Counted from the stretch's first letter, positions 1 to 64,000 are shown. The stretch: 64,000 bases of DNA from Methanobacteriota archaeon (GCA_018662825.1 JABJFI010000039.1:13643-77642), one strand, 5' to 3'. A program made the numbers and translations. Notes: a model not told the origin generated them from the letters alone.

Positions 1-1
1 T

Positions 2-1057
2 TTAATGAATAAATTGGCCGATGAAGGCTGCACGTGTGGAGAACTTTCGAACTTGATGAAAAGCGGAGACATCGATGGTTACATGCTCAAACCGATGAAT
101 TGTCCACATCACGTCAAAATCTATGCGTCACAAATGCGTTCTTACAGGGACCTTCCTCTTCGTTTGGCTGAATTTGGCACGGTATATCGTTGGGAACAAT
201 CTGGTGAAATCTCGGGTATGACTCGTGTACGGGGTTTTACCCAAGATGATGCTCATTTGTTTGTAACCGAAGACCAAATTGCAGAAGAAGTTCTTGGATG
301 CATCGAATTAGTTCAAATTATTTTTGACAAACTTGGAATGAATGATTATCGAGTTCGGGTCGGTTTGAGAGATAAGGATTCTGACAAATATGTTGGGGAG
401 CCTGAGCGTTGGGATAAAGCAGAAGATGCTTGCCGTGCGGCAGCAGAATCTCTCGGCGTGAATTGGTCTGAAGAGCCTGGGGAAGCCGCTTTTTACGGTC
501 CTAAAATTGATTTCGTCGTCAAAGATGTGATTGGACGTGAATGGCAACTTGGCACGGTTCAAGTGGATTATAACTTGCCAGAACGCTTTGGTTTGGAATA
601 CAAGGGTAGTGATGGCGAAATCCATCGCCCAGTAATGATTCATCGGGCACCGTTTGGTTCAATGGAACGGTTCTGCGGAGTTCTGATTGAACATTTCGCT
701 GGAAAATTCCCTACTTGGTTGACTCCAACGCACTGTCACATCATTACTATTTCAGAAAAACACACTGCATATGCTGATGAAGTCGCAGAATTACTCCGGG
801 CAAATGAAATCCGAGTCGAAGTTGATAATGGCGACGATACTATCGGGAAGAAAATTAGAACTCATCGGAAGATGCAACCAGCGTACATGGTCATTCTTGG
901 TGATGGAGAAATTGAAAGTCGCACTGTTAGTTTACGTGCCCGAAATGGCGACCAAGTTAGTGGCATTCCACTTGAAATATTTGTAGCAGATTTGAAATCT
1001 GAAATTAATGAAAAGGTTGCACAGCCGTCTTTAGCGATTTCACCGAATGAAGAGTGA
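2..1057 (+). CDS. thrS: Threonyl-tRNA synthetase, C-terminal part (5' end lies outside the window)
   Basis: Class II aaRS core motifs are present (MNCPHH, FGTVYRWEQSGE, RVRGFTQDDAH, HRAPFGSMERF), followed by an anticodon-binding domain. The frame is open to the window edge. Confidence 0.93.
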   Translation, partial: LMNKLADEGCTCGELSNLMKSGDIDGYMLKPMNCPHHVKIYASQMRSYRDLPLRLAEFGTVYRWEQSGEISGMTRVRGFTQDDAHLFVTEDQIAEEVLGCIELVQIIFDKLGMNDYRVRVGLRDKDSDKYVGEPERWDKAEDACRAAAESLGVNWSEEPGEAAFYGPKIDFVVKDVIGREWQLGTVQVDYNLPERFGLEYKGSDGEIHRPVMIHRAPFGSMERFCGVLIEHFAGKFPTWLTPTHCHIITISEKHTAYADEVAELLRANEIRVEVDNGDDTIGKKIRTHRKMQPAYMVILGDGEIESRTVSLRARNGDQVSGIPLEIFVADLKSEINEKVAQPSLAISPNEE

Positions 1058-1066
1058 GGGGATTTC

Positions 1067-3619
1067 ATGACAGCACCACCAATTGTCAATGGGCTCACTC
1101 CCGCTGCTTTAGTGCCGTATATTCTAGCAGCTGTAACCGCTTGGATTTTCTGGTCACGTGTGGTTCCCCGACAATTACGGGGGCTACAAGTTGCTTTTGA
1201 AACCGGAAACAAACGATATGAAGTTCACCAAGTAACATCGTCGACCCAGGATGCACGAGATTTGCTTACTTCTCGTGGTATGTATTCAGGTGTGGCAACG
1301 TATATTTTTGCCTTGGTTGGAGCGTTATTGCTGTTTTTCGAATTTATCATGATACGATTGGATTTGTCAGAAGGTTATCATGCACCTTCGTTGAGTATTG
1401 CCTTGGTATTCATCGCCTTACCTGCGTTGATATCCTCGGGAACTTCTCTCGGTGCTCAAATCATCAAACCGATTGGCCAAGACCGCGCCTCTTTGCAAGA
1501 ATCCGGAATTTGGCGAAGTTATACGTATGTGATGCTAATGATTCTCTGGATAGGCTTGGTATCAGCACTTTATCTTCTTTTAGATGTCGCAGGTGTCGAT
1601 TCTTCACGTCGTTTTAGTATTGCAGCATTTGCAATGTTCGCGCCTTCGATTCTTGCATATGGCCGAATTCTAGGTTCCTCGTGGCAAGCATTACACCAGT
1701 CCTCTCGGAAAATTGCTGGTGGTGAACCCTCTCCATTCCACAATCACGTTCCAAGTGCAAAACAACAAGCAATAGCACAAATTGTTAATTTCAACTTACT
1801 TGCCATGCCTTATGTGGCTTTGAATACACTTATTTCGCTGTTTGTACTGCTTTATGACCCAAACATGCTTGTTCACACAGACCGAGTCCTTGAATTGCCA
1901 GAATATAGGGTTCAAACGACCTTTATGGAGGAAGGCGGTTTACTCGGATTTGGACTTATTGAACTGTTTTCGTTTATTCCACAGGATGGGATTCGAGTTC
2001 CAATAGTTTCGTTCGTCCTGTTGTTTTTGTTAATGAACGTCGCTCTTATCGGCTTCCTTTTTGTCTATGAAGTCGCTCGTATTCTATTCCTCGATGTTCA
2101 AGATGTCTCTGGCAAAGGGGGCATAAAATTGGCTGACAGTCGTTTGTTAAGAGCAGAACCAAGTCAGCAGGCAAAGGTTCTCAATTTTTGTTTTACAGGA
2201 TTTGCAGGGCAATCAATGCTCTTGCTTGCATTGGCCATGATTACATTTTGGGATTCAAGTTTCCTCCCACAAGGTGCTGCTTGTGGAAAATGGGAAAATA
2301 CAGTTTGTTCTGTAATGGAAAAAGATGCACTTGAAGAATTAACCTGGATGCTTGCATCCGGTGGTCAAATTGCATTCCTAACAATTTGGATAAGATCTCG
2401 CCGTATCGGTTTGAAATTGGAAGATATTACCTTTGATGCAGCAGTTGGTGAAAATCGAGCGCGCCTCTCTGAAATGCAAGATATCATTTATCTCAAACAA
2501 AAACCCTTCACGGATTTGATTGCCAATGATCAATGGCCCAAAGCACTCGATAGATTGGATAAGATTTACGAAGGGCATGGCGAGCAATTAGAAGGTCTAA
2601 CTTTAGCCCGTAAAACCGATGCTATGATGGAATTATATGCAGGATTGGGGCGTTGGAATGAAGCAGAACAAGAAGCGGTATCTCTGCTTGCTTTACGGGG
2701 TGGACGAGAGGCTGAAGTTGCTCGTTTAGTGCTCACAGCAGCCAGTTTATCACAACGTGATTACGCAGAAGCAAAGCCGCGTTTGGATTTATTAAATTCT
2801 GATGATATTGAAGCAGCACGTCTGCAATGGGCAGCCTCTTTGTTCAATCCTAAACATCGAATATTGAAACCAGAATTCAAAGCACTACTATCCATCGATT
2901 CAGTTATGAAACGTAATATCGAACTCGTTCAACGTTTCAAAGACGGCATTGCTCAAAGTAAATACAAGTATCTCAATACCCCTCCCGGTCGGATTTTCTT
3001 GCTAGGAGATATTGCTCGAATGCGGTTAGAAGGAACCCCAGACAAAGCTCTAAATCTGCTGGAGGGATTCATCAAATCCTTCAAAATATCTGATTGGACA
3101 CATGGAGAAGTTGTTCGTGCTCTTTTACATATTGATGCAGGCCGAATCAATACTGGTGTGAAATTAGCCGAGAAACTGGCATCAACACACCCTCGGCACC
3201 CCCATGTGCGAAATCTCATTGGAGAACTTGCAAGAGCAGGGCATACAGAGATGCTTCCATCTGAAACAACCCCTATTGAATGGCTAAATGACTCAGGCCT
3301 GGATTGGCTTGATGGATGGTCTCGAAAGCATGTTGTAGCGCCACCTCCAACCTTTGGTAAGAAACCATTAATTCGGCATGCATGGAATTCAAATGGATGG
3401 ACTGCATTTGATGGTTCGGGCAGTCTTGCTGGAGCAATAAAGAAAAAATCGAATGGTTGGAAAATCATTCAACAAGTTTGGCCTGATGGATTACCGATGT
3501 GTATCCATACACATTTGACAGGTATCGTCATCACGATATCAGGTATGCCCGTTGATCTTGGATTCCCAGGCACTCTTGACCTCAAAACCATCGAAAAGAA
3601 AGGTTTGTTGGAGTCGTAA
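1067..3619 (+). CDS. Large polytopic membrane protein with C-terminal alpha-helical/TPR-like region; function unknown
   Basis: 850-aa ORF whose ATG lies 9 nt after the thrS stop. It has about 10-12 hydrophobic helices in the first ~450 aa, then helical repeats (for example LARKTDAMMELYAGLGRWNEAEQEAVSLL). No catalytic motif was recognised. Confidence 0.6.
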   Translation: MTAPPIVNGLTPAALVPYILAAVTAWIFWSRVVPRQLRGLQVAFETGNKRYEVHQVTSSTQDARDLLTSRGMYSGVATYIFALVGALLLFFEFIMIRLDLSEGYHAPSLSIALVFIALPALISSGTSLGAQIIKPIGQDRASLQESGIWRSYTYVMLMILWIGLVSALYLLLDVAGVDSSRRFSIAAFAMFAPSILAYGRILGSSWQALHQSSRKIAGGEPSPFHNHVPSAKQQAIAQIVNFNLLAMPYVALNTLISLFVLLYDPNMLVHTDRVLELPEYRVQTTFMEEGGLLGFGLIELFSFIPQDGIRVPIVSFVLLFLLMNVALIGFLFVYEVARILFLDVQDVSGKGGIKLADSRLLRAEPSQQAKVLNFCFTGFAGQSMLLLALAMITFWDSSFLPQGAACGKWENTVCSVMEKDALEELTWMLASGGQIAFLTIWIRSRRIGLKLEDITFDAAVGENRARLSEMQDIIYLKQKPFTDLIANDQWPKALDRLDKIYEGHGEQLEGLTLARKTDAMMELYAGLGRWNEAEQEAVSLLALRGGREAEVARLVLTAASLSQRDYAEAKPRLDLLNSDDIEAARLQWAASLFNPKHRILKPEFKALLSIDSVMKRNIELVQRFKDGIAQSKYKYLNTPPGRIFLLGDIARMRLEGTPDKALNLLEGFIKSFKISDWTHGEVVRALLHIDAGRINTGVKLAEKLASTHPRHPHVRNLIGELARAGHTEMLPSETTPIEWLNDSGLDWLDGWSRKHVVAPPPTFGKKPLIRHAWNSNGWTAFDGSGSLAGAIKKKSNGWKIIQQVWPDGLPMCIHTHLTGIVITISGMPVDLGFPGTLDLKTIEKKGLLES

Positions 3620-3620
3620 T

Positions 3621-5501
3621 CTAAATCTTTCTTCGCAGACGTTCCATTGCAGCATCTGCCTCGGCAAGATGGTTGAGACAATCCTCGATACGACCACCTG
3701 CCAACGCTTCACCTGAAAGTGCAATTGCTTGCTCACAACCGCGTCGGTTTTCATCTTCAATTGAGATTCCATTAGCATCACATTGATTGCGAAGAACTTG
3801 CCATTCTTCTAAGACAAAATCATACAGTTCCAGTGCTTCATCACTTGCTTGGCCTTCATTATCAAGGTCGGTTGTCATTGCGTCAAGCAATACATTTGCT
3901 TGGGTCCACTGTTTGAGATCTGCAGCATCTTCTAAAGCCGTAAGTCGCTGTTCCCATTCGCTCTTATCATCTCGGTCTTTATACTGTGCAACCAATTTTT
4001 TCTTTTGCTTGAGGGCTCGTCGAACATTATCCATTGCAGCACGCTCTGCTTCAATAGAACGAACAACTCCGTCTGCTAATCCTATGGCTTGACTTGGATT
4101 TCCATCTTGAATGGCTTGTTCTGCCCGCTCTAGCCTCTGAACCATTTCTGATGTATCAAGGCCGTCGGTTTGTTCTAATTGTCGCTGTGCTTCTTTAGCG
4201 GCTTCCAAGGCACGACCTTGCGCATCTTCATCAGCCAATAATTGTGGTGGAATTACTATTGCAAATTCATAGGCTTGACGTGGCGCTTCACTGGCTAGTT
4301 TCTTTTTGGCATCTGCCAAGAGTTCTTTCAAATGTTGGACACTTTCGGCAGTATTATCGGAAAGTAATCGACTTGCTTCAGCGATGGCTTGTTCTGCTAT
4401 TGCCCACCATTCAATGATATCCTGAGCCAATTTTTTTGATTGCCGGAACAGCATTTCTCCTTCTCTTAAAGAGCCTAGCTTTACTTCTCGAACGCCCATG
4501 TCAAAGGATTTACGAGGTCGTTTTGCCGTCGGGGCAATCGATTCGGCTTTTTCGATTGCTTGTATCGCATCGGCTTGAATAATTTCTACATCGCCACTTA
4601 GAGAAAGTGTACGTTCGATATTTTCCTCGGCCTCGGCAAGAAGTTTCATGCCGTATTCTGGGTCAATATGGCCTTCTTCTTTAGCAGTCATCACTAAACT
4701 CGAGGCTTGGTCAACAGCAGCGCCTTGTGCTTTTAGTTCTAATAATTGATGTTCTAATTCATCTAAACGCTTAGCAAAGATTTTTCGCTCAACCCTTTGA
4801 TTGTCACCGACAAACCAAATGTAGGCGGTTGCTATACAACCCAACCCCAATGATGCCAGTGATACTAACCATTCATAGGTCATCGTTTCTGGAATTTGCC
4901 CAACGAAAAGAGAAAATGCTGCAATGACGCCTAAGCCAGTCATTATTGCTCGCCATCGCATTACATCAAGACCGCCCTGTAAAACAGTGCTAGATGCTTG
5001 AAAGCATGCATAGGCTACCAAAGCGATGAGGCCTGAACCAAGAGTCGACGCCGATTCCTCAAGGTTTAGGTGCCTTGAAGCAATAATCAACAGAACAGGC
5101 CATGCAATGCTAGCGAATGAACCAACCCTAGTCCTTGCCTTAGCATCATCAACGATTGAGTCCTGCAAAACCAAGCCATAAGCAATGATGAGAAGAGGGT
5201 ATCCTAAACCTTCGAGTAACCCTGAATTGCCTTTAAAGGCTGATTGAAGACTTGGCCACATCAGCCATATCGCACCAGCAAGAATGAGCAATGCGGACCC
5301 GCTCGTGAGGCGGTCAAGTCGCTTTTGTCTCGATTGACGGGCGGCAGTGATTGCTGCCTCGATATCCGCCCATGCATCGAGAGCCATAATGCATGTCGGG
5401 GCCATCTCGGTCATAACCACTCCGCTATTTCGTTTGTATCCCCCCTTCATCGAAACAGTATTTGAAACGATGGAATCAATCATTTTGATGGTAATGTTCA
5501 T
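3621..5501 (-). CDS. Membrane-anchored helical-repeat/coiled-coil protein; function unknown
   Basis: 626-aa ORF with about 6 TM helices in the first ~230 aa, then about 390 aa of Ala/Glu/Gln-rich helical repeats. The start is uncertain; an alternative Met at 5414 would leave a more normal divergent spacer to pyrB. Confidence 0.55.
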   Translation of the reverse strand: MNITIKMIDSIVSNTVSMKGGYKRNSGVVMTEMAPTCIMALDAWADIEAAITAARQSRQKRLDRLTSGSALLILAGAIWLMWPSLQSAFKGNSGLLEGLGYPLLIIAYGLVLQDSIVDDAKARTRVGSFASIAWPVLLIIASRHLNLEESASTLGSGLIALVAYACFQASSTVLQGGLDVMRWRAIMTGLGVIAAFSLFVGQIPETMTYEWLVSLASLGLGCIATAYIWFVGDNQRVERKIFAKRLDELEHQLLELKAQGAAVDQASSLVMTAKEEGHIDPEYGMKLLAEAEENIERTLSLSGDVEIIQADAIQAIEKAESIAPTAKRPRKSFDMGVREVKLGSLREGEMLFRQSKKLAQDIIEWWAIAEQAIAEASRLLSDNTAESVQHLKELLADAKKKLASEAPRQAYEFAIVIPPQLLADEDAQGRALEAAKEAQRQLEQTDGLDTSEMVQRLERAEQAIQDGNPSQAIGLADGVVRSIEAERAAMDNVRRALKQKKKLVAQYKDRDDKSEWEQRLTALEDAADLKQWTQANVLLDAMTTDLDNEGQASDEALELYDFVLEEWQVLRNQCDANGISIEDENRRGCEQAIALSGEALAGGRIEDCLNHLAEADAAMERLRRKI

Positions 5502-5540
5502 GGGTGTCTTCGCCTGCCTTTAGATGAAGGAAGAGAGCGT

Positions 5541-6485
5541 ATGGCTGGACTCATTACCATGGACGACTTGACAAATGAACAGATTATCGACATCTTAGGG
5601 GATGCTGAACGCCTACTGCCTGTTGCACGGGGCGAGATTTATCTGCCACTCTTGCAGGGAAGAATTCTTGGGAATTTATTTTTTGAACCAAGTACTAGAA
5701 CTCGAATGTCTTTTGAAACGGCAATGAAAAGACTTGGCGGCGATGTTATCAATCTTGGTGATGTGAAAACCTCTTCTGTTGTCAAAGGTGAGACTTTGTA
5801 TGATACCATCCAAATGGTTGACGGTTATACTGACATTATTGCAATGCGGCATCCACGCCAAGGAGCGGCACAATACGCTCAAGATGCAGCCCAAGTTCCC
5901 ATTCTCAATGGTGGTGACGGAGCAGGACATCATCCTACACAAACGATGTTGGATTTGTTTACTATCAAACAAGCACACGGCCATCTAGATGGATTAAGAG
6001 TCGTCTTAGCAGGAGATTTACGTTATGGTCGAACAGTCCACTCTCTATCTCATGCCTTGGTTAGATTTGGCTGCGACCTGATATTTGCCAGCCCTGATTT
6101 ATTAAAAATGCCAGAAGAAATTGTTTCAGATTTACGTTCTCATGGCGCTAATGTCACTGAAACTGAAGACTTGTATGGTTCGATGGCAGAAGCCGATGTA
6201 GTGTACATGACTCGAATTCAGAAGGAACGGTTTGCTGATGAAGATGAATATGCAAGATGCGCTGGAGCATACAAACTTCATGCGCGCCACCTCAGCGAAG
6301 TAAAACAAGACATGATTGTCATGCACCCTTTACCTCGTGTCGATGAAATCGACCCATCTGTCGACAAAACTCGCCATGCAAGATACTTCGAGCAAGCCTT
6401 TAACGGAGTAGTAGCCCGTATGGCACTCTTATGTCGCTTACTCGGCGTCCCCATCCCCGCTAAAATTGAAGGAGGTGCTCTGTGA
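5541..6485 (+). CDS. pyrB: Aspartate carbamoyltransferase catalytic subunit
   Basis: Carries the STRTR carbamoyl-phosphate motif, HPTQ, and HPLPR near the C-terminus. Its 314 aa length is typical. Confidence 0.95.
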   Translation: MAGLITMDDLTNEQIIDILGDAERLLPVARGEIYLPLLQGRILGNLFFEPSTRTRMSFETAMKRLGGDVINLGDVKTSSVVKGETLYDTIQMVDGYTDIIAMRHPRQGAAQYAQDAAQVPILNGGDGAGHHPTQTMLDLFTIKQAHGHLDGLRVVLAGDLRYGRTVHSLSHALVRFGCDLIFASPDLLKMPEEIVSDLRSHGANVTETEDLYGSMAEADVVYMTRIQKERFADEDEYARCAGAYKLHARHLSEVKQDMIVMHPLPRVDEIDPSVDKTRHARYFEQAFNGVVARMALLCRLLGVPIPAKIEGGAL

Positions 6486-6961
6486 TGTCCAACGAACACA
6501 GTATGCGCAGAGTGACCGCAATTCGAAATGGTACGGTCATAGACCACATTCCATCAGGACAGGCCATGCGAGTTCTGGAAATGCTTGGAATTGGAGCCTC
6601 AACTGCAGTTCCAGTCTCACTAGTGATGAATGTTCCATCTAAGAAAATGGGCTCAAAGGATATTATCAAAGTTGAGGACCGTGAATTAAATCAATCTGAA
6701 TTAGACCGATTAGCATTGGTTGCACCTGATGCCCATGTTGCAATTATCCGAGCCTATTCAGTTGCGGAAAAACTGACAATTAACTTGGGCCAAGAAGTAG
6801 TAAATGTCGTTCGGTGCACTTTTTCTAATTGTATCACTACAAATCTTCGTGAACCACAACCTCATCGCTTGAAAGTGGTTCAACGAGATCCTTTGCAATT
6901 GCGTTGCCATTACTGTGGTCGCCCTCAGAACTTAAGCGAATTAGCCAACAATGTTCTATGA
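6482..6961 (+). CDS. pyrI: Aspartate carbamoyltransferase regulatory subunit
   Basis: Overlaps the pyrB stop (TGATG). It has the N-terminal GTVIDHI motif and C-terminal zinc-site cysteines (C..NCIT ... CHYCG). Confidence 0.9.
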   Translation: MMSNEHSMRRVTAIRNGTVIDHIPSGQAMRVLEMLGIGASTAVPVSLVMNVPSKKMGSKDIIKVEDRELNQSELDRLALVAPDAHVAIIRAYSVAEKLTINLGQEVVNVVRCTFSNCITTNLREPQPHRLKVVQRDPLQLRCHYCGRPQNLSELANNVL

Positions 6962-7963
6962 GTTATCGCTCATCAATGCTCGCATATCGCATGCCTTGCA
7001 TTGCTTACTCGATGTTAGTTCACCACATGATTCACAAGGTATTGGTGGGGCAGGACGTGCTTCGACACCTCCTAAATCAATGACTTGGTCTCGCAAACCT
7101 TTGATGTTATCAGCCATCCGTAACAATCCATGACGAGTTCCAGGAACATCAGCTTCCATTTGTGCCACCATTTCGCGATGACGCCATCGCAATGCGCCTT
7201 TGGCATGAGGGCACTCTTCGTGATGAAGGGGTAAATCACGATGCAAAGCATAGAGGTGAATTTCTTGTTCAGGAATCCATCGCAATGGGACAATACGAGG
7301 TGCAAGGCCATCGACAGGAGTTGTCGTATGTGGTGCAAGGCGTAATGTCCGTTCCAAATCTCCATTGGTCATGTTCATGAGTACTGTTTGAGCCATGTCG
7401 TCTAGGTTATGTCCTAAAGCAATATAATCGGCATTTACTCTTTTTGCTAAATGATTGATACCTTGCCGCCGAAACACGCCACAGTAGGAGCATGGCATCC
7501 TAGGGGCGTCTTTATTTTCTTTGACCAGTCCAGGAATCCGGCTTGCAACTTCATCCATTTCTTTGAAACTTAATTCCGGATAAGAGACAGTAATGAATTC
7601 GACTCCTAGACGGTCGCACAATTCTTGAGCACATACCAAAGAAGGTGGTCGATAACCCTCAATTCCTTCATCAACGGTCCCTGCAATGATTGTCACATCT
7701 GGTCTTTGCCCAAGGCGGTCAACTAAACTGTCAAGCAATACAGCAGAATCCTTTCCACCTGAAATCGCTACAAAAATAGTGGTTTCTTTTTCTCGGGGAA
7801 GTTTCAACTGTTGCCTAAGTTCCTTTCCAATTTTTTTACGAACGGATTTCGCCATGTGCTCACTACACAAAATGCGCCCTGAATAGGCTTGTTCAAGGAT
7901 TGAAGGTTTTGAACAGCTATCGCAGGTTGGCACTGAAAAAACCGGTTCCACCTCCTTCGCCAT
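6956..7963 (-). CDS. TtuA/Ncs6-family PP-loop tRNA 2-thiolation enzyme
   Basis: Carries the PP-loop SGGKDS, GHNLDD, and the PCSYCGVFRR Fe-S/cysteine motif. CxxC zinc fingers are present at both termini (CDSC...CSEH; CESCG...CKAC). Confidence 0.8.
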   Translation of the reverse strand: MAKEVEPVFSVPTCDSCSKPSILEQAYSGRILCSEHMAKSVRKKIGKELRQQLKLPREKETTIFVAISGGKDSAVLLDSLVDRLGQRPDVTIIAGTVDEGIEGYRPPSLVCAQELCDRLGVEFITVSYPELSFKEMDEVASRIPGLVKENKDAPRMPCSYCGVFRRQGINHLAKRVNADYIALGHNLDDMAQTVLMNMTNGDLERTLRLAPHTTTPVDGLAPRIVPLRWIPEQEIHLYALHRDLPLHHEECPHAKGALRWRHREMVAQMEADVPGTRHGLLRMADNIKGLRDQVIDLGGVEARPAPPIPCESCGELTSSKQCKACDMRALMSDNS

Positions 7964-8041
7964 GTGTGCTTGCGTGCACCACTAGGGTTTGAGTTCACCG
8001 CATGTTTGATGAACGATACATTCCTCTTCGTATTTCCTTGG

Positions 8042-8214
8042 ATTGATTTTCCAATTGATTTTTTAATTTTCCAATTGAACTTTTCATTATATCTCGCAGA
8101 ATAAAATAACAAATCACCCCATAATAATAGTATTTCCAAAGCGCGGAAAACCGTTCTCAAGAGCCCCTCCGCGCAAAATATTTTGAATCTCCAGTTGGAA
8201 AATCAATTTGGGTC
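8042..8214. repeat. ORB-like repeats in inverted orientation flanking an AT-rich stretch
   Basis: TTTTCCAATTGA occurs twice in direct orientation (8047-8058 and 8067-8078). ATTGATTTTCCAA (8042-8054) is the exact reverse complement of TTGGAAAATCAAT (8195-8207). The right-hand copy reads CTCCAGTTGGAAAATCAATTTGGGTC (8189-8214). The sequence between the copies is AT-rich. Confidence 0.6.
8141..8174. repeat. Inverted repeat GCGCGGA ... TCCGCGC (7-bp arms, 20-nt spacer)
   Basis: Read directly: arms at 8141-8147 and 8168-8174, in the divergent intergenic region. Confidence 0.5.
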
Positions 8215-8219
8215 TTCAA

Positions 8220-8237
8220 ATCCCCCTTTAGGGGGAT
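8220..8237. promoter_or_regulatory. Perfect palindrome ATCCCCC-TTTA-GGGGGAT upstream of the Roadblock operon
   Basis: Read directly. It lies about 53 nt upstream of the ATG at 8290. It could be an operator or a 5'-leader hairpin. Confidence 0.4.
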
Positions 8238-8289
8238 AAAAGCGCAAAACTACTTGAAGGCTACAGCATAGACGGGAGATTTGAGAACC

Positions 8290-8631
8290 ATGCTGCAACG
8301 AGTACTTGCCGGATTATGTCGCCTTGAAGGTGTTAATCAAGCAATGCTAATAGACGACACCGGCCAATTATTGGCAAGTGTTGGCGAAGAAGGAATCATG
8401 CCACCGTTTGAAGACGCTGTGGAAATGATACACGTAGCCCAGGAAACTGGACATTCTCTTGGCCTTGGCCAAGTCTATGAAGTGTGGATTGAAAGTAAGA
8501 ATAGGATGGTTATTGATGTGACTGCTCCAAATCGAATCGTAGTATTGAGTGGCGACGGAGGGCGATTGGCCCGATGGCGACATGCTCTTGATCGAGACCG
8601 CCGAATTCTTGCGACAACCCCCAGAATGTGA
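8290..8631 (+). CDS. Roadblock/LC7 (MglB-like) domain protein
   Basis: About 113 aa. The pattern LEGVNQAMLIDDTGQLLASVG ... LGLGQVYEVWIESKNRMVIDV ... IVVLSG matches the Roadblock/LC7 alpha-beta-alpha layout. The ORF track starts at a TTG at 8281; the ATG at 8290 is preferred. Confidence 0.6.
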   Translation: MLQRVLAGLCRLEGVNQAMLIDDTGQLLASVGEEGIMPPFEDAVEMIHVAQETGHSLGLGQVYEVWIESKNRMVIDVTAPNRIVVLSGDGGRLARWRHALDRDRRILATTPRM

Positions 8632-11600
8632 GTGATACCATGTTTAACCTACCAGAAGGAACCCCGATTGAAGAAGAAATCAATGTTGGAAGCGGTACTA
8701 TTCAGCCGTTTGACCACGGCGTTATTAGTACATGGATTGGGCGTAGGAAAACGCCTGCTGGACATCGATTAGTCCGTGCTGGACGAATTGTTGGTTGGCT
8801 TTCTGAATCCGGTAAAGGCAAATTACTGCTTGCCGGTAAAGAGGCTCGACTCCGTTTGGAAGAAATTGAATCCAAGGAAAACAGTCGATATATTGCAGGT
8901 GAATATTCTCTAGCAGGCCTTGGCAGCGTCGCTCAAGTCATACCGGAAGCGTTTGAGCACGCAGCAGACCGACAAGGATTAATCGCTCGTGGCGATGCAG
9001 TCGTTCGGCTTCTTGCCCGTGACTTATCTGCAGTACTACGAGCGTTGGTTGAACGAGATACAGTTCGTGGAGCGATTGCCATTGACCAGGGCATGCTCAT
9101 CGACAGCGTTGGGGAATTGCCGAACGATGCCGAAACGCTCGCACGAGAAATCCATTCCACCCTTGAAGCAATGAATATCAGTATTGTCGAAGATGACAGC
9201 ATTACTAACGGAAGTCATTGGACCATGCACCACGAGGGCGGTTCACTTCTTCTTGCTCAGGCAGGCGATGTTTCGCTTGGTGTTTGGACTGAAGCCAATA
9301 CAAATCATGCTCGATTAATCTCTGCAGCAGCAGCAGTTCTCGAAGGTGAACTCGGTGCAGTAGGTGCATCTGGAGGGCCATTGCCGGATGGATTCGTTCT
9401 TCGTGAAGGTCGAGGCGGTCCCGATGCCATCCTCTCTATGCTTACTGCTGGTGTGAAGGAAGAAGTCACTGGACATCTTCAATCCGGTCAATCATCTACT
9501 TCAGTCTCGGTACTGTTGGCTCGAGGTGTGCCGGTTGGGATATCTGCTCCTGAAGGTCAATCCTTGGAAGAAGCCATGCTTACATTCACCGATTCCTCTC
9601 GAATTCTCAAACTTCACCGTTTGCCAGTAGGCACTATTGTTTCACGTGATTCGGGAACGGTTGAAGAGTTCCGTCTCGATGATTTCTATGAATTGCTGGT
9701 CACCCTTCGAACTCGTTCAGAGAGTCGACGTGCAAACCTCAAGAGTAAACTCATCGATTTATTTGGATTTGAAATCGGAATGGAACAATTGAGGAAGAAT
9801 CGCTCCAGTGCAACCTTCTCTGAAACCGTTGAAGTGGTAAGTGGTGGATTGCCTGGTGAGGCCGCTCAAACCTTGGCCGTTGATTCGGGGTTGCGTCGAA
9901 GATTAGAATCTGCTGAGCATAAAATCAATGATTTGGAAAAGGAAAAGGCTGCTCTTGCAAGCCGACTAGAAGAAGCACAATCTGGGAAGAAAGCCGCACA
10001 AATTCTTGCACGTGAAGCATCTGAATCTCGACAAGAGTTCTTGACCAAGGTCGAATCATCCAACTCTTCGCTCGATTCATTGCAACTTGACTTGGCTGAA
10101 TCCCGTGCTGCTTCTGAACAAGCAGAAAACCGAGCTGAACGATTAGTAAAACGTGTCAATGAACTCGAACATCAAGTAAGTGTTCGTGCTGCTGAACTTG
10201 CTAAGGCACTTGGCGATGCCTCATCAAGTGAAACATTGCGTTCTGCAATTGAAGAATTGTCTTTGAAAGAAGCACAATTGAATGCTGATCTTCTCGCAGG
10301 AAGTGAACGCCTATCCACAATACGACAACAGTCCGAAGACGATGAGCGCCGACTACGTGTCCTTCAAGAGCAAGTTGAAGCAACACGCGAACGTCATACC
10401 CGTGTACAGGCAGAATCAATGCTTCTTGAAGAAAAAATCCACACTCAAACATCCGAATTAGAATCAATTGATGCTGAAGCAAAGGCTTCTCGTCGTCGTT
10501 CTGAAGAGGACCGCACCAGACTTAGTACTGATGAAGCTCGCCAAGCACAAGTTCAGGCCGAGATGCGTGAATTGATGACTGAACGCCGTCAAACCTTACG
10601 GGAACTCGGCGATTTAGGAGCACGTCGCGGCCATGCCGAAGCCGAACTCATCTCACTGGTTGAAAGGGCTGAAGCCCTCTCACAAGCTCACGAAGATGCA
10701 CTTTCAGACATTCAGGAAGCAGAACGCCTGCGGGCTCGTCTTGCTGAAGAACCATTGGCTCAGGCCTTACTCGATGATGCTACGACTTTCGATGGACTTG
10801 GTCCAGTTCTTGAACGCCTGGAAAATGCTCGAGCACTTGGCTACTCAGTAACTCTTCTAGACCGAGCAGTTGAACGTGGTTTACAAGTTATTCAATCGAC
10901 AGTCGACCATGTTGCTGCAACACCCCGTCACCTTCTTTCTAGTGAAGTTATGACTTTGCTCGAGCGCCAAGTACCTCAAACAGCAGGTGCAGTCCGGGGA
11001 CTTGCTCGTTGGTCTGTTCAACAAAGACTTGAACATCAACTCGGCGAAACAGTCGGTCATGTTGTGATTGACTTGGAACATTTACTCGAAGACTTCGACC
11101 GTTCAATAACCATGTTGCGCCGACTAAGGAATGTTTTGGAGCAACTAGTCCGACTAGGAGCGCCGCCTCAGGAAGTTGAAGCTTTACTCAATAATTGCAC
11201 TCGTCCTGAAGCATTGCCGAGTATCGCACAAGCCACACGGAAGTTGATTCAAGTTGCACTTGATGACATTTATCTTGAAGCCGACCAAAGAGATGCTGGT
11301 GAAGCAATTGCCCTCGAAGAAACTGCACGTGTTTTGGAAGAATTAATCACTCAACTCGATGCATCAGGACTTGCGGATGGTGTCCCACGTGGAATGCTTT
11401 GGGAGTTTCAACGCGATGGCTTGTTGCCCTATGAACGCAACACTATCCCTGATGCACAACGAACGCCGGTTGAAGAAGAAATGTTAATCGACATGGGTTC
11501 TTCACTTGCCGGAAATGTTCCTGTTTCATTGGATGCTGTTGAAAAGCAAGCAACAACTGATGATGCTGGTTGGGAAAACATGCCAGTTCCAGTCGATGAA

Positions 11601-11813
11601 ATCGATGAAAACGAGGCATTGATTACTCCAGAGGCAGTTGTTGCTACTCCGTCCAATGCATCGCTTAATCAAAGCGATGAGCGTGCAGAACTAGAAGCGG
11701 AATTAGCGCGTTTAGACGCTTCATGGAATCATCGCCAAGAACCCGCGGCTGAACAAGCAGTTGACCCTGCATTAGCCGCACTTGAGGCACGATTATCCGG
11801 TCTTGATTTCTAA
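8628..11813 (+). CDS. Giant (about 1060 aa) Roadblock-domain plus long coiled-coil protein; function unknown
   Basis: The start overlaps the upstream stop (ATGTGA/GTG); an alternative ATG lies at 8640. Residues ~125-235 resemble Roadblock/LC7 (VRGAIAIDQGMLIDSVGELPND...LLLAQAGDVSLGVW). Residues ~250-340 may be PATAN/DUF4388-like. An uninterrupted heptad-rich coiled coil of about 290 aa spans about nt 9900-10770. It ends in a helical C-terminal domain and an acidic tail. Confidence 0.6.
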   Translation: MSDTMFNLPEGTPIEEEINVGSGTIQPFDHGVISTWIGRRKTPAGHRLVRAGRIVGWLSESGKGKLLLAGKEARLRLEEIESKENSRYIAGEYSLAGLGSVAQVIPEAFEHAADRQGLIARGDAVVRLLARDLSAVLRALVERDTVRGAIAIDQGMLIDSVGELPNDAETLAREIHSTLEAMNISIVEDDSITNGSHWTMHHEGGSLLLAQAGDVSLGVWTEANTNHARLISAAAAVLEGELGAVGASGGPLPDGFVLREGRGGPDAILSMLTAGVKEEVTGHLQSGQSSTSVSVLLARGVPVGISAPEGQSLEEAMLTFTDSSRILKLHRLPVGTIVSRDSGTVEEFRLDDFYELLVTLRTRSESRRANLKSKLIDLFGFEIGMEQLRKNRSSATFSETVEVVSGGLPGEAAQTLAVDSGLRRRLESAEHKINDLEKEKAALASRLEEAQSGKKAAQILAREASESRQEFLTKVESSNSSLDSLQLDLAESRAASEQAENRAERLVKRVNELEHQVSVRAAELAKALGDASSSETLRSAIEELSLKEAQLNADLLAGSERLSTIRQQSEDDERRLRVLQEQVEATRERHTRVQAESMLLEEKIHTQTSELESIDAEAKASRRRSEEDRTRLSTDEARQAQVQAEMRELMTERRQTLRELGDLGARRGHAEAELISLVERAEALSQAHEDALSDIQEAERLRARLAEEPLAQALLDDATTFDGLGPVLERLENARALGYSVTLLDRAVERGLQVIQSTVDHVAATPRHLLSSEVMTLLERQVPQTAGAVRGLARWSVQQRLEHQLGETVGHVVIDLEHLLEDFDRSITMLRRLRNVLEQLVRLGAPPQEVEALLNNCTRPEALPSIAQATRKLIQVALDDIYLEADQRDAGEAIALEETARVLEELITQLDASGLADGVPRGMLWEFQRDGLLPYERNTIPDAQRTPVEEEMLIDMGSSLAGNVPVSLDAVEKQATTDDAGWENMPVPVDEIDENEALITPEAVVATPSNASLNQSDERAELEAELARLDASWNHRQEPAAEQAVDPALAALEARLSGLDF

Positions 11814-11824
11814 GGTGTGATACG

Positions 11825-12067
11825 ATGTCATCTGAAACAACCACCCTTTTGCATCGCGAAGAGTTGCAAGGAAGGCGATATCCATTGTATATCGAACGTC
11901 TCCTTCTAGTATTGGTCTTGATTGGAATCTATGTTCTTCACCCGAAGGTTGTCTCATTGATTGATGGGACATTAGGTATGCTTGTAGCATGGTGTGGGTT
12001 GCCGTTATTTTTACTTCTATGCGCAGAAATGATTGGGCGCCTTGTCCAATCAATGCACAAGGATTGA
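11825..12067 (+). CDS. Small two-TM membrane protein
   Basis: 80-aa ORF starting 12 nt after the giant gene. It has two clear hydrophobic helices (LLLVLVLIGIYVL; MLVAWCGLPLFLLLCAEMI). Confidence 0.45.
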   Translation: MSSETTTLLHREELQGRRYPLYIERLLLVLVLIGIYVLHPKVVSLIDGTLGMLVAWCGLPLFLLLCAEMIGRLVQSMHKD

Positions 12068-12071
12068 ATCA

Positions 12072-13286
12072 TCAAATATCTACGATTTCTTTCGACTGAG
12101 AACTTTCATCTTGTGTGCGCCGCGCATAGATGAATCCCCATATACGCTCCCATGGCACAAAGAATCTGAGGAGTGCCATGATACTCAAGAACATCGCAGC
12201 AGAAATGACCAAGCCATATGTCAGTGAGAGTTCAATAGATTCTGAAATCTGTCCAGCCCACTGACTACCCGTTGAATCTTTGACAAGATCTAAAAGAACG
12301 CTGTGGAAACCAAGAGCGACCATTGTCGCAATTCCAGTCAAGCCAAGGAAACCAAAAGTGTGCCTGAGATGGGTGTTGAGAACATTATCCATTTGTCGAA
12401 CATATTCTGGGTCACGCTTACATGACTCAGGTAGGCGGTATGCATATTCCAAATACCGTATTACACCAAACGCTGATTCTTGGAAAACCATGATGAGAAC
12501 AGCAATCATGATGAGGGCGAATTGTTCCTTTGTCACCAACATCAATCCAAATATGCCAATGGTGGGTTCACTAAATTGTGCACCGATAGCACTCACCGAA
12601 TTGCCATAATCTCCAAGTTGGCCGTTGATTAGAGGGAATGCAAGTATTGCATGGATACCAAGGAACAGGAGAGTAAATCCAATCGCCCAAGCAATTGAGC
12701 GACGAGAAAGTCCCCAAATCCCCCGCACACCCATAATAACCGGTAAGAGGTAAAGGAAGAGAATCATCAAAGACAAAATCATCAATAATGGCCATTCCAA
12801 AGTACTCAATTCGCTGGTGTTTGGTAATCTTAAGTCAAAACTAAACAACATTCCTGTGAGCCATGAAAGTAAGAGTTGGCCGACTAGAACGACGATGAGT
12901 GTGATGATGAAACCCAATTTCACTCGTTGCTGAATGACCGGTGTTTGGAAGGCAAGGAAAGCCATACCTCCACCAAACGCTAGTCCGAGAATCAATGGCA
13001 CAAAGAAACGTGTTAACCCCGTTCTTCCTTCCCCTGTAATCCAATCGCCAATCGGTAATTGGTCCCCAATGAGAATCTCGATGGTGTCAAAAAGCATGGT
13101 ATGGTCGATTGAGCCGACGACATAGGTCGAAACGACTTCTAGATACATGCCTATCAAAGCGATAGTAGCAATCACTTGGAGAGTGATGATTTGCCACTGC
13201 TTTCTCAGCATTTTCAAATGTAATGTACGTGGGCGGATTTCACCACTAATGGTGACGTCTCCTTGGAGTCCTACATCATCTGCCAT
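12072..13286 (-). CDS. Polytopic membrane protein, last gene of the DUF58 operon
   Basis: 404 aa with about 9-10 hydrophobic helices. Its start lies 2 nt after the stop of the DUF58 gene. Confidence 0.55.
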   Translation of the reverse strand: MADDVGLQGDVTISGEIRPRTLHLKMLRKQWQIITLQVIATIALIGMYLEVVSTYVVGSIDHTMLFDTIEILIGDQLPIGDWITGEGRTGLTRFFVPLILGLAFGGGMAFLAFQTPVIQQRVKLGFIITLIVVLVGQLLLSWLTGMLFSFDLRLPNTSELSTLEWPLLMILSLMILFLYLLPVIMGVRGIWGLSRRSIAWAIGFTLLFLGIHAILAFPLINGQLGDYGNSVSAIGAQFSEPTIGIFGLMLVTKEQFALIMIAVLIMVFQESAFGVIRYLEYAYRLPESCKRDPEYVRQMDNVLNTHLRHTFGFLGLTGIATMVALGFHSVLLDLVKDSTGSQWAGQISESIELSLTYGLVISAAMFLSIMALLRFFVPWERIWGFIYARRTQDESSQSKEIVDI

Positions 13287-13287
13287 C

Positions 13288-14541
13288 TTAGTACCCCCTC
13301 ACTTGCATCAATGCCTGAGACAAATCCATGTCCGGCATCCAATCGATGACCATGGCTCCCGAGCCAGCTAAAGTTGTCAAACGGTTTTGACGTTCAAGTT
13401 TGAGAACTTCATAGGACATACGAGGAATACGACTCACCAAGCGTTCAAAGTCAATACTTGAAGGCGAGAGGACGGTTACTTCATGGCCACGCCCAACAAG
13501 ATCCCGAACAGCAGCAGGTACTGTCCCATCACCTTCACACGAAGAAATAATGAAAACAGGACTTCCTCGACTGAAACGGCCACTCAATGAATTGGTCACT
13601 GCTTGAAGTGGCATAGTACCTTTAGGAGAGACGCCAGCAAGTGCACTTAGGATCTTAAAATATTGTTTATCACCGGTATCAGGTGGGAGATAGGAAAGGT
13701 TGTCATCAAAGATGGCTAAGGCAACAGAATCACGTCGTTTGAGGAAGAATGCTGCGAGGCTTGCCGCAGATACAGTACCCATTTCGAGTGGATTTTTCAG
13801 AACAGTTCCGATTCTAGCAATATCTCGGCTATCCAAGAGAATATACAGGTCAGTTACCGCATCACGACACTTTTCATTGACCATCAATTCACCCGTTCGA
13901 GCAAAAGCTTTCCAGTTAATGTTCTTGAAAGGGTCACCAGGGACATATTCACGAAGTGAATAAAATTCGGAACCTTGTCCAGGGGTTCTTAGAGTAGTAG
14001 CCCCAGTATACATTTTCGGTGTTCTAGAGCGAAGGAATGCTTCTTCTACTTCTTTGATTTGAGGGAATATGACGATGTCACTGTGATGATCAACAAACAT
14101 TTCATCCACACCAAGATTGAATGTGTTTTGAGAACGAAGCGATACCGGTCCAATCGAATAGTGGCCTCTTAACGGGCAACGTAGAACATATCGAATCCGA
14201 GCACTTTCTCCAGGGCGCAGATTCAAACGCATTTGATTAAGGCCACTTCGAAGTTTCATTTCATGTGGGATGTTATCGTAAACTTCCAACAATTGCGTGT
14301 TTCGGTTTGAACGATTCGTAACCAATAATTCGACATATAAATCATCGCCTTTGTATAGATTATCAGCCGAGAGAGTTCGTTGAACTTCTACATCACCATG
14401 TCCGGATATCCAAGAATTCACCACAATAAATGCAATGAATGAAATTCCAAGAATCATCATTTGAAGATTAGCAATCATCATGCCGATAAGAATCAGCGCA
14501 ATGCCGCCAGTGAAAGTGAATGATGCCTTACGCGTCCACAT
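13288..14541 (-). CDS. DUF58-family protein (vWA-like, normally a MoxR partner)
   Basis: Has an N-terminal pair of TM helices and the signature LREYVPGDPFKNINWKAFARTGELMVNE, typical of DUF58. The C-terminal region is vWA-like. Confidence 0.75.
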   Translation of the reverse strand: MWTRKASFTFTGGIALILIGMMIANLQMMILGISFIAFIVVNSWISGHGDVEVQRTLSADNLYKGDDLYVELLVTNRSNRNTQLLEVYDNIPHEMKLRSGLNQMRLNLRPGESARIRYVLRCPLRGHYSIGPVSLRSQNTFNLGVDEMFVDHHSDIVIFPQIKEVEEAFLRSRTPKMYTGATTLRTPGQGSEFYSLREYVPGDPFKNINWKAFARTGELMVNEKCRDAVTDLYILLDSRDIARIGTVLKNPLEMGTVSAASLAAFFLKRRDSVALAIFDDNLSYLPPDTGDKQYFKILSALAGVSPKGTMPLQAVTNSLSGRFSRGSPVFIISSCEGDGTVPAAVRDLVGRGHEVTVLSPSSIDFERLVSRIPRMSYEVLKLERQNRLTTLAGSGAMVIDWMPDMDLSQALMQVRGY

Positions 14542-14550
14542 AATATCACC

Positions 14551-16185
14551 TCAAGTGCGCCCCCACGCTTTGATTCGTTTGACAACAGCAACAGTCTGTT
14601 CAAGTGAATATTTTGTTGGTTCAATTGCAAATTTTGCCAACACAGGGTCATTGATGAGCGTTACAAGTTCCCGAGCTGGCATCGCATGGAACTCTTCACG
14701 ACTCAAACCATTTTGGTTACGAACCTTAGAAAGGAACACTTGGCGAATTTTGTCTGTTTTTGCATAGTAAGTGTATCTGTTTGCATCTCCAAATCCATAG
14801 TAGATGATACTGAACACGTGACGCCAAGGCTCAGGATCTCTTTTCTTGATAAGAACCGCTTCAAAGGCGATAAAGAGGAGAAGGAATAACAACAGCATTG
14901 CCAATCCTTCACCGGTGAAATAGACCAAGAGGAAGTAAACAGTATTGTAAGAATCTGCAACTAAGGCATTTTGTGGATGCCGTGATTCATCAAAAATGAC
15001 CATTGCGTTTTCTGCAGGTTGCCCTTCTTCTCCAATATTGGTCGACATCAATGCTTCAGCAATAAAATCCATAGCCCATTTCCGATTATCATTTTCAGGA
15101 ATACACTTTTCATTTGAGGTGACACATTCGTTGGAGCCATACAATGGATTATTTGGGTCATTGAAACCTTCATAGTCATAAATAGCATTAATCAATGCTG
15201 AACCATCGGCCATAAACACAATTCGTCCACCATCATTAGGGTCGCATGATTTCCGAGCGCATGCTTCAATGCTCAAATTGAATTGACCCCACAAATCGGG
15301 TGTTTCAGATGTTATCTCATTGCCCACCCAAATCTCACCATCACCATTTACATCGACGGTTGCTTCGTTACTTGTTACAGCACGAATAGAAACTTCTGAG
15401 AGGGCACCGTTAACGCCAGGGATAAGTTCCAATGCAGTGATGTTATTGAGCAATAATTGATAGGTCGCATTGTATTGAATTTCACCATTCTTCCAATGTT
15501 GAGTGCACAAGCCAGCATCTTCGAGCGGCATAATTTCGCCGTCTAACAAACTACAAGGATGTGCCCCTTCTCCATTCAAACCACTCCACCTTTGGTGGAC
15601 TGAGACGGTTTCAGGGTCAATGCTGCTTCCATTCATGCCACATGGGGTTGCTTGAATACACATCCAAATATAGTTGTAATCGAGTTCTTCGACATAGGTT
15701 GTGTCATAGAGTTGGTAGCCAGTATATCGGACTCCATAGGCTTGAGCAATACTTCCAGCAAAGCCATAATCATCAAGGACCAAGGCAGTTCCACCAGCAT
15801 CAACAAATTCTACAATCGCATCAATTTCTGAGGGAGAGTAACCATCTTCAGCGGCGATTGTGATGAAGCCATCGCTGTCAAACTGGGGCAATGAAAGCGT
15901 GTCACGCTCAACTCCAGCAAGAATATAGGTCGTATTTCGTGGATCTTCAATATCAGCCAGTAAGAGGGGGCTACTCACCAACGAGCTGGTTTGAATGCCC
16001 ATGTCTTTGATGTCTTGTCGGAATGCTGACATATCATTCCAGTCGTCATCATAGGCAGAGAGTTGGTTTGTATTGGAAAGGTTAACAAAATTGAGTAAAA
16101 TACTCATCAACAAAAGAACCATTACAAGCCAGAATGCGGCTTGAAGACCGATTCTCCGGTAATTGAGATTTATGTTGTCGAGCAT
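14551..16185 (-). CDS. Membrane-anchored extracellular protein, DUF4350-like
   Basis: Has an N-terminal TM and a large Cys-containing ectodomain with the segment GGTALVLDDYGFAGS. A second TM (LAMLLLFLLLFIAFEAVLI) is followed by a cytoplasmic tail. The family assignment is tentative. Confidence 0.45.
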   Translation of the reverse strand: MLDNINLNYRRIGLQAAFWLVMVLLLMSILLNFVNLSNTNQLSAYDDDWNDMSAFRQDIKDMGIQTSSLVSSPLLLADIEDPRNTTYILAGVERDTLSLPQFDSDGFITIAAEDGYSPSEIDAIVEFVDAGGTALVLDDYGFAGSIAQAYGVRYTGYQLYDTTYVEELDYNYIWMCIQATPCGMNGSSIDPETVSVHQRWSGLNGEGAHPCSLLDGEIMPLEDAGLCTQHWKNGEIQYNATYQLLLNNITALELIPGVNGALSEVSIRAVTSNEATVDVNGDGEIWVGNEITSETPDLWGQFNLSIEACARKSCDPNDGGRIVFMADGSALINAIYDYEGFNDPNNPLYGSNECVTSNEKCIPENDNRKWAMDFIAEALMSTNIGEEGQPAENAMVIFDESRHPQNALVADSYNTVYFLLVYFTGEGLAMLLLFLLLFIAFEAVLIKKRDPEPWRHVFSIIYYGFGDANRYTYYAKTDKIRQVFLSKVRNQNGLSREEFHAMPARELVTLINDPVLAKFAIEPTKYSLEQTVAVVKRIKAWGRT

Positions 16186-16309
16186 AAGTTCACCTTCTAG
16201 AGCACTGTTCCGACATAGCCACGTGATACATTGGGTTTAGAAGGTTGTTATTGCGTGGGAGGTAAATGCTCATCGATGGAGGAAATATTTAGGGCACAAA
16301 TATACCTTT

Positions 16310-16549
16310 TTATCGCTTTAAATGAACTTTTGAGGCAATTCGTGCAACTTCATCAACAGGGATTTCCATCAACCCGTCAGCCATCTCCCAAGGTAGTACA
16401 GTTGGGTCGAGGTTTTCTTCGATTTTTACTCTGATTCCTGAAATTGAACCAGATTGTTTGTCAAAGATAATATCTCGTAGTATGCCAAGGAGTTGACTGT
16501 GAGAGTCGATGACTTCACGACCAACAATTTCACGAGCAAAGACAGCCAT
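16310..16549 (-). CDS. PRC-barrel domain protein
   Basis: 79 aa. The segment REIVGREVIDSHSQLLGILRDIIFDKQSGSISGIRV is typical of small archaeal PRC-barrel proteins. Confidence 0.55.
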   Translation of the reverse strand: MAVFAREIVGREVIDSHSQLLGILRDIIFDKQSGSISGIRVKIEENLDPTVLPWEMADGLMEIPVDEVARIASKVHLKR

Positions 16550-16620
16550 TCACTTCATCCCTCAGTTACATACCTACCACATCGATGCAGCACATCAATG
16601 CGTCGATTCAAGGGGCGTCC

Positions 16621-18846
16621 TCACATCGTTTCCATTCCGAATCCGGTGTCGCGGGTTCGCTTGATATTGGAGAGTCCAGAGGTCAGCAAAGTTTCCATCT
16701 TTTGATAGTAAGCAAGCATTTCTGGATTCACGGTTGGGCGGACTCTCTTAATCGCTTCTTCGAAATGGGTCTTAGTGACCTTTTTCTTATTTGCGCGCAT
16801 ACAGATGAGTGCCGCTTCACGACAAACCGCTTCAATGTCTGCTCCAGTGAATCCGTCAAGTCCACCAATGATATCTTTGAGAGAGAATTTCGACAACGGC
16901 ATACCTTGGCTATGAATATTGAAGATGACTTCCCGTGCTGATGCATCTGGAGGAGGGACATGTAGTACACGCTCAAATCGTCCGCTACGAAGAAGTGCGG
17001 GGTCAATCATTTCTGGTCGATTAGTTGCTGCCACAATAATAACACCATCCAGAGATTCAACACCATCCATGCTCGCTAGCAACTGGTTGACAACTCGATT
17101 GCCAACATCGCTACCCTCGGTTCCTGAAGATGAACGCATGCTTGCGATTGATTCAAACTCATCTAAGAAGATAATTGCTGGAGCGGATTGTTTCGCTTTC
17201 TTGAAAATTTCACGAATACCCCGTTCGGATTCTCCAACCCATTTAGAAATCATTTCAGGGCCTTTGATACTGATAAAATTCGCTTGTGCTTCGTTGGCAA
17301 TTGCCTTGGCAAGTAGAGTTTTCCCAGTCCCAGGTGCGCCGAATAGAACAATTCCTCTCGGTGGTTTGATTCCAAAGTGTTCAAAGAGCTCTGGTTTGGT
17401 GAGTGGCCATTCAACGGATTCTTTGAGCCTATCTTTGACTTCTTCTAAGCCGCCGACTTCATCCCATGTTACTTTTGGAATTTCGACATAAATTTCTCTA
17501 AGTGCTGAAGGTTCAATGTCCTTAATAGCCTCGCGGAAATCATCCATTCTAACTTCCATCTTTTCGAGAACTTCAGGAGGTATTGTTTCCTCTTCCAAAT
17601 CGATTTCCGGCAGATAACGTCGTAGAGCCTTCATTGCGGATTCTCGAACTAGTGCTGCCAAATCTGCTCCGACAAACCCATAGGTATTGTCGAGAACCCA
17701 ATTGATTTCAAAATCATCGGAAATTGGCATTTGGCGAGTATGAACATCCATGATTTCACTGCGACCATCACGGTCTGGTACTCCGATTTCTATTTCCCGG
17801 TCAAAACGTCCAGGCCGGCGTAACGCAGGGTCCAAAGCATCTCGGCGATTGGTGGCACCAATGACGACAACATTGTCTCGGCCTTGCATACCATCCATGA
17901 GTGTTAACATCTGAGCAACAACTCGTCGTTCTACCTCCCCACTTACATCTTCTCGCTTAGGGCAAATGGAATCAATTTCATCAATGAAGATAATCGCTGG
18001 AGCATTTTCAGCGGCTTCATCAAAAATTTCTCGAAGTTGCTTTTCCGATTCACCGTAGTACTTGGAGATAATTTCGGGGCCGTTAATACTCTTGAAGTGA
18101 GCATTCACTTCTGTTGCAACAGCTTTGGCAATCATCGTCTTACCAGTGCCTGGGGGGCCATGAAGAAGAACTCCCTTAGGCGGGTCAATACCAAGACGAC
18201 GGAATAATTCAGGATGTTTAAGTGGTAGTTCAATCATTTCACGCACTTTTTGTAATTGCTGCCCGATTCCACCAACGTCTTCGTAGGTAATGCCTTCTGA
18301 TTGTCCAACATCGACATCGTCCACTGCTTCGTCTTTGATGACAATATCAGTGTCGTTGGTGACCTTGACAATGCCCTTTGGAGTTGTTTGAATAACTGCA
18401 AATGGTAGGGCTTCAGCAAACAAAGTCATTCCAGGGATGAAGATTCTATCACCTTGGACGACCGGTCGCTTGGAAAGACCTCTTCGAGCAAAACCTTCGA
18501 TACCAGGTCCGAACTTGACTTTTTGTTTATTTGCCATTACGGGAGAAAGAATAAGTTTGGTACATTCTTTGGCTTCGACTTTGCTAACAGTGACGCGGTC
18601 GCCAAGACTGACTCCAGCATTTTTACGAATAATACCATCAACGCGAATGATTTCCATTTTAGCATCTTCAGGTCTACTCCGCCAATAAATTGCAGCAGTT
18701 GAACGCTTTTCACCCTTTATTTCGACGATATCACCGGGTTTTAACCCAAGATCATTTTCACCAGAAATACGAGCCCTTCCATGACCTACATCCGATGGAA
18801 TTGCTTTAGATACACGTAACGACATTGTTTTCTCATCTTTCGCCAT
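16621..18846 (-). CDS. cdc48: Cdc48/VCP/p97-type AAA+ ATPase
   Basis: Has a double-psi-barrel N-domain and two AAA modules. Each module carries Walker [17 protein letters not shown], Walker [17 protein letters not shown], and second-region-of-homology arginines. Confidence 0.95.
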
Positions 18847-19024
18847 ATTTTCACTTCCTTTGTTGAATCGTCGAGCCTATTTAACGATGGGCTGACCGGC
18901 TCTGCTCTGTTCGTTTCCGCCGACCCCCTTTTAACCTTAAGTTAAGAATTCATGGACTATACCAAGAAAATTCTCTTTCAAATATGTCCATCAATTTCAA
19001 GAGGGGCGTTCCGTTGGCTGTGTC

Positions 19025-20653
19025 ATGGTTCATGTTCTTGAAACAGGTCTCGAATTCCTTGCAGCAGAAAATCCAAACGGCAAACCATCTGTCAAAGGAT
19101 ACAATATCATCGATGGCCAATTGACGTTAGCGAGTGATGGTGAAACATTCACTTCCATTAATCCAGCCATTCTCAACGACACGCTTGGACAATTTCCACT
19201 TTCTACTAGAGACGATGTTCACGCTGCTTTGGATGCCGCACATGCTGCTTTCCCAGCATGGTCTGCAACTCCTGCACCAACCCGTGGCCAGATCATTGGA
19301 AATATGGGTCGTTTGTTAATGGAGCACAAAGATGCAATTGTTGCCCTTGAAACCCGAGAAATTGGAAAGACATTGAAGGAATCTGCAGGTTCTGTCCAAG
19401 AAGCAATCGATACTTGTTTGTTTTTCCAATCGGAAGGACGTCGTCTTTATGGCCAAACAGTAAATTCTGAATTGCCCGACAAAGAATTGTTCACTTACCG
19501 TCGTGCGCTCGGCGTTTGCGGTATTATCAATGCATGTAACTTCCCCGCAGCTGTACCGTTTTGGAAAATGATTCCAGCGATTATGTGTGGGAATACATGT
19601 GTATGGAAGAGTCCTCAAGACGCTCCACTTCTTTCTTTCGCCCTTGCCCGTATTATGCATGAAGCAGGATTGCCAAACGGTGTGATAAATTTGGTTCACG
19701 GAAAAGGCAGTGGTGCAGGTCAATTCTTAGTTGATGCAGTTGATGAAGGAAGAGTCAACAAGATTTCCTTTACAGGCTCAACAGAAGTTGGAAAGATGAT
19801 TGGTGAAGTCTGCGGACGAAACCTTGTATCGTGTTCTTTAGAACTTGGAGGAAAGAATCCATTGGTTGTTATGCCGAGTGCAAACCTAGACAATGCTGTT
19901 GAAGGTGCTTATTGGGGTGCTTTTGGAACTGCGGGACAACGTTGCACTTCACTTGGCAACCTGATTCTTCACGAGGATATCTACGATGCATTCATGACTA
20001 AATTTATGGCAAAGGTCGAATCGACAACGATTGGAGATTCTCTTGCTCATGATGGTGTCCTTTATGGCCCAATGTTGTCTGAAAAATACGCAAAAGATTT
20101 CCTTAGCGGAGTAGAGATGTGTATCGCATCAGGTGCCAAGCAAATTTTCGGCAAAGGACGAATCACTAGCGATAACCAACCGTCAAACTTCCTTGGGACC
20201 GCTGAAGACGGCGTGTTCATGTGGCCCCATGTCTTTACCGAAGTAACCGAGGACATGGATTGCTTCCACGAAGAGGTCTTTGGACCAGCCGTTACAATTT
20301 GTAAAGCAAACGATTTCGACCATGCGCTACACTTGGCAAACGCAAGTCCATACGGATTATCTTCAGCAATATACACTAACGACCGCCTTGAAGCATATCG
20401 CTACAAGACCGGAATCAAGGCTGGAATGACTGGAATCAATAATTCTACTACCGGCGCTGAAGCACATTTACCGTTTGGTGGTGTCAAAGGTTCAGGAAAT
20501 GGTACCCGTGAATCAGGAATTTGGGTTATCGAAGCCTATTCATATTGGCATGCTGTCAACGATGAACTCTCTGGAAAACTCCAACTTGCTCAAATGGATG
20601 TTGAAGAAGTTGAGATGGCTGAAGCAGATGTCGATTGGACTCAATTAGCTTGA
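19025..20653 (+). CDS. Aldehyde dehydrogenase superfamily protein
   Basis: Carries FTGSTEVGK, ELGGKNP, the catalytic Cys in GQRCTS, and EEVFGP. The subfamily was not resolved. Confidence 0.85.
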   Translation: MVHVLETGLEFLAAENPNGKPSVKGYNIIDGQLTLASDGETFTSINPAILNDTLGQFPLSTRDDVHAALDAAHAAFPAWSATPAPTRGQIIGNMGRLLMEHKDAIVALETREIGKTLKESAGSVQEAIDTCLFFQSEGRRLYGQTVNSELPDKELFTYRRALGVCGIINACNFPAAVPFWKMIPAIMCGNTCVWKSPQDAPLLSFALARIMHEAGLPNGVINLVHGKGSGAGQFLVDAVDEGRVNKISFTGSTEVGKMIGEVCGRNLVSCSLELGGKNPLVVMPSANLDNAVEGAYWGAFGTAGQRCTSLGNLILHEDIYDAFMTKFMAKVESTTIGDSLAHDGVLYGPMLSEKYAKDFLSGVEMCIASGAKQIFGKGRITSDNQPSNFLGTAEDGVFMWPHVFTEVTEDMDCFHEEVFGPAVTICKANDFDHALHLANASPYGLSSAIYTNDRLEAYRYKTGIKAGMTGINNSTTGAEAHLPFGGVKGSGNGTRESGIWVIEAYSYWHAVNDELSGKLQLAQMDVEEVEMAEADVDWTQLA

Positions 20654-20731
20654 TGTCAACGAATTTTGGCGTCGAAGTTTCCGAATGAATTTGACCGATG
20701 ATGAAAAGAAGTCAACCCCCTTCGTCAATCC

Positions 20732-21520
20732 ATGGCGCAGGAGGTGAGGATGCTTGGAACTGGAAATGCCTTCATGCCTTATGGGCGGTATCATTCTTTT
20801 GCGATGATTGATGGCAAACACATCATCGATTGCCCACCAACTGCAATGGCGAGTTTGCGAAGAGCAGGTGTTCCTTTGAGCGATATTGAAACACTTTTCA
20901 TCACTCATACCCATGGTGACCATGTGTTTGGTTTTCCTTTCATTCTTCTCGAAAGACGCTATATCTCCGACCGAGAAATGCAACAACCCCTCACGGTTGT
21001 TGCGGCAGAAGGCGTCAAAGAAATTTTGTTGAATCTCTGTGAATTAGCTTACCCAGGAAGTCTCGAGGAAATCTTTGCCACCATAGAGTGGAGAACTGAG
21101 ACTGAAGGGGCCCTCAAGTCCGGTTTGAGTTGGAAACGATTTCGTGTTCAACACGATGAATCAGTAGACCCGTACGGTTATCATTTCAACGCAGGACAAG
21201 TAGGTAGTTTTGTCCATAGCGGAGACTCAGGTCCATGTGAAACATTGCACAATGAAATTCTGTCATCTGACATGGCGATTCTTGAGATGGGATATCCAGA
21301 GTGGGTTGATTCAGACCATCACCATAAACCATCAGATATTCAATCACTTGCTGAACGTGCAAAAAATGTCCCACTTATTATCACCCATACTTTTGTAGAT
21401 CAGCCGGGGGTAAATTCGGTTCCAACAGTTACCGATGTATATCCGAAACATCCCCCGAATGTACATCATGCCGAAGATGGTCTTCGGTTAATTTTCGGAA
21501 AGCAAGGTTGGGAATTTTAA
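20732..21520 (+). CDS. Metallo-beta-lactamase-fold hydrolase
   Basis: Carries the HTHGDH motif and a downstream HSGDS. The start may be the Met at 20750 (MLGTGNAF). Confidence 0.65.
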   Translation: MAQEVRMLGTGNAFMPYGRYHSFAMIDGKHIIDCPPTAMASLRRAGVPLSDIETLFITHTHGDHVFGFPFILLERRYISDREMQQPLTVVAAEGVKEILLNLCELAYPGSLEEIFATIEWRTETEGALKSGLSWKRFRVQHDESVDPYGYHFNAGQVGSFVHSGDSGPCETLHNEILSSDMAILEMGYPEWVDSDHHHKPSDIQSLAERAKNVPLIITHTFVDQPGVNSVPTVTDVYPKHPPNVHHAEDGLRLIFGKQGWEF

Positions 21521-21775
21521 GTTTGGAGAATCAGTTGAGTTTCTTTGACTACAATGGACGGAAAACGGCAAGAGTTTATGTTATTTTTACGAAAAACTGG
21601 ATATTAATTTACACCCTTTATAATGTGGATTTTATTTTTACAAGTGATTCAAAAAACCCTCGCCATCATCTTTCAACGGGCATACTTATGAGGGGGACTC
21701 GGACTAACGCACATTATCGCGCAAGGCCGTTATCGGCATCTGTTCGATATTGCAATAGAGAAAGGGGCAACCGAC
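21521..21775. promoter_or_regulatory. AT-rich orc1/cdc6 upstream region (promoter and possible origin-proximal DNA)
   Basis: 255-nt non-coding spacer. It contains the direct repeat TTATTTTTAC (21581-21590 and 21642-21651) and a TTTATAA box (about 21617-21623). No clear ORB core is seen. Confidence 0.35.
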
Positions 21776-23017
21776 ATGAACAGAAACATTTTCGACGACT
21801 TTCTTTCTCGTCAAACACTGTTCATTAACAAAGAAATTCTTCGACACGACCACTTACCTCAACACCTCCCTCACAGGGATAAAGAAATTGAAGCCATCGC
21901 TTTCAATTTGGTTGAAGCACTGAATGGGCAGATACCATCGAACATGACTCTCTACGGTGTCACCGGTGCTGGAAAAACTGCAGTCACTAAATATGTGTGC
22001 AATCAACTTGAAGAAAAAGGAGCAGAAAAAAACCGTAGTGTTCGTTCCATCATGGTAAATTGTCGTCAAATTGACACCCAGTACCGTGTCTTGAGCCACC
22101 TTGGTAATTCTTTGCGCGAAGAACACGAAATTGATGAGATTCCATTCACAGGTTGGCCAACCGATAGGGTGTTTGGTGAACTTGTTCGTCGTATGGATAA
22201 AAAGGGTGGAGTTTACATTCTTGTTTTGGATGAAATCGATCATTTAGTTCGTAAAGCAGGCGATGACCTTCTTTACAATTTGACCAGTCTGAACGCCTCG
22301 CTGAAATCTGCACGAACGTGCGTAATTGGAATTTCAAATGACCTTAAATTCACAGATTTCCTAGACCCACGAGTTAGGTCAAGGCTCGGGCAATTGGATA
22401 TAGTCTTCAACCCATATGATGCATCTCAACTTCAAGATATTTTGAGACAGCGTTCTGATGGTTCATTGAAAGAAGAAATATTGGACGATGGAGTTATTGC
22501 ATTATGTGCCGCACTTGCCGCTCAAGAACACGGCGATGCACGTTGTGCGCTTGATTTGTTACGTGTTTCTACCGAAAAAGCCGAACAGAATGGCGATTCA
22601 AAAGTCGGTCAACGGCACGTTCGAATGGCACAGCATCAAATCGAACGAGATCAGATGATTCCAGTTATTTCGTCATTACCGAGTCAGCAAAAACTTGTTC
22701 TCGCTTCGGTTCTGTTGAATGAAAAGAATGGTCTTCGTAATATTCAAACGGGTGAAGTCTATGATGTCTATCAACAAGCATGTCGATATATTGGCCATAA
22801 TGCATTGACTCAAAGACGCGTATCAGGTTTGATTTCAAATCTTGATATGCTTGGATTAATTACCGCTCGTACAATAAGTAGGGGCAGATATGGTAGAACA
22901 AAGCAGATAAATTCCTGTATCCCACAAAACGTCGATGCACAATCAATAATGATCGAATCAGAAGCAGAAATGGAAGAAGTATTCGTTCGCCCATACCGGC
23001 ATCAATCACGACTTTGA
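21776..23017 (+). CDS. orc1: Orc1/Cdc6 replication initiator
   Basis: Has an AAA+ module with Walker A GVTGAGKT, Walker B VLDEIDHL and sensor motifs. The C-terminal domain is a winged helix. Confidence 0.9.
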   Translation: MNRNIFDDFLSRQTLFINKEILRHDHLPQHLPHRDKEIEAIAFNLVEALNGQIPSNMTLYGVTGAGKTAVTKYVCNQLEEKGAEKNRSVRSIMVNCRQIDTQYRVLSHLGNSLREEHEIDEIPFTGWPTDRVFGELVRRMDKKGGVYILVLDEIDHLVRKAGDDLLYNLTSLNASLKSARTCVIGISNDLKFTDFLDPRVRSRLGQLDIVFNPYDASQLQDILRQRSDGSLKEEILDDGVIALCAALAAQEHGDARCALDLLRVSTEKAEQNGDSKVGQRHVRMAQHQIERDQMIPVISSLPSQQKLVLASVLLNEKNGLRNIQTGEVYDVYQQACRYIGHNALTQRRVSGLISNLDMLGLITARTISRGRYGRTKQINSCIPQNVDAQSIMIESEAEMEEVFVRPYRHQSRL

Positions 23018-23091
23018 GGCGTGATATTTGAAAAAATGAGCAATCTTGATGCTTCGGTGTTCTTATATCCAAAAGGCAGGTGGGCGAGTTC

Positions 23092-23658
23092 ATGAGCACA
23101 GAAGAGAGCGACCCTGCCAGCAGTGTAGTTTTGATGCTATTGAATCCTTCACGAAGAATGGCAAATTGGTATGCATGTCTTGGAATGCTCGGAATTTTCC
23201 TTGCGATTCTCAACATTTGTGGATATATTCACCCAACCTCTCACCTTTCATGGGGAGGTTTGTTGACGTTTGAAGCAACAAATGCTGCTTTTGAACCCAA
23301 AAGTAACGAAATTCAGTTTGTTCTTTCCGATGCAGTATTCATTGGACTTTGCACGGGACTCTCTGGAATCGGATTCCGAACGATTAACAATGATAAAGAC
23401 GGAATCGCAGGTTGGTTCAAAAGTTTACTCGTGAATGAAACCTGGCCTGCTTTGGCCGACCCTGAATTGGGTGGATGGAACAAACTATTCGGTGCTTGGT
23501 CTCTATTGCTTGGAATTGTGTTTTACTTCTTCTATGGAATTTCCTATACCGGATGGATTGACATTGGCGTCTATTCCATGAGCGTTGCACTTATCGCTTT
23601 TGGACTTGCGCTATTGATGGCTGCAAACGCACCTGAAGGCGACGACAACTTGGATTGA
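23092..23658 (+). CDS. Membrane protein; function unknown
   Basis: Has about 5 hydrophobic helices. The ATG at 23092 is preceded by GGTGGG; the ORF track begins at a GTG at 23080. Confidence 0.45.
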   Translation: MSTEESDPASSVVLMLLNPSRRMANWYACLGMLGIFLAILNICGYIHPTSHLSWGGLLTFEATNAAFEPKSNEIQFVLSDAVFIGLCTGLSGIGFRTINNDKDGIAGWFKSLLVNETWPALADPELGGWNKLFGAWSLLLGIVFYFFYGISYTGWIDIGVYSMSVALIAFGLALLMAANAPEGDDNLD

Positions 23659-23660
23659 AC

Positions 23661-24785
23661 TTACTTTTTCTTCTTTCCAAATAATTTCCGATGACCGTTT
23701 ACTCCGCGTAGTGCATCGAATATCCCCAATAACATTCCTTGCCATAATGCAATACTCCATCGCAGCGTGAGATTGCGTATTTTGAAAATTGCCAATATTG
23801 ACCAATTGCCTTGTTTAAACGCTCCACGATTAACCACGCCAAGTGGACCACGCCATAGAATGAATTCGTGAATTACCATCAAAACACCAGTTGCCAGCAA
23901 GAGTCGAGTCTGCCACCATGTTTTGGCAACTTCCCATGACCAATCGGGTTGTGTGATAAATGAGAAGAGAAATGGGATTCCTGATATGAGGGCCATAGCC
24001 CAAAGAGGAAATACAGTGAGTACAAAAGTTGAACTTCCGATAAAATCCAATTCTGGTCCGAGTCTTTTCCTTCGAGGGAAGTGGCGGACAATACGCATGT
24101 GAGCTCGAGCATCACGCCTCCGCTTTGCCAAAAACCGTGAAGATTTGATTTCTGGGACGTGGTGTACTACTGCATCAGGAGCATAGACAATCGTACCACC
24201 ATTTGCAATAAGTCGCAGACTGACTTCCATATCTTCCGCATGATACCACTTTGGATTGAAACCGCCAATCTCGAGTAAACTCTCACGTTCAAACATAGAA
24301 CAAGGACCATTTGCTAGACTGGTTTGACGAGGGCGAGAACGGTATTTGGTTGCTATTTCAACTGAACGAACGCGACTGACTATATCCCCTGCATGTTCAA
24401 AAACAGTACGACCGGTTATTGCTACAACTTTTTCTTGTGGGTCTATTGGTTGAATTTCCAGAACCATATTTGTAATCCAATTTGGTTCAGGTCGAACATC
24501 AATGTCAGTGATAGCCACCCAGTCGCCTTTCGATTGTTTGACAGCCCATTGTCGTCCAGCAGAAAGCCCTTTTGCACTTTGAGTGTGAATTCGAATTGGA
24601 ATGTCGCACTCTTTATCCTTCCAAGCAAGTAATTTTTCCTTTGACCCATCGCTTGACCCATCATCGATGGCAATGATTTCTAATGGTCTGTAGGTTTGAG
24701 AGATTAGAGATTCTAAACATCCATCGACCCAATCGACGCCATCGCGGACACATACCGTGACACTAACCATTGGTTGGTCATCCAT
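23661..24785 (-). CDS. Family 2 glycosyltransferase with C-terminal TM helices
   Basis: The N-terminus VSVTVCVRDG...IIAIDDGSSDGS and the DxD-type region are typical of GT2. The start overlaps the stop of the upstream PPAT/DPCK gene (TAATG). Confidence 0.8.
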   Translation of the reverse strand: MDDQPMVSVTVCVRDGVDWVDGCLESLISQTYRPLEIIAIDDGSSDGSKEKLLAWKDKECDIPIRIHTQSAKGLSAGRQWAVKQSKGDWVAITDIDVRPEPNWITNMVLEIQPIDPQEKVVAITGRTVFEHAGDIVSRVRSVEIATKYRSRPRQTSLANGPCSMFERESLLEIGGFNPKWYHAEDMEVSLRLIANGGTIVYAPDAVVHHVPEIKSSRFLAKRRRDARAHMRIVRHFPRRKRLGPELDFIGSSTFVLTVFPLWAMALISGIPFLFSFITQPDWSWEVAKTWWQTRLLLATGVLMVIHEFILWRGPLGVVNRGAFKQGNWSILAIFKIRNLTLRWSIALWQGMLLGIFDALRGVNGHRKLFGKKKK

Positions 24786-25804
24786 TATGCCACCTCAAAA
24801 AGAGAAAGAAGGAATCGGCATCGTTGTTTTACGTCCAAAGTGGTATATTGTACGACAACTCCTTTTTTGGGTTGGCCATACAAGACCAGGGTTCCTATTG
24901 GGGCTAGGCAATGAATTACGAGCGGAGCCAAGTCTTCCTCCCCCTCCACTTCCAATACAAGCGTTTCTTCAGCAAGTAATGCGCTTGCAATCGCTTGGTT
25001 GAGAGACGGTGTAAGGTAGCCAGCGGGATTTTTTGCATGTATATGGTGGTGAAAGTTTTGAATATTCACTTTGAGGTTTTCTTCAAGTTCTGTTCGTTTT
25101 GTTTGCCCGTCGATGAGCGCAATATCAGGCGTTAGTCCCATGTCGAGCATGGTTTTGGTTGTGACATCCCCGACGGTAATGATTGCTCCATGAGGTGAAG
25201 GCAGCCCATCCAATGCTGCAGCCATACCGATTTCAGGGTCATCTTCTGGCCCTTCAAACAAAACACCCATTGGTGTTTTGAGTTCAGTATCGAGTGCAGC
25301 GACCATTTTCAAACGATGAGTACGCAATTTTTCAGGCATCCACGGGTGGCCTTCTCGATCCATGTGTCCATTTCGAATGGCAGAAGAACTGATAATCCCA
25401 CCTTCTATTGCATTAAGATGCATCACTTCAATGATGTGTAATTGGGGTAGGCCGTTTACCACGCGCTGTTCATTGATTGAATTACACATGCCGATAGTTT
25501 CTGGTGTTGCAACGATGGCATCGGCAGTCAAATGATGGCGTGCAGGGCCATAGGTGTCGTTGAGTTGATGAACCGAAACTTTGCAATCTGAGATTTTTTC
25601 AGCCCAATTGTGCAATTCGTTCATACGTTCATCAAACGGTTGAATAAATGGAGATTTTTCATCAGCCATTGAATCTGACGTGATGTGGATTTCTATTACT
25701 TCAGCATCTTTACTAGCCGCATCGAGTAGTAATCGGTGCCCAGCATGAAGACGGTCAAAAGTGCCTCCAACAAGACAGCAGCGAAAACGCCGAGCAGAGG
25801 GCAT
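24785..25804 (-). CDS. Fusion of archaeal-type phosphopantetheine adenylyltransferase (N-terminal) and DUF359 GTP-dependent dephospho-CoA kinase (C-terminal)
   Basis: The N-terminal half has the cytidylyltransferase motif GGTFDRLHAGH. The C-terminal half has the DUF359 hallmarks VGDVTT...DGQTKR and EVEGEEDLAPL...LYGQPKKGVVV. The 339-aa length is about the sum of the two stand-alone proteins. Confidence 0.7.
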   Translation of the reverse strand: MPSARRFRCCLVGGTFDRLHAGHRLLLDAASKDAEVIEIHITSDSMADEKSPFIQPFDERMNELHNWAEKISDCKVSVHQLNDTYGPARHHLTADAIVATPETIGMCNSINEQRVVNGLPQLHIIEVMHLNAIEGGIISSSAIRNGHMDREGHPWMPEKLRTHRLKMVAALDTELKTPMGVLFEGPEDDPEIGMAAALDGLPSPHGAIITVGDVTTKTMLDMGLTPDIALIDGQTKRTELEENLKVNIQNFHHHIHAKNPAGYLTPSLNQAIASALLAEETLVLEVEGEEDLAPLVIHCLAPIGTLVLYGQPKKGVVVQYTTLDVKQRCRFLLSLFEVA

Positions 25805-25889
25805 GAAGAGATGTGGATGGAACCGCTCTTTGATTGCATCGCTTCATTCAGGGTGAATCGAAGCGATTTTGGATGAGCGAGCCATCAGC

Positions 25890-26165
25890 GAGGAGCTGTA
25901 CCCCGACGCGTAACGGCCCTTTTCATAGCAAAGCTCGAGGGCCTGACCCAGCGTCAGGGTTTATGCTGTCCAGTTGGTTGGTTGTCTCGTGTTCATTCTG
26001 ACGTCGCACGAGGACCCATTACCTACCGGTTGGTTTACCGCCTTGCACCGAAGGTCATTCCCCGAAGGGTCGCTTCAGTCTTCGATAGCGGACCGTACCA
26101 TTGGTATCGGACTTCACAGCAATTTTCACAGTAGCTCTGCCAGATGTTGCGGGTACGGCAATCGA
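25890..26165 (-). ncRNA. rnpB: Structured RNA, most likely RNase P RNA
   Basis: About 390-nt ORF-free gap that looks more GC-rich than its surroundings. On the minus strand I read GUGAAGUCCG (CR-I-like), GCAAGGCGGUAAACCAACCGG (CR-III-like GGUAAACC), AGAAUGAAC, and CAGGCCCUCGAGCUUU (CR-V-like), which can pair with AAGUCCGA as P4. A C(UUCG)G tetraloop appears only on this strand. The terminal helix is GCCGUACCC/GGGGUACAGC. Ends are approximate. Confidence 0.5.
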
Positions 26166-26198
26166 TTCCTGCGGCCTACCCCTTTTCAAGTCATCGAA

Positions 26199-28742
26199 TC
26201 ATTCTAATTTTGAGGCAAAGTAACGTGCATAGAGTAATGCGCCAATCTCTGGATTTCCTTGACGAAGTACATCAAGGCCCATATGAGGCCAAGATTCTAC
26301 AGAGCGTGCTAACCAACCAACGAGTGGATGAGTACGACCATAGTGGACAGGTTCTTGACGTTCGTATGTGGCTAGCATATCATACACATCTAGTAGTGCA
26401 GATTTCCCTTCATTCTCTTCAATTAACAGAATATGAAGCACATCATCGAGTCCAACTCGTCCTGAAGGATATGGTATTGGCCATGCAGGCAATCCACCAC
26501 GCTCTCCAGCAGGTCGTGTTAGTAGAGCAGGCCATGGGAACGGTGTTTTTGCCAACCACCGTCGCCCTGATGTAGATGAAAGCTGAACTTGTAACCAATC
26601 ACCAGCCCATGTCCTCCACCATGTTGATGGTAGTTTTGACATGATTTGACGAAGGAATTCAGGAGAAATCGGTTCATTTGATTCCATATTCTCAAGTAAA
26701 CTTCCCCAAAGATAGAGTACAGAACCCTTTGGATGAATTTTTGCTGCTGCTTTGCATTTGATGAGACATTCTTCAACATGAGTTGAGAGGGGATTTCCAA
26801 GCGGAAACAAGGATTCCAATACCCGTTCAGGCTGGTGTGGGGCATCGACCCAAAGGGTGCATGCCTGTTCAAGAAGTTGATGAAATTCTTCAGGTAATTG
26901 TTCGGTGGAAAGCAAAACCGCTGTAGCCATCCAAGGGCCGAGTACATCGTCTTGAAAGAAATATTCGTATTTTAGTATCGATTCAATATTTTTTGTAAAC
27001 CTTTGGCGTGTTTTTTCCAAAGCCTCCTTACTCCATTGTTCCGAGCCTTTGGGCATTGCACTGATGAGAGTAGCAGTCTCACATAATTCAATGGGCAGCA
27101 AATCAGCCCATCCTTGAGGTAGAATTGCCCGCAATCGGATCCAGCGTGATGTACGATGCTGATTGGGTGTGGCTATCCAAGCAGCCAAAGGATGTTTACT
27201 CTCATTGAGATTCGCCCATTTTTCATCTCCTTCAGGATAATTGGAAAGTGCATACCACATTGCTTTTTGTTCAACAGTGTTGGTTTCAATTCCTGTAAAT
27301 ATGTCTCTCCTCAACTCATCGCTGTTTCCCCAAGCCTCTAACAGTTCACTAGCATTGAGAGGTACTTCCTCATGTGAGTTCTGCTGTGAAAATACAGGGT
27401 TTGATTGGAGCAAACTGATAGGCAAACTTTTGTCTCTACTGATGATTATCGCTGCCTTCATCAATGTTTTTCGAGTTTGAAGAACCGATGTAGCAGATTC
27501 AAGTGTTCGGTAATTGCCGTTTGAGGTGATTAGTATTCGACAGCGGCCGGATGACAGTATTCGCTCTAACATCCGCCGATTCTCTTCAATGGGATACGGC
27601 CATTCCACTACACACTCTTGGGTCGAGTTGTGGAGGAACCATTCCAGTAGGGCCAGTGCGCCTGCATTCGACACACCTGAGAAATTGATAGTCGTGATAA
27701 TATCTCTGCTTTTCCATTCAACAACTCCAAAATCAGCGAGTAGTTGTCGTTGAAGGGCAATCGGAGGTGCACCTCCTTCGGGGGTGAGAAGTTCAACTCG
27801 CAATTCCTCATATTTTTGGAGCAGTTTTTCTGCACTTAATCGTGGATGTCGATTTCTTAGCCAAGGGTGAAGGGCTTCGTGGGGCAAAAAACGAGAAGTC
27901 TGTTGTTGGGGCTGTTCTTCAAACACAAAAGCGTTTTTCCGCAATGCATTAAGCGCCATTACCCGATTAACAGATAGTGTAAGGTGTGCATGAACACCAA
28001 GTTTAGGAGATAGTGAGATTCCAGTGCCAGTCACAGTCCCGAGTATGTTTTCCCCTTGTACCAAGGTGTTGGGTAATGGGGAATGGTTTTCAGTTTCAAT
28101 GTACCATGTCCCAGGACTCAGTGGCCACTCGTGGCTCGAATCGAGTAAGGTTGCATGAACAATTCCAATCCTATCAACCTCCTCAGTCCATTCTCCAAGT
28201 GTGCCTCGGAGATTTTGTGGAGCGGGTGCATCAGACGGCTCTAATTTTGAAAGTGTGTACCATCGAATATTTTCATCACGTTGAACTGCCCAGCGCCCCC
28301 CCTTACTTCCATTGGAGAATGGGGCGGTCTTTTTTTCGTCTGAAATCCCTTGATTTGGTAACGGGAGCAGTCGTGACCGAGGCGGTTTCACATAACCAAG
28401 TAAGAGATGAGGTCCATCTTGACCCAGGACGATGGCTTCAGCCTGTGACGGGATGTCATTGACAAATGTACGAATCCTTGCTACAGCATCTGACGCTAAA
28501 CGTCTTCGCCCTATGTCGTTGAGGCGATGAATTGCACCCCGAATACTCCCTTGTTCTTCTCGACTGACTTCTCCACGCTCTCGAAGTTGTCGCAGTGCCA
28601 ATGAAGCGTGAGGCATTCGCAACTGCAATGATTCGGCAATCTCGGAAACCGTGCCACCACCATCCATAAGCCAATTGAGGACGCGACGTTGATGGCCACT
28701 TCTAATCCTCTCGCCTGACATCAAAAGACACCTTGTTTGCAT
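26199..28742 (-). CDS. Large (847 aa) protein with N-terminal ArsR/MarR-like winged-helix domain; remainder unknown
   Basis: The N-terminus HQRRVLNWLMDGGGTVSEIAESLQLRMPHASLALRQLRERGEV is a classic wHTH. The remaining ~750 aa are Trp-rich with no motif I recognise. Confidence 0.6.
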   Translation of the reverse strand: MQTRCLLMSGERIRSGHQRRVLNWLMDGGGTVSEIAESLQLRMPHASLALRQLRERGEVSREEQGSIRGAIHRLNDIGRRRLASDAVARIRTFVNDIPSQAEAIVLGQDGPHLLLGYVKPPRSRLLPLPNQGISDEKKTAPFSNGSKGGRWAVQRDENIRWYTLSKLEPSDAPAPQNLRGTLGEWTEEVDRIGIVHATLLDSSHEWPLSPGTWYIETENHSPLPNTLVQGENILGTVTGTGISLSPKLGVHAHLTLSVNRVMALNALRKNAFVFEEQPQQQTSRFLPHEALHPWLRNRHPRLSAEKLLQKYEELRVELLTPEGGAPPIALQRQLLADFGVVEWKSRDIITTINFSGVSNAGALALLEWFLHNSTQECVVEWPYPIEENRRMLERILSSGRCRILITSNGNYRTLESATSVLQTRKTLMKAAIIISRDKSLPISLLQSNPVFSQQNSHEEVPLNASELLEAWGNSDELRRDIFTGIETNTVEQKAMWYALSNYPEGDEKWANLNESKHPLAAWIATPNQHRTSRWIRLRAILPQGWADLLPIELCETATLISAMPKGSEQWSKEALEKTRQRFTKNIESILKYEYFFQDDVLGPWMATAVLLSTEQLPEEFHQLLEQACTLWVDAPHQPERVLESLFPLGNPLSTHVEECLIKCKAAAKIHPKGSVLYLWGSLLENMESNEPISPEFLRQIMSKLPSTWWRTWAGDWLQVQLSSTSGRRWLAKTPFPWPALLTRPAGERGGLPAWPIPYPSGRVGLDDVLHILLIEENEGKSALLDVYDMLATYERQEPVHYGRTHPLVGWLARSVESWPHMGLDVLRQGNPEIGALLYARYFASKLE

Positions 28743-28765
28743 GTAAGAGCCTCTTGTTGATAAAA

Positions 28766-28889
28766 GTTACACTTCATTATGCTTAATAGTTACAATTAGT
28801 TACACATTTCCACTGGAGAATGTATCTTTTTACTTACATTCATTAATCAAGTGTGAAAAATACACCTCTTATTGCATAGCAAATGTAAC
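28766..28889. repeat. GTTACA repeats plus an exact ORB-core-like CTCCAGTGGAAA in an AT-rich divergent spacer
   Basis: GTTACA occurs at 28766-28771, 28789-28794 and 28799-28804, with an inverted TGTAAC at 28884-28889. TTTCCACTGGAG at 28807-28818 is the reverse complement of CTCCAGTGGAAA. Confidence 0.55.
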
Positions 28890-28994
28890 TATCAAGTAAT
28901 TTCTATGGCAAGGGTTATATGAGCACCCTCGGTCATCTGTCTCAGTGGCCCCACGCCCTTATGGGAAACGGCCTCATGACAGGAGAAATAATAC

Positions 28995-29324
28995 ATGAAA
29001 ACAACCAGAATCAGAGAGAAAATAAAGAAATTCTTAGGAGATCGACCACGTAACACTGCCGAGATTCTGGAACATATCAACAGTACCATGCGGCATGGCA
29101 CTACAAGCCAACAACTCGGTAACGTCCTTTCAAAGGACAAAGACATTGTCAAAGTTGGCTACATCAAGCGCTCTGGGATTCTTTCAGGCGGCTATGATAT
29201 TTGCGAATGGGCTACCCGCAACTGGGTTTCTTCAAACTGCCCAGGATGGCAAGAAGGAACACCGATCATCATCGATAATGACGGTAATGTCACCACTGGT
29301 GCTAGAACTGGTCGAAGTCTTTGA
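28995..29324 (+). CDS. Small putative winged-helix DNA-binding protein
   Basis: 109 aa, with an AGGAGA Shine-Dalgarno 7 nt upstream. The segment RPRNTAEILEHINSTMRHGTTSQQLGNVLSKDKDIVKVGY looks wHTH-like. Confidence 0.45.
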   Translation: MKTTRIREKIKKFLGDRPRNTAEILEHINSTMRHGTTSQQLGNVLSKDKDIVKVGYIKRSGILSGGYDICEWATRNWVSSNCPGWQEGTPIIIDNDGNVTTGARTGRSL

Positions 29325-29406
29325 ACATCTCAACACTTCAACACCCTTGACAAAGGGCATCTCGACTTAACGGGAGATTCAATAAGGGGAATCATTTGGC
29401 CTCGCC

Positions 29407-30681
29407 ATGGATAACTTGGATAAGACTGAGAACTATACCGTCCGCGACATGAGTTTGGCTGAACAAGGTGCTCTTCGAGTTGATTGGGCAAGAGCTAGAA
29501 TGCCAGTAATGGCCAAACTCAAAGAAGAAGCTGAACGTACGAAACCTCTTGCAGGAATGCGTGTCGCCGGTTGTCTACACGTGACCAAAGAAACCGCTGT
29601 TTTGATTGAAACCATTGGTGCCGCTGGCGCTGAAATTTCATGGTCTGGTTGCAATCCTCTTTCAACTCAAGACGAAGTCGCCGCTTGGCTTGCTGCTGAA
29701 GGATACTCCGTCCACGCTTGGCACGGGCAATCGAATGATGACTTCTATTGGTGCATTGACCGAACTCTCGAATTCAAGCCAACTCTCACACTTGACGATG
29801 GGGCAGACCTCATTGTTCGTGTTCACGGCGAAAAATCAGAATACGCTGCAGGCGTAATCGGTGGAACCGAAGAAACCACAACAGGCGTACACAGACTTCG
29901 TGCAATGGCTGCTGCAGGCGACCTTCGTTACCCTGTTCTCGCAGTTAATGACGCAGTTACCAAGTGGGATTTCGATAACGTCTATGGAACAGGCCAATCT
30001 ACGCTCGATGGAATAGTTCGTGCAACATCTGTATTGATTGCCGGTAAGACATTCGTCGTTGCTGGTTTCGGGCATTGTGGTAGTGGACTTGCAATGCGTG
30101 CTCGAGGTATGGGCGCTAACGTGGTTATAACTGAAGTTGACCCGCTTCCGGCACTCCGTGCTGTGATGGAAGGATTCCGAGTTATGCCAATGGAAGAAGC
30201 CGCAAAGATTGGAGATATTTTCTGCACTGCAACAGGAATGGAGGATGTCATCTTTGGTGCACACTTTGATTCAATGAAGGACGGGGCAATAATTTCTAAC
30301 ACAGGGCACTATGATTGTGAAATCAAAATTACTGACCTTGAAGAACGTGCAACATCTGTTCGAACAATTCGCCCGAACAATGAGGAATTCCTCATGCCTG
30401 ATGGTCGTCGTATTTTCTTGCTTGCACGTGGCCGCTTGGTTAATCTTGCAGCAGCAGAAGGCCATCCATCCGAAGTAATGGATATGTCCTTCGCAAATCA
30501 ATTCCTTTCACTTTGCCGATTGGCAGAGGAAGGAGCCTCAATGGGCAAACAAGTGTATGATATCACAACCGAACAAGACCAAGATTTGGCAAAAACCAAA
30601 CTGGAAACACTTGGCTTCGGTATTGATGTATTGACGGATGCTCAATTGGCATACCTTGATGATTACACCGTTGGAACGTGA
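29407..30681 (+). CDS. ahcY: S-adenosyl-L-homocysteine hydrolase
   Basis: Shows strong family similarity throughout (GCNPLSTQD, HLTKETAVLIETL-like, NAD-binding VVAGFGHCG). Confidence 0.95.
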   Translation: MDNLDKTENYTVRDMSLAEQGALRVDWARARMPVMAKLKEEAERTKPLAGMRVAGCLHVTKETAVLIETIGAAGAEISWSGCNPLSTQDEVAAWLAAEGYSVHAWHGQSNDDFYWCIDRTLEFKPTLTLDDGADLIVRVHGEKSEYAAGVIGGTEETTTGVHRLRAMAAAGDLRYPVLAVNDAVTKWDFDNVYGTGQSTLDGIVRATSVLIAGKTFVVAGFGHCGSGLAMRARGMGANVVITEVDPLPALRAVMEGFRVMPMEEAAKIGDIFCTATGMEDVIFGAHFDSMKDGAIISNTGHYDCEIKITDLEERATSVRTIRPNNEEFLMPDGRRIFLLARGRLVNLAAAEGHPSEVMDMSFANQFLSLCRLAEEGASMGKQVYDITTEQDQDLAKTKLETLGFGIDVLTDAQLAYLDDYTVGT

Positions 30682-30724
30682 GTGAGAGAATTTATCCAGC
30701 GTTCAACGCTGTTCACATACTCAC
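30678..30724. terminator. Nested inverted repeats between convergent ahcY and the aldolase gene
   Basis: The inner repeat is CAGCGTT-C-AACGCTG (30697-30711). The outer repeat is GTGAGT (30678-30683) / ACTCAC (30719-30724). Archaeal terminators are usually oligo-T, so a terminator function is uncertain. Confidence 0.25.
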
Positions 30725-30729
30725 CGAGT

Positions 30730-31752
30730 TTATGCTGTGCCGTTGAAGATAGCCAAGGCTTGTTCAACTGAAGCACCTTCACAGATAATAGCGTGGCAAG
30801 CCGCAGTCATACGAACAGCAGCTTCGGTTTCTCGTTGGTGAATATTTCGTCCAGTTGCAGCACCCATGCAATTTCCAACAGATATTTGGTCGTGAAGACG
30901 TTGTAAGAATGCATCAGCAGGAAGTGAGCCACCACCAGAGCAAATGATTCCACATCGGCCAGCAGCTTGGGCTGCGACAGCGAGTGATTCTGGTTGGGTC
31001 ATTCCCGTAAATGCAGCAGGATAGTTCACCTTGGCAAAGTCTGCACCAATACATGCAGCAACACCAGCAGCACCAGAGATGAGTTGAGGGTCTTTTTCAT
31101 CAGCAACAGCCTTGCCACGAGGATACATCCACACAACAGCAATCATTCCAAGTTCGTGTGCTTGTCGGATGAATTGAGCCGCTTCAGATAGCATTTCGTG
31201 TTCGAACTCGCTACCAATGTATATGGTGTAACCAATCCCGACAATGTTAATTCCGTTATGAGTCAATGCCATGACATCATCCATATCCCACATTGCTTGA
31301 GAAATAGGGTCTCTTTGACTTGTTTTCACCATGTGAGATTTTGAGTTTAATTTGACCAAATAAGGCAGGTCGGGATAATCTCGAGCATAGTGGGAGATAA
31401 GACCTAGTTGTCCCGCTAGAACACCGATAGTTCCAGCATCATGGCACCGTTGCCCGATCTCAAAAAGGTGGGCAGGGTCGTTTGATGTTGCAGGAATCTT
31501 CTTTTCACCATCGTAAAAATCATCATTCAAGTGTTCGATTTTTTGGTCACAGGCAAAAAGGTTCATTTTACCAGTACCCGCAGTTGCTGCATCCATATTC
31601 TGAACATAGGTGTCAATCAAATCATTGGGGACATCTGCTGGGACATTGTACTTCGACATCATATCACCTGTAATTTGGGCGAAACGCGCCGAGGACTTCA
31701 AGACTACGGCTTTCGACTCTGTTGATTTTTTCCCTTTTGAAGCGTGTTTCAA
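30730..31752 (-). CDS. DhnA-type class I aldolase (archaeal fructose-bisphosphate aldolase / ADH synthase family)
   Basis: The length and segments (LVKLNSKSH, GADFAKVNYP, IICSGGG) are typical of the FbaB/DhnA family. The exact substrate was not resolved. Confidence 0.65.
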   Translation of the reverse strand: MKHASKGKKSTESKAVVLKSSARFAQITGDMMSKYNVPADVPNDLIDTYVQNMDAATAGTGKMNLFACDQKIEHLNDDFYDGEKKIPATSNDPAHLFEIGQRCHDAGTIGVLAGQLGLISHYARDYPDLPYLVKLNSKSHMVKTSQRDPISQAMWDMDDVMALTHNGINIVGIGYTIYIGSEFEHEMLSEAAQFIRQAHELGMIAVVWMYPRGKAVADEKDPQLISGAAGVAACIGADFAKVNYPAAFTGMTQPESLAVAAQAAGRCGIICSGGGSLPADAFLQRLHDQISVGNCMGAATGRNIHQRETEAAVRMTAACHAIICEGASVEQALAIFNGTA

Positions 31753-31787
31753 TATTCTTTAAGCGGTGAGCGCAACGATTTGTGTGT

Positions 31788-32858
31788 TCAATAGTCGTCA
31801 TCTTCTACAAATTGAATCAACAAATCAAACAATCCTTGGTCGGCGAATTTTTCGAATTCCGAGATGATTTTAAACGAAAGAATAATTAGTCCAATCGGAG
31901 ATATTGTTCCCCAAATAGGAATCCATGCATACCAAGGTAAGGCTGAGTAGGTGAGCCATAATGGGAGGGCGAAGAGAAGTGTTACAACACCAAAAACCAC
32001 AGATACCATGATGAGAAACACTCGTGCCATTCTTACTTTTTGTGGCAAATTGAATTTGTTAATGGAACTGTGTTGTTCAACCATTTCATTGACACCATTT
32101 AACCATTCTATATCGATGCGCTCCTCAAAGCTGCTTGCTTGTTCTTCTTTTTCCTTGCAGGCATTGAAAAAAGCATCAATTTGTTTTTCAGTACAACTAT
32201 ACGATTCGAGTTTTTTCTCAAGTGCTTCAACGGTTGGGTGTTGGTATTCACGGACACCCCAAACGGTTTTTGTATATGCAAATGTGATTTCATCACTTGA
32301 TTGGGGCAGTTTTTCTTTCTCTTCTTGGGTTAATTCTTTGACTCCATTTGAACTGCTAAATGCACCTTTTATTGCGCCTAATACGAACAAAGCCGCAAGG
32401 ACTGATGTAGACATGAAGACCAAAAGCGGGGGTAAAAAGGGTAGATAGTTTCCTGGGTCTACATCGATTTCATTTGGATTGTCAGAATTATAGGCAATAT
32501 CCATAGTTGAATTAACGGGATGGTCTATTTTCCAAACTTGAGATTCAAAATAAGAAATTTCGTCCGAGTCCCTTATATTATAAATTGTATTATTTACCTC
32601 GAACCGAAGTTGGTAAGAAATTGTATATTGGGTACAGGTTGAAGTAGTATCTTCACTACTGCAATCATACTCATAAGACCCAAGTTCCAAATTAATAACC
32701 GTTGCATTTGTTATCTCCCAAGCCGCAGCATCTCGTTCCAGTTGAAAGTCATCCCAAACCACAGCAGGCCAAATGCACCCCAGTGAAAACAGAATCATTC
32801 CGGCGACCAGTAAACCAGCCGGGTGAGACGACTGTTTTCCACCAAGTGTTACTTCCAT
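31788..32858 (-). CDS. Membrane protein with DUF3592-like N-terminal module; function unknown
   Basis: The layout is TM, beta-rich ectodomain, TM, a cytoplasmic acidic linker, then two C-terminal TMs. Confidence 0.45.
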   Translation of the reverse strand: MEVTLGGKQSSHPAGLLVAGMILFSLGCIWPAVVWDDFQLERDAAAWEITNATVINLELGSYEYDCSSEDTTSTCTQYTISYQLRFEVNNTIYNIRDSDEISYFESQVWKIDHPVNSTMDIAYNSDNPNEIDVDPGNYLPFLPPLLVFMSTSVLAALFVLGAIKGAFSSSNGVKELTQEEKEKLPQSSDEITFAYTKTVWGVREYQHPTVEALEKKLESYSCTEKQIDAFFNACKEKEEQASSFEERIDIEWLNGVNEMVEQHSSINKFNLPQKVRMARVFLIMVSVVFGVVTLLFALPLWLTYSALPWYAWIPIWGTISPIGLIILSFKIISEFEKFADQGLFDLLIQFVEDDDY

Positions 32859-32930
32859 AATCGATGTCCAGAACTTCTACTACTTGACGGTAGTTTAGGA
32901 ATAGAGGTATTTCTCTCGTATTACTGATGT

Positions 32931-33566
32931 TCAGCGTTTTGTCAACATAAATACTGAGAGACTGCATCGACTCAATTCTCTGTCTTCTTCTTCAGTGAGG
33001 TCAGTGAATTGTAAACGTTCAATTTCAAAAGAGGGTCCAAAGAAGTGTTCAACATCATGGTCGGAAAGAGCAAAAGGTGGCCCTTTCATCTCCTCTTTTG
33101 GATAGTCAAAAGTGACCATCAAACCCTTTGCATCTGCAGTTGTGAGTGCGAGTAATTGCTCGACATAGAGCGTTCGCAGTGATGGTGGAAGAGCAACCAA
33201 AGCCGCTCGGTCATACCAAGCAGAGAAAGGGGCATCATCTGGCTCAATTTTAAAGAAATCAGCTTGATAGATGTTGATATTTTCAGCCGTGAACTTTTCT
33301 CCGTTATTTACAGATACTTGATTCGGTATTTTCGCCCAATCTTCAAAGAATTGAATGACAGCTTTTTCGACAAATTCAACACCGGATATCCTGTGTCCTT
33401 GTTGAGATAGCCAATGCATGTCAAGCGTCTTGCCGCACAAAGGAACTAACACATGGCTCGATGTATCCAGTTGAAGTTTAGACCAATGTTCAGTCAATGC
33501 AGGGTTCGCCAAAGAGCGATGAAAACCGATACGGTTCTCATCCCATCGTTGATGCCATATCGACAT
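32931..33566 (-). CDS. Thiopurine/thiol S-methyltransferase (TPMT) family methyltransferase
   Basis: WHQRWDENRIGFH and LVPLCGKTLDMHWLSQQGHRISGVEF are TPMT-family hallmarks. Confidence 0.7.
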   Translation of the reverse strand: MSIWHQRWDENRIGFHRSLANPALTEHWSKLQLDTSSHVLVPLCGKTLDMHWLSQQGHRISGVEFVEKAVIQFFEDWAKIPNQVSVNNGEKFTAENINIYQADFFKIEPDDAPFSAWYDRAALVALPPSLRTLYVEQLLALTTADAKGLMVTFDYPKEEMKGPPFALSDHDVEHFFGPSFEIERLQFTDLTEEEDRELSRCSLSVFMLTKR

Positions 33567-33570
33567 TCAA

Positions 33571-34437
33571 TCACTGGCCAGTAAAGTTCGCAACACGCTT
33601 TTCGACATATGCTGCAATCCCTTCCTTTGCATCACTGCTGTTGAACAGGGATGCTTGTAACTCTCGTTCAAGAGCCAAGTGGTATTCGAATGGAATCTCT
33701 GGTCCAGTTTGGCATGAACGCTTGATGTTTCCAACAGCCTTTACTGCCTTATTTGGTAGTGTGAATTGACTGCACCAGTCGAGAATATCTCGGCGGAAAT
33801 CTTCAGCAGAGCCTTCCCAAATGTGGTTGATGAGGTTGCAACCATGTGCATCCTCAAAGGACATGAGTTCCCCAGTGACCATCATTTCAAGGGCCATTGC
33901 TTTACCAATTAGCCGGGTTAAACGTGCTGTTCCGCCAGTTCCAGCAAGCACACCGAGGTTGATTTCCGGAAGTCCGACTTTACCTGCATTCTTTCGAGCA
34001 ATTCGAATATCTGCGGCCATTGCAATTTCGAGACCGCCGCCAACAGCGTGACCGTTGATTGCACAAACGACTAATTTCGAAGTCTGTTCAAGTCGAGAAA
34101 GAGTTTCATTGGCGTGAAGACAGAAATTGTATTTGAAGCCTGGAGTGACACTGTTTAGCATTTGAATAGATGCACCTGCAGAAAAGAAAGATGCACCATT
34201 TCCGGTCAAAACAATGCATGTAACATCATCATCGAATCGTGCTTTGACAACAGCAGTGTCAATATCGCACATCATTCCATGAGTATAGGTGTTTGGGGAA
34301 CGGTCGTTTGCACCTTCGAGTGGGGCACCAGCTGAGTCCGAAGTTAGTTCGATAACTGCGATACCATTCGTAGTAACGCCGTAGTTTACGAGGCGGTTAG
34401 GCATTGGTTCAAGTTTGAGTCCGTAGAGGTCGCTCAT
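33571..34437 (-). CDS. Enoyl-CoA hydratase/isomerase (crotonase) family protein
   Basis: Shows the crotonase fold (FFSAGASI, INGHAVGGGLEIAMAADIRIA). The start was moved to the Met at 34437 because the longer ORF would overlap the upstream gene by 160 nt. Confidence 0.8.
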   Translation of the reverse strand: MSDLYGLKLEPMPNRLVNYGVTTNGIAVIELTSDSAGAPLEGANDRSPNTYTHGMMCDIDTAVVKARFDDDVTCIVLTGNGASFFSAGASIQMLNSVTPGFKYNFCLHANETLSRLEQTSKLVVCAINGHAVGGGLEIAMAADIRIARKNAGKVGLPEINLGVLAGTGGTARLTRLIGKAMALEMMVTGELMSFEDAHGCNLINHIWEGSAEDFRRDILDWCSQFTLPNKAVKAVGNIKRSCQTGPEIPFEYHLALERELQASLFNSSDAKEGIAAYVEKRVANFTGQ

Positions 34438-34474
34438 ACCCCGACCACAGGTATTCGCATTAAGAACAAATCGC

Positions 34475-35743
34475 CTATGGTACTTGAGAATTATTTTCAG
34501 TTTCGGTGTCTTTGGCGAATGATACCTTACCACCTTTTCTTCTGTATTCGTTCCATTGTTCGCCAACTGCAACCGCTTCAGGTGATTGTTCCCATACATC
34601 ACGCTTGAGTGCTTTACGGAATGGCATTCGTCGAACACCTCGGCCCATCGATTTCGGGTCTTTTGTCAGCATAAATGGATTAACTATTCGATACAAAATA
34701 CTCTTGAAAAGGGACGGGCGGAACAATTTTCCAATCCAAATCAACCCATCACCTCGCTTTTTCTGGTCTTTCATCCATGCATTGCACATTCTCTTGAACA
34801 TTTTATCACCTACGCGATTCATTAGCCAACGGTTAGCAACACTGGTTCGGACATAAGGCATCAAATGCTTTCTAACATCCGCTTCATAGTCGCCTTTTCC
34901 AAGAATATCATTTGCCGCAAGAACGCCCGACCAAACTGCCATACGCATTCCAAAGCCCCACATAAAGTCTTGAAGCCCTCCAGATTCTCCAACGTAATAT
35001 CTTCCGTCTTGTTTGTAGTTACGATTGATGGTGAAATCCCCTTTGCCGCCAACTCGTTTAATCGGTGTGCGATTGAGATTTGGATAGTGCGCTTCATACC
35101 AAGCAATTGTTTCATTGAGGAATCGGTCACTCTTCTTTTGCTTCCGCCATAAACAGGTACAAATCAATCCGATGCCATCAATGATAATTAGATAAGAATA
35201 GGAACCCGGGGCTAATTTATCGTTTAATTGGAACCCAATGTGGTTTGGATGGTCTGTTTTGAAAATCTCGCCATAGGCTACTGCAGAAGTTCCTTTAGGA
35301 CCACAAGCAATAACCATACAGTCCTCTTCTTTGACTCGAGACTTGTAATGGATGTGTGCTCCAGCAGCGAGTGCTTGTCGTTTGAAACCTTGATCTATGG
35401 TATGGTCGGAAGTCCCACGCTCAACAATTCGATAGGCGACACTTGGAGTGGTCGCCTGCGTAATTACATCATCAGGATGGATTAGGTCAACAACATCAAA
35501 TTCTGTAGCTTTGAATTCAGATAAATCAAAACCCCATTCTTTCAATTGGTCAAAAAAATCTACACCCATGCTCCAATTCTCGAGCGCTTGAAAATCACCA
35601 TCAAACCGTGCGCCTGAATCATCACGAATATCATGAACATGGACTTCTTTACCCGCCTTTGCCAACACCGTTGCAGCGGCAAGACCCGAAAGCCCAGCGC
35701 CCATGATGTGGATGGCAGAATCCTCGCCCATGACCTTCCCCAT
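34475..35743 (-). CDS. FAD-dependent oxidoreductase (geranylgeranyl-reductase-like)
   Basis: Has the N-terminal dinucleotide-binding motif IMGAGLSGLAAATVLAKAGKEVHVHD. The basic C-terminal extension is unusual. Confidence 0.6.
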   Translation of the reverse strand: MGKVMGEDSAIHIMGAGLSGLAAATVLAKAGKEVHVHDIRDDSGARFDGDFQALENWSMGVDFFDQLKEWGFDLSEFKATEFDVVDLIHPDDVITQATTPSVAYRIVERGTSDHTIDQGFKRQALAAGAHIHYKSRVKEEDCMVIACGPKGTSAVAYGEIFKTDHPNHIGFQLNDKLAPGSYSYLIIIDGIGLICTCLWRKQKKSDRFLNETIAWYEAHYPNLNRTPIKRVGGKGDFTINRNYKQDGRYYVGESGGLQDFMWGFGMRMAVWSGVLAANDILGKGDYEADVRKHLMPYVRTSVANRWLMNRVGDKMFKRMCNAWMKDQKKRGDGLIWIGKLFRPSLFKSILYRIVNPFMLTKDPKSMGRGVRRMPFRKALKRDVWEQSPEAVAVGEQWNEYRRKGGKVSFAKDTETENNSQVP

Positions 35744-35760
35744 ACAAGCGTGAGGTTTGA

Positions 35761-36210
35761 ATGATGCGTTACCTTCGTGTGACCATGCCGGGGCACATTC
35801 TCATTGAGGAAGCGGTTTCTGTGCTCGATGATGTTGCTTTGAAAGCAAAATTACCGATAGAGGGATGTGGTGCAGTTGTCTCCTTTTTAGGAATCACCCG
35901 TGGCAAAGAGGGCGATGCTGATGTGCTCAGACTCGAATTTGATGCTTGGCAAGAACAACTAGCCACTGTTTTGTATGGATTAGGGGAACAAGCGATTTCT
36001 CAATTTGGTGTTCGAGCAGTTGCTATGGCTCATCGTGTAGGGAGTGTTGGCCCTCAAGAACCGATTGTAGCGATACATGTAGCCAGTTCTCATCGCAAAG
36101 AAGCCTTCCAAGCCTGTGAATGGCTCATCGACGAACTCAAGAAGCAGGCGCCCCTGTGGAAAAAAGAAGTCACCAGTGAAGGCGAGTCTTGGAAAGCCGG
36201 ACTCGGTTAA
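35761..36210 (+). CDS. moaE: Molybdopterin synthase catalytic subunit
   Basis: GAVVSFLGITR and HRVGSVGPQEPIVAIHVASSHRKEAFQACEWLIDELKKQAPLWKKE are typical of MoaE. Confidence 0.8.
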   Translation: MMRYLRVTMPGHILIEEAVSVLDDVALKAKLPIEGCGAVVSFLGITRGKEGDADVLRLEFDAWQEQLATVLYGLGEQAISQFGVRAVAMAHRVGSVGPQEPIVAIHVASSHRKEAFQACEWLIDELKKQAPLWKKEVTSEGESWKAGLG

Positions 36211-36223
36211 AGGAGAGATTATT

Positions 36224-36673
36224 ATGGATACAAAAATTGAAGGCATTGTAGAAATAGGTTCCAAACCAATAGTTGAGCGACGAGCAACAGCGACAGGTCT
36301 TCTTAATCTCAGTCAAACTTCAGCCGAAGCGATTCAGAACAAAGCGGTCAAAAAAGGAGATGTGCTTGAGGCTTCGACCATTGCAGCGATTCAAGCAGTC
36401 AAAGACACCCCTCGAATTGTACCTCATTGTCATCCGATTCCCCTTGAAGGTTGTACAGTAAATTGGTCTTGGGAAGGACATTCTCTTCGCTGCACAGTTC
36501 ACGTTTCAGCACATTATAAAACTGGAATCGAGATGGAAGCACTTACTGGTGTAAGTGCAGGATTATTGTGTGCACTTGATATGGTAAAATCACTCGAAAA
36601 GGACGAACAGGGGCAATATCCCGAAACATCTCTTTCAGAAATCAAGGTCGTAGAGAAATTCAAAGGCCAATAA
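36224..36673 (+). CDS. moaC: Cyclic pyranopterin monophosphate synthase accessory protein
   Basis: The ATG at 36224 is preceded by AGGAGAG. Carries the MoaC motifs (KGDVLEASTIAAIQAVKDTPRIVPHCHPIPL, EMEALTGVSAGLLCALDM). Confidence 0.85.
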   Translation: MDTKIEGIVEIGSKPIVERRATATGLLNLSQTSAEAIQNKAVKKGDVLEASTIAAIQAVKDTPRIVPHCHPIPLEGCTVNWSWEGHSLRCTVHVSAHYKTGIEMEALTGVSAGLLCALDMVKSLEKDEQGQYPETSLSEIKVVEKFKGQ

Positions 36674-36765
36674 CTTCAATTCGTGAAATGATTGGAGTAA
36701 AACCTTCTTCAATTCATCCAACCTCTCATCGTAAAGACATTATTCTCTTGCCGAGTGGACACACC

Positions 36766-38337
36766 ATGCGAGCAAAGGCCACCCTTCTTGTTCTTCTTGT
36801 AATGACCGTGTCACTTGCAGGTTGTTTTGGAGCAGAAGATGTGACACCAGAAGTAGAGATTGAACCTGAAATCGATCAGCGTATTTTTGTCACTAATGGC
36901 AGCGGCATGCCAGTTTCTGAAACACCAATTGAAATGGATTTCGTGTTCAGTGACGTAGGAGAAACCGGTAAAGAACCGAGTATCGGCATTACTTCAAGCG
37001 GTTGTATGTTTTTCATCGCCATGGAAAAACCAATGCGTTCATGCGACCATGGCGAAACGTGGGTGGATTCCAAAGACGTGACACAAGCGCCTTTCACCAG
37101 CGACCCATATGGTTGGGTGGATTTGGAAACTGACCGAGTATTCAATATTCACATGATGGGCCTCGAATCAACATGGATCGGTTGGTCAGATAACGATGGA
37201 GAATCGTGGCTTGGCAACCCTCATGATTCGGGGACAACCCCTCTAAATGACCACATCAAATTAGCGACAGGCCCTTGGGTTGACAGCGGATATGGGATTA
37301 TAGGTGGACTTAATCCAACATACGCAACAGCTGTTTATTTCTGTTTCAATAAACTCGCAGGCATCTCTTGCTTCACCAGTTTTGATGGTGGAGCAACCTT
37401 CGAACTTGGAGGTAATATCGTTGGCCTTGCATCAACTAACGGAGGCCTCCATGGTGCAATTACAACTGCACCAGATGGTACAGTTTACCTCACTCCACGT
37501 GTTCCAACTCCAACATTGATTCTTTCGAAGGATAATGGTTTGTCCTGGGAAGAGCGGACAATGGGACAAGACGCTGGAACGCCAGACCCGCGCAAGAACT
37601 CGGAAGTAGCGACCGACAGTGAATCGAATGCTTACCATGTTTGGACCGGCGCTGACTTCGGCATCTACATGTCTCGCAGTACTGATTCTGGTGAAACTTG
37701 GGAACAGACCAGTACTCGTATCAGTCCTGTTGAAGTCATCTCGACAGCTTTCCCACAAGTCGACGCAGGAGACCCTGGTCGTATTGCCTTCACCTATCTT
37801 GGCAGCGAAGACGCTGAAGAATTGAACCAAACGGACATTGACGGAAACAACTGGAACGGCAACCCTCACTATGCTATGGCGAACGTTTCCTACGACATCT
37901 ACGTCACCTACAGCCTCAACGCACTGGACGAGAATCCAACCTTCCACACTTACCGGTTGTCAGACGACCCTGTCCAAATTGGTAGCATGTGTTTGAACAG
38001 CGGTGATTGCCGAACCGATGAAGGTGGTTCAAACCGGAACCTGCTCGATTTCAACGACCTCACCATCGACCTTGAAGGACGAGTCTACATTGCTTTCGCT
38101 GACGGTTGCATCGATGCGTGTGCCGCCGGAAACAATTCACAACCAGAAGATTCCCGAGCCGGCCGTGGCTCTGTCTACTTCATGGGCAATGGCCCAAGTT
38201 TGTATGTTGAAAAAGGTGAATTGACATCCCCTGTCTCCCCACCGGCTGAATCATTAAACGCATCAACGCTCCCTCAAATCTGTGAAGCAGAGCAATGCAA
38301 AAGCGAAGACCAAGAAGTGTTAATGAATGACGAATGA
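36766..38337 (+). CDS. Secreted lipoprotein with five BNR/Asp-box repeats (sialidase-like beta-propeller)
   Basis: Has a signal peptide with a lipobox (LVMTVSLAGC). The Asp-boxes are SCDHGETW, SDNDGESW, SFDGGATF, SKDNGLSW and STDSGETW. Confidence 0.7.
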   Translation: MRAKATLLVLLVMTVSLAGCFGAEDVTPEVEIEPEIDQRIFVTNGSGMPVSETPIEMDFVFSDVGETGKEPSIGITSSGCMFFIAMEKPMRSCDHGETWVDSKDVTQAPFTSDPYGWVDLETDRVFNIHMMGLESTWIGWSDNDGESWLGNPHDSGTTPLNDHIKLATGPWVDSGYGIIGGLNPTYATAVYFCFNKLAGISCFTSFDGGATFELGGNIVGLASTNGGLHGAITTAPDGTVYLTPRVPTPTLILSKDNGLSWEERTMGQDAGTPDPRKNSEVATDSESNAYHVWTGADFGIYMSRSTDSGETWEQTSTRISPVEVISTAFPQVDAGDPGRIAFTYLGSEDAEELNQTDIDGNNWNGNPHYAMANVSYDIYVTYSLNALDENPTFHTYRLSDDPVQIGSMCLNSGDCRTDEGGSNRNLLDFNDLTIDLEGRVYIAFADGCIDACAAGNNSQPEDSRAGRGSVYFMGNGPSLYVEKGELTSPVSPPAESLNASTLPQICEAEQCKSEDQEVLMNDE

Positions 38338-38387
38338 CCTCTTTGTTATTCATCAACGACTAAGAACTTCACAGTCAAGGATTAACT

Positions 38388-39032
38388 ATGTTCAGCCAGT
38401 TAAACTTGAAGAAGCCTGAAAAGTGGCACCTTGCACTCTCACATGACAAATCCACTGTTCTTGAGAGAGCGATTGGGATTTTCTTTTTTGCAGGATTAAC
38501 CGCATTATGCGCTCAACTTGCACTTCCAACCAACTGGACACCAGTACCATATACTTTCCAAACGTTTTCGGTCATGGCTGCCGGCGTGTACCTGCGAAGA
38601 AACGACGCATTCCTATCCGGTGCTGTATACCTCATTGCTGGTGCTGTTGGTGCTCCAGTCTTCGCCGGTGGAGCCAGTGGTTTGTTTTCAGGCTCCACTC
38701 TAATTGCTTCAGGAGGATATCTGCTTGCCTTCCCACTTGCCTCCGCTTTGATTGCAGAGGGCTTAGACCGCTCAAGAAAAGCAGGGTTTGCCGATATCAA
38801 GGCTCAAATTATGTGTTGGTCTCTTGCCATGATTCCGGTTTACATCTTCGGAACACTGTGGTTGGCCGAAGCCCTCAGTGTCGATCTAGCCCAAGCCTTT
38901 GAGTGGGGGACAAAGCCGTTTCTTCTCTGGGATTTTGGCAAGATTGTTCTTCTTGCATTGGTGACGACGAAAGTTTGGTCTTACGAACCTTTTGAAGAGG
39001 ATTTGGACGAAGAAGTTGGCTTCATTGAGTAA
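38388..39032 (+). CDS. bioY: BioY-family biotin transporter S-component
   Basis: Has about 6 TMs. The segment ALCAQLALPTNWTPVPYTFQTFSVMAAGVYL and the GGYLLAFPLA motif are typical of BioY. Confidence 0.7.
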   Translation: MFSQLNLKKPEKWHLALSHDKSTVLERAIGIFFFAGLTALCAQLALPTNWTPVPYTFQTFSVMAAGVYLRRNDAFLSGAVYLIAGAVGAPVFAGGASGLFSGSTLIASGGYLLAFPLASALIAEGLDRSRKAGFADIKAQIMCWSLAMIPVYIFGTLWLAEALSVDLAQAFEWGTKPFLLWDFGKIVLLALVTTKVWSYEPFEEDLDEEVGFIE

Positions 39033-39065
39033 ACTCTCTGACCGTCGTTTCATACCGTTTCATTC

Positions 39066-40046
39066 ATGGATGGGGCGCGCCCGTCTCAACGCATGGGCAG
39101 TGTAGGCGACCTCTACCACCACTTCTTAGAAGCCGTCGACCAAGCGGCTATTTCCAGCGCTGCTTGGCGTGGTTTAGGTGAGAAAGACAAAGCCGATGAG
39201 GCTGCAGTTGAAGCCATGCGTCGTACTTTTGATAATGTCCCTTTCGATGGGCGTGTCGCCATTGGCGAAGGTGAACGTGATGAAGCACCTATGCTCTACA
39301 TCGGCGAAGAGATTGGAAGCATGGTAGGTGTAGCTGGTGCTGCACAAATCGATATCGCTGTAGACCCGCTTGAATGCACGAATAATTGTGCTTCAAATTC
39401 ACCAAATTCGATTGCTGTTCTTGCTGCGGCCCCGCGCGGAACTTTACTCCATGCTCCTGATTGTTACATGGATAAAATTGCTGGAGGACCCGAACTTGTC
39501 GGTGAAATTAGTCTTGATGGCGGCGTTGCATACAATCTTGAACAAACAGCTGCTGCACTCGACAAACAAGTTTCGGATGTGCGGGTTGTAGCTCTTGACC
39601 GAGAGCGACATTCTCAACTCTTCAAAGAAATACGAGCCAGTGGCGCCCAACTTGAATTGATGGGTGATGGTGATGTTTCTGGAGCGATATGGGCTGCTCG
39701 TCCTGACGGCCCATTTGATTTACTCATGGGCATAGGTGCGGCACCTGAAGGTGTTATTTCAGCCACGGCAATCCGAGGCCTTGGCGGCGTGTTTGAAGGA
39801 CGTCTAGTGTTCCGTTCTCCCGAAGAAGAAGCCCGAGCAGAGAACATGGTCGGTGATGATTTAACCCGTCTTTGGCAAGCACATGACTTGTGCAAAAGTG
39901 AGAACGCCATCTTTGCAGCGTCGGGAGTTTGTGAAGGTTACTTACCTGCCGCAATTTTAGGAGATACACACACTACTACATTCGGTGAAATAATCGATGT
40001 AGAGAGTGGGACAGTTCGCCATATTAAGACAACTCGCCATGTTTGA
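39066..40046 (+). CDS. glpX: Class II fructose-1,6-bisphosphatase (GlpX type)
   Basis: GlpX-like throughout (AAVEAMRRTFDN, GEGERDEAPMLYIGE, DIAVDPLECTN, GIGAAPEGVISA). Confidence 0.8.
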   Translation: MDGARPSQRMGSVGDLYHHFLEAVDQAAISSAAWRGLGEKDKADEAAVEAMRRTFDNVPFDGRVAIGEGERDEAPMLYIGEEIGSMVGVAGAAQIDIAVDPLECTNNCASNSPNSIAVLAAAPRGTLLHAPDCYMDKIAGGPELVGEISLDGGVAYNLEQTAAALDKQVSDVRVVALDRERHSQLFKEIRASGAQLELMGDGDVSGAIWAARPDGPFDLLMGIGAAPEGVISATAIRGLGGVFEGRLVFRSPEEEARAENMVGDDLTRLWQAHDLCKSENAIFAASGVCEGYLPAAILGDTHTTTFGEIIDVESGTVRHIKTTRHV

Positions 40047-40088
40047 ACAATTCGTGACCTTCAAGAGGGGCGGTACTGACACCTGCAT

Positions 40089-40715
40089 ATGGCCGTCCAA
40101 CAAGTTCGCATTAAGGTTCGACTTCCTAAAGGTCATTGGGCAGGAGATGTGACTCGAAGTCATCCCTCAGCGGTACTACGTATTGAAGAACATATGCCGT
40201 TGGAAAAAGGCCGTGGGACCGCGCGTGCATCATGTGACGAGGACATTGCTACTACAGTGAAAGAACATCCTGGAATCGAAGATATTCGAATCCATAATCA
40301 ACAGAACTTTGCAGTCGATATACGTGCAGGAGATGGTGGATTTCTCAAACCTTTGGTGAAAGTCGGTGTAATCCCTGATACTCCTTTTGAAGTTCGTGAC
40401 GGATGGGTTGAATGGACAATTGCTTGTTCTCGGGATAAGGTGAGAGACTTACTTTCGAGATTTACTGCAGAAGGCATACCTCACCAATTGGTCTCAACAA
40501 GAGGAGTGACCATTCGCCTACTGACTCCACGTCAAAGAATAGTCTTTGATACAGCAATGCAAGAAGGCTTCTATGAAGTCCCTCGTAGAATCTCATTGAC
40601 TGAACTAGCCGTGGTTCTAAAGGTGGCCAAATCAACTCTTTCATCTCAAATACAGCGGATACAATCAACCATCAACCACACTTTTTCCGAAGAGATTCGA
40701 AAGCGTAGCCCCTAG
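40089..40715 (+). CDS. HTH_10 (Bat/DmsR-like) archaeal transcription regulator
   Basis: The C-terminal LTPRQRIVFDTAMQEGFYEVPRRISLTELAVVLKVAKSTLSSQIQRIQ is the HTH_10 signature. Confidence 0.65.
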   Translation: MAVQQVRIKVRLPKGHWAGDVTRSHPSAVLRIEEHMPLEKGRGTARASCDEDIATTVKEHPGIEDIRIHNQQNFAVDIRAGDGGFLKPLVKVGVIPDTPFEVRDGWVEWTIACSRDKVRDLLSRFTAEGIPHQLVSTRGVTIRLLTPRQRIVFDTAMQEGFYEVPRRISLTELAVVLKVAKSTLSSQIQRIQSTINHTFSEEIRKRSP

Positions 40716-40765
40716 ATGTTGTGCGGACATGTTCGCAAAGGCAATAAGGCGGGGTGGCGCCTCGG

Positions 40766-41932
40766 ATGGACATGGACAGCCTGCCAAATACATGGGATGA
40801 CTGGATTGCGAATTTTTCTGACTGGCAAGACCGTGTTGGTTTTAATCGGGAATGGATGGGAGATTTTGACCTTTCAATTCAATTTGATTGGGATCGTGCT
40901 GGTGATGTAATTGAATTTGGTGATTACCAAGGTCGTCCTAAATGGGAACGCTCACTACAAGTTCCACATCAGAGTATGCGTGATGCCTTGGTTAGTATGA
41001 TTACCGTTCAGGGTGATACCGAATTTGCATCTGTCGAACAACAACGCCACCTATTGGCATCTGCTCCAACAGACTACGACCGCTATGCAGCAGCTCGCAT
41101 CATGGCTGAGGAACAACGCCACGGATGGCAGATGGCTTATCTCTTGATGACTTACTTTGGACAGCAAGGACGTCGAGAGGCTCAAAAGTTACTTGAGCGA
41201 AATGCACAAGATGGGGATCGCTTACTTGGAGCTTTTAATCGACCAATGCCTCATTGGCTGGATTTCTTCTGTTACACCATGTTTGTCGACCGAGATGGAA
41301 AATTCCAACTTGGCATGCTTTCAACTTCGGCCTTCAAACCACTTGCGGCTTCTATGGGGCCAATGCTCAAGGAAGAGTCATTCCACCTGGGAACCGGCTC
41401 GAATGGTCTGCGTCGAGTCATTAAAGCAGGTGTTATTCCTTTGGACATGCTCCAGCGATTCATCAATAAGTGGGTTTCTACTGCCCACGATTTATTTGGT
41501 GTTGATGGATCGTCTTCTGCTCATTGGTCGTATGTATGGGGTATCAAAGGACGTTGGGAGGAGCGTAAGAAACTCGAAGCAAACCTCGAAGCCGACAAGG
41601 AAGTCCTTAACGAAGAGGCACGAGGGCATTACCATACTGAAATTGTAGGTGAAGTCGGGAAATTGAACGGATATTTACCTGAAGGTAGTGCACATTTGAC
41701 AGTTCCTCATGAAAATTTCAACCGAGATATTGGTGACTTCAAGCGACAACGCTACACTACGGAAGGAACACTATTCAAAGGCAGCGATGAAGAGTGGGAT
41801 GCTTATGTTCATTCGAATCTTCCAACGGCTCAAGATGAAGAACAACTCAAAGAATTATTCAAACAAGAATGGGTTTCTAACAAACCACTGTCTGCTCGAC
41901 AAATTGCTTCGGGCATCGGTACAAAGGCTTGA
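40766..41932 (+). CDS. BoxB/PaaA-like ferritin-fold diiron oxygenase (benzoyl-CoA epoxidase B-component family)
   Basis: Has two EExxH diiron motifs (AEEQRHGW, KEESFHLG). The blocks QGDTEFASVEQQRHL, LGAFNRPMPHWLDFF, VDRDGKFQL and VPHENFNRDIG are ones I recall as BoxB-like. The start is uncertain (GTG at 40754 or ATG at 40766). Confidence 0.55.
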   Translation: MDMDSLPNTWDDWIANFSDWQDRVGFNREWMGDFDLSIQFDWDRAGDVIEFGDYQGRPKWERSLQVPHQSMRDALVSMITVQGDTEFASVEQQRHLLASAPTDYDRYAAARIMAEEQRHGWQMAYLLMTYFGQQGRREAQKLLERNAQDGDRLLGAFNRPMPHWLDFFCYTMFVDRDGKFQLGMLSTSAFKPLAASMGPMLKEESFHLGTGSNGLRRVIKAGVIPLDMLQRFINKWVSTAHDLFGVDGSSSAHWSYVWGIKGRWEERKKLEANLEADKEVLNEEARGHYHTEIVGEVGKLNGYLPEGSAHLTVPHENFNRDIGDFKRQRYTTEGTLFKGSDEEWDAYVHSNLPTAQDEEQLKELFKQEWVSNKPLSARQIASGIGTKA

Positions 41933-41957
41933 AAATTCATCATCAGGAGGATTTTGG

Positions 41958-42494
41958 TTGATTCCTATATCCCTTTTTGGAATCGATGTCGAGATATGTG
42001 AAGAGTTTTATTCTTCACTTCCTAGTTTAGTTGCCGACAGTGTCGATGATGAATTATATGCCAATTCTTTGTTCGCAATTGAGGGTAAATTACCCCTAGA
42101 ACACATTCGAATAGCTGATACATGGGCTGAAAACACTCCCTTTTTGTGGCCCGAAGATATTAGTAATGAAGTTGAAATGACAATTCGAACCGCAAATTAC
42201 CCCGATGTGTCATTACTTGAACACCTTTTGACGCTAGACAATGTCGATGTAAGACGAATTTCAATTTGGATGCATTTTTCTACTAATTTGTTTCCAATAT
42301 ATAGTGAAGCAGCGTGTGAAACATTGACACGAATGGGAGTTCCTACACCTTACAACCTCAAAGATATTGCAAGTTATGGTCTCTATGTAAATCGGCTTGA
42401 AGGATTAAAGTATTACGCTCCTGCTAGTGGTTTGCCTGAGATTGGATTACCTCGTTCTCGAATGCTCCAACTGGGATTGGAGCGATTTAAATGA
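41958..42494 (+). CDS. Hypothetical protein
   Basis: The ORF continues in frame from 41709 but overlaps the upstream gene. A TTG at 41958 lies 7 nt after AGGAGG, giving 178 aa. No motif was recognised. Confidence 0.35.
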   Translation: MIPISLFGIDVEICEEFYSSLPSLVADSVDDELYANSLFAIEGKLPLEHIRIADTWAENTPFLWPEDISNEVEMTIRTANYPDVSLLEHLLTLDNVDVRRISIWMHFSTNLFPIYSEAACETLTRMGVPTPYNLKDIASYGLYVNRLEGLKYYAPASGLPEIGLPRSRMLQLGLERFK

Positions 42495-43414
42495 GACATC
42501 TGTTGATTCATCTCAAATTGGGACTTGTTGCTATTATATGGGGCATAGGGTGGCCTGCTGGTCGAATAATTGCACAAGAAGTTGCACCTTTTGCAGCATC
42601 TTGGATTCGTTATGTTATCGCTGTCGCCCTCTTTCTTATCTATTTGAGATTCTCTGATAAATGGATAGTTCCAACGCGAGAGGAATGGAAACGCATTGCG
42701 TGGATTGGCTTTTTCGCAACATGCCTGTATCAAGCATTTTTCATGATTGGAATGAAATATACTGCTGCAGGTGATGCATCACTAATGGTTACCTTAAATC
42801 CATTTTTCACTGCACTGCTTGCTATTGTTTTTCTTAAAGAGGCCATGCATTGGCGCCTTGGGGTAGGAATTGGCTTGGGACTCGGCGGCGTTGCAATTTT
42901 GTTCCTATATTCACCAAATGTCGATATTCCTTTTTTCGAACGAGCCCTTGGAGACATCCTGATTGCTACCGCAGCATTTGCATGGGCTTGCAATACAATT
43001 CTAATGAAAAAGGCCATGACTGAGCCGGCATTGGATTCGGGGCGTTGTCTTTCTCCATTGCAATTGACGGTATGGTCTTCTGTTGCTGGGCTTTTCATGC
43101 TGACTCCAGTTATGGTTGTGGAAACTTGGGTTGTCGGCATTCCAACCCCTTCGACGAATGGTTGGATTTCAATATTATTCTTGGCAATTTTTTCAACAGT
43201 AATTTCGTATGTTTGGTTTGCTGATGGAATTTTAACTATTGGAGCAGGAAAGAGTGCTTTGTATGTCTATTTAGTACCAATTTTTGGAATTTTGAGTGGA
43301 TACTTGTTACTAAACGAAAAATTAGGCACATCCCTCATTGCTGCCTTTATTCTAATTGTTGGCGGCGTTCTCCTTGCCCAAAGTAATCAGCCCTTATCCA
43401 AGGAACCATCATGA
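42491..43414 (+). CDS. EamA/DMT-family transporter
   Basis: Has ten hydrophobic helices in two EamA-like halves. It overlaps the upstream stop by 4 nt. Confidence 0.7.
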   Translation: MRHLLIHLKLGLVAIIWGIGWPAGRIIAQEVAPFAASWIRYVIAVALFLIYLRFSDKWIVPTREEWKRIAWIGFFATCLYQAFFMIGMKYTAAGDASLMVTLNPFFTALLAIVFLKEAMHWRLGVGIGLGLGGVAILFLYSPNVDIPFFERALGDILIATAAFAWACNTILMKKAMTEPALDSGRCLSPLQLTVWSSVAGLFMLTPVMVVETWVVGIPTPSTNGWISILFLAIFSTVISYVWFADGILTIGAGKSALYVYLVPIFGILSGYLLLNEKLGTSLIAAFILIVGGVLLAQSNQPLSKEPS

Positions 43415-43436
43415 AGTTGAACTCCTTGGGCTTACC

Positions 43437-44324
43437 ATGGAGATACGTTGTGTCGCTGTCATTGGTGCAGGAACGATGGGTGCAGGAATTGCACAAGTCT
43501 GCGCTCAAAGTGGGTGGAAGACAAATTTGTTTGACGCCTTCCCTGAAGGGCTTGAGCGTGGAATGCAGCGTATAGATGCGTTTTGGGACAAAGGTATCGC
43601 TCGAGGAAAAACAACCACTGAACAGAAAAGCGAATGGGCTGCTAATTTACATGCAGTTACAGATATGGCGACAGCGGTTGGTGAAGCCGATTTGATTATT
43701 GAAGCAGTTCCTGAAATTCCTGAACTCAAGCATTCTATTTTTTCAGAGTTAGATCGGTTAGCCCCTTCACATGCGATTCTTGGAACCAATACATCTTCTC
43801 TTTCTATTGCCGAGATTGCTGCTGCGACTTCACGGCCACACAATGTTATCGGAATGCATTTTTTTAATCCAGTTCCTATTATGAAATTACTTGAACTAGT
43901 GCGACATGATTCCACCAGCCAAGAGACCATTGCTGCAGCACAGGCTGCGGGAGCAGCAATGGGTAAAACCACAATCTTGGTCAAGGACATCCCCGGATTT
44001 GCCACAAGCAGGTTGGGCGTGGTTTTAGGTAATGAAGCCATTAGAATGTTAGCTGATGGTGTGGCCAGTGCAAAGGATATTGATACGGCAATGGTTCTTG
44101 GCTACAAACACCCAATGGGGCCACTTGCACTTACTGATTTAGTTGGGCTCGATGTTCGGCGCGATATTCTCAAAAATCTTCAATCATCATTCAACGACGA
44201 TACCTATGCACCTCATCCTTTGCTTGAAAAATTAGTTGCAGAAGGACGTCTTGGGAAGAAGACAGGCATCGGTATTTATGACTGGTCAACAGGAGATGCT
44301 GAAGAAACTGAATTACCTGAATGA
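43437..44324 (+). CDS. 3-hydroxyacyl-CoA / 3-hydroxybutyryl-CoA dehydrogenase
   Basis: Carries the NAD-binding VAVIGAGTMGAGIAQV, NTSSLSI, HFFNPVP and GFATSR motifs. The start was moved to the ATG at 43437. Confidence 0.85.
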   Translation: MEIRCVAVIGAGTMGAGIAQVCAQSGWKTNLFDAFPEGLERGMQRIDAFWDKGIARGKTTTEQKSEWAANLHAVTDMATAVGEADLIIEAVPEIPELKHSIFSELDRLAPSHAILGTNTSSLSIAEIAAATSRPHNVIGMHFFNPVPIMKLLELVRHDSTSQETIAAAQAAGAAMGKTTILVKDIPGFATSRLGVVLGNEAIRMLADGVASAKDIDTAMVLGYKHPMGPLALTDLVGLDVRRDILKNLQSSFNDDTYAPHPLLEKLVAEGRLGKKTGIGIYDWSTGDAEETELPE

Positions 44325-45148
44325 CCTAATGTCGTTCCACAATGTTTGCAGTATTTTGCATTGAAATCATGACCTTCTTTTGAACATTCCATGCATGCGC
44401 GAGTGCTAAATTCTCCCGCTTTGATTAATTCGGTTGAGATGATTCCTGTTGGGACAATAATCAAACTGTATCCCATTACCATGATGAACACCGCCAGAGA
44501 TTTGCCAAGTGCAGTGGCAGGAACAGTATCACCGTAGCCCGTACTAGTCAAAGTTACAATTGCCCAATAGACGCTTTGAGGAATGGATGTGAAACCATTG
44601 GTCGGCCCTTCGACAAGGTACATGCCGGCGCCACTGATGAAACTCAGGATTGTGACGGTAGTGAGAAACACAACAATTCGTGAACGGGATTGTAAAATAG
44701 CAGTGCCGAGAATTGTAGCCTCTCCAACATACCGTGTTAATTTGAATACCCGAAACACTCTCAAAAGTCGGAAAGCACGAATGATGAGAAGGCTTTGTGC
44801 TCCTGGGACAAAGAGGCTAAGATACGTTGGAATGATTGCCATCAAATCAACAATACCGAAAAAGGAGGTTGCATAGCGTATTGAATCACGTGTGATGTAA
44901 AGGCGGATAAGATATTCAAAGGTAAACAGAAGCGTGAAAAACCATTCTAAAAAGACCAGTTGGGTGTGGTATTTAGCATCAAAAGAAGAAACACTTTCCA
45001 GTGATACAGCAATAATCGAGGCTACAATAGAGAGCATCAAAGCCGCATCAAAGTAGGTTCCATACTTCGTATCGGCTTCAAAAATGATTTCATGCATTTT
45101 TTCGCGAAATGTCCTTTCAGGTGCATTAGTCTGCTCCATTCGGTTCAC
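44276..45148 (-). CDS. Voltage-gated-type K+ channel with C-terminal zinc-ribbon
   Basis: Has an S4-like segment LIIRAFRLLRVFRVFKLTRY, the selectivity filter TSTGYGD, and a C-terminal CMEC...CKHCG. Its 3' end overlaps the convergent hbd-like gene by 49 nt. Confidence 0.75.
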   Translation of the reverse strand: MNRMEQTNAPERTFREKMHEIIFEADTKYGTYFDAALMLSIVASIIAVSLESVSSFDAKYHTQLVFLEWFFTLLFTFEYLIRLYITRDSIRYATSFFGIVDLMAIIPTYLSLFVPGAQSLLIIRAFRLLRVFRVFKLTRYVGEATILGTAILQSRSRIVVFLTTVTILSFISGAGMYLVEGPTNGFTSIPQSVYWAIVTLTSTGYGDTVPATALGKSLAVFIMVMGYSLIIVPTGIISTELIKAGEFSTRACMECSKEGHDFNAKYCKHCGTTLGHSGNSVSSASPVDQS

Positions 45149-45933
45149 TCCGGTTGAAAATTAGGTTTTCTCTTTTCGATGAAGGCAGTCACGCCCTCTT
45201 TGAATGCGGCAGTTGTTCCTGCGGCTTCTATGAGCGTCCGCTCATGCTTAAGATGGGTTTCGAAATCATGAATCGATTGGACATCGAGTAAATGCTTCGT
45301 CGCTTCTTTTGTGTGATTACCCCATTGACTCCAACGCCCGGCCATCTCGCAAGCCGCATCAATGAGATTTTCATCTCCAACCAACGCATCAATTGCACCA
45401 ACTGAAACACATTGCTCAGCATCCCAAATCTCGTTTTCAAAAAAGAATCTTCGACTCACTTGATTGCCGACCAGTCGAGGTAAGAGCCAAGTTGTACCGC
45501 CATCCGGTGACAGTCCCATACCCGAATAGGATGCAGCCATTTTTGCTTTTGGAGAAGCGATTCGTGCATCACAAGCCAGAGCTAACCCAAGTCCACCACC
45601 AGCACATGCGCCATTGATGGCTGCAATGGAGATGGTTGATGATTGTCGCATACGAATTAGTAAGGGATGAAGAAGTCCAGTCAAATCACGAATTAATTGA
45701 GGCGCATCTTCATCTTCGATTGACTGAGCAAAAGCATGAATGTCGGCGCCGGCTGAGAAGAACTTTCCTTCTCCAGTTAGCACGATTGCTCGAACATGAG
45801 GGTGGGTAAGTCCAGCATCGATTGCTTGAGCAATTTGGGGAAGAAATTCCCGAGAGAAAGATTGGGTGGCTGATTGTCCAGAAAATTGAATCAAACGTAT
45901 TCCATTCTCAAGTTCAGTTGATGTTACGGACAT
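45145..45933 (-). CDS. Enoyl-CoA hydratase/isomerase family protein
   Basis: Shows crotonase motifs (FFSAGADI, INGACAGGGLGLALACDARIA). Confidence 0.8.
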   Translation of the reverse strand: MSVTSTELENGIRLIQFSGQSATQSFSREFLPQIAQAIDAGLTHPHVRAIVLTGEGKFFSAGADIHAFAQSIEDEDAPQLIRDLTGLLHPLLIRMRQSSTISIAAINGACAGGGLGLALACDARIASPKAKMAASYSGMGLSPDGGTTWLLPRLVGNQVSRRFFFENEIWDAEQCVSVGAIDALVGDENLIDAACEMAGRWSQWGNHTKEATKHLLDVQSIHDFETHLKHERTLIEAAGTTAAFKEGVTAFIEKRKPNFQPE

Positions 45934-45942
45934 GGTACTTCC

Positions 45943-47391
45943 TCAAAGTTTGATGTTAACGTTCTTGACTTTAGTGTAGAATCGAAGCGCATCTTTACTT
46001 TGCTCAATACCGATACCAGATTGCTTCCATCCGGTAAATGCAGTTTGAGGGAACGTAATGGGGTATTCATTGATGGAGACCATTCCGCTTTCTAATTCAC
46101 GGGCCATATTGTGTGCTCGACTCAAGTTATTTGTCCAAATCCCATTTAACAATCCAAAAGGAGAGTCATTGGCTAATGCTAATGCCTCAGCATCCTCAGA
46201 GAAAGTAGTTACAGCCAAAACTGGCCCGAATAATTCTTCATTGAACAAGAGATTTTGATTGTCTATTCCAGTTACAACAGTTGCTTCCATAAATGCTCCA
46301 TCGCCTTCAATCTCTTTCCCTCCACAGACAACAGTTCCACCCATGGCTAAACCTGCCTGCAATTTTTCCATGACTTCAGCACGGTGATTTTGATGAACAA
46401 GACTTCCAATTCGCACGCCTTCTTCCATTCCAGGTCCGACTTTCCATTTAGCGACTTCAGCCACGACTGCATCGACCAATTCATCGTGTACATCTTCATG
46501 AACAATGAGTCGGGAACCAGCCCAGCACATTTGTCCAGCATTCATGAAAATACCAAAACATATCGCTTTGGCAGCGTATCGAAGGTTGGCATCTGAAAAG
46601 ACGATATTTGCACCTTTTCCACCTAGTTCAAGGGTGACAGGAGTAAGATTTTCACTGGCTTTTGCCATTACGGTTTGTCCGGTAGGAACACCACCGGTGA
46701 GGACAATACCATCGACGCCTTTGTGACCAGCAAGAGCATCACCAATTAGACCGCCAGAGCCTGTTATAATTTGGAGAACACCCGTTGGAAGTCCGACTTC
46801 TGCTTCTTCCATTGCCCTTGCCCATGCGAGTAGGGACAGTGGAGTCCATGATGCAGGTTTTGCAATCACGGTGCATCCGGCTGCTAGAGCAGGAGCAATT
46901 GAACGAATAGCGAGTTGGAGCGGAAAATTCCAAGGAATGATGTGAACGGTTACACCAAGAGGTTGGCGTAATGTGTAGTTGAGGCGGTTTCCTGGAACAG
47001 GTATTGTGCTTCCTTCAATTTTATCTGAAAGTCCAGCAAAGTATTCTAATGTCCACGCACCATAGCGAATTTCAGACAAGGCTTCACGAAAAGTCTTGCC
47101 ATTATTATTGGATTCTAATACTGCAAGTTCCTTTGCTTTGGCATAGGTTGCCTGTGCCATTTTGTTGAGAATACGTCCACGTTGAGCAGGGTCCATATTT
47201 TTCCAAGTTGTGTCGTTGAAAGCAGCCCTAGATGCTTCCACAGCACGGTTAACATCACCAAGAGTTGCTTTTGGTGTCGTCGCCATGATATCACCTGTAG
47301 CGGGGTTGAGAATATCGGCTGTCCCACCATCTTCTGCATCACACCATTCACCAGCAATCGACATTTGTTCTGCGCTCATGTTCCACTCCAA
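45943..47391 (-). CDS. NAD(P)-dependent aldehyde dehydrogenase
   Basis: Carries LTGGVPTGQ, LELGGKG, the catalytic Cys in GQMCWAGSR, and EELFGP. The start may be the Met at 47379. Confidence 0.85.
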   Translation of the reverse strand: MEWNMSAEQMSIAGEWCDAEDGGTADILNPATGDIMATTPKATLGDVNRAVEASRAAFNDTTWKNMDPAQRGRILNKMAQATYAKAKELAVLESNNNGKTFREALSEIRYGAWTLEYFAGLSDKIEGSTIPVPGNRLNYTLRQPLGVTVHIIPWNFPLQLAIRSIAPALAAGCTVIAKPASWTPLSLLAWARAMEEAEVGLPTGVLQIITGSGGLIGDALAGHKGVDGIVLTGGVPTGQTVMAKASENLTPVTLELGGKGANIVFSDANLRYAAKAICFGIFMNAGQMCWAGSRLIVHEDVHDELVDAVVAEVAKWKVGPGMEEGVRIGSLVHQNHRAEVMEKLQAGLAMGGTVVCGGKEIEGDGAFMEATVVTGIDNQNLLFNEELFGPVLAVTTFSEDAEALALANDSPFGLLNGIWTNNLSRAHNMARELESGMVSINEYPITFPQTAFTGWKQSGIGIEQSKDALRFYTKVKNVNIKL

Positions 47392-47499
47392 GCGTTATCC
47401 CCTCAAAGGTATTCGCTTGCTAAGACTTGCTTTGAAAGAAAGGTGAAGCAATGGCTACAGTAGAAAAGACTCTTGAAGCGAGTTCACTGTGCATACAGT

Positions 47500-48165
47500 A
47501 TGGCTCGAGAGATAGGTTTGGCAGAAGCGGCTGCTCGGACCATTGCAGACCGCGCCCCTCGCCTTCTGGTTATCGCTGGAGCAACAGGTACTGGAAAATC
47601 TACAGCATCGGTGCAACTTGCAGCAAAGAATGGCTTTGCTCGACTTCTTTCAACCGATGCAGTTCGAGAAATCATGCGTTCATGTGATGAGGAAAGAAGC
47701 GAACCTTCTCTTCACCGTTCATCTTTTTCACGAGGAGACTCTGGAGAGCCTGTCATCGATTGGTTGGATTCCTGTCAGGCAGTCGAAGGAGGAATCGTTG
47801 CGACCATTGACCGGGCTCGGCGCGAGGGAATTGATTTGTTGATAGAAGGGGTTCACATCAATCCTAGTGAGCGATTACTTCGCAGTTGGCGTGAAGCAGG
47901 TGGAATTGCGATTGGATTGGTGATGATGGTTGGTGAAGAAGACCGGCATCGCTCAATGATTCGTTCACGAGATGCTCATTCATTCCGACGTGCAGATCGC
48001 TATTTGGCTGCATTTACTCGGATTCGTGCAATTCAAGATGGATTGATTGAACGGGCTAAAATTGCTTCTTGGCCAATTGTTGACTTATCAAGAGTTAGCA
48101 AAGATACTGAACGCATCGAGCATTTGATGGACTTGGCTTGGAATGAACATGTTCAACGTCGCTAA
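47500..48165 (+). CDS. P-loop kinase of the 2-phosphoglycerate-kinase-like family
   Basis: Has the Walker A motif IAGATGTGKST followed by LLSTDAVREIMR. The assignment is from memory of archaeal 2PGK-like proteins. The ORF track starts at a TTG at 47473. Confidence 0.45.
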   Translation: MAREIGLAEAAARTIADRAPRLLVIAGATGTGKSTASVQLAAKNGFARLLSTDAVREIMRSCDEERSEPSLHRSSFSRGDSGEPVIDWLDSCQAVEGGIVATIDRARREGIDLLIEGVHINPSERLLRSWREAGGIAIGLVMMVGEEDRHRSMIRSRDAHSFRRADRYLAAFTRIRAIQDGLIERAKIASWPIVDLSRVSKDTERIEHLMDLAWNEHVQRR

Positions 48166-48617
48166 GCATGTGCCACATCAAAGGCGATAGGGATTGTAAG
48201 CATTGCAGAGCCATCAGAAATTCCTAATTCTCCAGAGAAATGAAGTATAGTTGGCGAGGTTTCATTCACTTGAATATCGATGAGTTTGATTTCTACTCCA
48301 CGTAGTTCACCATGGTAGAGTATGTCATCGTGGACACTTTGAAAGGCGAGTTCTCCTGCTTGAAGTGGTTCAAGTCCACCATTTATCCATAATTGTGTGC
48401 GCGCTTGGGTAAGTTCCGGAACGGCATCCACAACTTCCTGTGAAGTTACCAATACGCCATCAGATGCGGTATCATGTGGCATTGTGAGTCCTGCGACTTT
48501 GACTCCGAAGATGGCCATAGAAAGCAAAGACATTAGCAAGACTACGCCAGTTGCAAGTAACATTTGTCCTGCATCTCGGTCTTCATGTGATGAATTAGAA
48601 GAAGTGGGACGCATCAT
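48162..48617 (-). CDS. Putative type IV pilin-like protein (class III signal peptide)
   Basis: Has a charged N-terminus, then DAG|QMLLATGVVLLMSLLSMAIFGV. Its ATGA start overlaps the stop of the upstream gene. It is the last gene of the pilus operon. Confidence 0.35.
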   Translation of the reverse strand: MMRPTSSNSSHEDRDAGQMLLATGVVLLMSLLSMAIFGVKVAGLTMPHDTASDGVLVTSQEVVDAVPELTQARTQLWINGGLEPLQAGELAFQSVHDDILYHGELRGVEIKLIDIQVNETSPTILHFSGELGISDGSAMLTIPIAFDVAHA

Positions 48618-49054
48618 GCACCACCTCCGCGGTTCCAAACATCAAGAGTAACCGACCAAGAATGTTCATCGATAGCGAGGAGATGATGAACAGTTACCGT
48701 CTCTCCCGAAGGTGTACCTGTGTTGCCATAAGGCACGGAAGTTCCGCTGTTCTGTGCCAACCAACAATTCGCTTCCTTTCCTGCAGCAATCTGATTTTGC
48801 AGGATAAGACAGGCTTCATCAAGTTCTCCATTTTCCAATAATTCACTCAATCTGTTTTCACCCGATACTTCGGCCTCAAGACCCAAGCCATATCGAAAAG
48901 CATCATCTCCAGTAATTTCTAACGCTGCATCGTGGGCAACAGAAGGTGCATCTGGAACATGAATCCGGATAAGGAAGGTGGCTGACATGAAGAAAAGCCA
49001 AAACAAAGTCAGCATCTCGAGGATGTGTACTTGAGCATCTTCTTCATGACGCAT
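48614..49054 (-). CDS. Putative type IV pilin-like protein (class III signal peptide)
   Basis: The N-terminus MRHEEDA|QVHILEMLTLFWLFFMSATFLI resembles the archaeal prepilin Q-x-x-x-E pattern followed by a hydrophobic helix. Confidence 0.35.
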   Translation of the reverse strand: MRHEEDAQVHILEMLTLFWLFFMSATFLIRIHVPDAPSVAHDAALEITGDDAFRYGLGLEAEVSGENRLSELLENGELDEACLILQNQIAAGKEANCWLAQNSGTSVPYGNTGTPSGETVTVHHLLAIDEHSWSVTLDVWNRGGGA

Positions 49055-49058
49055 TTAA

Positions 49059-50642
49059 TCACCCAAAGGACATCGATTGAGGTACGAAAGAACCCGAAGA
49101 AGGGTTCAGCCCTGGCACTTCAGTAACTCCAATCAAATTTGGCGTAAACGCCAAGAAATTGAAAACAAGTAAAGAGACTATAATCATCATTCCCGAGTGT
49201 TTGAATCCTGTTGAAAATCGACCAGTTGACATCAATCCTGCCATTGTGCCATTTCCGACTGCTTGCATTGTTACACCATAATAAAATACGGTCAAGAAAA
49301 ACAAGGGGTCGATGTTTCGAATGGTCATGTTTCCAATTGTTTGGCCTCCACTGTCTCCAGCGTCTCCACCACTGGAGTTTGAACCAGCAATAGCAGGAAT
49401 AAAGACAACTGCGAGTGTGACAATGACGCCAAGGAAAACGAAATATGAAGTCCAAATAACCGCAATGTATGATCCAATCGCTCGTTTCCGTTCTCCTTCA
49501 AGGAATTTTAATTCACGAGAATCGTTTGCAGCTGTGACTAGAATATCCGAGATTTTTCCTCCCGCACGATCTGCTTCTGCAATCAATGCAATTGCTCTTT
49601 GAACAAGTGGCGTTCCGACGCGGTCAGCAAATAGTTTGATTACATCACTAAATTTAATTCCCCAACTGAGTTGGTCTGACATTTTCTTGACTTCGTCATT
49701 CAATGCACCATATTCGGAGGTAGCAAGTGTTTGAATCGCGACGGTCATTGACAGACCACCTTTCCAGTATTCTGCTAAATCTCGTAAGAAATCAGGGAAT
49801 TTTTCTTCGACTTCGTTCTTGGCATTCTCTACCCGTTCCCAGTAATAGGAGGCAGGGTAGATGGAGAAAAAGAACATCAATCCAAAGAAGTTGAGGAAAA
49901 TAAAGGGGCGAAGTGATTTCGCTCCTAAGTTTACTTCTGGTCCAAGCCAAAACGACTTATTGTTCATGTTTGAAGGAATTCCATCAAAGTAGTGAACAGT
50001 CATGTCAAAGGAAACCGATGAAAGTCGCTTCCCCTCCTCCTTAGAAAATACAACGAGTTCATATCGAGTATCGGGGGGTATAGAGGCTATCTCAATTTTA
50101 CAATTCGGGTCGGTACCGTCGAATTCTGTAGTTCCAGAATAATCACCCAATACATCGCCATCGCTGGAACGAATGGCAATGATATAATCGGTTTGTGTAT
50201 CTGAAGTGACACTACAATTTACCCATAGAGGTTGAAAAACAGCCACTCCGCCAGTTTGTTCAGGGCCGACACCAGGAACATCGAAATTTTTACCTTGTTT
50301 ACTAACCGACTTCCATTCTTCCCCTTCCCAAACGACACGATCAGGTGCATCTTGGAGAATTTGACATGATTGATTTGCAGCATAATCCGGTTTGACATTG
50401 GTGTTGAAATGTTGGCCCATAGAGTTGCCTTGGGAATCTTGTGCAGTCATTCCACAATATAAATTGGTAAACATTGGTTCGCCGTTCGTTGTTGGAATAA
50501 ATCCTGAGTTTGTAGCCCAAAAAGTGGCAGTTCCCAAACCAAGTAAAATAGATACGAAGAGAATGGCATACAGTTTTGTCAAAGTAGAATCATCCTTTGG
50601 TAGGTCAAGTTTAACAGTAATTTTCACCTTTTTCCGCGCCAT
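49059..50642 (-). CDS. TadC/FlaJ-like pilus platform protein (T2SSF domain) with large extracellular N-terminal insertion
   Basis: The ATG at 50642 is preceded by GAGGAGGTGA. The layout is a TM, a ~220-aa beta-rich domain with four Cys, then a T2SSF-like cytoplasmic domain (FLRDLAEYWKGGLSM...ALIAEADRAGG) and C-terminal TMs. Confidence 0.55.
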   Translation of the reverse strand: MARKKVKITVKLDLPKDDSTLTKLYAILFVSILLGLGTATFWATNSGFIPTTNGEPMFTNLYCGMTAQDSQGNSMGQHFNTNVKPDYAANQSCQILQDAPDRVVWEGEEWKSVSKQGKNFDVPGVGPEQTGGVAVFQPLWVNCSVTSDTQTDYIIAIRSSDGDVLGDYSGTTEFDGTDPNCKIEIASIPPDTRYELVVFSKEEGKRLSSVSFDMTVHYFDGIPSNMNNKSFWLGPEVNLGAKSLRPFIFLNFFGLMFFFSIYPASYYWERVENAKNEVEEKFPDFLRDLAEYWKGGLSMTVAIQTLATSEYGALNDEVKKMSDQLSWGIKFSDVIKLFADRVGTPLVQRAIALIAEADRAGGKISDILVTAANDSRELKFLEGERKRAIGSYIAVIWTSYFVFLGVIVTLAVVFIPAIAGSNSSGGDAGDSGGQTIGNMTIRNIDPLFFLTVFYYGVTMQAVGNGTMAGLMSTGRFSTGFKHSGMMIIVSLLVFNFLAFTPNLIGVTEVPGLNPSSGSFVPQSMSFG

Positions 50643-50656
50643 ATATTCACCTCCTC

Positions 50657-51676
50657 TCACATTTCTTGTTCCTTACTACTTGTCCAAACTAATATTGCAT
50701 ATGCAATGTGAATCATTGGCACAAAGCCAAGAACAATTCCATACAACATGCCTTCAGACATTTGTGCACCCGAGCCTGAAACCCAGAACATAATAACCAA
50801 CATAACAATCAAAAACAGAGGCATAGCCACTGCAACTACAATGTATGATTCAGCAAGCAGAGCGATTGATTCCAAGAACATCTGCAATCTTGTTCTGTTT
50901 TCACGCATGTAATGCTCTGCCCGATTTAAGAAATATAGCTTAAGTTGACCACCAGCAGTTAGTGTCCCCACCATCCCTTGGAAAAACTCCGTCAACCAAA
51001 CTGAAGCGGCCCTATCAACACTCATCTTCATCGCTGTGATTAAGTCATAACCAAGTAAGGTAACATCTCGGTAAACCATCGCAGCATCATCGGCGACATC
51101 TCCATAAATATCTTTATTCATTGCAAGAGATCTGAAAATCTTTGATGGTGTTGCATTTGCTGCAGACATTGCAGCAGTGTAAGATGCAGCATAAGGAAGA
51201 TATTTCTCAATCATAGTTCCACGACGTTCTGCTTCACGTTTTGCACCACCTTTGTTGAACTTATATGCACTATAAGGGATGATAAATCCTCCAAGGGATA
51301 CAATTAGTATTTTCAAAATTGGAGGGAACACTTGGTATGCAAAAAATTCACATCCATTTCCGGGTTTTGTTGGGTCGATTAAATCCTTATTCCAATATTC
51401 CCATTCAAAACAATATGAAACTGTGTCAGGGTCTTGGATACTTTCCCAAAATGCGATTACGCCAATGTCGGGGATGAAAAATAAAGCGACAAAACTCCAA
51501 CAAACCAATGTAATTGCAATCGAGGTGATGATAGTTGTTGCAAGATATACTTCGGGCATCATTGGCATTGAACCTTTGACTAAACTATCTGACAATTCCT
51601 TGTCTCGACGGGCTCGTTTCCGAAGTAAACGGCCGAGGAGGCGATTACTAATCCTCTGCCATGCGGTCAAGTCCAT
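50657..51676 (-). CDS. TadB/FlaJ-like pilus platform protein (T2SSF domain)
   Basis: 339 aa, with TM helices flanking a cytoplasmic helical domain. It sits between the ATPase and the TadC-like gene. Confidence 0.55.
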   Translation of the reverse strand: MDLTAWQRISNRLLGRLLRKRARRDKELSDSLVKGSMPMMPEVYLATTIITSIAITLVCWSFVALFFIPDIGVIAFWESIQDPDTVSYCFEWEYWNKDLIDPTKPGNGCEFFAYQVFPPILKILIVSLGGFIIPYSAYKFNKGGAKREAERRGTMIEKYLPYAASYTAAMSAANATPSKIFRSLAMNKDIYGDVADDAAMVYRDVTLLGYDLITAMKMSVDRAASVWLTEFFQGMVGTLTAGGQLKLYFLNRAEHYMRENRTRLQMFLESIALLAESYIVVAVAMPLFLIVMLVIMFWVSGSGAQMSEGMLYGIVLGFVPMIHIAYAILVWTSSKEQEM

Positions 51677-51699
51677 TGAATCACGCTCTTGTATTCCTT

Positions 51700-53226
51700 T
51701 CAGCGAAGCCCATCTACACGAGCCAAGATCTCAGTTGGCCGCACATAGTATTCTGTTACAATTTGAGAAACTTGGTCGGCTTTTCGAATATCGTTCAAAA
51801 CCATCCACTCCAATATTCGTTTTCTAGTGCGCAGTTCCCGACGCATATCATCTTGAGAATAATTGAGTTTCACCATAATCTTCTCTAAAACATAGGATTT
51901 GCCGCTAAAGATGAAATCGTCGGTGTTTACATCCCAACGAAATACTTCATTGGTGATGATTTCCAGAGAGTTAGGGTCGATTCCAACAATCTCCACCAAC
52001 TGCTTGGCCCGTCGAACACGTCTTCCATTAATACGAGTCTGGATTTGAATTACACATGCTTCCAAAGCTGGTAGAAGAACACGAGGTATGTCAATCGGTT
52101 TGTTTTCTAATCGGTGAACGAGAGAAGGGACAGAATCGGCGTGCACTGTTGAATAGGCACAGTGACCTGTAGCCATTGCCTGGAACAGAACGTAGGCTTC
52201 AGCACCACGAATTTCACCCACAATAATGTATTCTGGCCGCTCACGCAGTGCTGCTTTGAGCAACTCGAATTCTCCGATCACTCCTTCTGTTGATTCTCCA
52301 CCGAAACCTTGCCGAGTCAAACCTGGAACCCAGTTTGGTTGAGGAATGTTGACTTCACGGGTTGATTCAATGGAGACAATCTTCATTTGCCAAGGAATGA
52401 AAATACACATTGCATTGAGAGTAGTAGTCTTTCCGGATGCAGTTCCTCCGACAAACAGCATCGGAACTTCATTTTGGAATGCAATCCAAAGGTAGGCAAC
52501 CATCAAAGAAGACATGGTGCGGAATGCCACGATATCTGCTGGCGAAAACGGGTCATCTTTGAACCGTCGAATACAGAAAGCCGAACCTCTAGTCGAAATT
52601 TCATGTCCTAGTTTCATAACAATTCGAGAACCATCCATCAATGTAGCATCCAGCAATGGGTCTGCAACAGAAATGTGCTTTCCACAACGTTGAGCGAGTT
52701 TGATAACATAGGACTCTAGTTCATGATCAGTATTCCAAACACAAGTTGTTTCCACCGATTCGAATTTCCGGTGATAGGCAAAGATCGGCACACCGGTGCC
52801 GTCCATGGAGATATCTTCGACGTTAATGTCGTTCATTAGAACATCCATTTGCCCGTACCCGATAAGGTCGCGGCGCAAATAATAGAAAATTTTTGACTTT
52901 GATTTTTTGTTAATTTTCATGCCATAGGCTTTGATAACTTTATCCATAGCAGTACGAATGTATGCCTCTGGGTTTGCATCAATCTCTTCGATATTTGCTG
53001 TAAGAGAACGAATAAATATGTCAAGAATTTCATCACGGTATTCTTGTTCTCTTTTGGTCATCGGTGGTTCGATGATTTGGTAGATGATATTGAGTGTTTG
53101 CTTGTCACGAACAATGCGAGCAAAGGCGTGCGGTGGCAAGACTGGATACTTGTCAAGTTCGTCGTATTGGGCACGTTGTTTTGCCCGTTGACGCTTGCCT
53201 CCACCTTTGTTTTGTTTTCTCGCCAT
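51700..53226 (-). CDS. FlaI/TadA/VirB11-family type IV pilus or archaellum assembly ATPase
   Basis: Carries Walker A GGTASGKTT, Asp box/Walker B IIVGEIRGAEA, and His box STVHADS. The basic N-terminal tail and domain organisation are typical of archaeal PilB/ArlI. Confidence 0.85.
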   Translation of the reverse strand: MARKQNKGGGKRQRAKQRAQYDELDKYPVLPPHAFARIVRDKQTLNIIYQIIEPPMTKREQEYRDEILDIFIRSLTANIEEIDANPEAYIRTAMDKVIKAYGMKINKKSKSKIFYYLRRDLIGYGQMDVLMNDINVEDISMDGTGVPIFAYHRKFESVETTCVWNTDHELESYVIKLAQRCGKHISVADPLLDATLMDGSRIVMKLGHEISTRGSAFCIRRFKDDPFSPADIVAFRTMSSLMVAYLWIAFQNEVPMLFVGGTASGKTTTLNAMCIFIPWQMKIVSIESTREVNIPQPNWVPGLTRQGFGGESTEGVIGEFELLKAALRERPEYIIVGEIRGAEAYVLFQAMATGHCAYSTVHADSVPSLVHRLENKPIDIPRVLLPALEACVIQIQTRINGRRVRRAKQLVEIVGIDPNSLEIITNEVFRWDVNTDDFIFSGKSYVLEKIMVKLNYSQDDMRRELRTRKRILEWMVLNDIRKADQVSQIVTEYYVRPTEILARVDGLR

Positions 53227-53364
53227 ACGTGCACCCTCTGCCGAAGCAATTTATCACAGGCTATGGCCGACTATAACACTTGGGTGAAAAACGTACCTAA
53301 AATCGCCGCCCTGTGGTCCAATCGCAATAACGGCAAAACACCTCAATACAAACAGAGATAATTC

Positions 53365-53943
53365 TTAGTTTTTGAACGATTCAAGCCAGGCGAGGCAAGA
53401 GTCTCGAAAGAGAGGGAGTTCGACATTATTATCGATAATAAAATCGGACTCAGCAATGATTTGTTCCAGCCCCCAACCCCGTTCACGGGTATCACGGACC
53501 TCAAATGCTTGGCGATCGCCATCTTCTGAACGCCCACGATTTTGAATTCGAGAAAAACGTGTATCGGGAGATGCAACCACTGCCAATGAATAGAATTGTT
53601 CGCCCCAACGCTGTTCAAAAATGACCCGTTCAGCAGTCCCTCGCATTCCTTCAATCAGGACGATAGGGTGTGACTCAAGGTGGGAATCCACAGCATCGGA
53701 CAATCGTACTGCAAGAACATCTTCCCCATATTGAGCGCGTAATTGGGCTGCGATTTCACCAAAAATCCCAGGGCTTTCTTCAAGTTCTAAACGTTTCACT
53801 TCGGCACGCACCATGTCCCCCATTGAAAGGACAGGGATGTTGTTTTCAGATAGAACAGAGGCAAATTCTCCTTTTCCTGAACCCGGCATTCCGCATACTG
53901 CAACGACTCGGGCCATGTTTGAAGGGCGGAGTCGAACGCTCAT
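53365..53943 (-). CDS. UPF0200-like P-loop nucleotide kinase (adenylate / dephospho-CoA-kinase-like)
   Basis: VVAVCGMPGSGKGEFASVLSENNIPVLSMGDMVR resembles archaeal UPF0200 proteins. The ATG at 53943 has a GAGGT box upstream. The longer ORF reaches a TTG at 53982. Confidence 0.5.
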   Translation of the reverse strand: MSVRLRPSNMARVVAVCGMPGSGKGEFASVLSENNIPVLSMGDMVRAEVKRLELEESPGIFGEIAAQLRAQYGEDVLAVRLSDAVDSHLESHPIVLIEGMRGTAERVIFEQRWGEQFYSLAVVASPDTRFSRIQNRGRSEDGDRQAFEVRDTRERGWGLEQIIAESDFIIDNNVELPLFRDSCLAWLESFKN

Positions 53944-53978
53944 CAAGATACCTCTATTTGCGTATAATTGATGGCGTT

Positions 53979-55685
53979 TCAATTTGAAAATTCAGCATGA
54001 CCCCATCGACGGTCCATCAGTTTCCATAACAAAGCCGAGGCGAAGATCAAAGCAACTGAAATAGCAATCATGCCTATGTAACCTTGTTCGACCATGCTCT
54101 GGTCATACATCGAAGCGGTTGCAGCAAGTCCATCTTGGGAGGCGCGTTCCCACCAATTACCATACAGAGACACATCACCTTGAGTGAATGAAAGGAGGAA
54201 TAACAACAGTAAAGGAATCACAGTTCCTATCCAAAACCAAATCATAATTGAAGCATCGAATATGGCTTTATTTGGCCGCAACCCCATCAAGAATGCAGTC
54301 AATGCGACGATGTAAATTGAATTTGCAAACATTACAATAATGCTGGTTGGTAATGCACCCCATTCATCAAGTCGCCACGCCATGAGAACAATAAAAATTA
54401 GAGAAATCCATGAAGTAGCAAGGAAATAGACGACAACTTTGGCACGGATAAGTTGTGGGACGCGCAGGGGGAGTCCATTCATGAATTCTGGAGAGTCCAA
54501 AATCGTCAACCACGAGTAGAAATTAAAACCGAAAAAACCGAGGAATGGTGCATAAGAAAGTAAATTTATTGGAATTGGCGCTTCAGAAAAATCAACGAGC
54601 CATGCCATGCCAAGCAGCACCAAAAGAGGGATTGCATACGAAACAGTCATCTTTTTTATCGAACCCGAACGGAACAAATCGACAAATTCTTTTGCTACAA
54701 TGAGGCGAATTTCACCCTTGCCAAGGAATCCTAAACGTTGGTACATTGGCATGAAGAGTTCTGTTCTCTCCACGACAGATACATCAAAATCATCGATAAT
54801 GAGTGCAGATGAGATGAGTCCAACTATCAAACAGGCAAGTAATGCCAGTAGAGCAGAGAGCATATTCTGTGTATTTTGAACCCCTAAGCCCCAAAGTATC
54901 GAGCTAAGGTCGAATTTTCCGAGACCAATTGCAATTCCCAACGCAACCACTAACAGTGGTCCAAAAATAGTGAATGGCCGGCCCCTCATCCACAGAGCAG
55001 AAGCCAAGAAGGCGATGGCAAGGCCTTGTGCCAAGGTGATAATCATAGCGAGCCACGTCCATGGTACACTCGACCATTCCAATGGAGTTAAAATTCCAGC
55101 AAGTGATTCAAGTAAAATCCCAATCGCCATACCTGCTACAACTGGTGAAAGTATCAATACGACATAGAAGCATAAATCCTTGATAAAATAAGCAAAATGA
55201 GCCACTGAGTTGGGGAGTGGTTGCAATGCTGGTGCTGCTAAAAGATAATTTTTGGTTCCAGCACGTTGAACAATTGCATCATGTCCCATGAAGGCAAAAG
55301 TACCCATTCCAAGACTAAACATCAGCAATGGTAGGTGTAAAGCAAAGCGTAATTCTTGCCAAGTGAATGTCTTAGATTCAATATCGGAAACTTGTGCCGA
55401 CGAATCGCCGACAAGAAATTGTAAACCAATGGTAGTAATTGCCGTTACGAGGGCTAATAGTAGCGGAAATAGCACCATTTGACGTTTTTTAGCGAATTCA
55501 AGACTCTTCCGCCCTTCCTCTTTGAACATCACAAGAAATGTCGCAGAAAATGCCTCCCATCCTCGCAACGGTTCATGCAATTGTTGTTCGTGAGCACTGG
55601 TTCCCAATGGGCGATTAATCATCGATTGGTCATCGATAACTTCATCCCAATCGCGAGAAACAACGTTCACTCCAGGCACGTTCAC
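53979..55685 (-). CDS. Polytopic membrane protein, presumed permease of the adjacent ABC ATPase
   Basis: 568 aa with about 12 or more TM helices. It overlaps the stop of the upstream ABC ATPase gene by 4 nt. Confidence 0.5.
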   Translation of the reverse strand: MNVPGVNVVSRDWDEVIDDQSMINRPLGTSAHEQQLHEPLRGWEAFSATFLVMFKEEGRKSLEFAKKRQMVLFPLLLALVTAITTIGLQFLVGDSSAQVSDIESKTFTWQELRFALHLPLLMFSLGMGTFAFMGHDAIVQRAGTKNYLLAAPALQPLPNSVAHFAYFIKDLCFYVVLILSPVVAGMAIGILLESLAGILTPLEWSSVPWTWLAMIITLAQGLAIAFLASALWMRGRPFTIFGPLLVVALGIAIGLGKFDLSSILWGLGVQNTQNMLSALLALLACLIVGLISSALIIDDFDVSVVERTELFMPMYQRLGFLGKGEIRLIVAKEFVDLFRSGSIKKMTVSYAIPLLVLLGMAWLVDFSEAPIPINLLSYAPFLGFFGFNFYSWLTILDSPEFMNGLPLRVPQLIRAKVVVYFLATSWISLIFIVLMAWRLDEWGALPTSIIVMFANSIYIVALTAFLMGLRPNKAIFDASIMIWFWIGTVIPLLLLFLLSFTQGDVSLYGNWWERASQDGLAATASMYDQSMVEQGYIGMIAISVALIFASALLWKLMDRRWGHAEFSN

Positions 55686-56473
55686 TCCTCCTCAGAATCC
55701 CCGTCTTTGACACCTTCATCACTGAAGCGCTCCACTTCTTCAATCGAACGTCCGACCAATCGGATAAAGACATCTTCAAGTGTTTCTTCATCAGATTGTT
55801 TGAGGCCTTTTACCGTTCCAGCAGCAAGCACTTTGCCGTTGTTGATAATAGCCATACGGTTACACATTCTTTCAGCCATTTCAAGAACATGTGAGCAAAG
55901 AAAAATGGTTCCACCATTTTTCACATGTTCTAGAAGCCACTGTCGGCATTTTCGCTGATATATCGGGTCGAGGTTAGCAAATGGTTCATCGAGGAACAAT
56001 AATTTTGGTTTGTGAATAAAAGCAGCTGCAAGCATTACTTTTTGTCGCTGGCCTTTAGACAAATCTTTGCACATTGTGTCTCGTTTCTCTTCCAATCCAA
56101 ACCAGTCAATCCAATGTTTGACTTGTTCGCTAAGATTCTCCACTGTTCGCAATTTTGCAACAAATTCAAGGAATTCAACAGGTGTTAGAAAGGACGGTGG
56201 CGATTCTGATTCGGGTACAATACCAATATTCGCTTTGACTTTTTGTGGGTCGGTAACTGCATTTACTCCAAGTACTTCGATTCGACCCTTACTTGGTCGC
56301 AGTTGTCCCGTAAGGAGTTTGATGAAGGTTGATTTTCCCGCCCCATTTGGCCCGAAAACGCCAAAAAATTCACCGGCGTGAACTTCGACATTAAGGGGGT
56401 GCAAGGCTACAAAATCTCCGTATTTCTTGGCCATGTCTTCAGCCATGACAAGAGGGGCAAGTGATTCAACCAT
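55682..56473 (-). CDS. ABC transporter ATP-binding protein (ABC-2/exporter type)
   Basis: Carries Walker A GPNGAGKST, signature LSKGQRQK, Walker B LLFLDEP, and an H-loop CSH. Confidence 0.9.
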   Translation of the reverse strand: MVESLAPLVMAEDMAKKYGDFVALHPLNVEVHAGEFFGVFGPNGAGKSTFIKLLTGQLRPSKGRIEVLGVNAVTDPQKVKANIGIVPESESPPSFLTPVEFLEFVAKLRTVENLSEQVKHWIDWFGLEEKRDTMCKDLSKGQRQKVMLAAAFIHKPKLLFLDEPFANLDPIYQRKCRQWLLEHVKNGGTIFLCSHVLEMAERMCNRMAIINNGKVLAAGTVKGLKQSDEETLEDVFIRLVGRSIEEVERFSDEGVKDGDSEEE

Positions 56474-56578
56474 GGGCTTACCAAACCGTCGTGGTCTTTG
56501 AGTTCTTGGTTTCTACATGATGAATTGCAATATTCAATCGGTCGGTGAAATGATGAACCGATACCGACTGGCATTGGC

Positions 56579-57421
56579 ATGGGCGCACCGCAGACCGATG
56601 TACTTTCAATCGAAGAATTACCAATCAATGAGCAAAAAGATGTGGGCTCAATTGCATTGGTAACCATCAACCGTCCAGATAAACTCAACGCATTGAATGA
56701 TGAGGTTATGTCTAGTTTGAAATCGATGGTAGCTTGGGTTGAAGCGACAGATTCGATCCGAGTCGTTGTTCTTACAGGCGCACAACCAAATCAACCACCC
56801 GAAGGGAAGCGAGCTAAACCTAATGCCTTTGTTGCCGGTGCAGACATTACCGAATTTGTCGGGAAGCGTAGCGATGATATCCGTGTCATGTTTGCAGACA
56901 ATGCAGTTGAAGCATTATGGAACTTAAGTAAACCAACTATCGCCATGGTCGACGGTTTTGCTCTTGGCGGAGGATGTGAAGTTGCTTGTTCTTGCGATGT
57001 GCGAATTGCCAGTAATCGTTCACGATTCGGAACGCCAGAAATCAATCTAGGTTTGATTCCAGGATACGGAGCAACTCAACGCTTAGTTCGCCTTATCGGA
57101 TATGGTAAAACAATGGAAATGGTGATGACCGGAGAGATGATTGATGCTGACGAAGCACACCGTATTGGCTTGGCAAACCATGTTTGCTCACCAGATGAAC
57201 TTAGAGAATTCACATTGAATATGGCTCGTCTGATTGGGAGTAAATCTTCCAATACATTACGCGTTGGAAAGGCTACTATTCGTGCAGCGCTTGATGTAGG
57301 ACTGACAGAAGGAGTTGCACTTGAAGCAGAAGCTTTTGCAAGTTTATTTGATTCCAAAGACAAAGAAATTGGAGTCAATGCCTTTCTCAATAGAAAAACT
57401 GCAGAATGGGAACATCGATGA
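56579..57421 (+). CDS. Enoyl-CoA hydratase/isomerase family protein
   Basis: Shows crotonase motifs (FVAGADI, VDGFALGGGCEVACSCDVRIA, PEINLGLIPGYG). Confidence 0.85.
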   Translation: MGAPQTDVLSIEELPINEQKDVGSIALVTINRPDKLNALNDEVMSSLKSMVAWVEATDSIRVVVLTGAQPNQPPEGKRAKPNAFVAGADITEFVGKRSDDIRVMFADNAVEALWNLSKPTIAMVDGFALGGGCEVACSCDVRIASNRSRFGTPEINLGLIPGYGATQRLVRLIGYGKTMEMVMTGEMIDADEAHRIGLANHVCSPDELREFTLNMARLIGSKSSNTLRVGKATIRAALDVGLTEGVALEAEAFASLFDSKDKEIGVNAFLNRKTAEWEHR

Positions 57422-57476
57422 ATTCTATCGAAACAATTCAAATTCTCAATTATTTGTTTAGCCTATCGGCTGGTAG

Positions 57477-57495
57477 TGAGGGGTATCGCCCCTCA
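57477..57495. terminator. 7-bp GC-rich hairpin between convergent genes
   Basis: TGAGGGG-TATCG-CCCCTCA, read directly. It lies between the crotonase stop (57421) and the stop of the minus-strand gene (57524). Confidence 0.3.
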
Positions 57496-57523
57496 GCGGC
57501 GGGGTGGCTTTACGCCAAGGTTC

Positions 57524-57919
57524 TCAACAACGGTAGCCGTTCTTTCGAGCGAAATCACGAAAGTGTGCCATATGTACAGCATTCTTGCGAACAAAAGAAC
57601 GAGGGGCAACTCCTTCCCATCGACCCAAAAGTTCGTTCCAGACACGGTCGCACACAGTACCTTGAAGGCTTGCAAGCAATCGAAGATTGGTTGCCATCTT
57701 TGCAGCATCATTTGGACAGCAAGGTCCAACATTACGTGCTTCTGCCTTCTTGTTTCGTTCCTCAAGTTTAGCAGCAACCCATTCTAGACGGATTTCTTCT
57801 GCGCGAGGGTTGTTAGCTGTAGCTGGGCCCTTCTTTGTGGTAGAGCGACCATTTTTTCGGTTGCCAGTTCTTCGATTCTTCCCATTGTGGTGGGGATTAA
57901 TGTTACGGTTTGTTCTCAT
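57524..57919 (-). CDS. Small protein with extremely basic Asn/Arg/Lys-rich N-terminal tail; function unknown
   Basis: 131 aa from an ATG preceded by AGGAGA at 9 nt. The tail is MRTNRNINPHHNGKNRRTGNRKNGRSTTKKG, followed by a globular-looking ~90-aa domain. Several overlapping ORFs in other frames make this call tentative. Confidence 0.4.
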   Translation of the reverse strand: MRTNRNINPHHNGKNRRTGNRKNGRSTTKKGPATANNPRAEEIRLEWVAAKLEERNKKAEARNVGPCCPNDAAKMATNLRLLASLQGTVCDRVWNELLGRWEGVAPRSFVRKNAVHMAHFRDFARKNGYRC

Positions 57920-58121
57920 TTTTGTATTTCTCCTGATTTGATTATGGCTTTGCCATGGCTTAGCCAATCATCGCATCTGTATCGGAGCATTATACAATCA
58001 TGATTTCACCTGTGAATTATTATGTTTGAGAGGGTATCTAGTCGCTTCCTCGGCCAACATTATTACTTGGAACCCACTCTATATAAAACGGGGCTGGGTA
58101 TGCCCAATTTTTCTCGAAAAA

Positions 58122-58844
58122 TCAAAATCCAACGACAATATTCCAAGCCACCACAAAGATGGCTACATCGGCACAAGCATGGGTTATCCAGGCAATCCAA
58201 ATACTTCGATATTCAAGATAAACCCATGAAAAGACAGCACCTCCGATGAAAACACCTAACGATGCAATTGCGGTCCCAAGAGGATCTAGGAAGAAATACA
58301 AAGCAATGCTGTGATGAAGGGTAAAAATGGCCGATGATAATAAGATTGGGCGCCATTTACCGCCAATCAATTGCTCCAATTTAGAAGTGATAAACCATCG
58401 GAAAACGTATTCTTCCAGAACAGAATTGATGAATACCCAAAACACAATCGCTGCTGCTAAGTTCCAAGGAACAGTCAATCCGACGGGATGGAGAATAGAT
58501 TTGAGTGCATCCGGTTGAAGCATTTTATCCCCAAGCCAAAAATAAGCAAGCCAGACAACAATCATCATACCGAATCCAAGGAGAAAAGCCATCCTCCACC
58601 CACCTTTTTCTACTGGAGACCAAGAAAAATCCTGTTTTTCAATTCGCAAATGCCAATAAACTGGTAAACCAAACATCCAAATTTTTGTGAAGATAAACAC
58701 AATTACTGCCAAAGTTCCAGCCTTAAATGCAAAACCAGTAGTGACAGAGATACTTGGCGCAATACTGACTAAAATAAGTCCCAAAACCGCAATATTGCGT
58801 TTTGAAAGAATAATTTCAGAATTTTCATTAAGGCTCGATGACAC
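58122..58844 (-). CDS. CPBP-family (CAAX-type) intramembrane glutamic protease
   Basis: Has the EEYVFRW motif, a later FTLHHS motif, and about 7 TMs. Confidence 0.7.
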   Translation of the reverse strand: MSSSLNENSEIILSKRNIAVLGLILVSIAPSISVTTGFAFKAGTLAVIVFIFTKIWMFGLPVYWHLRIEKQDFSWSPVEKGGWRMAFLLGFGMMIVVWLAYFWLGDKMLQPDALKSILHPVGLTVPWNLAAAIVFWVFINSVLEEYVFRWFITSKLEQLIGGKWRPILLSSAIFTLHHSIALYFFLDPLGTAIASLGVFIGGAVFSWVYLEYRSIWIAWITHACADVAIFVVAWNIVVGF

Positions 58845-58900
58845 TTTGACTCAAAGCGTTGTCAATTCTATTGCTCTTCAATGTTGACACGAATATCGAG

Positions 58901-59836
58901 TCAATTATTCATTTCGTCTTTCAATTGAGCCAAAGCATTACTAGCATTTGGAATCGGAAGTGGAAGGCCAAGTGGTGTCCCATCTAGTCCCATAAGTGGG
59001 GGAAGTGGTTTTCCATCTGGCCCTAATAGTTCTGGCAGTTCAGGTTCTTTTCTACTTTGCACTTTTTCAAAGCCATCATCAAGAGCAGTTCGGAGTTTCA
59101 AAATCCGAGTCTCATCAATGCGAATAAAAGAAGCTCCATAGATGTGACCAGATTCAGGATTCTCGGGTGTGACCAAAACGGATTGCCCGTGACCAGGCGT
59201 TTGTAAAAGAGCCACTAAGTCTTCTCCAGCAGTTTGCTCTTCCCACATGCGTGCGGTTGATGCACGAATATCAGCCAGTTGACCTCTTCTGCGCAATTCA
59301 ATTTTCTGTCGAATTTGGTCATGCTTGATTCTGCGCTGACTTATCGAGGATTCGATATCAGCGTTTTCTACAGATTCAGGGCTGACTTCAACGACGAATT
59401 CATCAGCCACATGGACATCATCCATCTCAAGTGTGACTTCAACAATTTCTTCGCCATGAGTTTCACTTTCCGCGATTAAAGATTGTTGAATTTCTTCTCT
59501 TTTTGATTCTGCAGCTTGGATTTTGGCAAGTTTTCGTTCACGTAATGTTGCGCCATCAAGTTCACCTTCGGTCACTGGTTGAGGGATGTTCAAATCATTC
59601 TCGGGTTCACTTTCTTGAGATTTAACAGTTGGTTTCGCCTTCAAGTTTGCCTGTTGAACGCGAGCAACAGGTTTCTTTGAACCAAGAACAATCCAAGCAA
59701 AGGAAAAAGCAAGAATTATCGCGATACTAATCCATTTACTGTTATCATTCAATTCACCTGCTTTCAACAGGTAATATGCCGCAACTGAGAGGGCACATAG
59801 TCCAGATATCGAGCGTGCGAATCCCATGTCCCTCAC
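58901..59836 (-). CDS. Membrane-anchored acidic/coiled-coil protein; function unknown
   Basis: Has two N-terminal TMs followed by an acidic, low-complexity and helical region. Confidence 0.45.
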   Translation of the reverse strand: MRDMGFARSISGLCALSVAAYYLLKAGELNDNSKWISIAIILAFSFAWIVLGSKKPVARVQQANLKAKPTVKSQESEPENDLNIPQPVTEGELDGATLRERKLAKIQAAESKREEIQQSLIAESETHGEEIVEVTLEMDDVHVADEFVVEVSPESVENADIESSISQRRIKHDQIRQKIELRRRGQLADIRASTARMWEEQTAGEDLVALLQTPGHGQSVLVTPENPESGHIYGASFIRIDETRILKLRTALDDGFEKVQSRKEPELPELLGPDGKPLPPLMGLDGTPLGLPLPIPNASNALAQLKDEMNN

Positions 59837-59860
59837 GCCACTCCAAATTGTATTAACTTA

Positions 59861-60526
59861 TCATGCTGATGGCAATTGACGTAGCAAGTCATTCAATGCC
59901 CGGCTACGGTGGCTGTAGGCTTGTTTCTCTTCAAGTGACATGGCTCCGAATGTTTTTCCATGAGCACTATTTACTCCATAAGTTCCTTGAGCCAATGGCT
60001 CCCCATATTCATCTAGGTCATTGGGTGTAAACACAGGGTCAAATCCAAAACCACCATCGCCTCTACTTTCAAGAGCAATCCATCCTGGACATTTTCCATT
60101 TCCATAGAGGATTTGGCCGTTCATCCATAAAGCAGCAACTGCTTGGAATTCTGCTGAACGCAATTGTGCACATTGTATTGTGTCCTCGCTTTGCAGATGA
60201 TTGAGTAATCGAAGAACTCCAGAGCAACCGATTGTCTCCAATACATATGCGGAGTAGACTCCCGGAAAACCATTCAGTGCATCGATAAATAATCCAGCAT
60301 CTTCTACTAATACCATATCATTCGATTTATCACCATCTGGTAAATGTTGTAAGGCCTGAGCAATTTTCGATTGAGCAACTTCTTCTAAAGTGTTGACTTG
60401 CGGCTCAATAATGTCTCCCTCATCAACCATAAGATGACGTACAGTATATCCTAATGGCTGTAGATGATGTGTTGCTTCTTTGAGTTTCCCGGCATTACTT
60501 GTGAGGAACCAGATGGTGCGCGACAT
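59861..60526 (-). CDS. rdgB: Non-canonical purine NTP pyrophosphatase (RdgB/HAM1/ITPase)
   Basis: Carries TSNAGKLKE, GFPGVYS, FGFDPVF and SHRSRAL. The start was moved to the ATG at 60526. Confidence 0.8.
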   Translation of the reverse strand: MSRTIWFLTSNAGKLKEATHHLQPLGYTVRHLMVDEGDIIEPQVNTLEEVAQSKIAQALQHLPDGDKSNDMVLVEDAGLFIDALNGFPGVYSAYVLETIGCSGVLRLLNHLQSEDTIQCAQLRSAEFQAVAALWMNGQILYGNGKCPGWIALESRGDGGFGFDPVFTPNDLDEYGEPLAQGTYGVNSAHGKTFGAMSLEEKQAYSHRSRALNDLLRQLPSA

Positions 60527-60629
60527 GGTTCTGCTATGGCTTTTGCATATTGAGGTAGTGGGAGAAAATAGTACTTCTAACCGTTTTTTCAAAGCGAGTA
60601 TTCAAAGACCAAGAACATGAGCCAATGGT

Positions 60630-61001
60630 ATGTTGCAACAACTTGGACTTGTCGCTTTTGGCGGTGCACTTGGGGCTGCATTACGATATCTGGTAAGTGA
60701 GTGGATATCCGTTGAATCCTTTCCTTATGCGACACTTTCAGTCAATCTAATTGGCTCATTTCTCTTGGGAGTATTAGCGGTGGGCTTGGCTCAAAATCTA
60801 CTTTCAGCCAATATGGCATTACTGCTTGGAACTGGTGTTCTTGGGGCATTTACAACAATGTCGACATTTTCTGTTGAAACAATACAAATGTTTGACCAAG
60901 GGCACGGCAGTTCAGCAATAATCTATGTTGCTCTCACAATGGCATTAGGCCCACTCCTCGCTTTGATTGGATGGAAACTCGGAGAATCGATTTTTGTATA
61001 A
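60630..61001 (+). CDS. crcB: Fluoride channel CrcB/FluC
   Basis: 123 aa with four TMs. Carries GGALGAALRY, GSFLLG and GAFTTMSTFS. Confidence 0.85.
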   Translation: MLQQLGLVAFGGALGAALRYLVSEWISVESFPYATLSVNLIGSFLLGVLAVGLAQNLLSANMALLLGTGVLGAFTTMSTFSVETIQMFDQGHGSSAIIYVALTMALGPLLALIGWKLGESIFV

Positions 61002-61088
61002 TTGAATGGCTTTATTTAGGGGCTTTATGTTAGCGCTATTCAAAGAACATCAAGCGTATTAATTTCGTTTGCCCTAAGAGTTGAGAAC

Positions 61089-61508
61089 ATGACCGAACAT
61101 AATCTAATCCAAATTTTGAATGAAGCCCTCGGGTGGGAATTACGCGCTGCCAATATGTATGCCCATTATGCTGCCAATATTCGAGGAATTAATCGCCTCC
61201 AACTTTCTCCTCTGTTTACCAGCGAAGCTACCGAATCGACCGCTCATGCGGATATCGTTCGAAAGGCTATTGTCAAACTTGGAGGAGTTCCGGTAACTGA
61301 GCGCAATTCACATGAGATTATTCATACCACACAATTTGATGAAATGTTGGTCTATTCCTTAGAAACTGAAACCCAAGCAGCGACGGTGTATTCAAAAATT
61401 ATGGTTGAAATTGAAATACTTGGCGACCAAGATTTACATGATGCTATTGAACAAATTTACTTGGCTGAACTTCGAAGTTTGGAAGAGTTACGACTGCTCA
61501 TGGAATAA
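61089..61508 (+). CDS. Ferritin-like (bacterioferritin/Dps-like) four-helix-bundle protein
   Basis: LNEALGWELRAANMYAHYA and E..H spacing are consistent with the ferritin-like superfamily. The specific family was not resolved. Confidence 0.5.
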   Translation: MTEHNLIQILNEALGWELRAANMYAHYAANIRGINRLQLSPLFTSEATESTAHADIVRKAIVKLGGVPVTERNSHEIIHTTQFDEMLVYSLETETQAATVYSKIMVEIEILGDQDLHDAIEQIYLAELRSLEELRLLME

Positions 61509-62192
61509 TTAACCATGATACCGAACACGAGAACGAACATCTTCGAGACGTTTGAGGACTTGTGTTGCAGTAGGAACAGCTCCTCCAGATTGCTCTGGCG
61601 GTTCTCCTAATCGCAGTTCTTCAGAAGCATAACCTTCCAATAACAAATCGATTGCACCGTTTTGCTCTGGATGAGAGGCACCGAGTATTTCATCGATAAC
61701 GTGGAGGTCAATTCCAAATCGCTCAATCTCATAATCAATAGCAGCAAGTCCAAAGTCAATCAATGAAGGCTTACCGTTTTCATCAACAAGAATGTTATTG
61801 GTTGAGAGGTCACCGTGAGTAATCGCTTCACGATGGAGTCGTCGAATTAATGCACCAGTATTCCGCAAGGTCTTATCAATAAATTCCTGTGATATTTCTC
61901 CATTCCTCAAAATTTCTATCAATGGCAATCCCGGCATTCGCTCGAGTATCATCCGACCCGATTTTGGATCTAGGTCCCAAACTGCTGGAACATTTAGACC
62001 GCATCTTTTGAGTCTTATGAGAAGTCGAGATTCGCTCATCATCCGCCTATAACCGAGGCGGTTATCGAGGTCAGGATGGCGCCATTTGCGAGGCCGACGA
62101 AGTTTTCGCACAGCGTCTTGGCCCATCCATGTTCCTGCCCATACTTCAGCCTCAGCACCAAGGTGCAAACGCTCGCTCGGAACAAAGGCCAT
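61509..62192 (-). CDS. bud32: Bud32/PRPK-type atypical kinase (KEOPS subunit)
   Basis: A short RIO-like kinase carrying GAEAEV, a conserved K, HGDLSTNNILV and LIDFGLA. It is not fused to Kae1. Confidence 0.75.
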   Translation of the reverse strand: MAFVPSERLHLGAEAEVWAGTWMGQDAVRKLRRPRKWRHPDLDNRLGYRRMMSESRLLIRLKRCGLNVPAVWDLDPKSGRMILERMPGLPLIEILRNGEISQEFIDKTLRNTGALIRRLHREAITHGDLSTNNILVDENGKPSLIDFGLAAIDYEIERFGIDLHVIDEILGASHPEQNGAIDLLLEGYASEELRLGEPPEQSGGAVPTATQVLKRLEDVRSRVRYHG

Positions 62193-62277
62193 GAAGGGCG
62201 CTTTTGTTCCCTATTTATCAACACTTCAGCAAAGGTTTGCTTCAAAAGGGAGGACTTTGTGCCAGTGTTGAAGCAAG

Positions 62278-63444
62278 ATGACGGTTTCTCTGCCAATGTG
62301 CTCCGTGGATTTCACGGATACTTCCCTTTCTCTTGAAGAACAAGTAATCGCAGACCGAATTGAAGAATTACGAGAACAACTCGGAGACCAATTGCTTATT
62401 CTTGGCCACCATTATCAGCGTGACAGTATTGTCATGCATGCAGATTTTCTTGGAGATTCATTCATGCTAAGTCAAATGGCGGCTGAATCCAAAGCAAAGT
62501 ACATTGTATTTTGCGGGGTCCATTTCATGGCGGAATCTGCGGATATACTAACCAATGATGACCAAATTGTTGTGCTTCCAAACATGAGGGCTGGCTGCTC
62601 AATGGCAGATATGGCCACATTAGTAGATGTAGAAACGGCTTGGAAAAACATCTTGCTACATTCGGGTCTTGATGACCCCATTGAACGAGAAGACCCGACT
62701 GCTTTGGCATCGAATGATGATAAATTTTTGGTACCTGTTACCTACATGAATAGTAGTGCAGATTTGAAAGATTTTGTTGGGCGACATGGAGGAATCGTTT
62801 GCACTTCGAGCAACGCTCAAGGCGTACTTAACTGGGCGTTTGAACGTGCAGGAAAGAACGGCTCCGTCTTGTTTTTCCCAGATCAACACCTTGGACGAAA
62901 TACTGGAAATGCCATGGGCATTCCACTTGAAAAAATGTCAACTTGGACTCCTAATCAGTGTAAAGAGGTACAAGGTTGGAAGGAAATTCAAAATGCGAAA
63001 ATAATTTTGTGGCATGGTTTCTGTTCTGTTCACAAGCGATTTACTAAACCTCAAATCGATGATTTCCGGGCTCGTCATCCTGATGGTATTGTGGTCGTAC
63101 ATCCGGAATGTCCTATCGAAACAGTAGCAGCAAGTGATGCAAATGGCTCAACCCAATACATTCGAAACTTTGTTGCAGAGCAATCACCAGGGGCAAAAAT
63201 TGCGATTGGAACTGAAATAAATATGGTCGCACGTTTAGCCAATGAGCACCCAGATAAACACATCGAGTGCCTTGATGGCGAAATTTGTCCCTGCTCAACA
63301 ATGTACATGATTCATCCAGCCTACTTGATGGATGTGCTTGAACGAATTGTAGATGGGGAAAAGCCAAATCAAATCCAGGTCCCACCTTCGATTCAAGAAG
63401 GTTCATTGTGGGCATTGGAACGAATGCTTAGTATCAAAAAGTGA
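62278..63444 (+). CDS. nadA: Quinolinate synthase
   Basis: Carries LGHHYQRDSIV, FCGVHFMAESADIL and conserved Cys ligands (CSM, CSVH, CPC-type). Confidence 0.85.
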   Translation: MTVSLPMCSVDFTDTSLSLEEQVIADRIEELREQLGDQLLILGHHYQRDSIVMHADFLGDSFMLSQMAAESKAKYIVFCGVHFMAESADILTNDDQIVVLPNMRAGCSMADMATLVDVETAWKNILLHSGLDDPIEREDPTALASNDDKFLVPVTYMNSSADLKDFVGRHGGIVCTSSNAQGVLNWAFERAGKNGSVLFFPDQHLGRNTGNAMGIPLEKMSTWTPNQCKEVQGWKEIQNAKIILWHGFCSVHKRFTKPQIDDFRARHPDGIVVVHPECPIETVAASDANGSTQYIRNFVAEQSPGAKIAIGTEINMVARLANEHPDKHIECLDGEICPCSTMYMIHPAYLMDVLERIVDGEKPNQIQVPPSIQEGSLWALERMLSIKK

Positions 63445-63447
63445 AAC

Positions 63448-64000
63448 TTATTCTTCATGCACCAAGTTCTCCTGCCTAGATTCGGATTGACGCTGAACAA
63501 TATGCGTAAAGACCAGCAACACTCCAATGATTATTCCAATTTGGAGAATGACATTGGAATACACAGTAATTTCTGGAACCCATGAATGGATGTGTATAGT
63601 TACTTCTCCATCCGCCGATTCTTCGAAATATACTAAATGATGCTCAAGTACTTGCGGACCCCATTGATGTAATTCATCCGAAGTCAACTGTTGCGTGTAA
63701 TTATTGGTAAGATTAACGAAATGTATTTCGCCATCCATGTATTTCTCTAATGGATTGATTGGTTCCAAGTGGTCACGGGCCGACCAAGCCAAGATTCCAT
63801 TTTTCATCGAAGGGCCACTCGCAGCAAATTTTGCATCACTCGCAAGCCATTGCTGACCATTCGAACGATTGTAGACAACTAAACGCTCAGTAGCAGAAAC
63901 ATTCACAGTTACTGCGAGATATTCGTTATCGAATACAAAATCAGTGATAGTTGCATTATTCATGTCGACCGGAGTGCCCCATGTTGCAAGAATTTCGTCT
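63448..64000 (-). CDS. C-terminally TM-anchored beta-rich protein, partial (N-terminus outside the window)
   Basis: The frame stays open upstream of the annotated Met to the window edge. It has a C-terminal hydrophobic helix (ILQIGIIIGVLLVFTHI). Confidence 0.45.
   Translation of the reverse strand, partial: DEILATWGTPVDMNNATITDFVFDNEYLAVTVNVSATERLVVYNRSNGQQWLASDAKFAASGPSMKNGILAWSARDHLEPINPLEKYMDGEIHFVNLTNNYTQQLTSDELHQWGPQVLEHHLVYFEESADGEVTIHIHSWVPEITVYSNVILQIGIIIGVLLVFTHIVQRQSESRQENLVHEE

Follow-up and report, generated by a model that had tools for sequence, protein, structure and literature searches.

A conserved Poseidoniales operon encoding two Roadblock proteins and a two-TM protein most likely builds a membrane-tethered scaffold

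Introduction

Roadblock proteins act as dimeric platforms, for example in LAMTOR and MglB/MglC (PMC9481161), and those of Asgard archaea have been studied in connection with Rag/Arf-like GTPases (PMC10933270). What, then, could be built by an archaeal operon that encodes two Roadblock proteins, one of them fused to a long coiled coil, and a small membrane protein, with no GTPase gene nearby? Here, we address this question for three genes, g1, g2 and g3, in a 64-kb stretch of DNA, referred to as the window.

Results

The three ORFs lie co-directionally on the + strand. The first, g1 (8290..8631), encodes a 113-aa single-domain Roadblock/LC7 protein, as judged from the ORF, its homologues and PF03259. 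The second, g2 (8640..11813), encodes a multidomain protein of 1057 aa, and g3 (11825..12067) an 80-aa two-TM hairpin protein, as indicated by the ORF, hydropathy and conservation. The start of g1 was placed at ATG 8290 rather than TTG 8281 because its homologues are 113 aa long and begin with MLQRVLA. Likewise, g2 starts at ATG 8640 and not at GTG 8628, since all g2 homologues begin with an invariant MFxLPxG motif. With these starts, g1 and g2 are separated by 8 nt instead of overlapping by 4 nt, which corrects the sequence-only reading of this locus, where the g1 stop overlapped the g2 start. Its description of three co-directional, tightly coupled genes holds: g2 and g3 are separated by 11 nt in the window and mostly by 8–11 nt across related loci, and the g1 stop precedes the g2 ATG by 2–11 nt in 75 of 75 loci. 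Throughout the order Poseidoniales, g1-g2-g3 form a closely packed, conserved operon.

The g2 family is confined to this order, with 279 matches in species-representative genomes. g1 and g3 are each kept in 79 of 85 Poseidoniaceae loci, and the trio is also found in Thalassarchaeaceae (locus L122) and in other lineages where g2 retains 35–40% identity. It thus occurs in both Poseidoniales families, down to 35% identity, and g1 orthologues occupy the same position in the divergent lineages. On one divergent contig (L005), g2 has neither g1 nor g3 adjoining it. The Poseidoniales are also known as Marine Group II archaea.

The wider region, comprising pyrBI, TtuA, g1-g3, TM404, DUF58, DUF4350, PRC and CDC48, is collinear across the order; a surrounding block of ~15 kb keeps its gene order in nearly all loci, and the locus itself holds a fixed chromosomal position throughout Poseidoniales. 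The trio is syntenic across the order, but in a region this collinear synteny alone overstates functional linkage. The upstream pyrBI block is inverted in some genomes (L002, L036, L037 and L040), in which g1-g3 stay co-directional.

On sequence grounds, g1 is a Roadblock/LC7 protein, as had been claimed for a protein of ~113 aa. With PF03259, the window copy reaches 21.7 bits, below the cutoff of 23, and the match is confined to residues 3–30. Among 20 members of the g1 family, 19 match PF03259 at E ≤ 0.01 (best E 7.7e-6), and several homologues carry a precomputed PF03259 assignment. The best PDB sequence match is the Roadblock protein 7yh1, and Roadblock or LAMTOR2 proteins account for 14 of the 16 weak matches. 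The C-terminal segment of g1 is conserved and basic (GGRLARWRHALDRDRR).

The g2 protein has a net charge of about –67 and contains one Cys only. Its family comprises 549 close matches, and 71 representatives, about 12 of them full length, were found among 1.84 billion proteins. No Pfam, NCBIfam or PADLOC family could be assigned to g2, and searches for catalytic or NTPase motifs were negative. Its domain order is D1, a Roadblock domain, a small α/β domain, a coiled coil of ~300 aa, an orphan helical bundle, an acidic linker and a terminal peptide.

D1 (aa 1–110; 8640..8969, +) is a β-rich N-terminal domain in the AlphaFold2 (AF2) model (block pLDDT 82–92), with strands at 26–33, 41–46, 49–56 and 62–65, a helix at 66–79, a strand at 82–88 and a helix at 91–100. 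Sequence searches gave neither a Pfam nor a PDB match for D1. Compared with PATAN, it reaches an hhalign score of 15.7, which lies within the shuffle null and is indistinguishable from the negative control.

D2 (aa 126–235; 9015..9344, +) adopts a true Roadblock fold as modelled, in agreement with the internal Roadblock module proposed earlier. In the N-terminal AF2 model (pLDDT 78.8), its topology is α-β-β-α-β-β-β-α. The top 50 Foldseek matches in the PDB are all Roadblock, LAMTOR or MglB structures (prob 1.0, E from 4e-6), with target-normalised TM values of 0.58–0.82 and an rmsd of mostly 2.1–3.4 Å. PF03259 matches D2 in 7 of 13 family members (best E 1.7e-5), but not in the copy from the window.

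D3 (aa 252–327; 9393..9620, +) is a small α/β domain with the element order β-α-β-β-β-α-β in the AF2 model, followed by helices (346–390) that lead into the coiled coil. It had been read as a possible PATAN/DUF4388 module, and this assignment stands only in part. None of 13 D3 sequences matches PF14332 (DUF4388), even at E ≤ 10; a consensus used as positive control scores 92 bits. Aligned by hhalign to 17 verified DUF4388 sequences, D3 scores 23.5 (prob 20%, E 1e-3) in the expected register; column-shuffled nulls average 10.8 ± 2.4 (z 5.3), with 1 of 100 shuffles reaching the same score, and a Roadblock control scores 14.7, within the null. D3 is thus only moderately PATAN-like, and the PATAN call is weak. 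Like the PatA-type PATAN (DUF4388) regulators, D3 has the β-α-β-β-β-α-β order, and its alignment to them is in register across the TG..(strand)..G.iv.A..eeA core. However, it differs from them in lacking a Pfam DUF4388 match, in its low hhalign probability, and in having neither a REC domain nor an α-clip insertion.

The coiled coil (aa ~411–712; 9870..10775, +) was called from composition and heptads, and its flanking segments are modelled as helices. It spans 302 aa; A, E, L and R together account for 57% of these residues, with 0.3% Pro and 2.3% Gly, in line with the uninterrupted coiled coil of ~290 residues read from the sequence. A strong heptad signal is confined to residues 421–505. 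As a continuous helix, the coil would measure roughly 45 nm. Residues 423–712 match the NCBIfam models SMC_prok_B/A and Rad50 at E values of 6e-9 to 0.03. These matches reach 12–34 bits against cutoffs of 567–1087, cover only the coiled-coil part of the models, and represent coiled-coil noise. In the same way, the PADLOC models of anti-phage defence systems returned a single match among the three proteins and their neighbours, that of JetC to the coiled-coil region 419–696 of g2 (E 7e-4). g2 has no Walker A/P-loop, its AF2 models contain no ATPase head or hinge, and with a single Cys it therefore has no CxxC zinc hook.

The C-domain (aa 717–935; 10788..11444, +) is predicted to be an all-helical bundle (block pLDDT 74–93). 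It is the most conserved part of g2, with 59% identity in divergent representatives versus 34–35% for the N-terminal domains. Foldseek against the PDB gave a best E of 0.9 with TM values below 0.33. Pfam matches were scattered and at noise level; by sequence, the top match in the PDB was FliS (E 0.028). The C-domain is thus without a recognisable Pfam or PDB relative, as expected for a dedicated interaction module. An acidic disordered linker follows (aa 936–1010; 11445..11669, +), with pLDDT below 50, a net charge of –14 and a Pro content of 9%. Its identity within the family is only 18%. A helical C-terminal domain and an acidic tail had been anticipated from the sequence. The C-terminal tail proper (aa 1011–1057; 11670..11810, +) consists of two short conserved amphipathic helices, modelled at 1011–1032 and 1043–1053, which carry the motifs DERAxLEAELARLD and [AE]LxxLExxLx[DN][LI][DE]-hydrophobic-COOH. 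The tail motif is present in every full-length g2 representative and ends no other ORF of the window; it is probably a docking peptide. Its i, i+4, i+7 Leu pattern merely resembles MIM1. An ESCRT-III-like reading of the C-terminal part was rejected, as the Foldseek search of the PDB gave no ESCRT-III, PspA or Vipp1 match.

Hydropathy reveals two hydrophobic stretches in g3, which identify it, as first read, as a 2-TM hairpin. Juxtamembrane motifs are conserved, with YPxxxER before TM1 and AExIGR after TM2, and TM2 itself contains a conserved Cys. g3 evolves faster than g2 (18–46% identity) and is also present in Thalassarchaeaceae and other divergent loci. In locus L003, an FG-GAP gene has been inserted, and g3 is found downstream of it (hhalign prob 93.7%, E 2e-7).

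The locus had also been described as having no GTPase partner. Within the window, no ORF combines G1, G3 and G4 motifs (P-loop/G3/G4 regex), and none of 10 candidate ORFs gives a Ras-type Pfam match. No Ras-like GTPase was found in the flanks (±6–10 kb) of 85 related loci, and the precomputed Pfam annotations of the neighbours include no GTPase family. The claim is borne out within these regions, to which its scope is limited. Coupled MglA/MglB systems are defined by a gene for a cognate small Ras-like GTPase no more than about four genes away from the MglB homologue (PMC4316618), an arrangement found neither in the window nor at the 85 loci. Orphans are common, however: Wuichet and Sogaard-Andersen counted 328 among 749 MglB homologues, about 44%, and Thermoplasma and Aciduliprofundum combine unlinked Rup GTPases with orphan MglB homologues (PMC4316618). 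The absence of a GTPase gene is therefore neither unusual nor proof of independence, and at the level of the locus it is weak evidence.

Discussion

The operon is conserved yet uncharacterised, and most likely builds a long membrane-tethered scaffold. In our judgement, it is an even call whether g1, g2 and g3 are translated together as the parts of a single scaffold that is non-enzymatic, membrane-associated and specific to Poseidoniales. Their interaction we infer from the operon structure alone. In such an assembly, the coiled coil would pair two copies of g2 into a rod about 45 nm long. At one end, the g2 Roadblock domains and g1 would make up a multi-Roadblock platform comparable to MglB/MglC or LAMTOR. 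Through its conserved motifs on the cytoplasmic side, g3 would hold this assembly at the cytoplasmic membrane. The opposite end, with the nearly invariant C-domain and, on a flexible acidic leash, the terminal peptide, may recruit one or more partners. The platform may also sense or regulate an unlinked small GTPase, although the data do not require one. The sequence-only reading had suggested a 'membrane-tethered polarity/cytoskeletal scaffold', which is plausible given the architecture; its domain calls were largely right, with the exceptions that PATAN is weak and that the absence of a GTPase is local only.

The overall plan is reminiscent of the Myxococcus polarity module (MglB/MglC, RomR-RomX and RomY), in which several Roadblock proteins serve as a dimeric platform; MglB is among the Foldseek matches of D2. 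That module also associates with PATAN-type and coiled-coil partners, and RomR has an acidic disordered region and a conserved C-terminal segment. However, no cognate MglA gene lies near g1-g3, the Roadblock domain is fused within a 1057-aa coiled-coil protein, and the system is archaeal and order-specific. The Myxococcus proteins of the FrzS/AglZ type, polar scaffolds or adaptors with a small N-terminal regulatory α/β domain and a long coiled-coil rod, share the general plan of g2 (see PMC11580455). Their N-terminal domain is a (pseudo)receiver and not a Roadblock domain, and they are not known to have the orphan C-terminal bundle or a TM partner.

When comparing g1-g3 with Ragulator (LAMTOR1-5) and the C-terminal Roadblock domains of the Rags, the similarity lies in a membrane-anchored scaffold of stacked Roadblock dimers, an assembly that is only predicted for g1-g3. 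LAMTOR2 is among the best structural matches of D2 (1veu, 6ehr, 5y3a), whereas beyond the fold there is no sequence relation (15–21% identity). Ragulator is anchored by lipidated LAMTOR1 instead of a TM hairpin, has no coiled-coil rod, and includes the Rag GTPases as an integral part. The Asgard Roadblock proteins (7yh1, 9jue, 7f8m) provide the best structural matches of D2 and the best sequence match of g1. They are small archaeal Roadblock dimers and resemble the g1 and D2 modules in domain type, but they are single-domain proteins, none of them with a fused coiled coil or a TM-hairpin partner.

A possible, if doubtful, reading is an MglB-type regulator: the Roadblock platform of g1 and g2 would serve, as GAP/GEF or effector platform, a small Ras-like GTPase whose gene lies elsewhere in the genome. 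The PATAN-like domain would link this platform to a machine resembling type IV pili (archaellum or adhesion pili), so that the system sets the site where the machine is assembled. In line with this, D2 matches MglB (6hjm, 6h5b, 6izw) as well as LAMTOR, Roadblock and PATAN are associated in MglA/MglB neighbourhoods (PMC4316618), PATAN domains bind PilB1 and PilC (bioRxiv 10.1101/2021.06.11.447907), and Thermoplasmatota relatives have the unlinked Rup GTPases and orphan MglB homologues described above. The archaellum operon is present in all Poseidoniaceae genera; however, half of the Thalassarchaeaceae genera lack it although g1-g3 occur in that family, and the Poseidoniales have no identifiable chemotaxis genes (PMC6461757). 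The GTPase-free window and flanks and the weak PATAN assignment also speak against such a regulator. Rather unlikely is a GTPase-independent cytoskeletal element, in which g2 would polymerise through its coiled coil, like an intermediate filament, into a membrane-attached lattice or filament for cell shape, division or envelope organisation, with Roadblock modules that only dimerise or assemble. The 300-aa coiled coil between globular ends, the membrane hairpin encoded in the operon and the order-wide presence in both families, as expected for a housekeeping structural role, are consistent with it. The operon also always adjoins the envelope-type gene block TM404-DUF58-DUF4350, but this neighbourhood may merely reflect general collinearity, and both the elaborate domains of regulatory type at the N-terminus and the putative docking peptide at the C-terminus are more in keeping with an adaptor than with a bulk filament.

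The strong collinearity of Poseidoniales genomes could by itself have kept functionally unrelated neighbours together, as the ~15-kb block and the solitary g2 of L005 might suggest, and g3 in particular could be an unrelated small membrane protein merely on a shared transcript. For the trio as a whole we regard this as very unlikely: the short g1/g2 gaps are conserved in every locus, the genes stay co-directional where the pyrBI block inverts, g3 remains downstream despite the FG-GAP insertion, and g1 and g2 have a domain type in common. That g2 is an SMC/Rad50-like chromosome or DNA-repair protein, as its NCBIfam and JetC matches might indicate, is effectively refuted by their low scores and by the missing Walker A motif, ATPase head, hinge and zinc hook.

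Returning to the membrane-associated scaffold, we hypothesise, as an unlikely but specific version of it, a cytoskeletal tether that is restricted to this order and works without a GTPase. A g1-g2 Roadblock hetero-oligomer would nucleate the ~45-nm rod, g3 would anchor it in the membrane, and the structurally novel, nearly invariant C-terminal bundle and the peptide would capture a cellular machine. If true, the most abundant archaea of the surface ocean would possess a prokaryotic counterpart of Ragulator, a membrane scaffold whose origin was independent of small GTPases.

Organisation and conservation of the g1–g3 operon

The three plus-strand open reading frames (ORFs) proposed by the sequence-only reading were all recovered by ORF calling in the window. 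Comparison with homologues shifted two of the starts, those of g1 and g2. The g1 start lies at ATG 8290 (+), in keeping with homologues of 113 aa that begin MLQRVLA, while that of the giant protein g2 was placed at ATG 8640 (+), yielding 1057 aa, because every family member keeps the motif M-F-x-L-P-x-G. With these revised starts, g1 and g2 are separated by 8 nt and do not overlap at stop and start as described previously. The g2 stop is separated from the start of g3 (11825–12067, +) by 11 nt. In 75 of 75 related loci, 2–11 nt separate the g1 stop from the g2 ATG, and the g2-to-g3 gap mostly measures 8–11 nt. Upstream, a 326-nt intergenic region separates g1 from a divergent TtuA-like gene. 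It contains a perfect short stem-loop (CCCCC-TTTA-GGGGG, ~8224–8238) that precedes the g1 ATG by ~50 nt, and a GGGAG motif lies 12–17 nt upstream of the same codon.

The three genes form a conserved and translationally coupled unit, which stays together in related genomes. g2 is flanked by g1 and g3 in 79 of 85 loci, and most exceptions are cuts at contig ends; the short high-GC contig L005 is the sole locus with g2 that lacks g1 or g3. The trio is also found at divergent loci, including one from Thalassarchaeaceae (L122), as well as L123, L125 and L124; in L124 the contig ends within g1. In L003 and L004, which represent the most divergent lineage, a gene for a secreted FG-GAP protein sits between g2 and g3. 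Here the g3 orthologue is recognisable (hhalign probability 93.7%) and a g1-like ORF is present (53%). The inserted gene (L003 13182–14567 and the same region of L004) overlaps the g2 stop and encodes an FG-GAP/VCBS-repeat protein of 448–461 aa with a signal peptide and a C-terminal transmembrane (TM) anchor.

The window comes from a Poseidoniaceae (Marine Group II) archaeon, and the nearest relatives of its proteins all carry the label Candidatus Poseidoniaceae, Poseidoniales or Euryarchaeota. A profile built from the N-terminal region of g2 retrieved only 71 sequences from 1.84 billion representative proteins. About 12 of them are full length (1020–1089 aa), and generic Roadblock or PATAN proteins are not among them. 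The entire g2 architecture is retained down to 35% identity. A g2 relative is encoded in 279 stretches of the GTDB species-representative genomes, and the best 80 of these 279 all belong to Poseidoniales, except for one contig titled 'Verrucomicrobiales bacterium isolate ARS100' (L083, NZEQ01000033.1). This contig carries the Poseidoniales locus pyrBI-TtuA-g1-g2-g3-TM404-DUF58 in full, at 62% identity, and is almost certainly a misbinned archaeal contig. The source names of divergent g2 clusters include Candidatus Thalassarchaeaceae, and the family thus spans MGIIa and MGIIb.

Directly downstream of g3, a convergent block (12072–18846, –) encodes TM404, which belongs to no family, followed by DUF58, DUF4350, a PRC-barrel protein and CDC48. 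The block occupies the same place in Poseidoniaceae and Thalassarchaeaceae and is absent from L005. It contains no MoxR ATPase, the usual partner of DUF58. In the 2.06-Mb MG-II chromosome CM001443.1 (L028, 10001–14219), the g2 frame is interrupted, with the longest ORF piece ending at 12844 of 13173. The frame is also interrupted in L057, and both loci have a truncated TM404 gene. The interruptions are probably frameshift errors in the reference assembly, which, if so, would have hidden g2 from earlier annotation. On the other side of the operon, a 626-aa protein is encoded at 3621–5501 (–). Several TM segments occupy its N-terminal half, and its C-terminal half is long, helical and coiled-coil-like. 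Pfam, NCBIfam and PADLOC yielded no match to it, and its gene recurs close by in 58 of the 85 related loci, which makes it another lineage-specific membrane and coiled-coil protein.

Roadblock modules and a TM hairpin

Against the Roadblock/LC7 family PF03259, the g1 protein of the window scores 21.7 bits, compared with a gathering score of 23, and only its N-terminal 28 residues match. PF03259 is matched by 19 of 20 g1 family members (best E 7.7e-6), and the family profile retrieves almost exclusively Roadblock or LAMTOR2 entries from PDB sequences (top hit 7yh1, E 0.049). Judged by these profile matches, g1 is most probably a Roadblock module. The 80-residue g3 protein has two hydrophobic stretches and is a TM hairpin. 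Features conserved across the order are the motif YPxxxER ahead of TM1, a Cys within TM2 and the motif AExIGR following TM2.

The predicted model of the g2 N-terminal region (residues 1–412, mean pLDDT 78.8) comprises three domains. D1 (aa 1–110) is β-rich, D2 (aa 126–235) follows the canonical Roadblock order α-β-β-α-β-β-β-α, and D3 (aa 252–327) is a small β-α-β-β-β-α-β domain from which helices lead into the coil. A Foldseek search of the PDB with this model gave a top 50 consisting exclusively of Roadblock-fold structures (Asgard 9jue and 7yh1, LAMTOR2, MglB), with E values from 4e-6, a probability of 1.0 and target-normalised TM scores of 0.58–0.82. PF03259 is matched by 7 of 13 D2 sequences. 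The Roadblock-like module suspected inside the giant protein is thereby borne out, and the trio probably holds two Roadblock modules, g1 and D2. In an hhalign comparison of the two, only the α1-β1-β2 motif aligned (E 0.007).

Against a viral library, Foldseek with the N-terminal model found only weak matches of the longin or profilin type, none of them to D1 or D3. Among PDB sequences, profiles of the N-terminal region, D1 and D3 gave nothing significant, per-member Pfam scans of D1 and D3 at E ≤ 10 showed no recurring family, and hhalign detected no relationship of D3 with D1 or D2.

A possible PATAN (DUF4388, PF14332) module had also been proposed. Pfam DUF4388 matches no D1 or D3 sequence even at E ≤ 10. 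We therefore turn to profile comparison, based on a synthetic PATAN consensus, a proxy validated at 92 bits against PF14332. A homology search with this consensus gave no candidates, and a pattern scan with it retrieved 36 real PATAN genes from metagenomes; the reference alignment holds 17 sequences, each verified as DUF4388. D3 aligned to this reference with an hhalign score of 23.5 (probability 20%), which was reached by 1 of 100 shuffles (null 10.8 ± 2.4). D1 scored 15.7 (5 of 100 shuffles) and D2, the Roadblock negative control, 14.7 (6 of 100). Since the D3 alignment also has the structurally expected register, the assignment of D3 as PATAN-like is moderately supported. Weak matches of the archaeal family PF09987 (DUF2226) to the verified PATAN consensus (E 0.35) and to a single D1 sequence (E 0.088) hint at a possible distant kinship of DUF2226, PATAN and D1. 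Several of the metagenome proteins retrieved with the PATAN consensus (L107–L118, L121) contain only the N-terminal half of DUF4388, joined to another C-terminal segment (SLGEVLIQKGVID...). These fusions agree with the reported co-occurrence of PATAN and GspE_N-type domains.

A long coiled coil and an orphan helical bundle

The long coiled coil anticipated in g2 was located at residues ~411–712, a stretch with a heptad signal that is rich in A/E/L/R and practically free of Pro. This stretch gives rise to sub-threshold matches to SMC, Rad50 and JetC. The C-terminal model (residues 695–1057, pLDDT 75.8) agrees with the helical domain and acidic tail described earlier: an all-helical bundle of ~220 residues (C-domain, aa 717–935) is followed by a disordered acidic linker (aa 936–1010, net charge –14) and two short tail helices (aa 1011–1032 and 1043–1053).

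No relative of the C-domain was detected in Pfam or the PDB. Foldseek with the C-terminal model reached a best E of 0.9, the domain profile found nothing significant among PDB sequences (best FliS, E 0.028), and per-member Pfam scans at E ≤ 10 revealed no recurring family. The C-domain is the best conserved part of g2, with 59% identity among nine divergent representatives, compared with 34–35% for D1–D3 and 18% for the linker. All full-length representatives share the C-terminal ending [AE]LxxLExxLx[DN][LI][DE]-hydrophobic-COOH, and no other ORF in the window ends in this motif. g2 thus combines a long coiled coil with an orphan, highly constrained helical bundle and a disordered acidic leash that has a conserved peptide at its end.

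Absence of a linked GTPase

No ORF with the G1, G3 and G4 motifs of Ras-like GTPases was found in the window, where ten candidates of 190–260 aa are other proteins (kinases, metallo-β-lactamase, TPMT, BioY etc.), or in the 85 related loci. This confirms the proposed lack of a GTPase partner locally, and has no bearing on the rest of the genome. Orphans account for 328 of 749 MglB homologues in the survey of Wuichet and Sogaard-Andersen, none of them characterised as of 2014 (PMC4316618). Its tables list orphan MglB homologues together with unlinked Rup GTPases in Aciduliprofundum and Thermoplasma (PMC4316618).

A putative membrane scaffold and its alternatives

We propose a scaffold model, which as a whole has about an even chance of being correct. 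g2 would pair as a coiled-coil dimer ~45 nm long, and its Roadblock domains could combine with g1 into a multi-Roadblock platform comparable to that of MglB/MglC or LAMTOR. g3 would anchor the assembly at the membrane, and the C-domain and terminal peptide may recruit partners.

In the main alternative, the system would be a genuine regulator of the MglB type, controlling an unlinked GTPase and positioning a type-IV-pilus-like machine. A link between MglB and PATAN is known (PMC4316618), and PATAN domains bind PilB1 and PilC (bioRxiv 10.1101/2021.06.11.447907). However, the PATAN call is weak, and the operon is present in Thalassarchaeaceae, whereas the archaellum operon is missing from half their genera (PMC6461757); we consider this alternative rather unlikely. 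A structural filament seems more doubtful still. That the three genes are mere collinear neighbours is highly improbable. Their synteny is weaker evidence than it appears, because a whole ~15-kb region is collinear across the order (pyrBI, TtuA, g1–g3, then the convergent TM404, DUF58, DUF4350, PRC and CDC48); stronger arguments for linkage are the conserved 2–11-nt gaps and the persistence of the trio despite a pyrBI inversion in L002, L036, L037 and L040. Finally, identity of g2 with SMC/Rad50 has a negligible probability and was ruled out, because g2 has no ATPase head, no P-loop and a single Cys. Full-length g2 gave only coiled-coil noise against Pfam, NCBIfam and PADLOC.

Three further candidates were dropped: ESCRT-III gave no fold match; a defence system had no PADLOC match and the locus is a fixed part of the chromosomal core; and the strongly acidic, helical g2, which lacks both a signal peptide and TM segments, does not fit an S-layer or secreted protein.

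Comparison with known systems

The nearest known systems are Myxococcus MglB/MglC/RomR, Ragulator, the Asgard Roadblock proteins, coiled-coil adaptors of the FrzS/AglZ type and PATAN regulators of the PatA type. Whereas the logic of a Roadblock platform is common to all of these and to g1–g3, the latter differs in that a Roadblock domain is fused within a giant coiled-coil protein, which also carries an orphan C-terminal bundle, that a TM hairpin serves as partner, and that no GTPase is linked. Every naming source calls g2 a 'hypothetical protein', except for an automatic COG label from JGI. In the literature searched, Poseidoniales and Roadblock proteins are connected by passing mentions at most, and no paper discusses g2. 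We regard g1–g3 as a solid, conserved and uncharacterised system whose component types are familiar and whose function we infer.

Poseidoniales (Marine Group II) rank with the most abundant archaea of the surface ocean. The order is uncultured, and next to nothing is known of its cell biology. The operon, present in both of its families, joins modules whose other known settings are polarity control in bacteria and lysosomal signalling in eukaryotes. If it encodes a membrane scaffold, it would offer a first handle on spatial organisation in Poseidoniales cells and a test case for the role of the many 'orphan' prokaryotic Roadblock proteins (PMC4316618).
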